Shown in pieces: positions 1 through 64,000 of a stretch of DNA of 64,000 bases. The position numbers and the translations under genes are program-made. Under the pieces are notes generated by a model. It did not search any database. It was not told the DNA's origin and worked only from the letters and a program-made list of their open reading frames with translations. The DNA lies in NCBI RefSeq assembly GCF_000315625.1, contig NW_005434669.1, positions 1 through 64,000 on the forward strand. The letters run 5' to 3'. The DNA comes from Guillardia theta CCMP2712 (Eukaryota; Protista; Cryptophyta). How positions within the stretch are numbered: position 1 is the first letter of the stretch; every line of letters begins with the position of its first letter.

Positions 1-108
1 CCCCATTCGCCCGCCTCTTCCCTCCAAGACCCTGAGCTGCGCCTGTCCTGTCCCTTCCCCCCCCAGTCGCCCACCTCTTCCCTCCATGACCCTGAGCTGC
101 GCCTGTCT
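1..108. repeat. Two imperfect ~60-bp direct repeats in the putative 3' UTR of the retroelement
   Basis: CGCCc/aCCTCTTCCCTCCAa/tGACCCTGAGCTGCGCCTGTC occurs at ~8-47 and ~68-107. Confidence 0.75.
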
Positions 109-189
109 CCTTGGTGCTAGGCTTGTTTTCCTTCCCTGCCTGTGCTCCATAGGTGGCTTGCCCATGAGCCGCGCCTGCCCCCCATCGGA

Positions 190-1843
190 CTAGGTCGACT
201 CGCTTCCCCTTCTTGCCGTCCATAGCATGTGTTGCACCACCAGCAGTTGCTTGATTGCTGCTGTCTTGATGCCTTCCCATTCCGTGTCTTCCACCCTTAG
301 CACCCTGAAATTCTCATGCCATTCCCTTTCCATGATCGATCCTTTCACTCCTGCTATGAATGTTGCTTGTTCAACTTCATGATCAGGTAGCAAAGCTGTG
401 ATTTCTGCTCGTAGGGGGGCATATTTCTCTTCCTTTTCCTGAAATTTCTTCTTCAGGCATTCCAGGCCTGTTTGTCCGACTCCGTCATATTCCGATGTCC
501 TTGCAAATTCGATGAGGACAATGCGTTTGATGCTTGCAAAGTAGCAGCAACCGTCAGGTATCCAGTGCCCTTCTCGGTGCATTGAAGTCCCCATCGCTTC
601 CATCACGATGCGTATTGGGGTGTCCCACCATGAATTGACCTGTACCCTTTGTTTCCTCCAACTCTGCTGCAGTCTTACCTTGATCTTCTTCATGACTTCA
701 TTGTGTGCTTTTTGAATCATATCTTGGAACTGCTTGCACGCTAGCTGAACATGACCCCAGGTTTCTTCTCGATCTGGACAGTGAGGACAACATGGTGAGT
801 TAGTCTTCCCCCATTGAAAGAGCTTCTTCCTCGTCGGTGCTGAGAAGGTGATCGCTTGGATAGCTGTTCGCGTAACTGACCCTTCACATTGTTTGAACCC
901 TCTCCCTAGTAAATCTCTTCCCACATGCATTTCGAGCATGAATTTCTCTGTCAAGGTGAGGTCTCCCGCTCGAATCCTTGCCACCATTGTCTGTTGTCTG
1001 ATAATGTAGTCCCATTTCTTCAAGCGATCGAATCCTGATGTAGGATTTTCTTCTCCTGCAATGATGAATTCCATTGGACTATCGTAGATTGCTTTCTCCC
1101 ATCCCGAGGCAAATGTTTGTTTTGCTTGCTTGGCCATTTCCTTTGCCTCTTGAATGTTTCTATGAGATTCTTTTGCTAGTTGGAGTCGGATCCTGATTCC
1201 CCTCCCTTCGAGTTTCCTCATGCAAGTGAGTAACCGATCATGTAGGTCCTCCAGCAGTTCGTCTTCGTATCGCATGGTATCCATTCGCAACGTATTTGTC
1301 ATAAAGCGGTGGAAACGTGTGGACTGGTACATTATTGTGACTTGATTTCCCCTTTTGATCTGTATTCCTTCCTCAAGGACATGTTGCAGAAGTAAACCGA
1401 TTGCGATTGTGTTCGCTCGGATGATGCTGCACTTCCCTTCGCTTCTTCAATCTGCTGCATAAACCATTCTCTGGATGCGTCACTCCATCCAGTCATCGCT
1501 TCTTGCAGAAACTCACGTCGTGCCTGCTGACATGTCGAGCGGATGGCTTCTGCGATAGCGTCGGGGGTGCATCCCTCCACAGCCTTGCAAGCCTGGGCTG
1601 TCCTGCTGTTCGGATAACGCTTCGCGAAGCTCTTCACCCTCTCGACGAGATCAGCTTCGAGGACAGAGGCATCCACAAGTCCGCTCTGCGTGTATTGGCA
1701 TGATCTCCGATACAGCAGGTTGCGAACATTTTCATCATACTGAAGAACCATACTTAGAAAGCTATTTGAAGTATACAAACCTCTCGCTTGCAGCTTCCTT
1801 GGCGCCCTGGCAGCTTCCCCTACACCACGCGTGCAGCCATGGT
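190..1843 (-). pseudogene. C-terminal part of a retrotransposon polyprotein (RNase H-like + zinc knuckle + PD-(D/E)xK endonuclease); frameshifted, RT domain absent
   Basis: The 380-aa ORF frame extends upstream without ATG to ~1450, where the frame changes. No RT motifs (e.g. YADD) are visible. Confidence 0.75.
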
Positions 1844-2356
1844 GCCTGAAATAACCGGCGCTGCCTGAAATAACCGGCGCTGCCTGAAATAACCGGCGCT
1901 GCCTGAAATAACCGGCGCTGCCTGAAATAACCGGCGCTGCCTGAAATAACCGGCGCTGCCTGAAATAACCGGCGCTGCCTGAAATAACCGGCGCTGCCTG
2001 AAATAACCGGCGCTGCCTGAAATAACCGGCGCTGCCTGAAATAACCGGCGCTGCCTGAAATAACCGGCGCTGCCTGAAATAACCGGCGCTGCCTGAAATA
2101 ACCGGCGCTGCCTGAAATAACCGGCGCTGCCTGAAATAACCGGCGCTGCCTGAAATAACCGGCGCTGCCTGAAATAACCGGCGCTGCCTGAAATAACCGG
2201 CGCTGCCTGAAATAACCGGCGCTGCCTGAAATAACCGGCGCTGCCTGAAATAACCGGCGCTGCCTGAAATAACCGGCGCTGCCTGAAATAACCGGCGCTG
2301 CCTGAAATAACCGGCGCTGCCTGAAATAACCGGCGCTGCCTGAAATAACCGGCGCT
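1844..2356. repeat. Perfect tandem array, 27 x 19 bp (GCCTGAAATAACCGGCGCT)
   Basis: 513 bp = 27 x 19; no variant units seen. Confidence 0.98.
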
Positions 2357-2357
2357 G

Positions 2358-2458
2358 CCTAAACCCTAAACCCTAAACCCTAAACCCTAAACCCTAAACC
2401 CTAAACCCTAAACCCTAAACCCTAAACCCTAAACCCTAAACCCTAAACCCTAAACCCT
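2358..2458. repeat. Telomeric repeat (CCCTAAA)n / (TTTAGGG)n, 13 full units plus partial units
   Basis: Perfect CCCTAAA units at 2364-2454. The C-rich strand on + is the orientation expected for a left chromosome end. Confidence 0.95.
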
Positions 2459-2562
2459 GACGGTTGGCACACAAAGGGTGCTGTATGAGGGGCAAAACAA
2501 ACTGGGGTCGAGTTCAACCCATGTGTAGCTTAGCCACCAACCCCTAGATGCCTCTCTAGCAC

Positions 2563-2740
2563 CAGCATCCCCTCTAGGAACAGCATCCCCTCTAAGCACA
2601 ACAGCATCCCCTCTAAGCACAACAGCATCCCCTCTAAGCACAACAGCATCCCCTCTGAGCACAACAGCATCCCCTCTGAGCACAACAGAATCCCCTCTAA
2701 GCACAACAGCATCCCCTCTACTAAGCACCACAGAATCCCT
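2563..2740. repeat. Subtelomeric 21-bp minisatellite (AACAGCATCCCCTCTAAGCAC), ~8 imperfect copies
   Basis: Read directly; it generates the spurious (RGDAVVL)n ORF. Confidence 0.9.
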
Positions 2741-2931
2741 TCCCCTGTCTCTTGACTTGGACTTCAAGTTTCCCTTTGAGAGAAGGAAATGACATGAAGT
2801 GGGAACAACAAAGATCGGCATGATTTTGATTCCTCAATGGGCTTCATGGAAACTCTTTTGTCTATCTCTTTTTTCGCACGGATAATTCTTGTAGCTTTGC
2901 CGAACGTTGACGGGACTGCTCCAGATCCACA

Positions 2932-4310
2932 AATGACTGCTCGGCTACGGCTCTGGGGAAGCAACCAGTATGGACAGCTAGGATACGACGGACTCGACAG
3001 CCTCCAACCAAATTCTGTGAGAAGCATGCAGCACATGGACCCAGCATCAATTCAACAGCTGGCACTTGGGGGTGGACACAGCCTTGCTCTTGATAATCAA
3101 GGGAAGGTTTGGTCGTGGGGTTGGAACGCGAAGGGTCAGCTTGGCAGAAGAACAAACACTGCCGAGAGTTGCGATATCCTGCCTGTCCATGGTTTACCTC
3201 CCTGCCAAAAAATTTCAGCAGGGCACGAAGAGTCCTTCTCCATAGACTTGGAGGGAAGACTGTGGGCGTTTGGTCAAGGGCGATGGGAACCATACACAGT
3301 GGCGGATCACTTGAGTATTGGAGAACAGAACTTCAAAGATGTTGATGGTGGTGTTTTTCATGCAGCAGCTGTAACAGAAAATGGTGCATGCTTTTTCTGG
3401 GGGAAGCATGGGGTCGTCTGTCATGACGATGAAGGAGCAATGAAGGTTATTTGTGCCTCCGAGTTGTTTGTCAGCAAAAGTTGCCTTAGAATTTTTCAGG
3501 TCGGGCAAAATCCAATCCGCTGGGAACCAAAGGATGGTAGCAGAGCAGTACAAGTGGTCAGTAGTAGCCAAGCTCTTGTCAGCTCCTGATGTGTCCTTAG
3601 GCATGCGGTTGGAAGCATACAGTGATACTGGACAATGCTGGACGAGTCTGGGGTGTAGGATCGAACAAACATGGACAACTTGGAAGTCACAGTCCGTCGA
3701 GTTTTCCTACGCCAAGAAGTAATAGACTTGTGATTATTTCATGTTTGATACCATCCTGCTAGTTATTGAGGAGCTGAATGATAAGAAAATTTTAAAGGTT
3801 TGTGATCCTCTTGTTCCGTGATTTTATTCAAATTGTAATCTCGAACGATCAGATTGATGCTGGATGGTCGCATACAGTGGTTTTGTATGAGGACCGCACC
3901 TTAAAAGCTACAGGAAGAAACAATTTCGGCCAATGTTCTACATTCAAGGATCATTGGGAAGATGTATTTCTTATTTTGCTATTCGATTCCCTCTCATTGC
4001 TTTCAAGTTTTGCTGCGGAAGTGAAATGATTCTTGCTTGTCGAGATAAAACGGTAGTCAGAAATGTTATCCAATTTTCGATGAGTGCTTAAACATTTTAG
4101 CTATTCGCAGCAGGTTGGAATGAACATGGCAATCTTGGTACAGGTGATACAGAAAATCGATTTTCACCGACCAAGATTGAAGTTGAAATGCACCAAAGTA
4201 TGCTACTAAAACTGCAATTCAGAGCACACTGTTTCTAACTTGAAAATTCAGATAGAGTGTTTTGTGCTGGAGGAGGACATTGTGCAGCGGTTACCGCGAG
4301 TCTCAGAAAC
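2932..4310 (+). CDS. RCC1/BLIP-II repeat beta-propeller protein, multi-exon
   Basis: LWGSNQYGQLG, LALGGGHSLAL..VWSWGWNAKGQLG, IDAGWSHTV, GWNEHGNLGTGD, CAGGGH motifs across GT-AG introns. Confidence 0.85.
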
Positions 4311-4349
4311 TAGACACGAACATTTCTTTCGCTTCGATATCTTATACAT

Positions 4350-4995
4350 TCAGTTTGAGAGAATGGCTTTGATGCTGTCTTTTAGCTGTTTGACCTTTGA
4401 GTGCCGTGCTTTCGCTTGGTCTTGCTCAGGTTTCGATAGATCACTGGAGATTCTCGACCTGTTTGCTACTGTGTAGGGGGAATTCATCATGTGCTTCGAT
4501 GCCTCACTTTCATTGTCTTCATCGTCTCCACTACTTGAACTGTCAGGGAAAGTTATTTCCATGAAATATACGAATGTATGACCTTAGTGATATTGACTTT
4601 GGCCATTTCGGCCTTGGCCGTGCTACCCTTTGAGTAGATTTCTGCGGAAACACAATGTAACTTTAGTAAACAGCTTCGTCCTTAACCTTGTCCACTTCTG
4701 ATGTCTTGTGCAGAGGTTTGATTCCCTGCGAAATGGGTTGATTTGTCACTTGCATTGAGCTGTGTGTGGCGTAAAGCAATTCCTATAACACGATTTACAC
4801 AGCGTCAATGGCCAGAGATGAGTACAATATTCTTTCGTTGATAGTTACACCAACTCAAAACGTCTCCTTCGGCCTGAAATAATTCATCATCTTAAAATTT
4901 GAACTCAGGGTATTTAGAACTACCATTGCTTTCAGATTCGTAGTTGACTTCACCCTGTCCGAACCGAAGGTTCGAATTGCTTCGCTCGGCGACAT
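4350..4995 (-). CDS. Hypothetical multi-exon protein
   Basis: Short minus-strand exons flanked by GT/AG, with the last exon in ORF 4350-4562. No recognisable domain; the start is uncertain. Confidence 0.35.
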
Positions 4996-5664
4996 GTTGT
5001 ACGGCTGACTTCTGAAATAGAGATCGTATTCTTGGCTAAATTTCTTTTGTATCGTGAGTAATTCAAGGTGATTATGTTCATGGTCACCGACGAAATTTCA
5101 TCAACGTTGACATGTTTTCTTGGTGCATGCTTGCAGCAAGTCAGTGTTGGCTATAACATCATCGAGCACACACAGATAATGATGCATTATTTACAAGACC
5201 CAGCAGCTTCAAGTGTCTGCAAACATCTTGATCCATGTTGAGCCCTCTACAGCGGGTTGGATCAGTTCCTGGTTGCAATGAGGTTTGAATTACGAGACGG
5301 CATCGTAAACTTGAGCCTTCAAGTATGGGAGGATATCGCATGGAACTGCATCTGCGAGAAACGATGAGATGGTGGACAAATGCAGAGACATCACTGACTG
5401 TCTTCTGGTTCTTCAAGCTGGACAGGAACAATGCTAGATTCGCTCAATTCTGCCGGCGAATTCTCCGTACAAGAGCTGATCACATCATGAAAGAGAGCAG
5501 CTCGCATATCAGTTTGCTTCTCGAAGGCTCCTTTCATCAGTGAAGTCTTGAGACGAATATCCATGCTTTCTTGCTTCATTCTTGCTGCCTCAACCTCCAT
5601 GGCTGCGTCAAACTTTGATGGCTTTTTTTTCAACTTTTCAAAAAGGAGTGTATATTGAAAAACG

Positions 5665-8600
5665 ATGGACACTGACGCCGACGCGATGCTCCTCGAAGCC
5701 TTGGAGGTCTCGGACATGCTTTCGCAAGTCTCTTCTCTTCTTCCTTCTTCTCAGTCGTCCCTGGTCGCCTCTTGTTCCTGCATGCCCAGGATTTCGGCGA
5801 TAAAAGGCTTTGATAAGTATGAAGGGATGGACAAACCAAATGGGATCGTGTCCGAGCGCGCAACTAATTGGGATCCATTGAACCATAGCTCGCTTCCATA
5901 TACTGACCAATCAATACAGGCATCACTGAAAACAATTTCACAGTTAACAAAAATTTTGTATGTGTGCTCTGTGGACAATGAATGCTCAGAATTCATGAAG
6001 AAGCATGGGGATAGAAGATGTTTTCAGAGTCTTGTTCAGACCAAAATCAGACCTGATGATGAAGGCAAAACAAAAAGAGCAGCATCTGTAAATTTTGACG
6101 ATTTTTGGCGACATTTGAAATCTTTTGGGACGGTTCCTAAGTGGATTTCAACTCGCACAGCACGATATCTTTGGTCAAGACAAGGAAACGAAAACACGAG
6201 AGATATTTCTGAAGCAAACGAACAAATTGTGAACTTTGAACAATTTCTAGCTCTACTTTTGGATGTATACAACGAAGGAGTTAGTTTGAAGAATTATCAG
6301 CATCAGGAAGAAACACAGTTTACAAAAGATCTCTTTGATACGATAGAAGAAAACCTCGCTGAGGTCAGCTCTTCAATAAGGTTTCAGATAGATTTCGCTG
6401 AAGAGTCAATTTCAAGCTATAAAACTAAAGTTGAAATTCAAGAAGCAACTTTATTCCACTTACAGTCGGAAATACATTCCGTGGGAAATTCCAAACAATC
6501 CCTGTCAAACAATATCGCGTTTCTGCAAAGGAAATGTGAGACACTAATATATGAGAATTCACAGATCGAATCGTCGAAGCAAGAAGCTTTTGACACTATA
6601 GACAAACTACGACAAGAGCTAAAAATCAGCCAAGAGTTATGCGGCAGACTCAAAGTCGATGTGAGTTCAAAACAAGCAGCTTACGAGAAACTTCTTGATG
6701 AACTGAAGCTGAGAGAGGAAACATGCATGATGCTAGATAATGAAAAATGTCAGCTCATCCGAATGTTAGAAGGCTGCAAACTGTCAAATGAGATTGAACT
6801 CACTCACAACCGAGAATTGCAGGAGAAACTGGAAATAAAAAATGCCCAGCTAGCTTGTTATCAACAAGACTCTTCATGCTCTCAGAAACAATTTAGTGAT
6901 CAAATGAATGCAATGAAACTACATATTACAATGATCAGCAAGGAGCTGCAAGTTTATCGAGCGGAGGAGCACATGCTCAGTAAAACACTAAGTGAGATAG
7001 AGAATCAGATCAATCCTTTGGAAACTTTTTGTCTCAACTTACACAAGAAATGCATCGCTGTCCAGGTATTCATGTTTTGTTCACTGACGGTGAAAATCAA
7101 TGACTCTTCAGTGGACAGCAAAGTATGCATCTAAAAGAGGTGGAAATCCAGACGAAGTATGAGAAATCCCTTCATGAACACGACAGGGTGATGCAGAGTT
7201 TTTGGTTGGATATATTCCTTCTCTTGACTTATGTGCAGTTGAGAAATGAGCAAAAAGCAGAAATCTGCCGTCTGAATCAAAGCAACCAACAGTTCTTAAT
7301 TGACATTGAGCGACTTTCTAATGAATTGAGAGAGAAAGAGGTCACAGAACAAATGATGTCAAGACGAGTCAAGACCGTTGGCGAAGAAAACTTGGATCTC
7401 AGCATCAGATTGAAACAAGCAAACAGAATTTCTCAAATTCTTGTAAACGACTTTGAAGCAACTTACACGCTGCTGAATGTCTCGATGTTTGTCAAGTACT
7501 ATCTTGTGACATTTTGATCAGGAAACTCTCCATTTTATGATAGAAGATATCCACTTAGCTGCGGGAAAGCAACATGTAAACAGAATGAGATTGATTTTCG
7601 ATTTGACTTTTCACAGCATTTTGTAAGAGAACTACAGCAGCTGAATTCATATGTTCAAACTCTACAAGAAAACCTTGCAGCAAAATCAATGGAAGTGGAT
7701 ACAATTAAGAATTCATTTGAGTCAAAAAATGCACAAATGCATGCCAAATACTGGAATTCCTACTCAACCTGTGAAACGTCATTATGTTCGTGTTGCTTTG
7801 AATTGGAGAGCCTGGACGCTTTGCTGTTTTCCGTAAAAGTGAAAGTGAGTCAAGTTTCCATGTTGTTTTTTATTTTATTCTCAAAGCAGGTGGAAAATGA
7901 CCGAAGCGTAGAATCGAGAAGAATGTTGGAATTGCAATCGCTGCGTAATGAGAGAAAACGATGTAGCTAATGTTTTTCTGCATTTGGGTGCTAATATGAT
8001 TTTTAGATCAGATTCTCAAAGAGGAATTGCAAACAAAACTTGACACCAGTGGGAAAGAACTTGACGACACAAAGGAAAAAATGATGTTGGCTCATGGCGA
8101 GTTGGAACGACTTTCAAATGAACTGCAAAATTCTCGACTTCAGCAAGGCTTACAAGGAACCAAAATGAATGAACTGGTAAAAGACAAACAATTGGTATGC
8201 GCATGACATTTCATCAGTGAATTATTGACCTTTCTACTAAGATTGAAATGCGTTTACAAGCAGCAGAACTCGAAGTAGAATTGCTTGTCGAAGAGGTTCG
8301 TTTCAGTTCATCTATGACCGCATTATGCTCAATCTTGAATTGTATTTAGCGCAATCAAAGGATGAGAGAGGTGAAGGCTGAACAAGCACATGTTTCAGAG
8401 TTGAAAGAAGAGGTCTCCAGCTACAAATGTGTATGGAGCTTACAGCAATCCGGGTCTTCAGGTGGAGAGAACCAAAGACTTCAACAAATCAATTGAGTCA
8501 CAACTTGAGGTGTTGGCTCTGAAATTTGTGATCTTTTCGGTCACTGTGACACATTTAGATCAAGACACGTGAGATTTGTAAATTACAAAGCTCCAATGAG

Positions 8601-10197
8601 GAACTCCAGCAACAAGCAAGTAAGCTTTCTGACCAAATTTGCTTTTTGATGAAGAGCATCGTCAAAATTCAAATCTAAACGAGCATGAAACAGCTAGGCT
8701 ATACAAGCAAGTGGAAGTCTCACAAGGACTGCAGACTAAGGTCGTTTTTCAAAACAATGAATGCGCCGTTGAAGGAGTTTTCTCTGATAGTGGAATCAAA
8801 ACGTTGCTGACTTGAAGAGAAAGTTTAATGATTTGTGTGCAGAGGTGATTGAACCCGCCTGAGTGTTTCTGTGATGTCACCATTGCAGAGGGACGCTAAG
8901 ATTGAAGAAAATACAGCTCTCAACCAGAAGATGATATCACTAGATGAAGTCGTGCAAGATCTCAATAGGCGACTCAAAATGTTTGATTTCGACATCCTTC
9001 TAGTTGTTTGTATGCCAGTCGATCTGCTGACTTTGCCATTGCAGTCTGCAAGAAGAAAAACAACAGCTGCAGGTAAGTCCAGCATCAACTGTCCGAAACC
9101 CTCATCCAAAAATTATCAGTTGGAAGCTAATCAACTGCATCAATACATGCAGGTAAGAAGAGTGCTGATCTGTATCAACCTTTTGTTTCGTATTGATGAT
9201 CATATCAGAAAATTGAAAACGGAATTCTTATGCTGCAGCAAAAACATGTATACCCAAAATACAAATGAAGCATTTTCTCGATGATTGAATGACACAGCAA
9301 ATTGAAATCAAAAATTTGAAAAAATCCAAAAATGACGTTCAGGTTTGCTGAACAGTGTTTGTTAGAGCTGTATGATGTGAATGATGGAGTGTGCCAGGTT
9401 CAGCTTGCAGAATTGCTTGAAGAAAAGCATCAACTTTTGAGCAGGATACAGCTTCTCACAAGGTACTTATAAAAAACACTTGCTGTGAACAAAGCCTGAT
9501 TGCAAATACTCTTCGATAGGAAAAATGAATCGACCAGATCTCTATGTTCCAACTTGGAATTTCGACAAAAACAGATGGTAAGAATAGCTAAAACTTGCAA
9601 GCAGCTGAATGATAATCCAGGAAATAGAGATGAAGAAAGCTTGCAGTTTGCTTGCAAACAGTGACAGGCAATATCTGGACGACTTGATAGCGTTCAAGTC
9701 GCGCTTGACATGTTTGACAAACATTGGAGAAGAGAAGACTACCAGCGAGGAGGAGGGCATGGATCAAGCTATACATATGCCTGAAAGGAGTGAAAAGAAC
9801 TGACGACAGATGAATTTTCAGCCTAGGTTTACTAAATCAATGAGACTGAACCCTGTGATACAGCAACCAAACCATGCGGTGAATTACTCATACTGGTTTC
9901 CCCTGTAGCAGGTCGTTGCCTTGCCAGTAGATCCATCCTTGGATGCAATGAATCCGCATTTCTCGATGGGAACGGCCTCGTAGACTCCCGCAGTTCCATT
10001 GAAGTTAGGCCCCTGCCAATGACGTCATTCCAGTACTCAAACCATCGCAAGTTCAGACCTGTCCGAAGGGATCCGAAATCTTCTTTGAGCTTTCGAGCAA
10101 AAGCGCGAACATCTGAGCATCGAATAGATCAGGTCGAGTAGGAAGTTTTTAAGACCTGGGAGCTTCGACAACAAGCTTTCACAAAAACAATGATGCT
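5665..10197 (+). CDS. Large multi-exon coiled-coil protein with an N-terminal EF-hand-like segment
   Basis: A 489-aa first ORF (VNFDDFW, VNFEQFLALL, then E/K/Q/L-rich heptads) is followed by many short heptad-rich exons to ~10.2 kb. The end is approximate. Confidence 0.65.
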
Positions 10198-10260
10198 GAC
10201 ACCATCCTTTCACACCCACGGTCACAGTCAAATGTCATCTCATCACTGACACTCCTATCA

Positions 10261-10307
10261 TCAGGTCAGCATCGCTCAGGTCAGCATCGCTCAGGTCAGC
10301 ATCGCTC
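10261..10307. repeat. 15-bp tandem repeat (TCAGGTCAGCATCGC) x3
   Basis: Read directly. Confidence 0.85.
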
Positions 10308-10540
10308 CTCAACCAATCTTCTCCCTCTACGTTGTATGTTTTAGCTGCGCCTGCCTGCCGCATCCGATCGGCTCCGGAAATAGATGGGTCATGTAGCCGA
10401 CTATCCGGCGCTTCTGCTAGAGTTTACTCAACACAGCAGGAAGCTAATATCACGAGCTCGCCTCAGTGTATCATTTTATAAAATTGTTGAAGGCATCGAC
10501 TTGCTAGCTTCCACGTGACATTGCGCAAGAAGGCAACGGC

Positions 10541-11882
10541 ATGGCAAGGAAGGTCGGGGTAGCAGGGCTGCTAGGGCTTCTGGTGGCGTCGGGAGGAAGT
10601 TGGGGAAGGACTGCAACAGAGGCTTCATCGTCACTTCATGCTCATGAAGCTCACCAGCACCTTCAACGATTGAGAGGGGGTGCCATGCAGACTGGAGATG
10701 CCGAGCGAATGCTCAAAAAGATGGACGCTGACTTTCACGCTCATGTCAAGGCGCTTGAGAACGAGGACAAAGAAGCCGCTGCCAAACTTAACGAGATTCA
10801 GAACAAGTTTGAGAAACGTATTGAAGAGATCGGGTTGAAAGGGCGATTGCGTGATCCTGGGAGGAAGCAGAAGATTGTTGACATAGGCGTTCCCGTTGAC
10901 GAAGAAATCTACGAGATGCTCTTGGAAGAACCGCCGATTTCACACACAAGACGAAACTATACCGACGAAGATCCTTTCATCCATCCTGATGAAAATGCAG
11001 AAAAGGAATTTCTTGCATATTTGGATAGGGCTGACGATTTGGGATCGCCTCCAAATGCTTGGATACGCCATCACCGATACCCCCGACTTTTCAGGTGTGA
11101 GAACAAGTTGGTTGCATGCCCATATGGAAATGTCGTCCTACCAATCAAGACAGCACTGCCATGGAAGACTAGAGCAACTCGTACCGGCAGGACTTTCTTG
11201 AAGATGAATTTCCGGCGAAATGTGGACAAGCAGCTTATCGCAGGAGATTCCGCTGTAAGTTCATGAACTCTTGCAAAAGCATGCAGAGAGTCATTGATAA
11301 TACATGATTAGGCTATTTTCTCTGCTGTCTTTACTCATGACATTATACAAGCTGCTGGACAGCAGGGCATACAGAACCTGTGGGGGTTATCAAAACCGAT
11401 TTCTGCAAATGCAGAGCATCTTGCTTCAAGTCTTTGCATGGTTCTAACTTGATTCTGCGCTCTTTTTCCTCCTTTCCTTACTCCATAAAATGAACCCCCT
11501 CCCTCCCTCCCTCCCTCCCTCCAAATTCATTTCGTTCTATTACGTTCAACCATTTTCTCCCTTACTCGGTTGGTTGATTGCCATTCACAGGGCTCTTCGC
11601 TGGTTGTCAGCTGGATCGCAATTGCAGCGCTTTCGTCGATTGGTGAATCATCAAGGTAGCTTGATTGTTCTCCCTCCACAACTAACTTCTCAATGTTTTA
11701 TAGCTTGTTGTGTGAAGCATCTGAAGTATCCGGATCAAATTGTTTCTGCGCATCAGCTTACTTTTTCATACAGGCGGCATACTCTGCTCTTCACAAAGCC
11801 ATAATCAGTGCTCCGCTTGGTCTACTCCTATTCCTTTTCTGCAGTGGGAATCACGTGGACCCGAATTATCTTACATTGGTGA
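10541..11882 (+). CDS. Signal-peptide protein with an RLRGG motif and probable C-terminal TM segments, multi-exon
   Basis: MARKVGVAGLLGLLVASGGSWG signal, LQRLRGG motif, 241-aa first exon. Downstream hydrophobic exons (AIFSAVFTH, SSLVVSWIAIAALS, AYFFIQAAY) probably belong to the same gene. Confidence 0.6.
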
Positions 11883-12266
11883 CATTCGAGTTTCAGTTCT
11901 TGTAAGAAGACTCACCCTGTCGCAACCAGGAAACAGTCCTGGTTCCTTTGTATCTTTCTGCTTGGAGATATTTCTTGTCTGCTCGACTCAACAATGATAT
12001 TTAGATCGAGAAGGTCTTGAGGCAACCGAAGAGCATGTAATGTATTTAGAACCCATTGAATTTTCATTATTTTCATTTCAGTGCCGTAGGGTCATCTAGT
12101 TTCAAAAACTGCATTTGAGAGTGTGAAACATGATTCTTGTTCACGATGCATACCTCCACCTTGATTTATTACGCAAATCAATATGCTCATCTTTGATTTA
12201 AGAATATCTATGGCATCGATTTCACGCAACTCATCGGTAGAACTTCGAAAATGAGAAAGGGCTCTT

Positions 12267-13865
12267 TCAAGCTGCATACTGCCAGATCTTGATGACCATT
12301 TGGCTCTCTTGATTGCAAACAGGGCAGCGGTTGGAGAATTGAGTACTGCACTCAAGACAGACGCATTGATGACCACATGGAATGTAAGCGTGCGATGCAA
12401 ATGAATTCATGCAAATCACACATCCATTGCTGGGATCTTCGACCGATTGGCTTGATTCGGTCTTTTCGTCGTTTTCTTGCGACTCTTGCATCTCTGCTTG
12501 ATCTTTGGTCTTGTTGGTCTGGCCGAGATTTCCCGAACCCCCGCCACTCTTGTTGTCTGTTTTCAACTCATTGGTATCTGCATTTACATTGTCCTTCCTT
12601 TTCTGGCCTTTGCCTTTCTTAACATTCTCTTTACTTTGTGCTGATCTTCCTTCGATGCTTGCAACAATCCTTTCAATTTCATCTTTCTCGAAACTGTTGA
12701 CAGAGGATGTTTGCTTTTTGCTATTTGGGTTCAGGCGGGATCTTTCTTCAGATTTTTTCCCCAATGACTTGCTTGTATTATCAAACCCGCCCCTCCCAGT
12801 TGCAGAGAATTTGTCATCAGTGACATGCAAGCTCATGATCGTAAGGAAGGATCTTGCTTGGTTCTGAACTTGCACGGAATGAGGATTCTCATCGAGGAGC
12901 CTTCTGACTATCTCAATAGCTCCGGCTGATTTCAATTTCGAAGCAAGTGATTTGGAGGCCGCAATACTGGTAATGGCGTTTAAAGCGTATTCGATCATAC
13001 CAGGTTTCTTACACTCATCCAGCAATTCAACCAAATGCTCAACGGCTCTCTTTTGACCAAACACATCTTCAAATTCGACGCTCAGTCTGCATTTATCGAT
13101 AATTTGACAAACTCCAGCTTGTATCTTCTGGCTGCTCGGGAATCTTTTCATGGCTTGAGCTATCACATCCATGTCTGCCTCCTTCACGATGGTTTCGATA
13201 AATTCACCCTGGCTGATTCTCGCCAGTAGAGTGACGATGGCTGCCTGAACCTCCTCATCGTGGCAGGTAGATTTCATGACATCCACTACCCCTCTGAGAA
13301 TACCCTTGTCAATTATGGCCTTGATCACTCCATCAACTTCAGTAATGGCTGCTACGAAATAAATGGCAAAATAAAGGAAATCAGCACACTGCCGGTGTTT
13401 CCGCATCGAGTGATTCACGATGTCAAGTATTTCAGGTCTTGCACAAGCCTTTTCTTGCCCATTTATGGCAAACTCTGTGAGAAATTCCATGCCGAGTTGC
13501 TGCAGCATTAGAATTTCTTGGTGCGACTTCATCATGATTATGAGCAGGTCAATTACTCCTGATTGAATCTGTTTGATTCTTTGAGAAGTATGCCCTGCAA
13601 GATACTTCAAGTCCCAGAGTGCGGAAAATTGTATGTGAGTGACATTAGGATAATTCTTGAGAGCAGCGATCAACATTTCGATGCCACCATGCTTCAATAC
13701 AACATGATGGACATCACGCCTTTCCCAAAGATCCGAAATGTAAACACAAGCTTTCTCTTGAACTTCCTTGTCATATGGCTTTGCTTTCATTTCCAATAGT
13801 TTCTCTTCAATCTCGCCTTCCGAATAGCATGCCTTTTTGGATTTGACCAAAAACCCTGACCGCAT
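12267..13865 (-). CDS. Armadillo-repeat protein with C-terminal RING finger (putative E3 ubiquitin ligase), intronless
   Basis: Repeated 'GGIEML..AL..YP..VQ..A' ARM-like units; C-terminal CVIC..IPCGHQCVCLEC..CPVC (C3HC4, IAP/MDM2-like). ATG at 13865. Confidence 0.85.
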   Translation of the reverse strand: MRSGFLVKSKKACYSEGEIEEKLLEMKAKPYDKEVQEKACVYISDLWERRDVHHVVLKHGGIEMLIAALKNYPNVTHIQFSALWDLKYLAGHTSQRIKQIQSGVIDLLIIMMKSHQEILMLQQLGMEFLTEFAINGQEKACARPEILDIVNHSMRKHRQCADFLYFAIYFVAAITEVDGVIKAIIDKGILRGVVDVMKSTCHDEEVQAAIVTLLARISQGEFIETIVKEADMDVIAQAMKRFPSSQKIQAGVCQIIDKCRLSVEFEDVFGQKRAVEHLVELLDECKKPGMIEYALNAITSIAASKSLASKLKSAGAIEIVRRLLDENPHSVQVQNQARSFLTIMSLHVTDDKFSATGRGGFDNTSKSLGKKSEERSRLNPNSKKQTSSVNSFEKDEIERIVASIEGRSAQSKENVKKGKGQKRKDNVNADTNELKTDNKSGGGSGNLGQTNKTKDQAEMQESQENDEKTESSQSVEDPSNGCVICMNSFASHAYIPCGHQCVCLECSTQFSNRCPVCNQESQMVIKIWQYAA

Positions 13866-13971
13866 TTTTGCCGTGCCAAGTTGAGGTCGAAGAGCAGAAG
13901 TATCTTTTTTGGGGCTGTGTGGGATCAATAAAGATGAGCTTGCGTGATCAAATAATGTGAGCTCTGATGCT

Positions 13972-14048
13972 TCTATGCTCTCAAGATCTCTTCGCTGCTA
14001 TGCTCTCAAGATCTCTTCGCTGCTATGCTCTCAAGATCCTCTCAAGAT
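13972..14048. repeat. 25-bp tandem repeat (CTATGCTCTCAAGATCTCTTCGCTG) ~x3
   Basis: Read directly. Confidence 0.8.
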
Positions 14049-14082
14049 GTCTTGGTTATGCTTCGCTTATCAACACGCTTCC

Positions 14083-14730
14083 TGCCCCTCCCGGGCCCTG
14101 CTTGGTTCCCGCCAAAATTTTCGAAGCTCCGAGAATCCTCGGATTTATGGCCCTTCAACTTGGCAGTGACAGGCAACCCCGGCCCCGGGCCCCGGGCCCT
14201 GAGGCGGCGCCGCCCAGTACTATGGTAGTACCACATGAAGCCCGGTGCCGCCTACCCGGCCCTAGAGTTCACGGTTACTGCCAGGCTGTATACTTGAATT
14301 GACTAGTGCGGGGACAGCAGTCGGCAGGATTAGGTTTGGTTCTCGCTGTCTTTTCTCTTGATTCTCGCCGTTTGGCCTGTGCGACAGTAGTGTCATCAGG
14401 GTCAAGCCTCCTCGCCTCTCCTGATTGTCCTCGTACTGCTTTTTGCCGGGCCGGCCCGGCCCGGCCCGTGGCTCAGGCACTGAGCCTGAGACTCGCCTTC
14501 GGCGACCTTAAGAACTCTTGCGGCCGGGCGGCCTTCGAGTCACGGCCGGGGAGTTTGACTGGCAGAAGTGTAAAGTACCCACCCCCTGCATTAAATCCAT
14601 TGTTCGTGTACCCCACCCCCTGAAAGGAGTCCGAAACAGAGACAACCCTCCAGAACAGCAGCGGCCACCCGTCCCAATGTAGACCAGAAATACATAAAAT
14701 GGACCCGAATTTACGACCCCACCCACTCCC
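14083..14730. repeat. GC/palindrome-rich intergenic island, dispersed-repeat member
   Basis: Dense CCGG/GGCC/CCCGGG. Shares CAGGGTCAAGCC..CCTCGCCTCTCCTGATwGTCCTCGTAC and CGGCCGGGCGGCC with 33410-33560. Confidence 0.6.
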
Positions 14731-14861
14731 TCAGCGTGCTCCTTTATTGCTATGGGAGCGATGATATGCACAGGTGGGACATGCGGGAAAGACGAGACGC
14801 CATGGTCCTGTAAGAAGATCAGGAAGTAAATCAACTACAAAGAGAGGTTAACCCACAAGGG

Positions 14862-17800
14862 ATGGAGTCTCAACCTCATCCTTTCACTGATGAATTCCAG
14901 GGCGACAATCGGATGTCTACAGCATTGGAAGAGCAGAAAGAGTATTTCATTCATTACGTCAGACGATTTGCCCTTCAGCCTGGTGATTTTCTAGAGCGAC
15001 AGATTCTAGAAGCATCGGCAAGATTCTCTGTCTACAATCTTTTGCGAAAAAGCCAATTTCATCATCATTGAGATCAGCCCCCCAGCTACTTTTGCTGTGG
15101 GCGACTATGATAGCTCTTAGCCCGAACCGTTTTCTCTTTGATTCAACTCTCTGGGACTCAAATTCCGTCACTCTGCATTCTCGTTTCGCCAGATTTTCAG
15201 TGCTAATGATGCGCAACGGATCAGCAGGACAAGATGTAGGCTTCGCGGGGGAGGCTGGACTTTTAATGAATGGATGCTACCTTGAGCCTGCGAGCTCTCG
15301 TCGCACGGGGGACCGAATCGTGAATGAGTATGAGCAGCCTGTTGCCTTCAACGGGTGGTTCTTGAGGAACGGATATGACTCACCAGTCACCGACATGTCT
15401 TTGGTGATTCTCGAAATATCGGAAGATGGCGAGAAGTGGAAGAATTTAGCAGTGAGCAAACCATATTGCTCTTTGATCAGAGACTCCTTGGAGTTGAATT
15501 ACGAAGGGATAGAGATGCCGACTACGCGAGGTGGCGAGGTTGTCTTTGATTTTACATCATCATGGTGTATGACACCAACCATCTTGGTTTCTGTTGCGCG
15601 GCTGATTGAAGTGTTTTCTCTAATGCTGGGCTTCCTTTTTGTATGGCATGGCAGTGATGATTTAATGCTGGTGAGTGTGATGCGTGTTTGACGCTGACTT
15701 CTGACAGCAACTGCGATTCTCAGATTTTGTGCACTGGATTCACCATTGCATCCCTGTTGTTGATCGGATCGGCCATCCTCTTTCGAATCGGCGGCGAGTG
15801 CTATGGCGTGCCCTTGACAGAAGGCTTGACGGTTCGATTTCAATTTTTCTGTCGAATTCAATGACCTGCGTTGCAGACCCTCCTTCTTTTCCCGACTCCA
15901 CTGATTTTTTCAGATATTTTTGGTTTTGAGTTTGGACTTATCTGGGCAGCGGTTAACCTGATCGACAAAGTGTCGAACGGCAATTCTCAGATTCTTTCTG
16001 AATGTTTTGTCGCTGCCGTGATGATCTCGGTGATTATGACCCAAATCTACGTTTCGCGAAAAGCTCGTTTCGACGTGAGACAGGATGAGCAACAGTTTGA
16101 TAAAGCATGGGACAGAATTTCGCGTAATGAACATGCTCATATATACTTGCAGAGCATTCAAAAAACCTTGTTGACAGTGCAACGAGAGTCCTATGAAATC
16201 TCACAGCGATTTCAAGCTGCAATGCAAAGTATAACTTCTACAAAACAGATTGATCTCGGAAAAGGGGCAGTCGTTGTCGAGCGAAATTCGCCAGCTTCGC
16301 TCAAGATGAAGAACAAACTGTTTCGTTCTACCTTCATCGACAGAGCCAAAGCTGAATATCAGGCATATTGCATCTCGAATTTGGATCAGCTCTACGCGCA
16401 AGCCATTCTTGTCTATCCCCTCTTCCTCCGCAAGGTGCAGCACATTGCTCACATCGCCGGCGGCTACTTTGCTGGGCGAGGAGAGGATGGAGCTGCCTCG
16501 TACATCTCATGGCGAGAGGCGGCAGGGAAGCCGGAGGAGGAGGCGAAGATCAAGTGGGCAGGGCTGAAGGGGTCGACAAGGGCGGTGGAGAAGATCGTGA
16601 GGTCGTACGGCGGGGACGTGAGCAAGCTGGTGGATGTGGTACGCGAGGCGATCGTGTTCGACAGCCTGCAGGACCTCAGCGTGGCAGTGCAGGCGATCAC
16701 GAGGGACAGCGAGATCCGGGTGATGCGCATCAAGAACCGCTTCGACGAGGCGTACGACGCGAGGGGGTCGGCGGGGTATCGGGACGTGGCGATCAATCTG
16801 TGCGTGGTAGGGGAGGAGAGCGGGAGGGTGGGGGTGTCGCGCCATGTCTGCGAGCTTCAATGCAAGTTGAGAGAGTTATCCATCATCGAAAGTTCTGATC
16901 AGCATTCACGATACTTGCACTATAAGAGTTGTTATTGTGACTTTCTTCGATCTCTCACTGCTGCGTTTCAGAGAAAGGTTGACATGTTTTTGAAGTCTAA
17001 GAAGCCGATTCGCGTCAAGGATATTGCTATTTCAACGCGACGAGTGTCTGATTATGCTTCAGACTTAGCAGATAAAGCACAAAATTCTTTCGACGACTTT
17101 ATCAAGTCATGCGATGGCTTCTCACGGCTCTTTCAGTTTTCGATGCTAAAGATTTCTTTGCCATGTAATATTCTTGATCGGGCTCTTGAGAACGGCTCGA
17201 ACGGTTTTCGCAATGCAAGCTGGACCAGCGTTTTGTTTTCTGCAACACCTGTAAGGGCTCTGCTATGGAAGTTTCAAACAATTTTCTTGTTTTCTCTCAT
17301 CGTATTTGGGCTCCTCGGTCTCTTTGTTCTGCACCGCCATGACAACGAGAGCATGAATCTTTTCTCAGCTCGAGCGGTCCTCTTCAGAACTGTAAAGACT
17401 CGCAATGGGACTGATGCAGCTTTGCTCACTAAGCCCTCGGTCTCTGACCTTGTTCTGTACAGATCTGGCTGTCGTGTCAACCAAACTTCAACCAAACTTT
17501 GGCTTAATGGAGCTGACGCTGTTTTGTATTCGAAAGAAGTGCTGGGGTTCAATGCCGTTCGCTTCAGGAATAATGAAGAGCAGGGCACCGAATGGGCTGA
17601 CGCGGTAATTTTTCAAATATACCGCATGGAGGAGGATTTCGATCCCAGGCAGCCATCAGTAGCCAAGAAGGATTGGACGTTGATTGCCACATCTTCGAGC
17701 CAGTTTCTCCATCTTCAGTGCGGAGAGGATGCTGTGAAGGGATCGAAAAACTTTTTGACGAGCCTTCAACGAGGATCGTTTTCCGAAGTCGATCTCCGAG

Positions 17801-19050
17801 CGACTTGGAACTTTAACTTGTTACAATATGGTTGTTACATCCCCATGATATTCGCGTTTCTTATCACAGCTCTTTCACGAATTTGCAATTTGATACGACT
17901 TTCTCAAGCTTTCTTTTGTTGTTCCATTGCGGGTCCTGGCGTTTCTGTTCTCGTGGTTATGCTGGGTCAGTGGGTGGAAGGAAGAGATTTGTTTTATGCG
18001 AATTTCGACACAATCATTCAGGGAATCTTGTGGATCATGCTGGGTTGTCTTGCTTGGTTCAGGCAAAAATGGTTCCTCTCATTCATCCCGGTCTTGTGGG
18101 GTACAGTCTTTGCGCTGTCAGGAGTCCACTCTGTTGTGATATGCGGACGACTGTCGTTTTACCTTCAACCAGACCCCTTCGCCTTCTTGTGCATCTACGC
18201 CTTGATCACACTCGCCAGATACGTGAGCAAATTCATTTCATTCAAGAAGATTGAAAAAGACCTCAAGGCATACGAAACAGAATGGAAATCTATAGTACAG
18301 ACTGATATCTCCGATCAACAAGAAATGCTGAAACGTGTGCAAGAGAATGTTAGAGAAACGATCGTTCGCCAACTTTTCGATGAAATTCACCAGACTGAAA
18401 GCGACCAGAACTTCGTTTCATCCAACCCACAAGTAAGCTTGACAATTCTGCCAACTCCGAACATCCAGCCAAGCCCAGTGAAATCCCTGGATCAGCTCTA
18501 CGCGCAAGCCATTCTTGTCTATCCCCTCTTCCTCCGCAAGGTGCAGCACATTGCTCACATCGCCGGCGGCTACTTTGCTGGGCGAGGAGAGGATGGAGCT
18601 GCCTCGTACATCTCATGGCGAGAGGCGGCAGGGAAGCCGGAGGAGGAGGCGAAGATCAAGTGGGCAGGGCTGAAGGGGTCGACAAGGGCGGTGGAGAAGA
18701 TCGTGAGGTCGTACGGCGGGGACGTGAGCAAGCTGGTGGATGTGGTACGCGAGGCGATCGTGTTCGACAGCCTGCAGGACCTCAGCGTGGCAGTGCAGGC
18801 GATCACGAGGGACAGCGAGATCCGGGTGATGCGCATCAAGAACCGCTTCGACGAGGCGTACGACGCGAGGGGGTCGGCTGGGTATCGGGACGTGGCGATC
18901 AATCTGTGCGTGGTAGGGGAGGAGAGCGGGAGGGTGGGGGTGTCGCGCCATGTCTGCGAGCTGCAGCTTGTCTTGCGCTCTTTCATGAAACTACGAAATG
19001 CGTCAGGGCACAAACGATATGTGAGCTTTCGTGACCTGCGAGGAGAATAG
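14862..19050 (+). CDS. Multi-pass membrane protein with two tandem [ectodomain - TM bundle - RelA/SpoT-like nucleotidyltransferase (SYNTH)] modules
   Basis: ORFs 15068-15691 and 15871-19050 are joined by short introns. Both modules carry LKG..RAVEKIVRSY, LVDVVR..IVFD, RIKNRF, GYRDV.IN, HVCELQ and H.RY motifs, plus several hydrophobic helices. Confidence 0.8.
16382..16856 (+). repeat. Internal duplication copy 1 (475 bp), encoding the SYNTH-like domain
   Basis: Identical to 18488-18962 except G16773/T18879 (synonymous Ala). Confidence 0.95.
18488..18962 (+). repeat. Internal duplication copy 2 (475 bp), encoding the SYNTH-like domain
   Basis: Offset 2106 bp (702 codons) from copy 1. Confidence 0.95.
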
Positions 19051-19261
19051 AAGAGAAATAGACCTTGACTGATAGGGGAGATACCCAACAGCTCTTACTG
19101 TGTAGTAGAAGTAAACTCTCTACACTTTCATGCAGGTCTCGAGTCGATCAAACTCTTCACATCTCATCAGTTATAATTCTCATTGTCTTGGCAGCGTGGT
19201 CGCGTCCGCCTCGTTACAGATGGAAACCGTAACAGCCGTTTTTAATGCCTGGGGCTCCGAG

Positions 19262-19415
19262 GCAGGGACGGCAGCGACGAGGAGAATGACAGGGGGAGGG
19301 CAGCGACGAGGAGAGGGAGAGAGGGAGGGAGGGAGAGGGAGGGCAGCGACGAGGAGAATGACGGGGGGAGGGCAGCGACGAGGAGAGAGAGAGAGAGGAA
19401 GGGCAGCGACGTGGA
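19262..19415. repeat. Purine-rich repeat (GGCAGCGACGAGGAGA units)
   Basis: About five GGCAGCGACG units separated by GA-rich spacers. Confidence 0.7.
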
Positions 19416-19708
19416 GATGCTGTAGGATTGATAGCATGCTGGGTGAGAGAAGAAGACAACAGGGGAGGGTGATGCAGGAGTACAGCACCTAGGCTCAACA
19501 CGAGAGGTATCTGCTCAGTTTCACCGCTTTACACAGCTTTGTAATGATGATTGAGGAGATGGGTTTCGTTTTCATTCGAGAGCTTGTGAAGAAAGAGAAT
19601 AGCAGGACCATTCTTGTGACTCTGAATCTCACTTCAACAATTGGCTCTGATCGAAACCTGCATAGGTTTACTCACTCATCTAAAGCTTCGAGTGGAAGAT
19701 TACTGGTA

Positions 19709-20308
19709 ATGGGCGAATCTCAGAAGGAAATCAAGTTTGATGAGGTACGTTCAGTGTAATTCTTGATTACTGAATGACAAACGTGCAGGTTGCTTTGAAT
19801 CTTATAAGGGCAGAAACTATCCGGAAAGAGCGCAAGAATGCACGCCTAAACGAGACTTTTCGTCTTAATCCCAAGAATCTTGTCAATAGTATGGTCACTG
19901 GAAAGCCGAATGAAGACCTGCAGAGGTTTGGTGAAGCATCAGGAGCGTCGCACGACATCATGGGTCTGTTTGCCCTACATGTTCATTTCTGAGTCGCTTT
20001 CTCGTAGAGGAGTTGGACAAGACAATCAAAGAGACTCGCAAGGTTCCGACGGAGAAGTATGCTGCTCCCATCACAAGCAGCCATGAAATTGGATGGTTTA
20101 GCACGCCTCTGGTTCTCCAAGAAAACAAGATTCCGGTGACTGACGGACAGCGGCAGATGAAGCAACGAATCTCAGTTGGGCTCAAGAGCAACGAAATAAC
20201 AAGCTACGCAGCTTGTGAGTTGTGCGAGTGTTTCTGCTTTTCCCTGACTTCATCACAGTGTACACTGCGGCCATGGGGAGAAACCCGTTCGCAGCGCGCG
20301 ACAAATAA
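19709..20308 (+). CDS. CFAP144: FAM183/CFAP144-like cilia microtubule inner protein, multi-exon
   Basis: Spliced product MGESQKEIKFDEVALNLIRAETIRKE..FRLNP..PTEKYAAPITSSHEIGW..GRNPF; the P..KY..P.T...EIGW signature matches FAM183. Confidence 0.75.
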
Positions 20309-20531
20309 GATTCGCTATTCGTTTATCAATTCGGAACGCCGTTAGGAAAGTAGATAACAAGCGACTAACAAACAGTTTCATAATACAATTTCTAAGCTAA
20401 ATCCCAGATGCAAATCCAGGAGTTTAAAGTGAGGCTTCAAGACAAGCCCAAGAGCCTAGCTCTTGTCAAAGCATCAAGTACAAGACGATACCCCCCCCTC
20501 TTCCCCCCCCCTTTCAAGGAGACAACAACAA

Positions 20532-22518
20532 TTACAGAGCCCTCTCTGCACAGCTGCTGGGGATGACGCATACGTGCTGCCCAACCACCAACGGTTGTAA
20601 GGGTGTAATGTCCTGGTTCATGTCCAGGATGAGCCGCATGGTCGTACCAAATTTCGCCGCGAGCTTCTCCAGAGTATCACCCGGATTGATGAGCACGAGC
20701 TGACCGACGTTGATTAGCTGCCCGGCAGTGATCCCCCCCTCAAGTCCATAGCCTTCTGGCTTCGAGATACCCTTGTTCAGCGCCCACAGTTGCAGCCAAC
20801 TCGTGCTGAAGTTTGCTGCAATCGATTTAAGAGTATCCCCAGTCCTCACCATGTAAAGACACTTTGGTATCCTCAGTTCAAAGCAAACCTGTGAGGAACC
20901 TCCTCCGTTCTTGCCGTTGAGGTAATCAGATGCCTGGAAGCAGAAGTCGCGTACTTCCCCGCCTGACTTTGGAGGAGGCACCCAAGTCACATTCATCGAA
21001 ACAATATTAGATTGTGAGTTTGAATCCCGATACACAGGCGTTACAGCAGCTCCCGACCTGCAATGAATCAAAGAGAAATCGTTCAGTATGACACTAATTG
21101 TAGAAACATCAAATCAACTCACGGCAAACCAATCGGCGTGATGGTGATGTTGTCAGCTAGATTCATATCCTTTGCAACCAGTTCATACGTCCATGTTTGA
21201 CCCATGAAGATGTACTCTTCAACTCTGCTCTGCTTTGGGTTCTCCCACACAGGTCCGTGATCTTGTCTCATGTAGAAGTCAATACACGATTGTGCCGATC
21301 CGATGGGATTAGTACTATTCACGAAGACTTGAAGACATATTACAGTCCAACTATCCATGATGGCAGGAACGGTCCAAACGACCGAAGCTTCATACCCTGT
21401 ATAGCCTCCCCGCACGTTCGAGAGCATGGGATTGACGTCACTCACAACAAACCCATCAGGCACACTGCTGGTTAACAATCTCAACGACACTGGATCGGCA
21501 CCAGGCATCATGAACCGAAGCACGTACTGATAAGTGTACATCTTGTACGCTTCGTTCACTGCAGGATAAGCATCTATTCCTTGACTGAAGTTGCTGTCAT
21601 ATACTGGAATCGAAGTCTGCACACCAAATATTTGAAGTTCGAAGTCCGCTACTGCCTTCGTGTTATGCTCGGCATCAGTGACTTCGACTTGCATCCAATA
21701 CAGATTTTCTGCTGCAGCAGTAGATTTGGCAAGATCAGTCATGTTGACCCACATTGCTCCCGTCGTTTGGTTAATGTAAAGTCCATTCGCGTTCCAGAAG
21801 GTCTCATTCCTTAAAAACCACACGAAGCGGGATGCATTTTGTGATTGCAGCGGGTGTGGACCAGAATCATAAGCAGTGAGATAGAAAGGGGTCAACGCAT
21901 CTGTCTGCAAGATAACTCTTGGCAAGATGGCAAAGTGCGGTGTAAAAAGAATGGCATCTGACATCAGAACCTCACTTGAAACGTTGAAGTAGCCATCATT
22001 CCTGTTTAGCACAGACTGTGATCGACAACAGCCTGAGAAATATGCCACGTAATTCTGAGAAACATCTGCATATTCGTGTTCAATTACGGCTTCACCTCTC
22101 CACATTTTCAGTTCATTGTCCACAAGCAAAACTTTTGTTAACACGATGCTGGACTGTCCATCTCCAAAATTTAGAACGGGATTGCCAAGCCCTTGGATTC
22201 GAATTGTGTCCCCCACAGCGATCTGTTGATTCTGCGTTTGGTACTTGAAAGGTAAGAACTCTGTGCTCCAGGCACTCACCTAAATTAAAGTCACAAGCCG
22301 AAACAACATCGAGAAAAAACAAGTGCAGTCACCAAGGTAAAGCGAACGTAGCTTGAAGGGAGGTCAGCTGGTTTACTCCAACTCAAGGAAGCATATTTGA
22401 AATGACCTCCTAGATTGCATCGATATCAGATCATTCCAATACTCTGATGCAAAGAGGACACACCTTCAGCTGGGTGTTGAACCAACATCACAAGTAGAAT
22501 CCACAAAAGCTGTTTCAT
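20532..22518 (-). CDS. Secreted protein with beta-sandwich/cadherin-like region and two C-terminal LysM domains
   Basis: Signal MKQLLWILLVMLVQHPAE at 22518. LysM1 YMVRTGDTLKSIAANFSTSWLQLWALN; LysM2 INPGDTLEKLAAKFGTTMRLILDMN. Confidence 0.8.
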
Positions 22519-23029
22519 TATGTTTTGGCCTTGTATTGTCATGTTTGCCTTGCAGGAAGGGACCAGCTCATCTGGACGGTACAACGTCAGATGCTAGGTG
22601 AAGATCAATGCTGCTTCGAACGATCAAGAAGATCCATAGAATTTCATAAAATTTCCAGATATTCATATCTTGGAATTCTGTCAACTATCCTTTTCACACG
22701 AAAAGACACATCTGACGAACACAATACTGAACTCTTTTCATGCCTACACGTGAAAAAATTCGTGACGTACACAGAGATTCCTCAATGAACGACAGTGCTA
22801 GGTACAAAAGTCCTTCAGAATTCTCCCCCTGATTTCCAAAATTGCACAACTAGGGTGTTAACAAGAAGAAGATATTCACATCGAAGAGTTTCTACAGGAA
22901 TATGACATCATTCCATCACGAGTAGAAAAGGAAGGAGACCAGCATTGAGAATGAAGCAGGAAACATGTGATCGACATCACTCTCATCTCCATTCCCCCTC
23001 CTCTCACCGCCTTCGCGGACGATTCCACA

Positions 23030-23985
23030 CCATGGCTTCCCGGTCTGTGAGGTTAAGGGATCGGGGAGAAGGCAACACAGGGTAGGGTACAGAGAGGGAA
23101 GGGGTGGGTACCCACACCCCTCAAAACCTCAAAGCAAAAAAGGTCGGTGGGGTCCAACGATACCGGCACTTCGAGAATCCCTTCAGGCATAGAGATTTCA
23201 TATTTTAATCTTTAAGTAAAAAGGCTTATCTACCTTTCACCTGCACCTCACACTGTTCGTTGGTTCAACCACGATCGGTGCGTCTTCCCTGAGGAGAATT
23301 TCAAACATGCAGGTAGACAACAGGGGTGGTGGGTGGAGGTAGGCCAACCGACTGGACAGGGGTGGGTGATTAACAGCGGCCTACGATGGGAAGGGACATA
23401 TCGGTTACAAACCGTTGCATTTATTGGCAGTCACTCAGCCGGGCCCGGCCCGGCGGCCGCCGCGACTGAGAGTCCGACGCCGGGCCGGGCCGAGAGTCGC
23501 ACCGGCGTGAACGAGGCCGGTGATCAGTGAGGCATCGGATCCGATCAATGATGGCACCTTGCGACCGTCGGATAGGCTGGCCGCCCCGGGCCGGCCTAAT
23601 GCCGTGGTGCGGGGCAAAACTCCCGGGACTCGAGCCTGTGAACCGTTTGAAGGTATCAGTTAAGTTAACCGAGTTTGAGTAAACTTTCAGCCGTACAGCG
23701 GCCTGTGACGGGCAGCCTGCCTACGGCGCCCCGGGTATCAGGCCCGGCGCGGTGCCGCGGCCCAGTGCCACCGACGGTGGGCCCGGCCCGGCCTACCGTA
23801 CAGTGAGTGAGTCACTGAAACTACGGACTGTCATACCAGCTCCGAGCGGGGACCCCACCACCCCACTTCCCCATCACCGGGCTGGCGGCTGGCGGGGTCC
23901 GATGGTGATCGCTAGTACTACCTACCCTAGGAACGGTTATCGTCATCATGTTACACAAGTACCCCCCGCTACTTGAGTACCCCTG
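23030..23985. repeat. GC/palindrome-rich intergenic island flanked by GGGGTGGG-rich tracts
   Basis: Dense GGCC/CCGG/CCCGGG; AGTTAAGTTAA and TTGAGTAAA motifs; lies between divergent genes. Confidence 0.55.
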
Positions 23986-24224
23986 GTGCTTTGTCAGTTG
24001 AGGCCCCAACATGGCGCGAGGGATTGCAGAGTGCGTCTGAGAGGCTCAAGGGAAAGAGCAGAGGAAGCACGGACAAACAGTGAAACAATCGAAACATCGT
24101 GACAAACAACTGCTCTCAGACAAATAAATTCAAAACTGCTTCTTCCTCGTCTTGTTTCGACGAGGGCATTTGAGGTAAAGCAGCAGCGGTTGGAAAGGAA
24201 CTGAGCCTTTTGAAACAATCCATC

Positions 24225-26142
24225 ATGGCAGGTTGTCAAAATTAATCTTGATTCTTGTCTTATCTGTGACTGTTACTGCACAGATGCAGATAAAGAAGCA
24301 GAACTCGCTGCTTTGCAGCGCAGCTACAGGATGATGGAGACTGATCGGCAGCGTTATTCTGAGGAGTCCCAAAACATCATAAAGCGGCAAAGACAGGCAA
24401 GAATTTGTTGATCCGGAGTCAAGTTTTCTAATAGAACCTATCAATCAAGGCGATTGAGAAAATCAAGAAGGAAAATGAAAGGTTGAAGGAGCAGCTGTCA
24501 TCGGAAGCACAGCAAAATACGAATGAAAACGGGCATGCCATTTCATTTATTGCGAGTGAGTACCTCCTTCCTTGGTAACACCCAGACTGACAAGGCTATC
24601 TGTTGCAGGCTTGCAGGATACAGTTGAAAAGTATCAGAGAAAGATTGACTTGGAAAAACGTCGACTCGAAGATTTTGAGAAACAAACTAAAGTCCTCACA
24701 GCCAAAATGCTGGACATGCAATCATCACGCGGAGGGGTCAATGCTTGCAAAGAAGTCGATCGATCTGTACAAAAACAAATAAGAGTGCTTGAAAATCGAC
24801 TTGACAAGGCCCTGATCAAGTTCAATGAAGCGCTAGCATATAACAAGAAGTTGAGAGAGGAGATCGACAACTTGAGGCGTGAAAGAGTCATTTTTGATCA
24901 AATCAATGCAAAACTAGCCAAAGAACTTCATGAGAAGAAGAAAGAAATGGCCCAAATCATTGAAATTTCAAACATCGCCTATGAGGCTCGTGATCAGGCA
25001 CAAAATGAGATGTCGCTCTTGAAAGCCCACGCCGACAAAGAACAAGCTCAATTCGAACAGGAATGGAGAGAGCTTGGAAGAGTTCTGGAACAGGACAGGA
25101 GGCTGAAAGAAAGAATGGCCGGGCAGGAAAGAAGTCGAAGTGCTGAGGACGACAGTGCAGCTCTGCGCAAAACGCTGGTCCGAGGCAGCTGGAACACAGC
25201 CAAGGACAAAGCAGCTCAAAAAGCCAATCTTGATCGCGCTCAAAGCTTTGAGGAAGCTTTCAACGAGATAAAGAATGCGACTGGCATCGACAATATCGAC
25301 GAGCTTGTTCAAACGTAATCATTTTTTCAAGCAATGAAGTCTTGTAGCTCACTTTGACTTTTCAGGTTCATCGATGCTGAAGATCAAAATTTCTCTCTAT
25401 TCAACTACGTGAACGAATTGAATAATGAGATCGAGAAGCTGGAAGAGCAGATTGCTGACATCAAGACAGAAATTGAAAAATACAAGGGACAAGGTGGCCA
25501 GAATGATCGCCAGAGGAAGAAATTACTCAAGGACCTCGAAGACCGTCTTGCCAGCACGGAGGCGAGAGCAGAACAATACGAAGCAAAGGCTCTCAAAGCT
25601 GCCAAGACTGTCAGCCAGCTGGAGCAAGGCATTCAAAGCATATTCAACAAGATCGGATGTGACAAAGCAGCTCTGAGTGACATGCTGGGTACCACCGGAG
25701 TCACGGAGTCCAATATGATGCAGTAGGACAATACTTGATGAAGAGCGCGAGAGTTGATCTGCTTGCCAGGTACCTTGGGATCATCGAGCAGCGGACCAAC
25801 GAACTGCTTCAAATCTATCAGAAGACTTCGAAAGACAAGGAAGGATCTGGAGATGTCGTGGCTGTCTTTGGCCAAGGACCTGCCGCCCCAGCAGGAAGCA
25901 CAGTAATCAACATCGACCCTCCAGTGATCGGCGACGAAGATGAAACGGAGGAAGAGAGTGATGAAGATGTAATCAAAAACTTGTGAGAGAACTCCCTTTA
26001 ACAAGATCGTTTTTTACAGGAGGAAAGACCATTGAGTCGCGATGAGTTGAAGGCTAAAACGCTAAGGGGATTGACCAAGAGAGAAGGACAGCAGTTGTCT
26101 AAGCAGCAAAAGCGAAAGATGCGCAGAGAGAAAGCCAAGTAA
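24225..26142 (+). CDS. ODAD1: Outer dynein arm docking complex subunit DC2 (ODA1/CCDC114/CCDC63 family)
   Basis: KQIRVLENRLDKALIKFNEALAYNKKLREEIDNLRRER, FIDAEDQNFSLFNYVNELNNEIEKLE, GVTESNMMQYLGIIEQRTNELL. Confidence 0.9.
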
Positions 26143-26163
26143 TTTGAGGAGGAGGAAACATGA

Positions 26164-27789
26164 TTATTTCTCGGGTACATCTAGACGAGAACATGCAATG
26201 TCTAGACCCGCTTCCTGTGTTTCACAAGAGTGAGATCCAAGATGAAAAATATGAATCATACACCTGATCCGATTTCGCGCGAGTATTCAAGGAACAAAGC
26301 TTCATGCATGGATGTTTGAACGCTGTGGACATAAGAAATAAATGTTGATCATCATCAGCACGCAATGCTTTTCTCACCTTCATCATCCTCGAGCGGTGGG
26401 GGAGTTGCTCCAAACACAAACGCTGCGAAATCGTCAACCAAAGTGAAGAATCAAAATCTTTGTGTACTGCAGCCAAGAGTTTCATAGTCAGGAATCATCG
26501 TAAGTGGTAGTCCAATGTCGTTGGTGAAGAAATTCTACTGCATCATGAGTTTGCTTTCCTCTGCATTCTTCCATTCACCTGAGTTGGAACCTTGCAGACA
26601 TTGCAGCAGACTGATACGCAATTGGTTTGCTCTAGAACTCGACATCGAGTTATTTGCACCCCTTGGCCAGCTCCCTTCTGTTCATTCTCAGCAAAAAATA
26701 TGTCTTGCTTGCCTTTCTCACCTCCTTCCGCCAGTTTCCTCCCACCAGGAATCCAGGAACCCAGCCGACAGGGTCGTTTCCCCACTTTTCTTTGCCCTAG
26801 AAGCAAACGCTAAAGAGAGGAAAAGGGAAGGCCAATGGAAGACCTCTTGCACAGGATCCAGCAAATCTTGGTCTACGTCGACAACCTTGCTTTCACCTTC
26901 CCATGATATCAAAAGGTTTCATCATACCATCTGTGTTCTCACCAACTAACCAGCGGGTCAAGAAGACTGTTGACACCTTCACATAAATCAATCTACGCTC
27001 AATCATATCTTGACTGCTACAGCTGCATGACGAGCATCAAACCAGAGGGGAAACAAGCGAAGAAAGGATCCGAATGCTGCGGTGAGGTCACAAGAGCAAC
27101 AGAAATCAATGAAATCACCTCGAGGGAACCAAGAAGGGAAAGAATCTCTCAACAACCTCAAAGTCAATTCTTGGGTTTGCGAGCTACGAAACGTTCAATC
27201 GACTGTCACCATGAAACACAAGAGGATCAACCCTTTTCTTCTCGCTAGTCGCCCAGCAGATTCAATCATCTTGTCATATTCCTTCGCACCCTTCAAGTCA
27301 CCCTCATGCTTTGACTCTCGCTCACGCTCGGATCTATAAGATGTAAACTTGAGATGGAGCGATGACGAGTGTTTGCTACCTGTCACCATCTGCAGAGTTC
27401 TGAAGAACACGAGTGATGCGGTACTCCATGTAACTGCAGGGAACAACACATCAGAGATTGAAAGGTATGAGATGATTTTGCTTTACCTTTGCAGCTTTCG
27501 ATCAAGCCAGCTGTCTTTGTACTCCACTGGCGTAATTTTTGAAGTCTCGCTCGTCTTGACCTCGGCTCTCATGCGCGCCAGCTTCCATGGATAAGAGCTT
27601 CTCAGATGACCTGCAGGCTCGTCAAACTTGATGGCGTCGCAAACGTTGCTCACATGGCGCGAGTTTCCCCGAATAGCCGAGTGACGGTCTCGTTGGCGAC
27701 ACAGGGGAAATAATGAAGGAGCGCACAGGATAAGAACAAGTCACAGCCAGACCGAGCGTAAATATAATAGAAGAAGTTGAAGGAAGCAT
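26164..27789 (-). CDS. D27-like beta-carotene isomerase family protein (DUF4033), predicted plastid-targeted, multi-exon
   Basis: RWLVG, VQITRCRVLEQTNCVSVCCNVCKVPTQ, FFTNDIGLPLTMIPDYETLGC, FGATPPP. N-terminal signal ending VRS-F, followed by an S/P/R-rich transit-like peptide. Confidence 0.85.
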
Positions 27790-27936
27790 GGGGGTAGGAG
27801 CTTCCCTACAAACAATCAACCACGAGCTTCTCAGCAACTATGTCGCTACTCTCAGCTCGCTCTCTTCGTCAGCTTGACCATCAGCCCTGGTTTCCTCCTC
27901 CGTCAAGTTCCCCTGAGCCTTCGCGTCAGTGTTTGA

Positions 27937-27957
27937 CTCCTCCTCCTCCTCCTCCTT

Positions 27958-27995
<38 letters not shown>
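27937..27995. repeat. (CCT)n / (CAT)n microsatellite
   Basis: Read directly. Confidence 0.9.
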
Positions 27996-27996
<1 letters not shown>

Positions 27997-28149
27997 TCAG
28001 CTCTAAGGACTGGCACCTTCCAGCCACGTCAGCATCCTGAACGCTCAGCTCCCTCTCACTTCTGTCCTTCTGTTCTATCTGCCTCCAAGGCTAATTCGTC
28101 TAGCTCCCCAACGTCCTACCTCCTGCCAGTCCTGTTTCTCGACCATCTT

Positions 28150-28381
28150 CCCTTGACATCGCTCAGTCACATGTTACCCTCCCTTGACATCGCTCAGTCA
28201 CATGTTGTTACCCTCCCTTGACATCGCTCAGTCACATGTTGTGACCCTCCCTTGACATCGCTCAGTCACATGTTACCCTCCCTTGACATCGCTCAGTCAC
28301 ATGTTACCCTCCCTTGACATCGCTCAGTCACATGTTGTGACCCTCCCTTGACATCGCTCAGTCACATGTTGTTACCCTCCC
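28150..28381. repeat. 31-34 bp tandem repeat (CCCTTGACATCGCTCAGTCACATGTT[GTT/GTG]ACCCT) x7
   Basis: Read directly. Confidence 0.9.
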
Positions 28382-29446
28382 TCTCATCTGCTGCCCCTCG
28401 TTCCATTTCTCCCTCATTCCTCCATGACACTCGTTTTATGGGACGCTGCCTGGAGCAGGGGTTGTCACAAACTAGTATCCCAGGGGGGTAGGGTGGAAGC
28501 ATTCTTTTACAGTTGTTTTTTTCAAAACAAAAAGAAACAAAAAATCGAAACCACAAGTCTGTATGCAGGCCAGGCCTGAAGCCCAACCGCGACGGCAGCC
28601 ATGAAGATCAACTTGTCGCAACTCCCAACACCTCCAGTTCTCATTCATATGCACATGACAATGTCTTCAACTTTCATAGTCTTCGCTGTTTGCTCGACTT
28701 CATGCGGTGCGTGACGGGAAAAAGGGGGAAAGCGATTAACAACTTAGCGGGGCCTGCTGAAATTAGTAAGCAGCGTCCAGGGTACGAATTAAAGCTCTGC
28801 GTTAGATCAGGAGTTGCGTCAACAACACTTGGCTTAACTTCAGAATCTCACCAGTCATCACAAGAAGATAAGGCAAATTGAAGCCAATTGATCTTGAGCT
28901 GATGACAACGATTGAAGACGGGTTTCTTTGCTATCAGCAACACGAATTTTGAATTTAATCAGGGGTCTTGCCTCAGTTATTTTCCCAGTTTGATTCACAC
29001 ATGGAGATCCTAATTGATCAAACATCTCATCGCTTTCCTGGAAGATTCTCTGCCTGTCTTTAGCTCACATACATGCCTTCCTCATCTCATCTCACATGCC
29101 TCTGCTCCTCTGCTCCTCTGCTCTGCATCCCCTCGCCCGCTGCTTCATCCTGCTCCCTTCCTCTCGCCCCCTCGCCCTTGTCCTCCCGTCGTTTCCTCCC
29201 TCCCCCAAACCCCATGACCCATGAGATCCTTTGCTAGAAACTCTCACCCACCCCTTGGACAAGCACACAGGGTAGAAACAGGGGGTAGGGTGGTGGTTGA
29301 ACGCGCCAGATGCGAGGTATGCCAGCAGCTTCTCACCAGGAGGGGACGGGAAGGAGAGGAGGAGCAAGGAGCATGCTACTGGCTCATCAGGGCATTGACC
29401 AGGTGGTGATGGCGGATGCTTGACTGACAGGCGCAACAGTGAGCGC

Positions 29447-32024
29447 ATGGCAGTCGCAATGCTGAGCATCGACGTCGGGTCCTCTCAAACCCGCCTGGCT
29501 CTGATGGACAAGGCGCGCTCGTGGCCTCGCCATCTTGAGCCTCTGGGAGAAAAGAGCATCCTGTCAGTGCTCTATCACGAGCCTCCTGCCAATCGCTATG
29601 GACGTGCCGCGCTCACTCGACCTGCGAGGAACTGCGGGAGGGTCCTCAGGGACTTTCCCCGTATCCTTTTGGCGGACAGCATGGGGAAGACGAGCCAAGA
29701 CAAGTACAGCAGCTACACACTCAAGGTTGAAGGCAGTCGCAGCAGCTACCTCGTAGGGCAGGACGAGGTCTCCATGGAAGAAGTTCTGCAGGAGTTCTTG
29801 ACCGCTGTGTTGGCCGAAGTTCCTTCGCTCACCGACGAGGAGCTGAAAGGAATCATCCTGCCTGTCCCCGACGCTCTCACAACAGAAGCAAGGGAGACGT
29901 GTGCACGAGCCGCACAGAAGGCTATCGATGCATGCGGCTTCACGAGGAGAAGCGAACTCAACGAAGTCGCTGTCACCTTGGTGCCTTGCTCCTTGGGCCC
30001 TGCCATACTTTTTGCAGCGCAGCAAGAGGAGAAGGAGAATGTAGCTCCCTTCATCATCTTGGATCTTGGAGGTGGCAAACTCACGTGCGCTGCGTACGAA
30101 GTTGTTGCTGGAAAGATCAGGTATGTGATGATGATGAGGATAATGATGGATGACGGAGATGGAGATAGCATTTGTGATCGAGAAGATAATCAAGCCGATG
30201 ATGATGACGAAGATCATCATCAGATCGTAGGATCGTGATGGAGGCGGTTTTTAGTAGTGTTTGTGTCAATAGTGACTATATGGACGATGATGAAGTAATG
30301 ACGGTGGTTGTGCTATTCATGTGGTGAGGCAATTATTCAACTAGCACACTTAATCTTTTTGACATGTCTGTGACTTGTACTGTTTTTTGATTTATCAAGT
30401 ACTTGCTCGTTTGAGCGTTCTTTCTCTTTCAATCTGTTCACTACCGTCGTCACAGATTGCTTGCAACGAAGACTTGCCCAAGTCTGGGAGGAGTTGACAT
30501 CGAGAACAAAGTGATGGAATGGATTTCAGTTAGCGAGCCTTTCGTTCACGACTGCGGCTGACTTTGATCAGAGCCAACTGAATTTTCCCTTCATGGATAG
30601 TGCTACTGCCAAGTTCAAAATAAGAAAGGTGAAGACGATGCTGATGTAGCAAGAGCTGTGCAGTCACTTGGTGCAAAGGCTGTCGGGCCGGCGGTTCGCG
30701 ATCTCACAGTTGCAGACATGGTAGAGATTGAGTCCGAAAACATTATGGGAAAGGTACAAACAAGTTACCTGCTGCTCTGACGAACCATGAAGATGACATA
30801 TTTTTGCAGGATGTCTCAATTGAGCTTTCAAAGTGTCAGTTCATGGAGATAACTAGTGATGTTGCTGAGCAGGTAAATGTTTTTAGCAGAGCACTGGATT
30901 TTTCGGATAAATTTGTGTCAGGTTGTTCTTCATGTGAAGGACCTGATTGGACAAATTGAGAATTTTCCTGACGAGGTAAATCAAGGAAAGTCTTTGGAAA
31001 GATGAATGGCTGAGCACATCGCCAGGGGGGGAGGATCATCCTGCTGGGTGGTAGCTCGAGAGTTCCGCTGATAGAATCTAGTGAGTTTTCTGCGTTCACC
31101 CTTCTTTCCTCACTATTTCCTCAAGGTGTTGAGAGACTTTGGGCCTCAGCCAGCGATGAGGACGTAGACAATTTGGAGGGGCGGCATGAGAGTGCAGTCG
31201 GGAAAGATCAGAGAAAGCCTGGACGAATCCTCTCGGTTGACAAAACACTTCACAGAGAGAACAGTGTTTCAATCGGATCAGGCGCCTGCTTCTAGGCATC
31301 CTCATCCTACCTTGACTTGTCTCCTGCAGTTTTAGCCTCTCTGATTTGGAAGGAGTCGCACTGGAGAGCCTTTAATGAATGTGATCGAAGACTTCACAAG
31401 TTCGAAGAAGATGTTCGTGACGCAATCTTCACCTTGTGTGACAACAAAAGGCAGGCAAGTAGAGGAGAGTGTGGAAATGCAGCATGTTTGAAATTGATTC
31501 GTCCAGTCTGCACTCCAGCACATCTTGAAGGAGACTGAACTAAATGAGGTGTCCTTCGGTTCTTCGAATGCCAATAGTTGTTCACTTTGTGCTGTGCAGT
31601 CTCAAAGCAGCGAATCATTAGAACGTGCCGTCCATGATGGACCTCTGGGTGAGAAGGGCGGGTGCGTCGACAATGCCGAGCAGGTTCAAGCGAACCTCTT
31701 AATAACAAAGTGGTGGAAACGTCTCTCGAGACACAGGAGATGGCAGCAAATCCGTCAGGTCAACAACCATGCGATCTTTTCAACTTCTGACAAGATCTCA
31801 GCTCATCAAGCATGACGAGGTTCTTCTCCGGTTTGCGCAAGAGCAGCTGCACGTGGATCTCGGAGATCGAGAGCTTCAAGTACGTGACTTCTCCTAAGAT
31901 GGCACCCTTGCGACGTGACGTCAACCAGGTGCTCGAGAACAAGCTGCTGGACCCTTTCTTCAAGGAATCGCTTCTGCGATGGGAAGGAGACGACCCTCGA
32001 GGAGCTGACAGAAGTTGTTCTTAA
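29447..32024 (+). CDS. Divergent Hsp70-like (actin-like ATPase fold) protein, multi-exon
   Basis: SIDVGSS (phosphate-1 like), ILPVP, ILDLGGGKL (phosphate-2 like), LGGVDIE, IILLGGSSRVPLI. The 3' end is uncertain. Confidence 0.6.
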
Positions 32025-33049
32025 AAAAATGTTCTTAAGAGGCTCTAGGCCTCCGCCTTGTATAGAAAATCAATAGAGATAATAGAAGCAAAACGAGAGG
32101 CCTTCTTTAGGTGTTTACTGTAAACGATAGAACTAAGAATATACATATACACAGCTAGCACAAGATCTCGATAGATCTGAGCAGCATATTCTCTGAATTT
32201 GCTATACACATGCAATCGTATCCAAGCAGGTGACTCTTCAATGCCTCACAAAGTTGCCGGCTTGATCGATCGAGGGCGAATCTGGATCTTGAAACATGAA
32301 TCGAACCAACCGGTATCCGCCGTCAACTACAATCATTCCCTCTGAAGTGATAGACGAAGCGTAGCAGGATGGAGCGATTTCGTTACCATGTTTTCTACTC
32401 CTTTGCAATTGTTTGAAGATGAAAATGGAAGTGTAGTCGTTGAAGACATCACAATCAATCGGTTCTTCCACCTCGAGTCCTGCTGGATGATTCTTCACCT
32501 TCAAGCCAGATCGGACACACATGTCTGCAATTTTGGTACAAGACGAAGATCTAGACAGGCACTTGCCGCGCTTTTCGAACATGCATGAAGATATCTGTAG
32601 TGTGGACATTTCTGTGGAAAGGCTCTCAATGATACTATGAGCCCTCCTTCGACTGGCGATGATCGTAATGATTGTTTATGAATTGCAGACGAATGAGTTC
32701 GTCTGCTTTGTTGTGCACGCAAGCTTCTCCCTGGTTCCCCTCCCTTCTAGTTCCTTGACCTCTGCCTCGCTCAGTGCACTTTGTATCCTGTCTGCCGCTT
32801 GCAAAAGGCCTTTAGGGCAAATGCAATGAAAGGAGGGGTCATTTTAAGCGTTGAAAATAGGGTATGCGCCCATATAGGGTGGGCCCAAACCGGGGGCTGC
32901 TGACAGGAGTTGAAAACTGAGCGAACACATCAGACATTGAAACGTTTCGAATCTTCATGCGTCCTCCACATTGACGAAATAAGTCATTTTCGATACAGAT
33001 AGGGCTCAGATCACGACTTCCTCGTGACTGTTTACCACAAAAACATGGT

Positions 33050-33960
33050 TTTAAATTGAACACGTCGCCTGTAAAGACCGAGGGGTAGTCGGACAAAGTA
33101 TCTTTTAAGAGAGTGGGTGGGGTGATGCTGGGTGTGGTGAGCTGATTATTTTATCCTGGTAGCTAGGGGGGTAGGGGTATGAATACTCCAGCGATATAGG
33201 TGGGTACTAGAGATGACAAAAGTGTCGCAGAAGAAAGGGAGAAGGGGGCGAATTGGCCCCAGATATCAAAGGTGCTCTTCTTCAAGGCGCTATTATTGAA
33301 GTTTAGCTTGGGTTTAGCTTAGGTTTAGCTTGGGTTAAAGTTTAGTAGTCCGACGGTCACTGCAAGATTCAATTGGACCGTCACAAGTTGAGATTTTAGT
33401 GACGAGTATCACCAGGGTCAAGCCGCGCCCCCTCGCCTCTCCTGATAGTCCTCGTACCGTACTACGGTACTGATTTTTAACTTAACCTTGAGTAAAGCAT
33501 CAGCCCAGTGAGGCCGCGTGGCCGTGAGTTATTTTTTAAAACCTCGGCCGGGGCGGCCGGCCGAGAGTAAGCGCCGCGTGTACCGTCGCCGCGGACGGAC
33601 GGTGCGGCGCACCTGCCAGGCCGCGTAGTAGGCCGGGCCGATCGGATCCGGGGCCCGGGGCCGGCCCGGGCGCCGTGGCCGCGGGACTCCTCGGTTGACT
33701 GATTGGACAATCTCAGCGGCCACCGAACTTGACTTAACCGCGGGCCGCCCACCGTCACTGTCACGGTGCCCGACCGCGCCGCGAGTCCGATCGGACACGG
33801 TCCGACGGTCACCCGGCGGGTCCGTCGGCAGTTCTGAGTTCCGACTCACGGCTCGGACCCTTGAACTCGGAACGCCGTCACGGACGGTCCGCCGGTCCGC
33901 CGGTCCGGGTTGCTCAGCCGGGCCGGTCAGTGTCGGCGGGCCTCTAGCTTTACCTAAAAC
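33050..33960. repeat. GC/palindrome-rich intergenic island, dispersed-repeat member
   Basis: Shares a ~45-bp block with 14397-14437; contains TTAACTTAA and TTGAGTAAA; followed by an AT-rich stretch at 33960-34130. Confidence 0.6.
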
Positions 33961-35319
33961 TATATAGAAATAAAACCTCTAAAATATGTAGAAATGTGTA
34001 CAACATCTAGGTAATAGTTGCATATGAATTATTTTGATAGTATTTACAATATATAATACTTGTATACATTGAATATTGAATATTGAATATTACTTTAAAT
34101 CACTACATTCTATTTTATAAAAATATTCCTCGCATACAAAGTGCGCTTCCATGCAGCTGTCTGGGATGGGCTTGCTTCTGTACCTGACGCTGCTCTCTTG
34201 CGGCTCGTGTCAAGTTGTGGCCGATGGCTATGCTGTTATACGCGGCACTTGCGTCTGCGTCCTCTCTCCTGCTGTGTTTCAACATGCTCTTGAGATGTCT
34301 TCAACACTCTGGCCCATCAATGCTTGATTTACCCTGAACTTTTTCCTGCTCTACTTCACTTTGATTTTTCTTTCACTTTGATGACACCATCCCCTCTCGC
34401 ACTCAACCATTGCTTGACTCAACCGCCATGCTATCGAGTCAAATACTCGCTATCGGCTTTAGAATTTTTCTAGTTTGTGTTAGACTCCCTTTGTAAACAA
34501 CATCCCGCACACTGTCACATGAAAGGTTATGTCAAGCAGTGACTATCATCACCCTGCAGGCTCTACGTACAAACACTCATGGTTGCTCAGAGGTGAGAAT
34601 TTATACATCAATCAGCGATATGCTGATGCTTCATGGCAGTTTGTTGTCTCCACGGCAAGTGCAGACGTCCCTTGCAACTCCTTTGCTAGGTGACGAATAC
34701 GTTCAATCGAGCTGGCATTCCGACCAGCGTTCTGTTGAGGTAATCATCTCTGTGTGAAGGAGCTGCATTGACAGGTCGTAGGCCATTCCCTGCGCCGCAG
34801 ATGAGAATGCTACACTTGCGCTGCCATTCCCAGATGTAGTGCTGATGTTTTTCTAGACATGATTCACTCATGATCTCGATTGCAGCCTCATGAGCTGAAT
34901 AAGATACGCTCGATGGAAAAACATCTCTTTGAAGTTGGGTGGAGCACACCTCTGGTCGAGACGCTCTTGCGCTGAAAAAATGTTGCTTGTTTACCTGCAT
35001 GTACAGAAAGTGCCTCAAGGGATGAAAGTGAAATGCGTCAATTGCGAATCTTGGTTCTCAGCCTCCGACAATGCAGTAGAAGCGAAGGTGTACTGACTTG
35101 TGTGGCTGCGGTGGTTTTGAAGCTTGTTTAGGCTGCGGACCAGAGCGTTCATGATGCATGTGTCATTGAAGATCCCAACTACAAGCACAGGTAAATTGAA
35201 TCTCGACATTCCCTCTGAACTTTCTAAGTCTTTAATCTCAGCAGACAAGTTTGCTGTCAGTTCCATCCAGGAGTCTATCGACGGAGCGGAGTCACTGTAG
35301 CCACGGGGGTTAGGACGGG

Positions 35320-36785
35320 ATGGTCGTGCTGCAGACAGATCTCGGAGGTTGAATTTCCTCCTCCCAACCGTTTCTAACGAGTTTGACTAGTCTGCGCTGG
35401 GATGCAAAAGGCTTCCCTACCATACTGAGGACCCTGCCACTACTGCCTTGCTTCTTGCATTCTCTCAGGTGCGAAGCGGATAGACCATGATCGTCCTGCT
35501 TGCCCCAGTGACTGCTTTCCTGCCCCTCTGCACTCTTTCCCTTCCACATCTCTTCCTTAGTCAGTCCCCCCCTCCTTGACATGACTCGGCATGATCTGCG
35601 AACAGAACGAGGGTCCGACGTCTGAGGCTAGTGCAGAGCTTGAGCGAAGACTAGGTGCGTTTTGCTGACCTCCTGCAAGTCGATCGTGTGCTTCTGCTCA
35701 TCGATTGCACAGTTGAGGCCGAGAAGAATCTACAAGAAGCCTCGGAGGAGGACTCTAAGAGCATCTACCCGTCAGCTCCTCTGCCTTATCGTCCTGCCTC
35801 TAACTTCCGTCTGCAGGAGCCTCGAGACTTGCATGCAGCGGTAAGGCGAGCTGACACTCGTCGGTGTTTCTGAGAAACCACCAGGCGGCTTCCTGGAAAC
35901 GGAGAGTATGAGATGGACGAGCACGGGAATATTGTTCATTACGTCCGGTAAGATTGGTGGAAGAATGCTCGTGATGAATGTCGGCTGCAGACCTTCCGAC
36001 ACGATTCAAGGGCTTTCTCTCAAGTACGGAGTCTCGACACAGGTGATCCTCCTCCTCCTCCTCCTCCTCCTCCTCCTCCTCCTGTCTTTCCTTCTAGTTC
36101 TCTGATTTCAACTCCCAGAGGATCAAGGAGGTGAATGGCGTCCTCGGATTCTCTATCGTCCAGTACAGCACTCTGCTCATCCCGCCGAGGTCAGGAGGGC
36201 GAGGTATCGCAGCCACCATGTCATGACTGCTCCTCTAGCGAATCGGGAAAGTGCATCAAGCGGAAGCCCAAGGACGTTCGATCGTGCGGAACACGGGTCA
36301 AGTGAGCCCCCACTCACCTTCTCCTGCTGGTCCTGACTTGGTGTGAGCAATGTGCTGGAAACCCTCGAAGCCGCCGATGCTGAGGGCGTCAAGGTAGCTC
36401 CGTCTGCCTGTCCTGCATTGCTCGTCAAGTCTGCCGCTGCAGGATCGCCTCCTATCTCATCTTCATCGCCGTATGTGTGCACTAGGCGCAACGTCGCAGG
36501 AGGAGGCGAAGGTGAAGGCGATGATGGGCGACAGGCATGACTGGAGCTTGCAGGCGTACCTCTCGCTTGCCAACAACGACGTAGAGGTAGCGGTCAAGAT
36601 GTACCAGGAGGACCTAGCGGTGCTTGTCTCGGTCTGTCCTGCTTGTCTGGAGCCTGACTTCTGGCCAGTGGGAGAAGCAGGGAGGCAGCGCGACCAAGTT
36701 CCCCGGCACCCCGTCGTGCATCCAGGACATGACGACGAGGAAGTCGTTCTTCAACAAGCTGAGCTCCAAGCTGAGGTGCTGCTGA
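35320..36785 (+). CDS. LysM-domain protein with UBA-like C-terminal helices, multi-exon
   Basis: CRPSDTIQGLSLKYGVSTQ/IKEVN..TLLIP (LysM); AYLSLANNDVEVAVKMY. The start is uncertain. Confidence 0.65.
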
Positions 36786-36851
36786 GAGTGTCGCGCCATG
36801 GCTGACCGCAAGCAGGAGCAAGCAGATCTACTGAAGTGATAGAGACAGCTG

Positions 36852-36930
36852 TTTAATTCTTTCTTGTGCTTGTTAATTCTTTCTTGCGCTTGTTAATTCT
36901 TTCTTGCGCTTGTTAATTCTTTCTTGTGTT
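36852..36930. repeat. 20-bp tandem repeat (GTTAATTCTTTCTTGCGCTT) x4
   Basis: Read directly. Confidence 0.85.
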
Positions 36931-36993
36931 TGTTGTGAGCGGTCTATGGCAGACGGCTCTTCTGCTTGCTGCTTGTGTTTATCAATACACAGC

Positions 36994-39900
36994 TCACTTG
37001 GTGTGGAAAACCTGTGGAGTATCAGGAGCTTCGATAAATCAGCAAGCTCTTTGCACCATTGAGTCGACGAGGATAGTAGCGATGTGGAACGCGAGGTCTT
37101 CCTCGAGCTTGGTGAACTCCTTTGATGAGGACGTCTCAAGGTTTCTGCGCATCTCGACGACTCCAATAGGTCGCTGCGAGTCGAATGTGAGATGGAGTGT
37201 AGTGAAGAAGAGCTGGAGGGGGAGGAAGACGAAGGCGAGGAGGAGGATGAGGAGGAAGAGGTGGTGGTGGTGGAGGGAGACATGGAGGTGCTGGTGGTAA
37301 TTCTAAAGGAGCAAGGTGGGAGAACTACCAAGAGAGAGTTGTCCATAAGAGGATGGCACATGTAGACACAGGCGGGCCCGACATCCCGAACAATGCTCGA
37401 CTCGCTTCCAAGCGCATTTTGATCGCCCTGACATTGGTCTCTGCGATGACAAGTCAGACGTGAAATCACCTCGCCGACTCACTGCAAGCCCGAGTCTTGA
37501 ACGATGACTGGAGACACCTTGCGGAAACATGAGCCTGCGATGCCTGCGATGGGCACGATGGTGGAAGTCCTGCCGAGAATGTGAGGAAGAAGAGGAAGAG
37601 GAAGAGGAAGAGGAAGAGGAAGTGAATGAGAAAGATGAAATGCAAGGTGACTAGTTACCCTCCATGCTCGAAGCATCTCCAGGAGTCAGTGACCAGGTTG
37701 TTCTCATCAAAGATGGCTATGTACATCCTAATTTTCGCTGACATCACCGAGGAAATCTGAGAGATGGCGCTAGACAGCAAGACTTCAATGCTGCCACTGC
37801 TGGAGTAGAGAAAGCGCGACGACATGAGCATGGAGAGAGTCTGGGAACATGAGTGAGGCCAGCGAGGAGGAGCTTTCGATTCACCTGCCGCCTTGCATCG
37901 TTGAGCTGTTTTTGATGATTGAGATATGCCAAAGACTCTGAGATCTTCTTTCCTATCATCTTTGAAACAATCTCATCCGTGCCATCAAATGCTCCTGACA
38001 TGTCACTTGATCAGATTCAAGCATATCATTCAGCAAGACTGAACCAGATTGCTTGTTCAAGATCTCTATGATCAATGATGCTTGCTGTTTGCTTTTGAAG
38101 AAAGTGAGCTGGCTAAGAACAGAGGGATGGAGTGGTACTTGTTCATGACAGGAACATAGATGGCGTTTGAGAGCTTCAGACCTTCGCGTTGGTCGAAGGA
38201 GGGCTGAAAGCGAGGGTCCTGCAGGGCAGTCAGTCACTGCGACTTCATTGACGTCCGCATGCCTGTAAGAGGTTGTTCACGATCAACGTTTGCGACGTCA
38301 TGCAGCACAGGCCGACGAACCCTTGGTCTGACCTCAACAAGATTCTTCTTCCTGTGAACTCATCGATCGCTGTCGCCATGCCGCCTTCCCGCACAAACAC
38401 GTTGGCACGTTCGGCTTTGACGATGTCGCGAACGATCGTCCCGTACTTGACAAGCTGCTGGTCCAGGTCGGACTCGAAGTTGACCGGGTCTGTCAAGTTC
38501 ACCGACGCGTAAACTTTCGAGAGCAAGACGTTGTTGAGGATGGCACACGCGATGTGCTTGCCCAGCTGCAGCAGGAGCTGCGCGTCCTGCAAGAAGATCC
38601 GTCTCTCTCCGTCCGCGCTCCTGCTGATCACTTGGATGCAGCCAATCTGTCGCTGCCCATGCACGAGGGGCGCGCACAGGATGGCGCTGGCTGACCTGAC
38701 GCTTCGCTGATCCACCGCGGGGTCAAAGTGCTCGCTGCTGTGATCGAGGGTGTGAAAGACAAGGCTTCCTGTCTTGATGACATGGCCCGCGATGCCCGAG
38801 GCTGCCTCAGAGTAGGAGAGAGCAGCGACGTCGTCCTTGAGCTCGTACATGGCGCTTCCTCCATGTCCTGCCATGAACAGCACACACTCCACGGGACCGA
38901 AGGTAGACCGGATCATCGCCTTGATCTCGTTGACAAGATTCAGCGAGTCAAACTGCGACAGATCATGGACCTTTGACGCCTGCTCGACAATAAAGTTCTG
39001 CTTGTCCACTTGGTAGTCGAGTCGATTCCTCACAGCTTTCAACTCACTCCTAGTCATGGCGTTCTGCACCAGCGTTGCCGCAAGGGTCGAGAACTGCTCA
39101 ACTTTTGTCACGTCAGATTGATTGATCTTAGAGCCTATTCCTCGCTTGTTCATGAGCTGTAAGATGCCGATCATGGAGGATTCAGATTCAACTGAAAAGA
39201 CAGGAACACAGATGAGGTTATTGACTTCAAACTTGGTCAGGATACTCAGGTAGTAACTATGCCTGCTGTCCTGATGCACATTGAGACTCATCTGGTATGT
39301 CTTACTCTCAAATGCTCGCCCAGCAATTCCTGCCTCCGAAAGCTCAACACTCTTTGGTTCTTCGTCCGGGTGCAGCTTGACGGACAGTGTGCCATTCCCT
39401 TGGATCCTGAAGAACCAACATCTTTCAAATGCAAACAGCTTTTCCGCAAGCTTTCCGATTTCAAAGTAGCAATTCAATACATGATCCATGTGATACAAAT
39501 CGCCAATTGCTGAAATGGCAGCTGAAAAGTGATCGTAAGTTGTGGAAGCCCTTTCCTTTTCCAAAATGTGTTGAAGTTTCAGGCCCCAAGAGTTTGACAT
39601 GATCTTAACAGTTTCGAGGACCCAAGGATCAAACCTCGAGTGCTTTTCTTCGCACTTGATGGCCAAGACAACCCCAACGGTCTTACCGTAGGCCTGCAGT
39701 GCTATCGTCATGAGTGCTTCCATTGTTTCGTTCGGACACAAAAGTTTAGAGATCGTTTTGAGCTTCAACACTTGTTTCTCCGAAAGTCTGTCCTTTGTTT
39801 CAGATGGAAAGTTGAGAGAGCCTTGGTTTTGAAGAGTGTGTGAAAACGGAAAGCTATCGGCTTCAAAATAGATGTAGTTTCCGTTGCTGTCTAGTCGTTT

Positions 39901-41250
39901 CGTCCAAAGGAGCGATGACTCCGAATCTAGAATGAGCAAGAAGCAGTGGCGGCACTGTGCAACTGCAGTAACAAAGGAGTTGATGCTTCGCTCTGCTGCA
40001 TCGACATCCTCCCACGCTGATTGAAGCTCTTGGCTTGCAGCTGGATTCATCTTCATCAAGTTGTAGTGCAGGGCACCCGCCATGTTGCCGACGAGCTCCA
40101 GATTGTTTCGATCGTTGTCGGTGAATTTTACGTGTTTGCAGTTTCTCACTTGCAAGAAGCCCACAGCTCTAGAGTGGTGGGAGACAGGGCAGTATAAAGA
40201 TCCAAGATGCTGTCTCGCACTTACCGACGCGTTCTCGATTCTAAGGGAAGAATTGAAATTGGTCGATGAAGACAGAACTTGCTCAAAGATTCCTTTAAGA
40301 GGAATTCTGCTCTCCTTAAACGTTTCTGTCTTGGATTCTGTAGATTTTGACCATGTGCACAGGTCCATGTTCTCGTTATCTATGATGAAGCAATTGGCTT
40401 TCTCAGCATCACAGACTTCTTTGCAGACAACGCCGGTGGCGTGGACTAGTTCGACAAGATCTGAGCATTTGGCAAGCTCAATGAATCTGTTAATGATGGT
40501 TGTCAGCTTTCGGTTTTGAGAATCGATTCGTTCAAACTTGTTGCACAACTCTAAGGTGACAGTGGCCTGTCTCCCCAGCAGATCCAAACAGGTCATATCC
40601 ATGCTCGTGAATCCTCCGACAACTTTGTTGGCAACCTGAAGCACGCCCACAAGCTTTCCTAAGATTGTGTACACAGGAACGCAGGCAATCGTCTTCACTC
40701 CTGGAGATGGTGCCCAATCAACAAGCGCATCAAACCTTGAGTCATGGTGCGGGCGATTGCTGATGATGGCTCGCTTCTCGTTGATACATGCGCCAGCCAA
40801 GCCTTGGCATGGAAACAAGCCGTTGTCGCCTCTTCTCCCTTTGACCCGTAGCATTGCGTTGTTCTTTTCATCCTTCTCAATCAGAAAGAGCGTCGCACTC
40901 TTGCATGAAGCTATTTGTTTTGCGGCCGACAGAACTCTTTCTATGGCAGAACATGTTTCCGTATCAACTGCTGATTGCAATATGATCGGGTAAATGTCAT
41001 GAATCGTCGCCATGTCGCTCGAACCCTCAAGCTCAGCGGCTTCATTGGGTGCTACTCTTGCAGTCTGCGGCTGCGGCAGCAAAGAACCAGTCGCCTGCAA
41101 TCTTGGGTGGAGGTGGAGGCGCAGAGATGAAGGAAGTGACTTGGCGCTGCTATCCGACGCCTGCAGGGCGGGATCGCGAGCTCCTTTTAGAGGGTCCAGC
41201 AGACGCAGGCGACGGGAGAGAGGGTTTCTAGCAACGAGAGGCTCGGGCAT
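36994..41250 (-). CDS. Multi-GAF-domain protein (about 6-7 GAF repeats)
   Basis: 1002-aa ORF with repeated GIAG/GLAG..FD..VD..ILCxP..IG.LQ..NK..F..D GAF motifs. Further GAF-like exons extend to ~37.0 kb. Confidence 0.85.
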
Positions 41251-41379
41251 CACCTCAACACAAACCTCGCTCTGAAGCTTCCGGAGCTCAACGCGCCCCT
41301 CTTAGGGCCTCAGTTGCTGACTGTGAGCATGTGGGATGCTCCTCTTCCCCTAAGGAGGTCGCATCCTATGATGCGCGTG

Positions 41380-42030
41380 TGATCATCACTGATGACAGGC
41401 TAGGGGCCATGATGGTACGCGGCACGGCGACCGTGCATTGCGACGGTCCAGGCCGGACCGAACGCCGTTGGCACTGCCGAGCCATTGCAAGACTAAAACA
41501 CTGTCTTCACTATGGCAGCGGTTATATTTCAGTTACACTTGTGCAGCAGTCAAACGGTCCGTGTCATAGAAGTTAGCAAATCTTTACTCAAAAAGTTAAG
41601 TTAAAACAGAACTACTACTTGCTTAAATTTGAGTAATAATCTATTGCCGCGACTCAACTGCCGAAAAGGCTCCGGCGCTGGCCCCCGGAGTGCCGACCCT
41701 AAGAGTACGGTCTAAAAGTAATAAATCTTTAAAAATAGTTTTAAAGGGTTTTGATACATGAAAGGGTTAGAACTTTGGGGGAGGGTACTTTGATTGAGTA
41801 AAGCTTCAGGTACTTTGCGACGCATCACACAAGGAGAAAAGGCCTGCAAGTGTCTAGTTGAAACCCTCTGAACCCGGAAGTTTTTATACTACCCTGACCC
41901 CTTCAAATATTTAGGTGATCTAAAACTCTGACACTTTGAGGGGCCATGGGGGGTAGTAGGGGGCCCACCCTACCCCACATAAAACATCTCCCCCCCCCTC
42001 CCGCAGTTACCCCGCCAATGCAGCCTGGCA
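41380..42030. promoter_or_regulatory. Divergent intergenic region with island motifs (TTTACTCAA x2, AGTTAAGTTAA, G/C runs)
   Basis: Lies between the GAF gene (-) and the Zn2Cys6 gene (+); motifs are shared with the islands at 23.6 and 33.5 kb. Confidence 0.4.
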
Positions 42031-42333
42031 AGTGGCAAAGGCGAGAAGTAGTGAGGGCAGGGGCAGGACGTCGAGGGCATGGTAGGTTAAGGAGAGTAAA
42101 GCAGAGACTAGGGAGAACATGGGAAGGGAAGAAAAGAAGTCTTTGTACAGGCCGTTTCACAACATAAGTCAGGACAGGACCATCGTATTAGGTTTTCTAG
42201 AGCTTCAAGCTTATGTTTGGGCCTTCAGGGTTTGGTTTTGACCATTGTCCTTTGTGTTAAAAGAGTATTTTCAAGTTCCTCACTTTGCTGTCATGCCAGG
42301 AACAATACCTTTAAAAGTGCGATTTTGCTCAAC

Positions 42334-44702
42334 ATGATGGATAGCGAACAAACATCTCAAGGTTCTGTGTTATGCACACTTGTCCTCCTCATTTCCTCTT
42401 TTTCCGTAGCAGCAGATGCATCTCCGCTGGAAGCAGCCGAAGTTACAGATGAAGGGAGCGTGACAGGGAAGAAGAAGGCGACAAAGAGGGCATGCATGCC
42501 TTGCCGAAGATCAAAAGTCAAGTGCGATGAGGCCAGACCATGTGGACGATGCATGCAGCGGGGAATGGAGGCGGCTTGCCAGGTGCGGTGTCAGATGAGA
42601 CAGCTGTCAACCTCCCCCGTTCCTCGAGAGCTTTTGTGATGGAGCCCCTGCAGGAGGACCCAGTCTCATCTCCTGGTCTCGCCTCGGACTGCCTGCAGTC
42701 TCGTCTCTCTGTCGATCAATTCCACTCGCAGGTGATGGTCGTTAACATCAATGAGAACCCCCTCACGAGCAAGTAGTGCCCGTATCTGGTGGCGATCTTG
42801 CAGAAATGGCCGTATCAAGTGTTTTTGAGGTTTGTTGTTGATGTTACAAATCTGTGTCTCTGAGAAGTTCCGAAGGTATTGCGAGGAAAGAAGTGAAGGA
42901 GAAGCGCTCGTCAAGATTCTCAACAGGTTATTTCCACACCTCGTTGCTGAAATCAAACCTCAGAAGGTGTTGAATTTTTCTGGTGCAGCCTTCCGCCATA
43001 TCTCAGTAGTATTATGCATACTGCATTCGCTGCTGTAGATGAGGTGAGGACAAGGAGGGGTATGTGACAAACATGTGAAAACTTGAACAAGCTTGAAAAT
43101 CAAACACGCAACAAACTTCGTCTGCTTGTCCCTGCAACTTCTCTAGCCCAGCATCATGACTCGTCCGAAAAGGTGAGATCGAGTTGATCTGTGATGTCTG
43201 AAGATGGATGAATTCGATGCTGCAGGAGTTAGAAGGAATTCAAAATCACCAATGGGAAAAACTCAAGGTTGCTCCATCAAGGACAAGAAACTTGTCTGAC
43301 TTGAGCTACCCAGGACAGGGGATTCTTGAGAATCACATGGTGTCCTCAGAAAAATAGGAGAAAAGACTGTAAGCACTTGACATTCTCTCATCCTGTTCGC
43401 TGAACATCTCGGCAGTGTATGTCAATCAGTACTTCGCAAAACTAGCCGGCGCAGCGCGCGAGGAGGTTTTAGAGAAGTTGTGGCTGAGACAGGTAATCTC
43501 GCTCTGAACACAGCTAACAAGCTTTGCGACGTACTGAGATGAATGCAGGCTCCTTTTACAATGACGGAGTTTGAATACCTCTGCTTGTTGTTGGACGACA
43601 TTGATAACTCTCAATCGGTTCCTTTTTAACTGTCTAACATCATCACTGAAATGAAGCAGGTGAGTCTCTCACGTTACATTCGTTGTACTGCGTCCTGGTC
43701 AAGCAACTCGGCTCCCGTTTTTCTCCACCAGGTTGATTCCTTTCTTTACTGTCATGGAGGGGAGCATGGGGAAGAAAACAAGAGGCTGATTGTACATGTC
43801 AGACCACGGGGAAACAACTGGATGTTGCAGGTTTGTTCGTATTCGTTGCTATCGTGCAAGAATTGAAATCTTGGTCTGTTTGCTTTCCTGTCTTTCAGGT
43901 CAGTTGGAACAGTTGCGGAAGGTGACCTAGACCGATATCTGGAGTTGTCCAATAAAATGTGTGAACAGGTACACAGAGTCATCACGCCAGAGGAGTACGA
44001 ACAGGAAGCGGCGAAGATGAAGGTGGGCGATGGAAGTTCTGATAGACGACCTGCTAATGAGATGCATGTTCTCTGAATCTTTTTCAAGGCTGAATGCCAA
44101 CAGCTTCCTCTTTGTATGCTATTTAACGAAAACAGAACCGCTGAGGATTTGTTGGTGAGGAGAGTGGAACAAGGCAGGATGAAGTGACGGGCAGCAGGCG
44201 AATTTCCGCTCTGAGCGACAAGAAAGCATTGAGTCGATGAGCAAGACCAAGGAAGGAAGCAAGAAGCTGATGCAACTGGCTCAGGTGTTCTCCTCCTCTT
44301 GCTGCTTTCGAGGGATCTAAACTTCCAGGGCAGGAGCTGCAGGGAAGGTTTAGAGAGAGAGTGGAACTTGCCGCCAACCTCCCAAAGGAGAATGGAGAAG
44401 CTGCAGCGTCGCGGAAACCCCTAGGAAGGGAGGAGAAAGGTATACGCTGCTGTCCTACCATCATTCCTCCTTGTGACTCTCATGCCCGGGTAGCCAACGC
44501 GATCCTGGACAAGATGAAGATGGATATGGATATGATTCAAGAGGACGCGCCCAGCGCCTCTTCCGAGCCCTTCAAGTACCATCAGGGCGCTGATGTCTTG
44601 CAAGCGAAAGCCATCCCTACGGGCATTGTCAGCGCCGCCAACTCCTTCCCGGAAATGCGAGGAAACAACTCGGGTCAGGCGCATCTCTTGTTTCGCGGCC
44701 AT

Positions 44703-44740
<38 letters not shown>

Positions 44741-45335
44741 CCAGCAGCCCTTCCAGCCCCAATCCCAACCCCAGTACCAGCCCCAGCCCCAGCCCCAGTA
44801 CCAGCAGCACCAGCCCCAGTACCAGCACCAGCCACCCCACCAGCCATCGCACCAACAGCAGTTTCAGCAGCAGTTTCAGCAGCCCCAGCAACCGCAGCAG
44901 CAGTTCCAGCAGCAGTTCCAGCAGCCCCAGCAGTTCCAGCAGCCCCAGCAGTTCCAGCAGCCCCAGCAGTTCCAGCAACCCCAGCAGTTCCAGCAGTCCC
45001 AGCAGCATTTCTTTCCTCAGTTCGGCTTGAACGTGGCCGGGTCTTCAGCTGCATACCCGCCCAGCATGATGCCTCAGCAGGTGAATCCAGCTGGTCTGCA
45101 GCTGGAGGGAGAGAGGAAGGTGATGATGCCCGACTCTCGCATGGGGATGAGCGAAGGCTCCTCAGCGTCTGCTCTGCCTCAGAACCCCCTCGCCTCCATC
45201 ATGTCGGGTCAGTTCATGGCCGGCCATATGGACATTCGCAACCAGATGGGGATGGCTGGGCCGAGCAGCTTGAAACCAGCTGGGGTCTACCCTCAGATGA
45301 ACATCAACAACCAGTTTCCTGGCCATGGAATGTAA
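42334..45335 (+). CDS. Zn(II)2Cys6 transcription factor with Q/P-rich C-terminus, multi-exon
   Basis: ACMPCRRSKVKCDEARPCGRCMQRGMEAAC; last exon has poly-Q and (QQFQQP)n. Joining these into one gene is inferred. Confidence 0.7.
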
Positions 45336-45421
45336 CCCAGTGGAGGCATTTAATAAAGCCAGAGTTAAAAGACGCAAAGCACTCGCTTTCTTACTGTACA
45401 GGATCAAGTCGTCTTCAAGTG

Positions 45422-48063
45422 TCACACGTGGAAGGTCGAATCTTTCTGCGAGCAGTCGTCAAGCAAGTCGACCCCCCTCAATCCCTCACCTGCTCCTCTC
45501 TTGCGAGGTCCGAGAGCGCCTGGTCCGGCGTGAAGGCTCTCCTCACATCTCCTCTGCCGGTTATGAGCTTCGCCTGCACGCAAGGTTTAAGCTCTAGAGC
45601 TTCTCGCCAAGCTCGCTTCAATCTCACATGTCCTTGCCGCTGGAAGGATGGCTGGCCGGTAGCTCGGATCATTCGGTTGTACATTCTCGATGTCTCCTTC
45701 ACAACCGGCTGCAGGGTCGCCGTCAAGAAGGGCAAGGCAACCATGTTCAACAACCTTGTTCTTCTCGTTGATGATTGACATGGGGATGTAAACGTATCGC
45801 TGTGGGCCATCAGCACAAGTAACCGCAGTCACCGACCAGCTTTACCTGGCTGACTCTTCCGACCACAAGATGCATCAAGCCGGCGAAGGCGGCTGTCAGC
45901 CTGAGTCAGATCTCGACGACAAGCTCTCGACACTCAAGCACCATGTACAGCCGACGAGCCAACGATGTTGCAGAAAATCCTGTCGGAGGCTGTGGGTGTG
46001 TGAGCGTGCGAAAGGTCCAACAAGCGTAGCAGAACAAGGAGGAACACAAGGGTGGCTCACCCAGGGCTGGCATGCTTCTGATGTACCACTCTGGTGTGCT
46101 CAGACGAACTGTGACCTGGTCGTTTCGTCATGAGCAGATCAACGACCCATGGAAACGCTTACATGTAGTCCGCGCTTACTGAAAAAATCTATGGCATATT
46201 CTTTGAGGTACTGAAGGGGCGGGTGTAAATCTCATTTCACACAAGTAAGACAGCAGATACCTGTCCAATGTCAAAAGTTTCAAAAGCGAGGCCGCGGGCA
46301 CATTCCTGTTTCAGGTATAAGAGAAAACACATTCATACAAAACAATTGTGCGTACCTCTTTCATCGAATGACCCGATGCAGTTCGTGGCACCAACTTCCC
46401 AATGCATTCGTCCATGGAGCCTCCAACTGGCGTCCTGTCCCCAGTGTCCTGCACCGACGGTTGGCAATAGTCTTCTCAAGCTAAGCAAACTTTACCACAT
46501 CAAGTTGGGCTCTCCATTTCTTGACAAGTTCTTCAGCAGCTCCATCTTCAACGACAATGATCGCATATCCCTTGCTTGCAATCACTTTGGATACATACTC
46601 GAATACGACCTAGTTGGGCAGCCCTCAACGACGAGGCCAGACGAAAGGGTTAGGGTTACCTTAGGGTCAAATGGCACAGCTTTGAGAAGACAGACATCGG
46701 CATCGCCCGACGCCATCACGGCATGCAGGCACATGAAACCAGAGCCGAGCTTGATGATTCCAATGCCACCTTGCACGCTGCTCGCCGCCAACAGCACACG
46801 GTGAATGGCGTCCACAGCTCCTTGAACGACCGTATCGAAGCCGATGCACTTGTCGATGTAAGGGAAGTTGTTCTCGATCGATTTGGGAATCAGAATGACG
46901 CTCAGTTTCATCTTGCGCTTGATAGCACCAAGCTGAATATCCGATGCACTCTTGCAAGTCTCGACATTTCCGAGCACGTACAGCTGGTTGATCCCTCGTT
47001 CTTCTAGCACATTCAGCGTTTCCTCAACGTCACAGGGGTCTGCCGAGTAGCCCAAGATTGAGCCTCCTTCCTTATGGATGTGAGCTACCCTTTCTTGTGT
47101 CAGCTCAAGCCATTCCTTCAGCCATGTCAGTCATCAACAAGTACAGGAGGCTTCTCCTGACCTTGGCAGCCCCATCTGTAAACCCTCGCCATCCAAACCT
47201 CACTCCCCATGCTCTTCGAACATTGTAGGCGAGGTCCAGGCTCCCAACGATTTCACGAACGACGATGTTGATACCGGGGTCTAGCCCACCACAAGAAACG
47301 ATGGCAGCATTGACCTCTGATGGGGTGAAGTAGGTCTGCTTGCGCGGGCCAGCCCTCACCCACTGGCTATACACCAACCCTTTACTCTAACAAGGAAACG
47401 AGTAAGGAAAGCACCGAGATAATGCGGTCACCCCCACCTGAGCTCGCAAGGAGTTGCAGAAGACAGTGTCAGTCACAGTCTCGTTGATCCCGACGAAGTT
47501 GGTGTTGATTGGCCACGAACGTGTGAGGAGAGGATTCTGGTACTGTTGAAGATGGGGCAAGTAGCTCTGTAGCTGCAACACTTCATTCACTATGAATGTC
47601 TCAGTGATTTGAGAAGTTCTCCTGTAAAGGCAATTTAATCAATCAGCGTATCAGCATGCCATGAGCGGCGGGATTTCATACCTCCCGTCACTGGTTTGAG
47701 TCATGGGAATCGGGATTTCTTCAGTGGACATCTCGTCTCTATGCTCGTCTTTGCTCATTTGCCTCGAGCTTGTAATGAAGGACAAGATCAAAACACAAGT
47801 AAAACACAATCAGCTTCTTACCACAAGCTCTCCGTGCTGACACTCTCCCGGATGCCTTCATGCAGCTCGTCGTCAAGCGTAAGAGTACTTCCTCCTCGCA
47901 TTCTCAGCACGTTGTGAAGTCTCAGAGGACGTATGCCAGCCATTGCTGGCTGCACACCACCTCTAGAGTATGAACTTCCAAGCCCCCGCGGGGATGCACA
48001 CGCGCCCATCAACGACACTGCGAGCCACAAGCATCTATACGCCTCCCTCCCGCTGCTCCACAT
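45422..48063 (-). CDS. pfk: ATP-dependent phosphofructokinase-like protein (plant/protist group X type) with signal presequence, multi-exon
   Basis: RAGPRKQTYF, AAIVSCGGLDPGINIVVREIV, GGSILG, IPKSIENN..IDKCIGFDTVV, MYNRMIRATGQPSF. N-terminus is hydrophobic and contains LRMRGG. Confidence 0.85.
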
Positions 48064-49209
48064 TCCCCGCCGCTCACTCGAGGCTTTGCGAGGCATGGAT
48101 GTCAAACCTGTCGGTTCTGCCATGCGATTATTCAGATCCATAAAGATCTGGTCCTCTCCTCTCCTCTCTCCCGCCCTGCTTGCATGCCGCTCTTCACTCC
48201 TTCCTCTGCGCCTCCCTCCCTGCATTTGCCGTAATTCTTAAAATGAGTTTTAGCTTCTCGTTGTATATTTGTAGGAAGAGAACGACAATTCTACCATTTC
48301 TAAAACGTAAAAGTGAAGAAACGTAAGGCGGATAAGTCGAATATAACTATGTTGGGGCTGATAAAACAGTTTTTGAAAGACAAAGAGTACCTGAATGTGA
48401 CCCCCGTCTCGTACAAATATAACATTTTAAAATTAAAAACAGCACTTAAGAACAAAGAGGGGTGGGGTCATGAAATTGGGCACCCTACCAGTTAGCCGAG
48501 AACAAATAGTCATATCTTCGAGGGGTGGGTACCTCCGAAACAGATTGAGAGGGGTGGGTAAGGCGGTTACACCTGTTGCGCGATTTTTGGCGTTCGGAGG
48601 GTGGGGTGGGGTTAGTCTGGTTCTGAAGGGGTGGGGGTGTTGAAGCAACAGTGGTGTTCTAGAAGTATAGACCTTGAATGAATGGGTGGGGTGAAAGAGT
48701 CTCGGGGTACAGCATGTCGTAGGGGTAGTCTCATACAGTCAGGGTGGGTTGTCCCTCAATAGACTGCGAGGCAGCAACTGAATCATAGGAAATCAGATTG
48801 CTGCCTTGGGGTTCCTTAATTCTGCCCGGAAATGCGCAGGGAGGGGGCAGGATGAGCGATGCAGGAGCACAGGAATGTGAAGGGAGCGAAACAGTGTACA
48901 GGGTGTGCAGATCATGACGGCTGATGATGCTCTGGATGCCATGGCGGCATCACGGTGGGAGAGGTGGAGAGCAAGCACAAGGAGGACCCGCTGTGGAGGC
49001 CTCGACTTCAATGTCTGAGAAGGAAACCATGAATGGTGCTGTAAGTAGGAATGCATACGAGCATGCTGACGTACACGCTGAGCATCGTCTGCCTCCTGCG
49101 CATGTGGATTGATATTATTTTGTTCCACTACAAGTGGATGCCCGGAGAGTAGAGAGAGGTTGATTAAGATTGTTTATAAGATATGCCATGTTATCTCCTA
49201 CAGTACTGA

Positions 49210-52200
49210 CTACATGTCTTCGAGCCTTAATCGAGGGACGATGTTCATGCTTTGAAGCTCGTGGAAGACAAGCTTGCAGGCGTATGGCTAAGAACAAAAG
49301 TCACAAACCAAGAAAAAATATAAGCAGAGAAAAAAATATGGTTTTGCAACGACGAGAAAGGAAACGAAGCAGCAGCACACGTGAAGGAGTAGCAGGCAGC
49401 CATCTTACCATCTGGATCATGGACATGTGAAGATTTGTCTTGCAGTTTTGACACCATCCGGGGTATCCGATCAGCCCGCACTTCTTGCATACGTGGCACT
49501 GGAACTCGTCCGAAGAGATCATCAACCTCTCCAGCAGCAGCGCCGAGCTCCCGTAGCTCACCAAGCAGTCTCGCTCCATCTCTCCCAGGCGCAGCCCTCC
49601 ATCCTTGCTCCTCCCCTCTGTCGGCTGCCTTGTCAGCACAGTCCTAGGGCCCTTGTGTCGGGCGTGCATCTTGTCCTGCACCATGTGTTTGAGCTTCTGG
49701 TAGTAGATAGGCCCGAAGAAGATGTAGGCTGGAACAGGCTCCCCCGTGATCCCTGACGTCAACAGCTCCTTCCCCCCGAAGTGATAGCCATGCAGCACCA
49801 GCGTGTCCGAGATCGCCTGCACTGAGCTCGCCGTCGAGGCGAAGGCCGTCGCGTCAGCGAACTTCCCGTTCATGAGGGCAGCCTTGCCCCCGAGCATCTC
49901 CAGCAGCTTGCCGACTGTCATGCGCGAGGGGAAGCCGTGAGGGTTCATGATGAGGTCTGGACACAGGCCTTCCTCAGTGAAGGGCATGTCTTCCTGGGGG
50001 ATGATGATGCCTGTCACTCCCTTCTGCCCGTGCCTGGAGGAGAACTTGTCGCCGAGTTCAGGGCGGCGAGTTGTCCTCATGAGAACTTTCACCAGGAAGT
50101 GCTCGTCGTGGTTGGAAGTCAGGAGCACCTGGTCGACGTAGCCGTCTGCCTTGTCCTTGTACACGAGAGGAGCGCTCTTGAACGCGTCCTCTCGCAGCTC
50201 GTCGGGGTTGTTGATAACGGTGCTGATGTCCTTGGGCACCATCTTGTTGACAAGGATCTGACCCTGCGACACCTTGCTGCCCACCCCCACGATCCCGTCC
50301 CTGTCTAAGTTTGCCGTCCTCAACGCCAGTCGCTCGTTTCCTCCTGACTGCGGGTAGGTGATGCGATCCTCGGCCGCATTGGAATAGCGCTTGAGGGAGG
50401 TTGTTGACTTCTTGAGCACGATCGTCCGGCCGAACCCTCGATCAACGGCAGAGCGGTTGAGCACAACAGCGTCCTCGATATCGTAGCCTGTGTAGCTCAT
50501 GACCGCCACTGTGGCGTTCTGACCTGCGGGGATGCGATGGAAGTTGATGAACTCGATGGTCTTTGTCTGAGCTAGGGGCCTCTGGGGGTAGACAAGGAGG
50601 TAGAGGAGCGTGTCTATCCTCTGAAGCTGGTTGTATGCGATGGCTCCGATTGCCTGCTTGCCCATGGCGCACTGGTAGGTGTTGCGAGGCGACTGGTTGT
50701 GGTGGGGGTTCGGGATGAGACCTGCGCAGGCTCCCATGACGGTCAAGGGGTCGATCTCGAGATGAGTGGTCTTGGGGCCGATGCCATGCTCGTAGAGGGC
50801 GATGAGCGAGTCGTTCTCCTCGTTCACATCGAGGTACTCAATCAGCCCTTCCTTGAGGAAGTCGGAGAACGTCCGGCAGTTGCTGAGAACCTCCTTGATG
50901 TGCTGGTCAGTGACGAACGACCTGCCGTTCTTGACGATGATCAGAGGACGGCAGACGCGCCCCCCATCGCACGAGATGTGCACAGTGCGCTGCCGGGCGT
51001 TGGAGTAGATGGACACAAACTCCCCCAGGCGACCTCTCCTCCTCATCGCTCGCAGGAGCTGCACGAAGTTCTTGGGCGCGCGGTGGAGGCCGAGAAGAAG
51101 ACCGTTGAGGAACACCAGGTACACGTTCCCCAGCGTCGCCTCCTCCCCCGAGAGGATTCCGAGGTCCTCAACACCGAGATCATAGCAGAGAAGCTCGATA
51201 GGAAGCTCGTCGTCATCAGTCGTGACGTGCGTCATGAGCGACAAGTTCTTGACAAGGCCGCAAGATTCTCCCTCGGGCGTGTCAGCCGGGCACAACATCC
51301 CCCACTGAGAGGGCTGCAGGGCGCGGGGCCCGCTGACCTTTCTCGTCTTCTCGAACTGACTCTGCACGCGGGTGATCATTCCGAGCGCCGCGATGTAGGA
51401 GAGGCGCGAGAGAACTTGCGTTACTCCCTGGCGCTCCATCCCGAACCTCCGGAGGTTCCAGTTGCCCGTGCTAATAGCATTGACGAGGGCCGAAGTGATC
51501 TTGGTGGGAGGAAGGTACTTGAGGACGTCGAAAGTGGTGGTCCGAGAAGGTTTTTCCAGCTGCTTCTGCGCGATTTTCTGCACGTCGCTGTTGAAGCTGC
51601 AACGAGTCAAAAGTGAGATGAAAAGGCGAAAGATGGAAGCCAAGCTTTAGAAGATGGGGTTCAATGGAACAGAGTAGAAGCATGAAGCTAAGGAGGGGAG
51701 CAAGGCAACAGAAGATCACCTCTTGAACACATCTTCGAAGAGAAGGGACATGGTCTGACCAGCAAGCTCCAACCTCTTGTTGCCGTAGTAATCCTTGTCG
51801 TCCATCACAGTCTCGTCGTGCATTGCTTGGATGATGCGGCGAAGCATCAAACAGATGTAGATCGCCTTTGCTCGGAAATCGTACTTCACCACTGGCACGT
51901 GCGAAACCACAACTGTCGCTAGCTGCAAGAGAGAGTCAGAAGAGCAACAAGAAAACTGGAGTAGATTCACAGAACGTTAACAAAGAACAGAACACCAACC
52001 AATTACAGTTGTCATCAGAACTTCAGTGAAGAATACAGCAAGATAAATGAGTACTCCATGCATGCAGGAATACGAAATCGTGAAACGGAACCGAGTGCAC
52101 AAACAATGATCCTTATCCGCAAAGAGGCGACAGAAAGCACCTTCTCTCGAGCCTCTTCCGCTTTCGTGGACTGCTGCCGTCTAGCAAACTTGGTTGGCTT

Positions 52201-53522
52201 AATCTTATTTCCTATGTAGTCAAGCGCCTGTGGACGTATCTCAGCTCCGCTTGTCAAACTCGAGCTGCTTCACCTGCGATTCTGTGAAGACGCCTCGCTG
52301 CCCAGCCCCTCCCCACGTGACCGTCGCCGCTTCCTGCTCCCTCGATCACACGCACAAAGAGCAGTCAACTCGCACAGACCTCAAGAGAAGCCGCGAGATC
52401 GTCTGCAAACAAGGCTTCTGAGCCCACCAGCTGAATGATCTCTTGATCGGAGGTCAAGCCCATAGCCTTCAGGGCGATGACGATGGGGATGCTGTCGGTG
52501 AAAGAGTTGTGCTTCAGCTGGAACCGTCCGTTCTTGATGGTGATGTTGGTCTTGGTCTTGGTCTTGGCTGGCATGGTAGCAAGTCAACTTTTCAACCGAC
52601 CCGTTAACTCTCACCTGTCGACGAAGTGACGGAGGCAGATGGCTGGCCCTTCGCGTCTCGCTCTATGATGATACGATTCTTGGACAGCTGCTCCTGGATC
52701 AGAATCACCTTCTCCGTCCCTCTGACCACGAAGTATCCTCCAGGATCCAGCGGACACTCTCCCATGGCCGACATCTCCGTCTCTGACTTGCCATTGAGCA
52801 CGCAGTGGGAGCATCGGAGCATTATTGGCATCCTGCCTATCGGGTGGTTGTCCTTCCGCACTCGCTCCTTCTTTCCTCCTCCTCCAGCCTGATCGCGCGT
52901 GTACTCGATGTCCACCAGGATCTGAGCGTAGTACGTCATGTCCCGCAGGCGGCACTGCTGCGGCGTGATCCCTTCGTTGACACCTGCGGGCCTGTCACAG
53001 AAGGCCTGCACGTCTTAGCGGGATTTGAGAGAGGAGGAGGACGGGAGAACATGCCTGGCGTGTCTGGGACATCGACATTGGGAGGACCAACACGGATGTC
53101 CTTGTACTCAAGGTACCAGCCGGGATCGGCGTCACAGGTGATCTTGTTGTTGGCCTTCAGAATGAGTTTCATATCAACCTGAAGGAACAAGCTTGAGAGG
53201 CATGCGCGTGCTACATCAACAGACAGACGTTGAGAAAGTAGTTGAAGGAATCTATCTGCTGCTTTGTCAGACCTCGAACCTTGAGAAACGCCTGAACATC
53301 TGTCAGCCAAGAGCCGTATCGCATCGCCCTCGCTCCTTATACCGGTAAGAGCCTCCACTTATCTTTGACAGTCTTGATCGGTTTCCCGATCTGATCCGCA
53401 GGAGCAAGCAGGCATGAAGGAATCGAGCTATTCTCTGCGATAACCTCCTCCTTCACTTTCACTGGGTCCCCATCCATGGCGTCCCTGCTTCTTGCCTGCT
53501 CGTCCAACTTTTCCTTCTGCAT
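49210..53522 (-). CDS. RPC2: RNA polymerase III second-largest subunit
   Basis: [111 protein letters not shown]. Start approximate. Confidence 0.95.
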
Positions 53523-54310
53523 GCACAAAAACAAGTTCAGACGTTCGGCTGCTGGAAGCGCTCTCGTCGCATCCTCATCGTTCATTTCCTCTCAGGTCAT
53601 GCTCCTCATTTGTACGCCATGAAGTTTCAACAACCTCTCCCCTCACACACCCTCCCTTACTCCCAACCAAAGGCACGTGCGATGTCGAGACAACGACGAG
53701 CAGTCAGGGGGTGTGACGATCGCAATGGCAGGAGCAGGGAGGAGAGGGGGAGGAAGGAATAGGGAGATCGTGTCCTCTCTCGCCGCCATGGCCCTCCACT
53801 CACCTTCACCCGAAGCATCCCCTCCCCGTCCCCCGTTTCCACCATTCTGCCGGGGAGCGGATCAGTTTTACTCAATTTCAGGGGCAGCGCTGGCCGCTAA
53901 ATAGAAACAATGAAAGGAAAAAAATGCTGAATGACGAGGAGGGATGGGGAAGGACGAGCAGAGCTGGTACAGGGAGGTAGGGCGAGCAGGGAGGGAGAGC
54001 AGGGAGGGAGAGCAGGGAGAGGGAGGTGAAAGGTTGAAGGAGGAGAGAAGGAGAGGGGAGGGAGATAGGGAGGGAGGAGAAGTCTTTCCGAGCTGAATCG
54101 AAGCTCTGCGATTTGATGGGGCGATACACCATGATGCGATGCCATGACGATGATTCGATCTCAGATGTGCGAACTTGTTGTTTGAAGCAGCAAACAAGTC
54201 ATCTCACATGGGTACGCCTCCTCTCCTCTCCTCTCCTCTACTATGCTCACTCCATTGCAAGATCCGCCAAAACCCTCCAGGCCTCCGCCTCTACCTCCGA
54301 GGCCCAAGCC

Positions 54311-61372
<7,062 letters not shown>

Positions 61373-61636
61373 TGAGCTCCTGAGGAAGCGAAAGATGCGA
61401 TCGCAACGGTCATCCAAGACTGGTAACGAGAGCACAGCCGACAGTCGATACCTTGGATCGACTGCACCAGATACCTAGCAGTGAAGGAAAGATGAAGGCG
61501 GTCATTGTACAGATTAACTCGAACACCCTGTGGTGCAAGAGAAGGGCTAGTGGTAAAAGACTTCATTGATCAAACAAAATTTCATCTGTCACTTGCGCTC
61601 ACTCGAACAATTTCTCAGCTCGTCGCCTCCACCTTG

Positions 61637-62708
61637 TCAGCCCGTCTTCTTCATCCTCTTCAGCCCTTCCACGTGATCCAGCGCCTCCTCAAACCACGTC
61701 TGAAAGGAGGACCTGGGGTAGCTATCGCTGCTATCTGCACCCATGAGCTCCACCGGCGAAGTGATGGAGGGGTCGTCCGACCGTTGGATAACCCCTACCG
61801 CCCTCATGGCTGGAGCCGCGCTAGAGATGTTGGAAAGAAAGTCGCTATCCTCCGCATCTGGGGGGGTGTATGCTCTCCGTTTGGAGGGAGGGTTTGTGCA
61901 ATCCATCCCCTTCTGTATGCATCGCTTGCAGGGCCTCGAGTCCTGGCACTTCAACTTGGCAGACCGACAGGCGTCGCACGCGTTCTTGGTAAGATGACGA
62001 TTCGACGACAACCATCTTCGCATTCTATAGAGGTTTCCAGGTTTTGCTTCATCAAAGATGGGTTTACTCGGCTTAATGCTGTCCAACGGCAAGATCTCCA
62101 TGGCCGATGCTTTCGAGGCTGGAGGTAGAGGGTTGGAATATGCAGGGGAGTTATGTGGCTCAATGTTTGAAGGTATGGTGCTGCTGCTAACGATGTGGTC
62201 ACGGATGCTTCTGCTATGCCGTGACTTTGTGGCTCTATCGGGCTCCTTGATGTGCTGCCTTGTTGTGCTACGGACGCTGTTCGCTCTTGGTGTGTGGCGA
62301 AGGAGGAGAAAACAAATTGCTGCAGGGTGTGGAGCGTAGGAGAATATGAGGAGGTAATCCGCCTCCTTTGAGGGGTCCGTGATGTTTACTACAAAATTCC
62401 TGACACTCGTGATTTTAGAAACCTGGCGTGAGTGAAGGAGGTCATCTCGATATTTCATAAATATGAGCTATAGCAAAGATTAGTTATTCCATAAACAGAT
62501 ACGCCATGTATCGATAGAATAAGTCAGCAAGCTCACATGTTCCTTTTCCTTGTAAGCATCGCACTGTCAGCATATCACAATGAAACCGAAAAAGTATGTT
62601 TTCGTGAGCATAAGTCTTGATGACAACGACAATCTGAGCCGGACGAAACGATGAGATAATTTGGAGTACCCCAGAGGCTCCGGAAACATGAAGGAAGGGG
62701 GTTGCCAT
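61637..62708 (-). CDS. Zn(II)2Cys6 domain protein
   Basis: NACDACRSAKLKCQDSRPCKRCIQKGMDC; 5' exons uncertain. Confidence 0.75.
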
Positions 62709-63163
62709 ATATCACCTTCATCAGTCCCGAGGAATTAGACTTCCCTCATGTGTTCAGTGTTGCAGATAATACAAGGAACAGTAGTAAAATCATCACGAGG
62801 ATGGCAACAGTCATCACTTACATACCCACGTGTGTTTGATGACAATGATGACATCATCAAGACCAAAAATATTTATTTTCATTAGTCTTGTCGCCATTCA
62901 ATTTTGCTTCCGATATGAAATCTCTCATGTTCGTGTCTAACTGTGTCAGCATGCTTTTGCGAACCAGTCCACAAAAGTTTGAAAGTTTCTCCCCCCGAAC
63001 TTTCAAACTTTAAAGTTTCTAGCAAGGCCTGTTGCCAGGCTACAAATTTCTGTGGGATATCTAGCTAGGAGGGCAGGAGGGAGCGAGGAGGGAAAGAGGA
63101 GGCAGAGGAGAGAATGTTGCAGAATCGAATGATGCGCTTATCACTGGATGGATCGAACGGAGC

Positions 63164-64000
63164 ATGGCTAGGCTGGAGATGGACAAAGGAAGGTCGAACG
63201 CGAAGTACATATTCGTGTTGCTCCTACTTTTCTTGACGCCAACGGGTGCAGCATGGAGGAATGGTGGACCGCGAGGCCTTCCCTCCCTTGTTGCCATGAC
63301 GATCATGGCAAGTAACCTGACAAGGTGAGGATGGTGGACAGAAAAGTTTGCTCATGACTTCTCCCTGCAGAGTTTCATACAGTAGCAGCGTCAGATCCGT
63401 CCAGGAAAGGTTCGTTGTGTACCCGTCTGGTCAAGAAAACCTCTGAGAGCAATTGATGAAGGTTGAAGCAGGCGGACGTGTTCTGCTTTGACGTTGACAG
63501 TACGCTCATCACCACGGAGAGTATCGTAGAGCTAGCGAAGTGCAAGAGGGTGCACCAGGAGGTTTCGCAGCTGACAAGGAGCGCTATGAATGGCGAGCTT
63601 TCGTTTCATGAGGCGCTTTCACGGAGGTTGAAGATCATGAAACCTTCCCGGCAAGATGTGAGCCAGTCGATGCATGATGTGATGTCATGTGAAATGTTGT
63701 GATGTTGCCGTGTCTCTGACAGGTAGCCGACTTAATAGCGGGGGACAGTATCAAACTCACTCCTAATGTAGAGCCACTCTTTCATTCGTTGAGGCAGAGG
63801 TCCCTGCCTCCTCTGCCTTAGCTCTTCTGACGCAGCTCAGGAACAAGAGCATCTGCATCCTCAGCGGAGGCTTCTGGGAGCTAATAGACCCGCTCGCTCG
63901 TCAGCTGCAGCTGAGCAGGGAGCAAGTCTACTGTAACTCGCTCCTCTTCGACGATGCCGGCGCATACGCTGGTTTCGATCCACAGGTGCTTGTTTTTAAG
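63164..64000 (+). CDS. PSPH: Phosphoserine phosphatase (HAD family, PSPH/SerB-like), partial, with hydrophobic presequence
   Basis: FCFDVDSTL, ELAK, TRSAMNGELSFHEALSRRL, LTPNV, ILSGGF, CNSLLFD..G.YAGFD. Confidence 0.85.

Follow-up and report, generated by a model that had tools for sequence, protein, structure and literature searches.

Alarmone synthetases are known from bacteria as stress enzymes and toxins; the known eukaryotic forms work in plastids and came with that organelle. Among the toxins, Tas1 of Pseudomonas aeruginosa is an interbacterial (p)ppApp synthetase delivered by type VI secretion and accompanied by an immunity protein, and CapRel follows a sensor-plus-toxin logic, in which a C-terminal sensor releases the enzyme. 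The RSH enzymes of plants and algae (RSH1-4 and CRSH) are long forms combining HD and SYNTH domains, and act in the plastid (PMC6881373). Guillardia theta also has two canonical long RSH loci, with HD plus SYNTH, located on different contigs. These are the only two HD_4 hydrolase loci in the G. theta genome, so that no evident candidate emerged for a degrading enzyme in the cytosol.

Here we analyze another kind of locus, GUITHDRAFT_100517 of G. theta CCMP2712, which is annotated publicly as hypothetical and lies in a 64-kb window (the whole stretch of DNA that was analyzed). Its product is, on strong support, a receptor-like membrane protein with about 12 transmembrane (TM) helices arranged in two tandem modules, each comprising a TM helix, a ~150-aa predicted beta-sandwich ectodomain, a bundle of ~5 TM segments, a helical linker and a ~190-aa putatively cytosolic domain. 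The gene is monocistronic and intron-bearing, with neither a toxSAS-type antitoxin or SAH neighbor nor an HD_4 gene in the window. It is located ~12.4 kb from a telomere tract.

Gene structure and the duplicated block

The locus contains a 1059-aa ORF (15871-19050), with further exons upstream. The whole gene is covered by spliced transcript contigs, indicating expression, and GT..AG splicing removes two introns in contigs from three runs of three studies (Table 1); a single raw-read RNA run provided 3 reads, a very low depth. Contigs of all three runs also carry an extra T after position 15039 relative to the assembly. Once this T is restored, the coding sequence is free of stops from the ATG at 14862, the start codon originally predicted, down to the final stop, and encodes 1363 aa. 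The annotated model starts late (15107) because the assembly lacks this T. The public gene model, in which 82 N-terminal residues were lost to a one-base assembly error, can thus be corrected, and the corrected frame regains the conserved pre-TM motif and the first TM helix of module 1.

In the AF2 model of module 2 (pLDDT 88), a beta-sandwich lies between a first TM helix and five further ones. The sensor regions of the two modules show no similarity by plain tblastx. Module 1 matches the sensor-region profile at E 1.3e-40, from the first TM helix through the ectodomain to bundle helix 1, so the ectodomain skeleton shared by both modules reflects homology rather than chance. The two-module organization with a common ectodomain skeleton, first proposed from the DNA sequence, is thus confirmed.

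The two enzyme domains have in common a 478-bp block, the copies of which are 99.6% identical (2 synonymous differences) and sharply delimited. RNA contigs stop at the block edges, none of them spanning it, and the assembly has an error at 15039. These observations could evoke an assembly artefact, affecting either the block or the two-module gene, or a locus made of two adjacent genes. We consider this scarcely credible. All four unique flanks of the block copies are covered by RNA contigs from three studies, and one contig extends without a break over 16827-18517, from one SYNTH domain to the other. Moreover, the reading frame is open over 1059 codons, the same two-module open frame occurs in about 29 paralogs, and two SYNTH domains are also found in transcriptome-derived proteins of other cryptophytes. 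Finally, similar but less complete intragenic homogenization (81-96% identity) is observed in five other genes.

Table 1. Features of GUITHDRAFT_100517, with positions in the window.
Feature	Position	Strand	Basis or remark
5' UTR (approximate start)	14760..14861	+	transcript contigs begin 14759-14776
Exon 1, start codon 14862	14862..15670	+	contigs of three runs supply the T missing after 15039
Module 1 first TM helix, signal-anchor of low hydrophobicity (predicted)	15080..15136	+	aligned to sensor-profile TM1; hydropathy
Module 1 ectodomain, predicted beta-sandwich, homologous to module 2 ectodomain	15137..15574	+	sensor profile E 1.3e-40
Module 1 TM bundle, 4-5 hydrophobic segments, spans both introns	15581..16047	+	hydropathy scan; five by analogy with module 2
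Intron 1, 53 nt, GT..AG	15671..15723	+	spliced contigs of three runs; annotated model
Intron 2, 45 nt, GT..AG	15832..15876	+	spliced contigs of two runs; annotated model
SYNTH domain 1, small-alarmone-synthetase-like	16339..16941	+	sequence, family alignment
Homogenized block copy 1	16382..16859	+	2 synonymous differences vs copy 2
SYNTH1 key residue starts	K 16567, R 16579, K 16591, D 16633, R 16642, GYRD 16774-16785, E 16852, Q 16858	+	
Inter-module linker (predicted cytosolic), including conserved pre-TM motif of module 2	16942..17274	+	
Module 2 first TM helix	17275..17352	+	AF2 helix 19-44; hydropathy 2.42
Module 2 ectodomain, predicted beta-sandwich, three N-X-S/T sequons, conserved Cys	17353..17805	+	AF2 strands 48-191, pLDDT about 90
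Module 2 five-helix TM bundle (predicted)	17806..18255	+	AF2 helices 196-345; positive-inside charges
Module 2 juxtamembrane helical linker	18256..18447	+	last TM helix extends into cytosol (AF2); sequence
SYNTH domain 2, C-terminal	18448..19047	+	AF2 pLDDT 92; Foldseek, VIA-align, profile matches
Homogenized block copy 2	18488..18965	+	478 bp
SYNTH2 residues (1)	K76 18673, R80 18685, K84 18697, D98 18739, R101 18748	+	
SYNTH2 residues (2)	GYRD 18880-18891, E171 18958, Q173 18964, H188 19009, Y191 19018	+	
Stop codon	19048..19050	+	transcript contigs continue to about 19089

Fold and active site of the SYNTH domains

On the evidence of structure prediction and sequence profiles, the domain that ends each module is an RSH synthetase (RelA/SpoT-type SYNTH) fold. 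The best 50 Foldseek matches in the PDB to the SYNTH2 model (pLDDT 92) are RSH synthetases without exception (50/50, prob 1.0). In VIA-align searches, 26 RSH entries score between Z 8.2 and 13.2, with a clear gap to every other fold (best non-RSH fold, Z 7.4). RelP (13.2) and RelQ (13.1) come at the top, while Tas1, CapRel and an exported SAS reach Z 11.4-11.7; CapRel superposes with an rmsd of 2.7 over 151 residues (Z 11.6; Foldseek E 1.4e-4) and FaRel2 matches weakly (Z 6.0). Profile comparisons are in agreement. Along the full length of the domain, and with the motifs in register, the family profile matches Tas1 (E 1.4e-4, the best PDB sequence match) and Bacillus subtilis YwaC (E 0.018), and hhalign links it to a SAS-like protein of Bordetella phage PHB04 (ATI15652.1; prob 97%, E 7e-11), which passes Pfam RelA_SpoT with 30.6 bits and shares KxxxRAxEK, DivR, GYRD, ELQ and GHxxY with the family. 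In the phage, a SAH hydrolase is encoded two genes downstream of this protein.

Scanned against Pfam, NCBIfam and PADLOC, the protein and its parts yielded chance-level matches only: against PF04607 (RelA_SpoT), G. theta paralogs score 14-21 bits, under the cut-off of 27, and the GUITHDRAFT_100517 protein has no match. This missed threshold, together with the appearance of Pol mu, TdT and RsfS/iojap in the structure search (Z 6-7.4), might suggest another nucleotidyltransferase-fold enzyme (CD-NTase, polymerase-beta-like or RsfS-like) merely resembling RSH. Such an identity is very improbable given how clearly the 26 RSH entries stand apart from all other folds, the motif-by-motif register with both YwaC and Tas1, and the hhalign match to a Pfam-certified RelA_SpoT protein. 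The SYNTH domain resembles single-domain SAS, Tas1 and toxSAS enzymes more closely than it does RelA/SpoT proper. The original prediction, which had recognized RelA/SpoT SYNTH motifs in the DNA sequence, is therefore upheld by comparisons with RelQ, RelP and toxSAS structures and by profile matches, although the Pfam threshold is not reached, and the best-matching fold is no unrelated one. Its statement that an HD domain is missing proved correct as well, as domain scans found no HD, TGS or ACT domain in this protein.

In an alignment of 40 family sequences, K76, K84, D98, R101, N132 and E171 are invariant, and R80, G145, R147, Q173, H188 and Y191 are conserved in at least 90% of the sequences. 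All of these residues are kept in both SYNTH domains of GUITHDRAFT_100517, and the motifs first read from the DNA (K..R..EK, D..R, GYRD, E.Q and H..Y) are likewise present in both, invariant or nearly so. In the sequence alignment, the putative catalytic residues D98 and E171 occupy the motif positions expected of them, opposite the D and E of YwaC. Two RSH residues are replaced, the Arg that opens RxKxxxSxxxK and the Gly in DxxGxR; both are also absent in Tas1 and in the phage protein. These alignments strongly support the view that both domains keep the metal-binding Asp/Glu and the phosphate-binding Lys/Arg. As these acids and basic residues are invariant while other positions average 45% column identity, the pattern is one typical of live enzymes. 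A complex prediction of SYNTH1 with SYNTH2 scored 0.00, which is evidence neither for nor against pairing.

Alternatively, the SYNTH-like domains could be non-enzymatic, acting as nucleotide-binding or structural regulators of a 6+6 TM transporter or channel, with the signal passing from cytosol to membrane. The 1+5 TM layout, in which a large loop separates helix 1 from helix 2, is reminiscent of polycystin and mucolipin channels, TRPML3 and TRP entries appear weakly in structure searches, some canonical RSH motif residues are absent, and a hydrolase partner was not found in the G. theta genome. We nevertheless regard this alternative as improbable. Besides the invariance of the active-site residues, conservation is lowest in the TM bundle (19% identity), the bundle loops are short in the AF2 model, so that a pore loop is apparently absent, and the channel entries have a prob of 0.04-0.08.

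Membrane topology and the cryptophyte gene family

Charge distribution and N-glycosylation sequons strongly support an orientation in which the sensors are extracytosolic and the SYNTH domains cytosolic. On the predicted cytosolic faces, K+R values of 2.2, 1.5 and 2.5 contrast with D+E values of 0.1, 0.15 and 0.6, and sequons are more frequent in the ectodomain (1.64 per 100 aa) than in SYNTH (0.33). The ectodomain beta-sandwich is thus probably glycosylated. No signal peptide was found, the N-terminus being hydrophilic. The predicted arrangement (extracytosolic sensor, TM segments and cytosolic catalytic-type domain in one chain) is that of a receptor, by design and not by descent. The model of the sensor and TM region has no Foldseek match in the PDB at E <=0.001 and, in a wide VIA-align search, only helical-bundle noise (Z 7-9) and no recognizable PDB relative. 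In the ESM Atlas, the ectodomain weakly resembles F5/8-type-C beta-sandwiches (TM 0.35-0.46). A ligand-gated, alarmone-making transmembrane receptor had been proposed, with SYNTH inside the cell; the membrane layout, the RSH fold and the orientation are the parts of this proposal supported here.

GUITHDRAFT_100517 belongs to a large family. G. theta has at least 90 copies of the SYNTH domain and about fifty such genes, about 29 loci being two-module, and 2656 representative clusters were found among a library of 1.8 billion proteins. The named relatives are all from cryptophytes, as are the four proteins retrieved with module 2 in a word-index protein search, and two-module proteins also occur in transcriptomes of other cryptophytes. 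The sensor region co-occurs with SYNTH across the family, but paralogs share 48% identity in SYNTH versus about 20% in the sensor and bundle. Such a large and fast-diverging family suggests many different inputs for one conserved output. Coarse pairwise dN/dS values between paralogous sensors range from 0.06 to 0.4 (dS is often saturated), and one pair at 1.16 has almost zero divergence and is uninformative. These coarse values lend no support to positive selection or an arms race in the sensors.

The original prediction also suggested a possibly undescribed system. No description of the family was found in the searched literature on Guillardia or other cryptophytes and alarmone enzymes (subscription journals were outside its scope), and the supplements covered from the toxSAS survey do not mention Guillardia. 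Novelty does not extend to the domain itself, which is not wholly unrecorded, as UniRef already names two paralogs automatically as "RelA/SpoT domain-containing protein".

Proposed function and comparison with known systems

The best explanation of these data, which we hold with slightly better than even confidence, is a two-module receptor with active SYNTH pyrophosphokinases under sensor control. In each module, an N-in TM helix would lead to an extracytosolic beta-sandwich sensor, a five-helix bundle would bring the polypeptide back to the cytosolic side, where a helical linker would connect it to SYNTH. By analogy with receptor cyclases, an event at the sensor or the bundle would turn the enzymes on via the linker. 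SYNTH would then transfer the beta-gamma pyrophosphate from ATP to a purine nucleotide, at its 3'-OH, and so make either (p)ppApp, like Tas1, or (p)ppGpp. The cytosolic output may be a second messenger or a growth-arresting drain of ATP.

With the same receptor architecture, the SYNTH domains might instead target a macromolecule such as tRNA. CapRel is among the best structural matches, the nearest non-eukaryotic sequence relatives (the phage protein and Tas1) come from conflict systems, and a large family with fast-diverging sensors, at a locus close to a telomere tract, would be in keeping with this alternative. However, RelP and RelQ score slightly above CapRel, the best sequence match, Tas1, is nucleotide-directed, the match to FaRel2 is weak, and the sensors gave no evidence of positive selection. 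We thus regard a macromolecular target as possible but rather unlikely, and favor sensor-controlled pyrophosphokinases acting on nucleotides.

More tentatively, cryptophytes may run an extraplastidic, cytosolic alarmone system of their own, in which dozens of surface receptors with variable ectodomains are coupled to pyrophosphokinases derived from Tas1- or toxSAS-like enzymes. A virus, a bacterium or an environmental cue would elicit (p)ppApp, (p)ppGpp or tRNA pyrophosphorylation and, in turn, growth arrest or signaling. If so, an enzyme of bacterial or phage conflicts would have given rise, outside the plastid, to an innate-immunity-like or second-messenger pathway in a eukaryote. Pyrophosphorylated nucleotides or toxSAS-like chemistry would then occur in a eukaryotic cytosol, under the control of extracellular sensing, and the receptors would have recruited a conflict enzyme as their output, paralleling the cases of TIR, cGAS and gasdermin in immunity. 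The SYNTH proposal is directly testable, given a small domain, a high-confidence model of it and defined mutation targets.

Among known systems, RelQ (SAS1) and RelP (SAS2) are the best structural matches (PDB 5ded, 6fgk and 6ewz; Z 12.4-13.2 over ~150 residues, rmsd about 3). Like them, the G. theta domain is a single SYNTH lacking HD, with K...K, the catalytic D, GY, ExQ and H..Y in register. Sequence identity is nevertheless 11-14%, motif 1 lacks its first Arg and DxxGxR its Gly, and the domain falls under the Pfam threshold; moreover, RelQ and RelP are soluble bacterial homotetramers, whereas the G. theta SYNTH is part of a eukaryotic multi-pass membrane protein. Tas1 (PDB 6ox6) has, at 22%, the greatest identity of the structurally aligned proteins (Z 11.4) and shares with the family the motif variants K-x3-R-A-x2-K and D-x2-R. 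Unlike Tas1, with its secretion and immunity context, the G. theta SYNTH is tethered to a sensor/TM module predicted to lie in the producer's own membrane. CapRel is similar in structure and comparable in its sensor-plus-toxin logic, but toxSAS enzymes (CapRel, FaRel2 and PhRel) and the phage proteins differ from the G. theta protein, which is eukaryotic and membrane-anchored and carries two enzyme domains in each chain. Plant and algal RSHs belong to the same superfamily; the membrane family differs from them by lacking HD and a signal peptide, by its architecture and many copies, and by the predicted cytosolic location of SYNTH. Finally, although the class III cyclase fold is unrelated to RSH, two analogies of design can be drawn with cyclases. 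Mammalian-type transmembrane adenylyl cyclases (6TM-C1-6TM-C2) likewise combine, in one chain, tandem modules of 6 TM helices and a cytosolic nucleotide-converting domain, and receptor guanylyl cyclases similarly couple an extracellular sensor, via a helical linker, to an output that modifies nucleotides.

Transcripts and gene model of a subtelomeric locus

GUITHDRAFT_100517 (XP_005840511.1, UniProt L1JY75) is publicly labelled 'hypothetical protein', with 1281 aa in three exons. One open frame of the locus comprises 1059 codons, and further pieces lie upstream in different frames. Both splices of the public model (53 and 45 nt skipped, with GT..AG ends) are carried by contigs of three public runs from three studies, so that these contigs are RNA-derived. 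Contigs of all three runs also have an extra T after position 15039, within a short T run, which the assembly lacks. Once this T is restored, the frame is open from ATG 14862, where the original prediction had correctly placed the start, to the stop codon (1363 aa). The public model, which starts at 15107, misses 82 N-terminal residues, among them a conserved pre-TM motif and the first TM helix, and the added residues match the family sensor profile starting exactly at the corrected position. As the T is present in transcripts and the added residues fit this profile, we conclude that the assembly contains a one-base error, which truncates the public protein. Across the gene, RNA contig coverage is interrupted only at the edges of an internal repeat, and a single unbroken contig runs between both RelA/SpoT-type (RSH) synthetase (SYNTH) domains.

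The window forms the beginning of contig C5, and a telomere-type tract located ~12.4 kb upstream of the gene indicates that it is subtelomeric. In the G. theta assembly, many SYNTH-family paralogs are likewise no more than 25 kb from a contig start. Two neighboring features can be mentioned: a minus-strand open frame with a RING-like Cys/His cluster at its end and no evident tie to the receptor gene, and degenerate GA-rich direct repeats (units of ~29 and ~43 nt containing GGGCAGCGACGAGGAGA) starting ~200 bp past the stop codon.

Features of the locus and related loci in G. theta and other genomes
Feature	Sequence	Position	Strand	Basis
Telomere-type tract (CCCTAAA)n, i.e. (TTTAGGG)n on minus strand	window	2357-2454	-	sequence
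Adjoining open frame, 553 aa	window	12267-13928	-	
RNA contig coverage	window	~14760 to ~19089		
Corrected frame (stop 19048-19050)	window	14862-19050		
Public model exons	window	15107-15670, 15724-15831, 15877-19047	+	annotation
Open frame, 1059 codons	window	15871-19050		
SYNTH1; SYNTH2	window	16339-16941; 18448-19047		
Block common to both SYNTH domains	window	16382-16859; 18488-18965		
Unbroken RNA contig	window	16827-18517		
GA-rich direct repeats	window	19253-19417		
HD_4 + RelA_SpoT loci	G. theta C47; C24	131263-132737; 131220-132315		
Weak SAS-like matches	G. theta C4	1071657-1071851, 1079047-1079241		
Weak SAS-like matches	G. theta C16; C524	429703-429876; 2769-2951		
SAS-like gene; SAH gene	phage PHB04, MF663786.1	2242-3723; 3929-4507		
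Tandem ORFs	plasmid pDA100	3707-4495; 4715-5539		

Identity and active site of the enzyme domain

Three independent lines (sequence, predicted structure and a bridging relative) place the domain in the RSH synthetase family. Pfam, NCBIfam and PADLOC scans of the GUITHDRAFT_100517 protein returned nothing; several paralogs score slightly under the Pfam cut-off, and two already bear the automatic UniRef name 'RelA/SpoT domain-containing protein'. A PDB search with the single sequence put the (p)ppApp synthetase toxin Tas1 on top (E 0.045), and a 40-sequence family profile matched Tas1 at E 1.4e-4 and Bacillus subtilis YwaC (RelP) at E 0.018, the latter alignment spanning the whole domain with motifs in register. 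The AF2 model of SYNTH2 has a pLDDT of 92, and all of its best 50 Foldseek matches are RSH synthetases. VIA-align Z scores reach 13.2 for RelP, 13.1 for RelQ and 11.4-11.7 for an exported Streptomyces small alarmone synthetase (SAS), CapRel and Tas1, versus 8-11 for long RSHs and at most 7.4 for unrelated nucleotidyltransferase folds. Finally, tblastn detected (E 1e-4) a 493-aa protein of Bordetella phage PHB04, which passes Pfam RelA_SpoT (30.6 bits), aligns with the family profile in hhalign (probability 97%, E 7e-11) and shares the cryptophyte family's own motif variants. The RelA/SpoT assignment of the original prediction thus stands on profile, structural and phage evidence, although the Pfam check proposed for it gave no match.

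Seven residues are invariant in the family alignment (K76, K84, D98, R101, F106, N132, and E171; SYNTH2 numbering), and conservation is 90% or more at R80, G145, R147, Q173, H188, Y191, and R195. In Rel and RelQ, the catalytic residues that bind the metal are the Asp of DxxGxR and the Glu of ExQ. D98 and E171 align with them in YwaC, so that both acids are in register with these motifs, and K76 and K84 match the two Lys of the motif that binds phosphate. This last motif lacks its first Arg, and DxxGxR its Gly; the resulting K-x3-R-x3-K and D-x2-R are exactly those of Tas1 and the PHB04 protein. Both domains of the gene carry all these residues, and the motifs originally read in them are present in both. 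This pattern argues for live enzymes; it does not discriminate between acceptors.

Membrane topology and homogenization of the two modules

In the AF2 model of module 2 (pLDDT 88), a TM helix is followed by a beta-sandwich of ~145 residues and then by five further TM helices; the final one extends into the cytosol. Across 39 sequences, segments predicted to lie in the cytosol have a high K+R content (2.2, 1.5, and 2.5) and little D+E, and the loops predicted to face outward have a neutral or acidic character. The ectodomain has a fivefold higher density of N-X-S/T sequons than SYNTH (1.64 vs 0.33 per 100 aa), and the hydrophilic corrected N-terminus contains no signal peptide. Model, charge bias, sequons and N-terminus point to a protein with its N-terminus and SYNTH domains inside and its sensor outside; the 1+5 helix layout gives the two modules the same orientation. 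The ectodomain has one Cys that is 85% conserved, and in the ESM Atlas it shows a weak resemblance to F5/8-type-C (galactose-binding-like) sandwiches; structure searches found no convincing PDB relative of sensor and bundle.

The SYNTH domains share a 478-bp block with abrupt edges and two differences, both synonymous. Outside this block, tblastx between the modules detected no similarity, indicating strong divergence. An iterated paralog profile of the sensor region nevertheless matches module 1 (E 1.3e-40), so that both sensor regions are homologous, in line with the ectodomain skeleton initially noticed. In six two-module genes, cassette pairs covering the same 400-490 bp are 99.6, 95.7, 94.3, 92.5, 83.5, and 81.5% identical at the DNA level. 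A tree of 21 two-module proteins shows the two domains as sisters in some genes and grouped by position across genes in others. This mixed pattern indicates that the two-module layout is old and that the catalytic cassette has been repeatedly homogenized within genes by conversion. Two paralogs (L005 and L008, on contigs C528 and C30) show a dS of 0.01 in the ectodomain and 0.47 in the TM bundle, a mosaic suggesting that segmental conversion also occurs between members.

A large cryptophyte family and its possible function

The G. theta CCMP2712 assembly (87 Mb, 669 contigs) contains at least 90 SYNTH copies, distributed by position among ~29 two-module loci (pairs 2.1 kb apart, in 1000-1130-codon open frames) plus ~18 loci that are single-module or partial. 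With a cut-off of E 0.001, an exhaustive HMMER search retrieved 2656 representative clusters. All named members of the family are cryptophytes (Guillardia, Hanusia, Rhodomonas, and Teleaulax). In most long members, SYNTH occurs together with the sensor region, and 35 retrieved proteins, some transcriptome-derived, have two SYNTH domains. Identity among G. theta paralogs is 48% for SYNTH, 21% for the ectodomain and 19% for the bundle. Coarse sensor dN/dS values of 0.06-0.4 indicate purifying selection, with no detectable arms race. At four further sites, part of a long open frame weakly matches the K...K/D..R region of the domain (partial hits, E 1e-4 to 1e-6); these may be more divergent SAS-like genes.

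Only two loci of the genome combine Pfam-level HD_4 (hydrolase) and RelA_SpoT domains, and these are presumably canonical long RSH genes; the same HD_4 scan found no stand-alone small alarmone hydrolase (SAH). The absence of an evident dedicated cytosolic hydrolase is weak evidence, compatible with a costly 'alarm' output. The SAS-like domain of phage vB_BbrM_PHB04 is C-terminal in a gene adjoining the portal gene, with a small HD_4 SAH gene two genes downstream, an arrangement recalling toxic SAS (toxSAS) plus SAH. In Photobacterium sp. DA100, a HopJ-type effector-family gene adjoins a tandem pair of unannotated ORFs that match RelA_SpoT below threshold (E 4e-4 to 9e-4); one of these ORFs is the best match to the cryptophyte domain in the plasmid collection.

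These observations establish the architecture and fold, the conservation of catalytic residues, transcription and the organization of the family. The SYNTH domains would use ATP to pyrophosphorylate a 3'-OH, controlled by the sensor or bundle via the linker, with an output acting in the cytosol. The resemblance of their motifs to those of Tas1 favours a free-nucleotide product, possibly (p)ppApp. The main rival, a tRNA-directed, abortive-infection-like role, is kept alive by the kinship to toxSAS and the phage protein, the large family and the subtelomeric location of the gene. The searched literature contains no description of this receptor-SYNTH family, consistent with the 'possibly undescribed' system first suggested. 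Automatic database annotation picks up the domain in only a few paralogs. RSH/SAS enzymes are a known kind; what appears new, from sequence and models, is such an enzyme in a receptor-like architecture, in the eukaryotic cytosol and in greatly expanded copy number. In its design, the protein parallels transmembrane adenylyl cyclases, which are built as 6TM-enzyme-6TM-enzyme.

What the first reader, a model, noticed from the sequence alone, without database searches (positions are those of the whole stretch)
16382..18962. Catalytic cassette homogenised (474/475 bp identical) between otherwise highly diverged modules
Seen: 16382-16856 and 18488-18962 differ by one synonymous base, while the ectodomain and TM parts of the two modules share only scattered residues. 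The cassette is also visibly richer in G/C-ending codons than the rest of the ORF, and its edges match domain edges (LDQLY...VCEL). Inference: recent gene conversion or a swappable domain cassette shared across a receptor family, giving variable sensors and a constant enzyme, as in immune-receptor diversification.
Basis: partly seen in the sequence, partly recalled or inferred. Interest (0 to 1): 0.8.

Follow-up and report, generated by a model that had tools for sequence, protein, structure and literature searches.

The report
Gene-conversion island in two-module algal receptor
Two old, very diverged halves of one subtelomeric membrane-protein gene of a cryptophyte alga carry an almost letter-identical 475-base stretch for their enzyme domain, because one copy has recently overwritten the other (gene conversion), which is a known process and not a new domain-swapping system.

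Summary
Window 16382-16856 and 18488-18962 differ at one synonymous base. The edges are sharp, and GC3 is 0.83 in the block against 0.45-0.49 in the rest of the reading frame.

Both copies lie in one expressed three-exon gene (14862-19050, 1363 codons), about 12 kb from a telomere-type repeat. The protein is built twice over: membrane helix, beta-sandwich outer domain, further helices, then a divergent RelA/SpoT-like synthetase-fold domain.

Outside the block the two halves share about 22% of residues. Each half has its own orthologue in Hanusia phi, so the duplication is far older than that species split. Contigs from three separate studies break at the block edges. In the DNA run the block has 2.0 times the depth of its flanks.

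This means the repeat is real, has exactly two copies, and is not shared across a receptor family. Intragenic gene conversion explains it best, probably recurrent and GC-favouring.

The 3' edge lies 27 codons inside the domain, not at its end.

Earlier notes of this scan report the same kind of island in other genes of this genome (Guillardia theta by those notes), and the same protein family on other DNA. It is a clean example of a known process.

The parts
14862..19050 (+). Whole gene: three exons, 1363 codons, two-module membrane protein
   Evidence: A spliced RNA contig gives both introns. With one unknown base after 15039 the frame is open from the ATG at 14862 to the stop at 19048-19050.
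14862..15669 (+). Exon 1. The window lacks one base after 15039 relative to short-read contigs.
   Evidence: Contigs of X2 and X3 carry an extra T behind 15039. Reading an N there joins ORFs 14862-15071 and 15068-15691. Hanusia P0044 is collinear across this point.
15670..15722 (+). Intron 1 (53 nt, GT..AG)
   Evidence: Joint in RNA contig of X3
15723..15830 (+). Exon 2
   Evidence: RNA contig of X3
15831..15875 (+). Intron 2 (45 nt, GT..AG)
   Evidence: Joint in RNA contig of X3
15876..19050 (+). Exon 3. It holds the end of module 1, all of module 2 and both cassettes, with no intron.
   Evidence: Open frame. RNA contigs are collinear with the DNA.
15068..15667 (+). Module 1: membrane helix, outer beta-sandwich domain, next helix
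   Evidence: Aligns with the same part of module 2 and of family members. hhalign probability 97.7%, E 1.4e-12.
16382..16856 (+). Cassette copy 1: most of RelA/SpoT-like domain 1 (gene residues 475-634)
16773..16773 (+). The only differing base (G here, T at 18879), synonymous
   Evidence: The G form appears in contigs of X1 and X3, the T form in X2.
16857..16940 (+). Diverged last helix of domain 1, outside the converted tract, running on into the linker to module 2
   Evidence: 5/27 identical to the tail of domain 2. The corresponding tail is conserved in the family.
17236..17883 (+). Module 2: membrane helix, outer beta-sandwich domain, next helix
   Evidence: AlphaFold model mc413561d9934: pLDDT 71 overall, core blocks 84-93. 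Best fold match is a beta-sandwich of galactanase BT0290 at Z 6.8, which is below the level that means kinship.
18488..18962 (+). Cassette copy 2: most of RelA/SpoT-like domain 2 (gene residues 1177-1336)
   Evidence: An X2 contig of exactly these 475 nt has 2.0 times the flank depth.
18963..19047 (+). Conserved C-terminal helix of domain 2, outside the converted tract
   Evidence: Family alignment A2. Model m3c892d02d9eb has helices at 173-195.
2357..2454 (-). Context: telomere-type (TTTAGGG)n tract, about 12.4 kb from the gene start
   Evidence: 12 overlapping matches, none expected by chance

Best explanation
The 475-bp identity is a tract of non-allelic, intragenic gene conversion between the two segments that encode the RelA/SpoT-like domains of one two-module membrane-protein gene.

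The gene arose by an ancient internal duplication of a unit made of membrane helix, beta-sandwich outer domain, further helices and enzyme domain. The sensor and membrane parts have since drifted to about 22% identity. The enzyme-coding parts stayed similar enough under purifying selection to pair during recombinational repair, so one copy is used as template for the other.

The tract probably ends where the flanks are too diverged for a heteroduplex to extend. On the 5' side that is the start of the conserved domain. On the 3' side it is 27 codons before the domain's end, where the last helix of domain 1 has diverged into the inter-module linker.

The high GC3 of the tract in an otherwise AT3-rich subtelomeric gene fits GC-biased repair over repeated conversion events.

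Shown here: the identity, its reality in the DNA, two copies only, the great age of the duplication, transcription and splicing, and the fold of the domain. Inferred: the conversion mechanism itself, its recurrence, the GC bias as the cause of the GC3 island, and the reason for the tract edges.
For: 1. 474/475 identity with sharp edges.
2. Flanks share 22% of residues and BLASTP is not significant, yet they are homologous by profile comparison: 97.7% probability, E 1.4e-12.
3. Module 1 pairs with Hanusia phi P0044 and module 2 with P0004, each at 100/99 support. Path length between the two modules is 3.79, against 0.68 and 0.44 between orthologues. P0004 starts in the tail after domain 1, so the two-module gene predates the species split.
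4. At the one informative site, both copies in the window have Ile where both Hanusia fragments have Val.
5. Both Hanusia transcript fragments end inside the cassette. A Hanusia paralogue, P0001, has a 50-residue block identical between its two domains, which are otherwise 29% identical.
6. Contigs of three studies break at the cassette edges. Depth in the DNA run is 119.6 against 63.7 and 58.1, which equals two copies.
7. GC3 is 0.83 against 0.45-0.51 (p 1e-16), rising to 0.93 in the 3' half.
8. No Rfam family lies in the stretch.
Against: No conversion event was observed directly.

Only 18 and 57 residues of the Hanusia cassettes are available, and no Hanusia nucleotide data, so the within-species versus between-species test rests on one site plus assembly break points.

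High GC3 is the norm for single-module paralogues elsewhere in the genome (0.72-0.88). The island could therefore partly be retained or imported composition rather than the result of GC-biased conversion.

No long read spanning both copies was examined.

In the RNA run the cassette contig has depth 79, not the roughly 120 expected for two copies. I cannot explain this.
Confidence: 0.85

Rival explanations
1. Assembly or polishing artefact: two really different domain-coding segments were made identical by repeat collapse or consensus polishing.
For: The window does carry at least one small assembly error nearby, a missing base after 15039. No long read was inspected.
Against: Runs from three separate studies (X1 2011, X3 2014 RNA, X2 2021) give contigs that stop exactly at the cassette edges with 30-nt overlaps. 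They give a single cassette contig with 0 differences from the window. In the DNA run that contig has 2.0 times the flank depth. Two different segments would instead give two contigs at single depth that run through.
Confidence: 0.03
2. A swappable or mobile coding cassette shared by many receptor genes (constant enzyme, variable sensors), moved by a dedicated diversification system as in antigenic variation or immune-receptor assembly.
For: The gene is subtelomeric. The family has varied outer parts, according to earlier scan notes. A 337-nt contig of higher depth shares 23 nt and 18 nt with the cassette, so diverged paralogues exist.
Against: Cassette depth equals two copies, not many. Paralogues from Guillardia theta and Hanusia phi are only 41-47% identical in this domain. 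The homogenised part is the constant one. No repeats or recombination signals flank the block.
Confidence: 0.03
3. One single recent replacement event, in which one domain segment was copied over the other once, with no ongoing concerted evolution. The GC3 island would then be inherited from a GC3-rich ancestral or paralogous sequence.
For: One difference in 475 nt needs only one recent event. Paralogues elsewhere have GC3 of 0.72-0.88 throughout.
Against: The Hanusia orthologue fragments also break inside the cassette, and P0001 shows an identical block. This suggests independent homogenisation in another lineage. The cassette is 86-94% identical to the Hanusia orthologue's, so it is resident in this gene and not freshly imported. 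A resident sequence in an AT3-rich gene needs some force to keep GC3 at 0.83.
Confidence: 0.12
4. Identity kept by selection on the nucleotide sequence itself, for example an embedded RNA element or an antisense gene, without conversion.
For: Antisense ORFs of 110-117 codons lie in the cassette. The cassette is G-rich, with one G4-like motif.
Against: No Rfam match. Long antisense ORFs are expected in GC-rich coding DNA. Selection cannot make two segments that have been separate for so long identical at 158 of 159 third positions.
Confidence: 0.01

Closest known systems
Concerted evolution of paralogous segments by non-allelic gene conversion with GC enrichment (examples recalled from memory, not checked here: mammalian histone and Hsp70 paralogues, Galtier 2003, Kudla 2004)
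   Same: A sharp-edged block of near identity in old duplicates. Paralogues within a species are more alike than orthologues. GC3 is raised in the converted part only.
   Different: Here the partners are two domains inside one reading frame, 2.1 kb apart, in a subtelomeric gene of a cryptophyte. The tract covers most but not all of a domain.
Small alarmone synthetases and other single-domain RelA/SpoT homologues (RelP/RelQ, Tas1, CapRel)
   Same: The same fold: Foldseek probability 1.00 and TM 0.5-0.58 to RelP, RelQ, CapRel and Tas1. A profile of the family hits Tas1 at 4.7e-8 and YwaC at 2.5e-4. The motif positions K..S/T..R/K, D..R, GYR and E.Q are conserved.
   Different: The protein is eukaryotic, membrane-anchored and carries the domain twice. 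The window's own domain gets no Pfam hit. The G in D-x-x-G-x-R, the His after GY and the Arg of E-x-Q-x-R-T are replaced. The product is unknown.
Class III adenylyl cyclases of animals (6TM-C1-6TM-C2)
   Same: The layout is a membrane block plus catalytic domain, twice in one chain, arisen by internal duplication.
   Different: The catalytic fold is unrelated. Here an outer beta-sandwich domain sits in each module. In cyclases C1 and C2 have diverged into non-equivalent halves, while here the two domains are kept identical over 160 residues.
Other GC-rich conversion islands noted by this scan in the same genome (PA14, SPRY and RWP-RK cassettes; notes s1-432751, s1-437061, s1-434715)
   Same: The same pattern of domain cores near-identical at DNA level inside diverged coding sequence, read as gene conversion.
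   Different: A different gene family. I did not re-test those notes.

Membership tests
Non-allelic gene conversion tract / concerted evolution | Block of near identity with sharp edges inside otherwise diverged homologous sequences | tested here: met
   474/475 nt identical against 22% residue identity in the flanks. The flanks are homologous by hhalign, E 1.4e-12.
Non-allelic gene conversion tract / concerted evolution | The duplication is older than a speciation, yet the copies within the species are more alike than orthologues | tested here: met
   Each module groups with its own Hanusia orthologue at 100/99. The cassette is 86-94% identical to the Hanusia fragments but 100% identical between modules at protein level. 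Only partial Hanusia cassettes were available.
Non-allelic gene conversion tract / concerted evolution | The repeat exists in the DNA and is not an assembly product | tested here: met
   Three studies give contigs that break at the edges, and DNA depth is 2.0 times the flanks. Long reads were not examined.
Non-allelic gene conversion tract / concerted evolution | GC enrichment of the converted tract (GC-biased conversion) | tested here: inconclusive
   GC3 is 0.83 against 0.45-0.51. Paralogues elsewhere have GC3 of 0.72-0.88 throughout, so the direction of change is not shown.
RelA/SpoT homologue (RSH) synthetase-fold domain | Fold of the synthetase domain | tested here: met
   Model pLDDT 92.8. 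The 32 matches at E up to 0.001 are all SAS, Rel, SpoT, CapRel or Tas1 chains.
RelA/SpoT homologue (RSH) synthetase-fold domain | Sequence match to the family model (Pfam PF04607) above its threshold | tested here: not met
   The window's protein gets no Pfam hit. Only 4 of 27 relatives hit PF04607, best E 3.4e-6. The link is by profile against solved structures: Tas1 4.7e-8, YwaC 2.5e-4.
RelA/SpoT homologue (RSH) synthetase-fold domain | Catalytic motif residues kept | tested here: inconclusive
   K80, D94, R97, K127 and G141-Y142-R143 are invariant, and E167 is nearly invariant, across 27 relatives. They align with the motifs of YwaC and Tas1. Several other canonical residues are replaced.
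RelA/SpoT homologue (RSH) synthetase-fold domain | Pyrophosphate transfer from ATP to a nucleotide or RNA acceptor | not testable with these tools
   Needs an enzyme assay.
Programmed cassette-exchange or diversification systems (antigenic variation, immune-receptor assembly) | A pool of donor cassettes | tested here: not met
   Depth equals two copies. No other copy in the window.
Programmed cassette-exchange or diversification systems (antigenic variation, immune-receptor assembly) | The exchanged part is the variable, ligand-facing part | tested here: not met
   The homogenised part is the conserved enzyme domain. The outer parts are the diverged ones.

The most novel reading that the evidence does not exclude
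The identity is not just a by-product of repair but is used. One possibility is that the two catalytic domains must stay identical to form a symmetric pair in one chain, so converted alleles are favoured. Another is that the 475-bp direct repeats act as a recombination switch that deletes or restores module 2, giving one-module and two-module receptor forms from a subtelomeric locus.
Probability: 0.06. Interest if true: 0.65.

Novelty: new member of a known kind. Interest (0 to 1): 0.35.

Why it matters
The case is clean and well bounded. It shows that gene conversion can keep one domain of an internally duplicated gene identical while the rest diverges almost beyond recognition. For genome annotators, such blocks are real and are not collapse artefacts. 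It also shows that GC3 islands inside genes of this alga can mark conversion tracts.

The gene itself belongs to a family of membrane proteins with divergent alarmone-synthetase-like domains. I found no paper on this family, and its chemistry deserves a test. That family had already been noted by this scan on other DNA, and its existence does not depend on this finding.

Tried and rejected
Searches that gave nothing useful:
- Pfam on the whole reading frame and on the cassette found nothing usable. Two first attempts failed on a frame error, as did.
- Single-sequence search of solved structures gave only a marginal Tas1 hit, E 0.029. The profile was needed.
- Rfam found no family in 14700-19300.
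- Foldseek with the outer-domain model found no match at E up to 0.001. The wide VIA-align search gave at best Z 6.8 to a galactanase beta-sandwich, which is too weak to name a fold family.
- Papers: none on RelA/SpoT plus Guillardia, nothing relevant on membrane alarmone synthetases in algae. The one paper joining Guillardia with GC-biased conversion treats the three-chromosome nucleomorph, not the nucleus.
- The raw RNA run X22 gave only 4 reads, so it said nothing about strand or transcript ends.

Steps not taken:
- I did not run the large representative-protein search. The word searches and profiles had settled the family, and no claim here rests on an absence of relatives.
- I could not BLAST the cassette against the whole genome and used k-mer depth instead.

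Readings rejected: assembly artefact, shared family cassette, and selection on an embedded RNA (see rival explanations).
Full report
**1. The observation**

Aligning 16300-16950 with 18406-19056 shows a block of 475 nt, 16382-16856 against 18488-18962, with one mismatch and essentially random flanks.
- The mismatch is 16773 G against 18879 T, at the third position of an Ala codon. Neither edge can be extended by even one base.
- A repeat scan of the whole 64-kb window finds just these two copies (family D6).
- GC3 is 0.83 in each copy. It is 0.45 upstream, 0.49 between the copies and 0.51 in exons 1-2 (Fisher p 1e-16). Inside the block it climbs from about 0.65 to 0.93 towards the 3' half.
- The block is also G-rich on the coding strand, with GC skew +0.27 against -0.01 in the flanks.

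**2. The gene**

Both copies lie in one open frame, 15871-19050. Laying public runs on 14700-19300 gave the following.
- A spliced contig from X3 covers 14873-15669, 15723-15830 and 15876-16411. This defines two GT..AG introns of 53 and 45 nt and shows that X3 holds RNA of this gene.
- A further X3 contig runs without a break from 16827 to 18517, from the end of copy 1 to the start of copy 2. Its depth (58.9) matches that of the first exons (63.7). Together with the unbroken frame, this makes a single mRNA likely.
- Contigs of X2 and X3 carry one extra T behind 15039. With an unknown base there, the frame runs from the ATG at 14862 to the stop at 19048-19050, giving 1363 codons. Hanusia phi protein P0044 is collinear across this point, so the window has a one-base assembly error or polymorphism there.
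- A telomere-type (TTTAGGG)n tract lies at 2357-2454, so the gene is subtelomeric.
- Neighbouring genes have GC3 of 0.41-0.50. Genes deeper in the window have 0.6-0.78.

**3. The protein**

Each module consists of a short N-terminal part, a membrane helix, an outer domain of about 160 residues, further hydrophobic helices, a linker and the enzyme-like domain.
- The outer domain of module 2 folds as a beta-sandwich: pLDDT 71 overall, core blocks 84-93. It has no convincing structural relative.
- The repeated domain has no Pfam hit of its own.
- A 27-sequence alignment of its relatives hits Tas1 (6ox6) at 4.7e-8 and YwaC/RelP (6fgk) at 2.5e-4. Four of the relatives hit PF04607.
- The AlphaFold model has pLDDT 92.8. 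Its 32 matches at E up to 0.001 are all small alarmone synthetases, CapRel, Tas1 or Rel/SpoT enzymes, with TM 0.5-0.58 for the best ones.
- K80, D94, R97, K127 and G141-Y142-R143 are invariant, and E167 nearly so. These sit at the motif positions of the synthetase fold in the printed alignments.

The domain is therefore a divergent RelA/SpoT-homologue synthetase-fold domain, probably a nucleotide pyrophosphokinase. Its activity and product are untested.

Relatives come from cryptophytes and from unnamed marine eukaryote transcripts. None is more than 54% identical in the domain, apart from the Hanusia orthologue fragments.

**4. Age of the duplication against age of the block**

- Outside the block the modules share 93 of 421 aligned residues (22%), and BLASTP is not significant. 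Small profiles still align them over 194 columns at 97.7% probability, E 1.4e-12. They are old duplicates, not unrelated sequences.
- Hanusia phi has a fragment orthologous to module 1: P0044, 46% over 453 residues, ending 18 residues into the cassette.
- It also has one orthologous to module 2: P0004, 59% over 538 residues. It begins in the diverged tail that follows domain 1 and ends 57 residues into cassette 2.
- In a tree of the helix-sandwich-helix part, each module pairs with its Hanusia orthologue at 100/99 support. The path between the two modules is 3.79 changes per site, against 0.44 and 0.68 between orthologues.

The two-module gene therefore existed long before the two species split, yet the cassettes in this genome differ by one base. 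Both window copies have Ile where both Hanusia fragments have Val (AQAI against AQAV). This is a small but correctly directed sign of species-wise homogenisation.

Both Hanusia fragments stop inside the cassette, as transcript assemblies do at repeats. A two-module Hanusia paralogue, P0001, has 50 identical residues in the 3' half of its two domains, which are otherwise 29% identical. Because that contig ends exactly at the block, a misassembly cannot be excluded there.

**5. Is it real, and how many copies?**

- In X2 (DNA, possibly the source sample) the flanks have depths of 63.7 and 58.1. A contig of exactly 18488-18962 has 119.6, a ratio of 1.96.
- In X1 (2011, another study) one contig runs from 15079 to 16856 and another from 16827 to 18489.
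- In X3 (2014, RNA) contigs likewise break at the block edges, with 30-nt overlaps.
- All show 0 differences from the window in the cassette. The G form of the variable base appears in X1 and X3, the T form in X2.

This rules out a polishing artefact and shows two copies, not a family-wide cassette.

A 337-nt contig of higher depth shares only 23 nt and 18 nt with the cassette. It is presumably a diverged paralogue.

**6. Mechanism**

Intragenic gene conversion explains all of the above. A block of 475 nt is an ordinary tract length (established knowledge). Two points are inferred, not shown:
- The tract is confined to the part of the two modules that purifying selection kept similar enough to pair.
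- The 3' edge falls where the last helix of domain 1 has diverged (5/27 identical), presumably because in module 1 it continues into the linker.

The GC3 island fits GC-biased conversion over repeated events. The gradient towards the 3' half matches the position of the identical block in P0001.

There is a caveat. Two single-module paralogues from the 2012 Guillardia theta assembly have GC3 of 0.72-0.88 along their whole length. High GC3 is therefore the family norm away from this chromosome end, and the direction of change in the cassette is not shown. That the cassette is 86-94% identical to the Hanusia orthologue's argues that it is resident in this gene and not freshly imported.

**7. Comparison, novelty and open points**

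The process is the well-known concerted evolution of paralogous segments.

Earlier notes of this scan name the genome Guillardia theta. They report about fifty genes with such domains, including other two-module ones, and several other GC-rich conversion islands (PA14, SPRY, RWP-RK). I used these as leads only. My own data agree on a cryptophyte close to Hanusia and Guillardia, and on the pattern, but I did not re-test those loci.

I found no paper on this protein family.

The finding is thus a real, tidy new example of a known process in an unusual gene. It is not a new diversification system.

Unexplained points:
- The cassette contig in the RNA run has depth 79, not about 120.
- The last 157 nt of the transcript have depth 5.9. 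This is probably an end effect, with the transcript ending near 19089.

Noticed in passing
window 15039-15040: Short-read contigs of two runs (X2 DNA, X3 RNA) carry one extra T here. Without it the gene's first exon is split into two frames, so the window has a one-base assembly error or polymorphism. X1 also shows a one-base gap at 15247 at low depth.
   Followed up: partly
window 15876-16040 compared with Hanusia P0044: The Hanusia module 1 orthologue (an isoform labelled .11) lacks about 55 residues that hold two hydrophobic helices at the start of exon 3. This may be alternative splicing or a lineage-specific deletion.
   Followed up: no
window 19130-19500: A purine-rich imperfect repeat lies just downstream of the gene, with 29- and 43-nt spacings of a GGCAGCGACGAGGAG-type unit (family D7). 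Read depth falls there in all runs.
   Followed up: no
window 12270-13928 (-): The neighbouring gene encodes an armadillo-repeat protein with a C-terminal RING finger. Its GC3 is 0.46, like the other genes near this chromosome end.
   Followed up: partly
window 21122-22279 (-), 38248-41301 (-), 49304-51646 (-): Other genes in the window are an integrin-beta-like (SIBA N-terminal) protein, a multi-GAF-domain protein, and the second-largest subunit of an RNA polymerase (Rpb2 domains 3-7). GC3 rises with distance from the telomere-type tract.
   Followed up: partly
window 1-2460: The (CCCTAAA)n tract at 2357-2454 is not at the very end of the window. A perfect 19-nt array (1843-2363) and further sequence lie beyond it, as earlier notes on this window also say.
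   Followed up: no
L001 2501-3465 (-): In the 2012 Guillardia theta assembly the single-module paralogue P0003 lies next to a gene with a bacteriorhodopsin-type Pfam domain.
   Followed up: no
runs X15, X19, X20: Freshwater and lake metagenome runs hold 8-33% of the sampled words of this stretch. That is odd for a marine alga. It may reflect a relative, or carry-over between samples.
   Followed up: no
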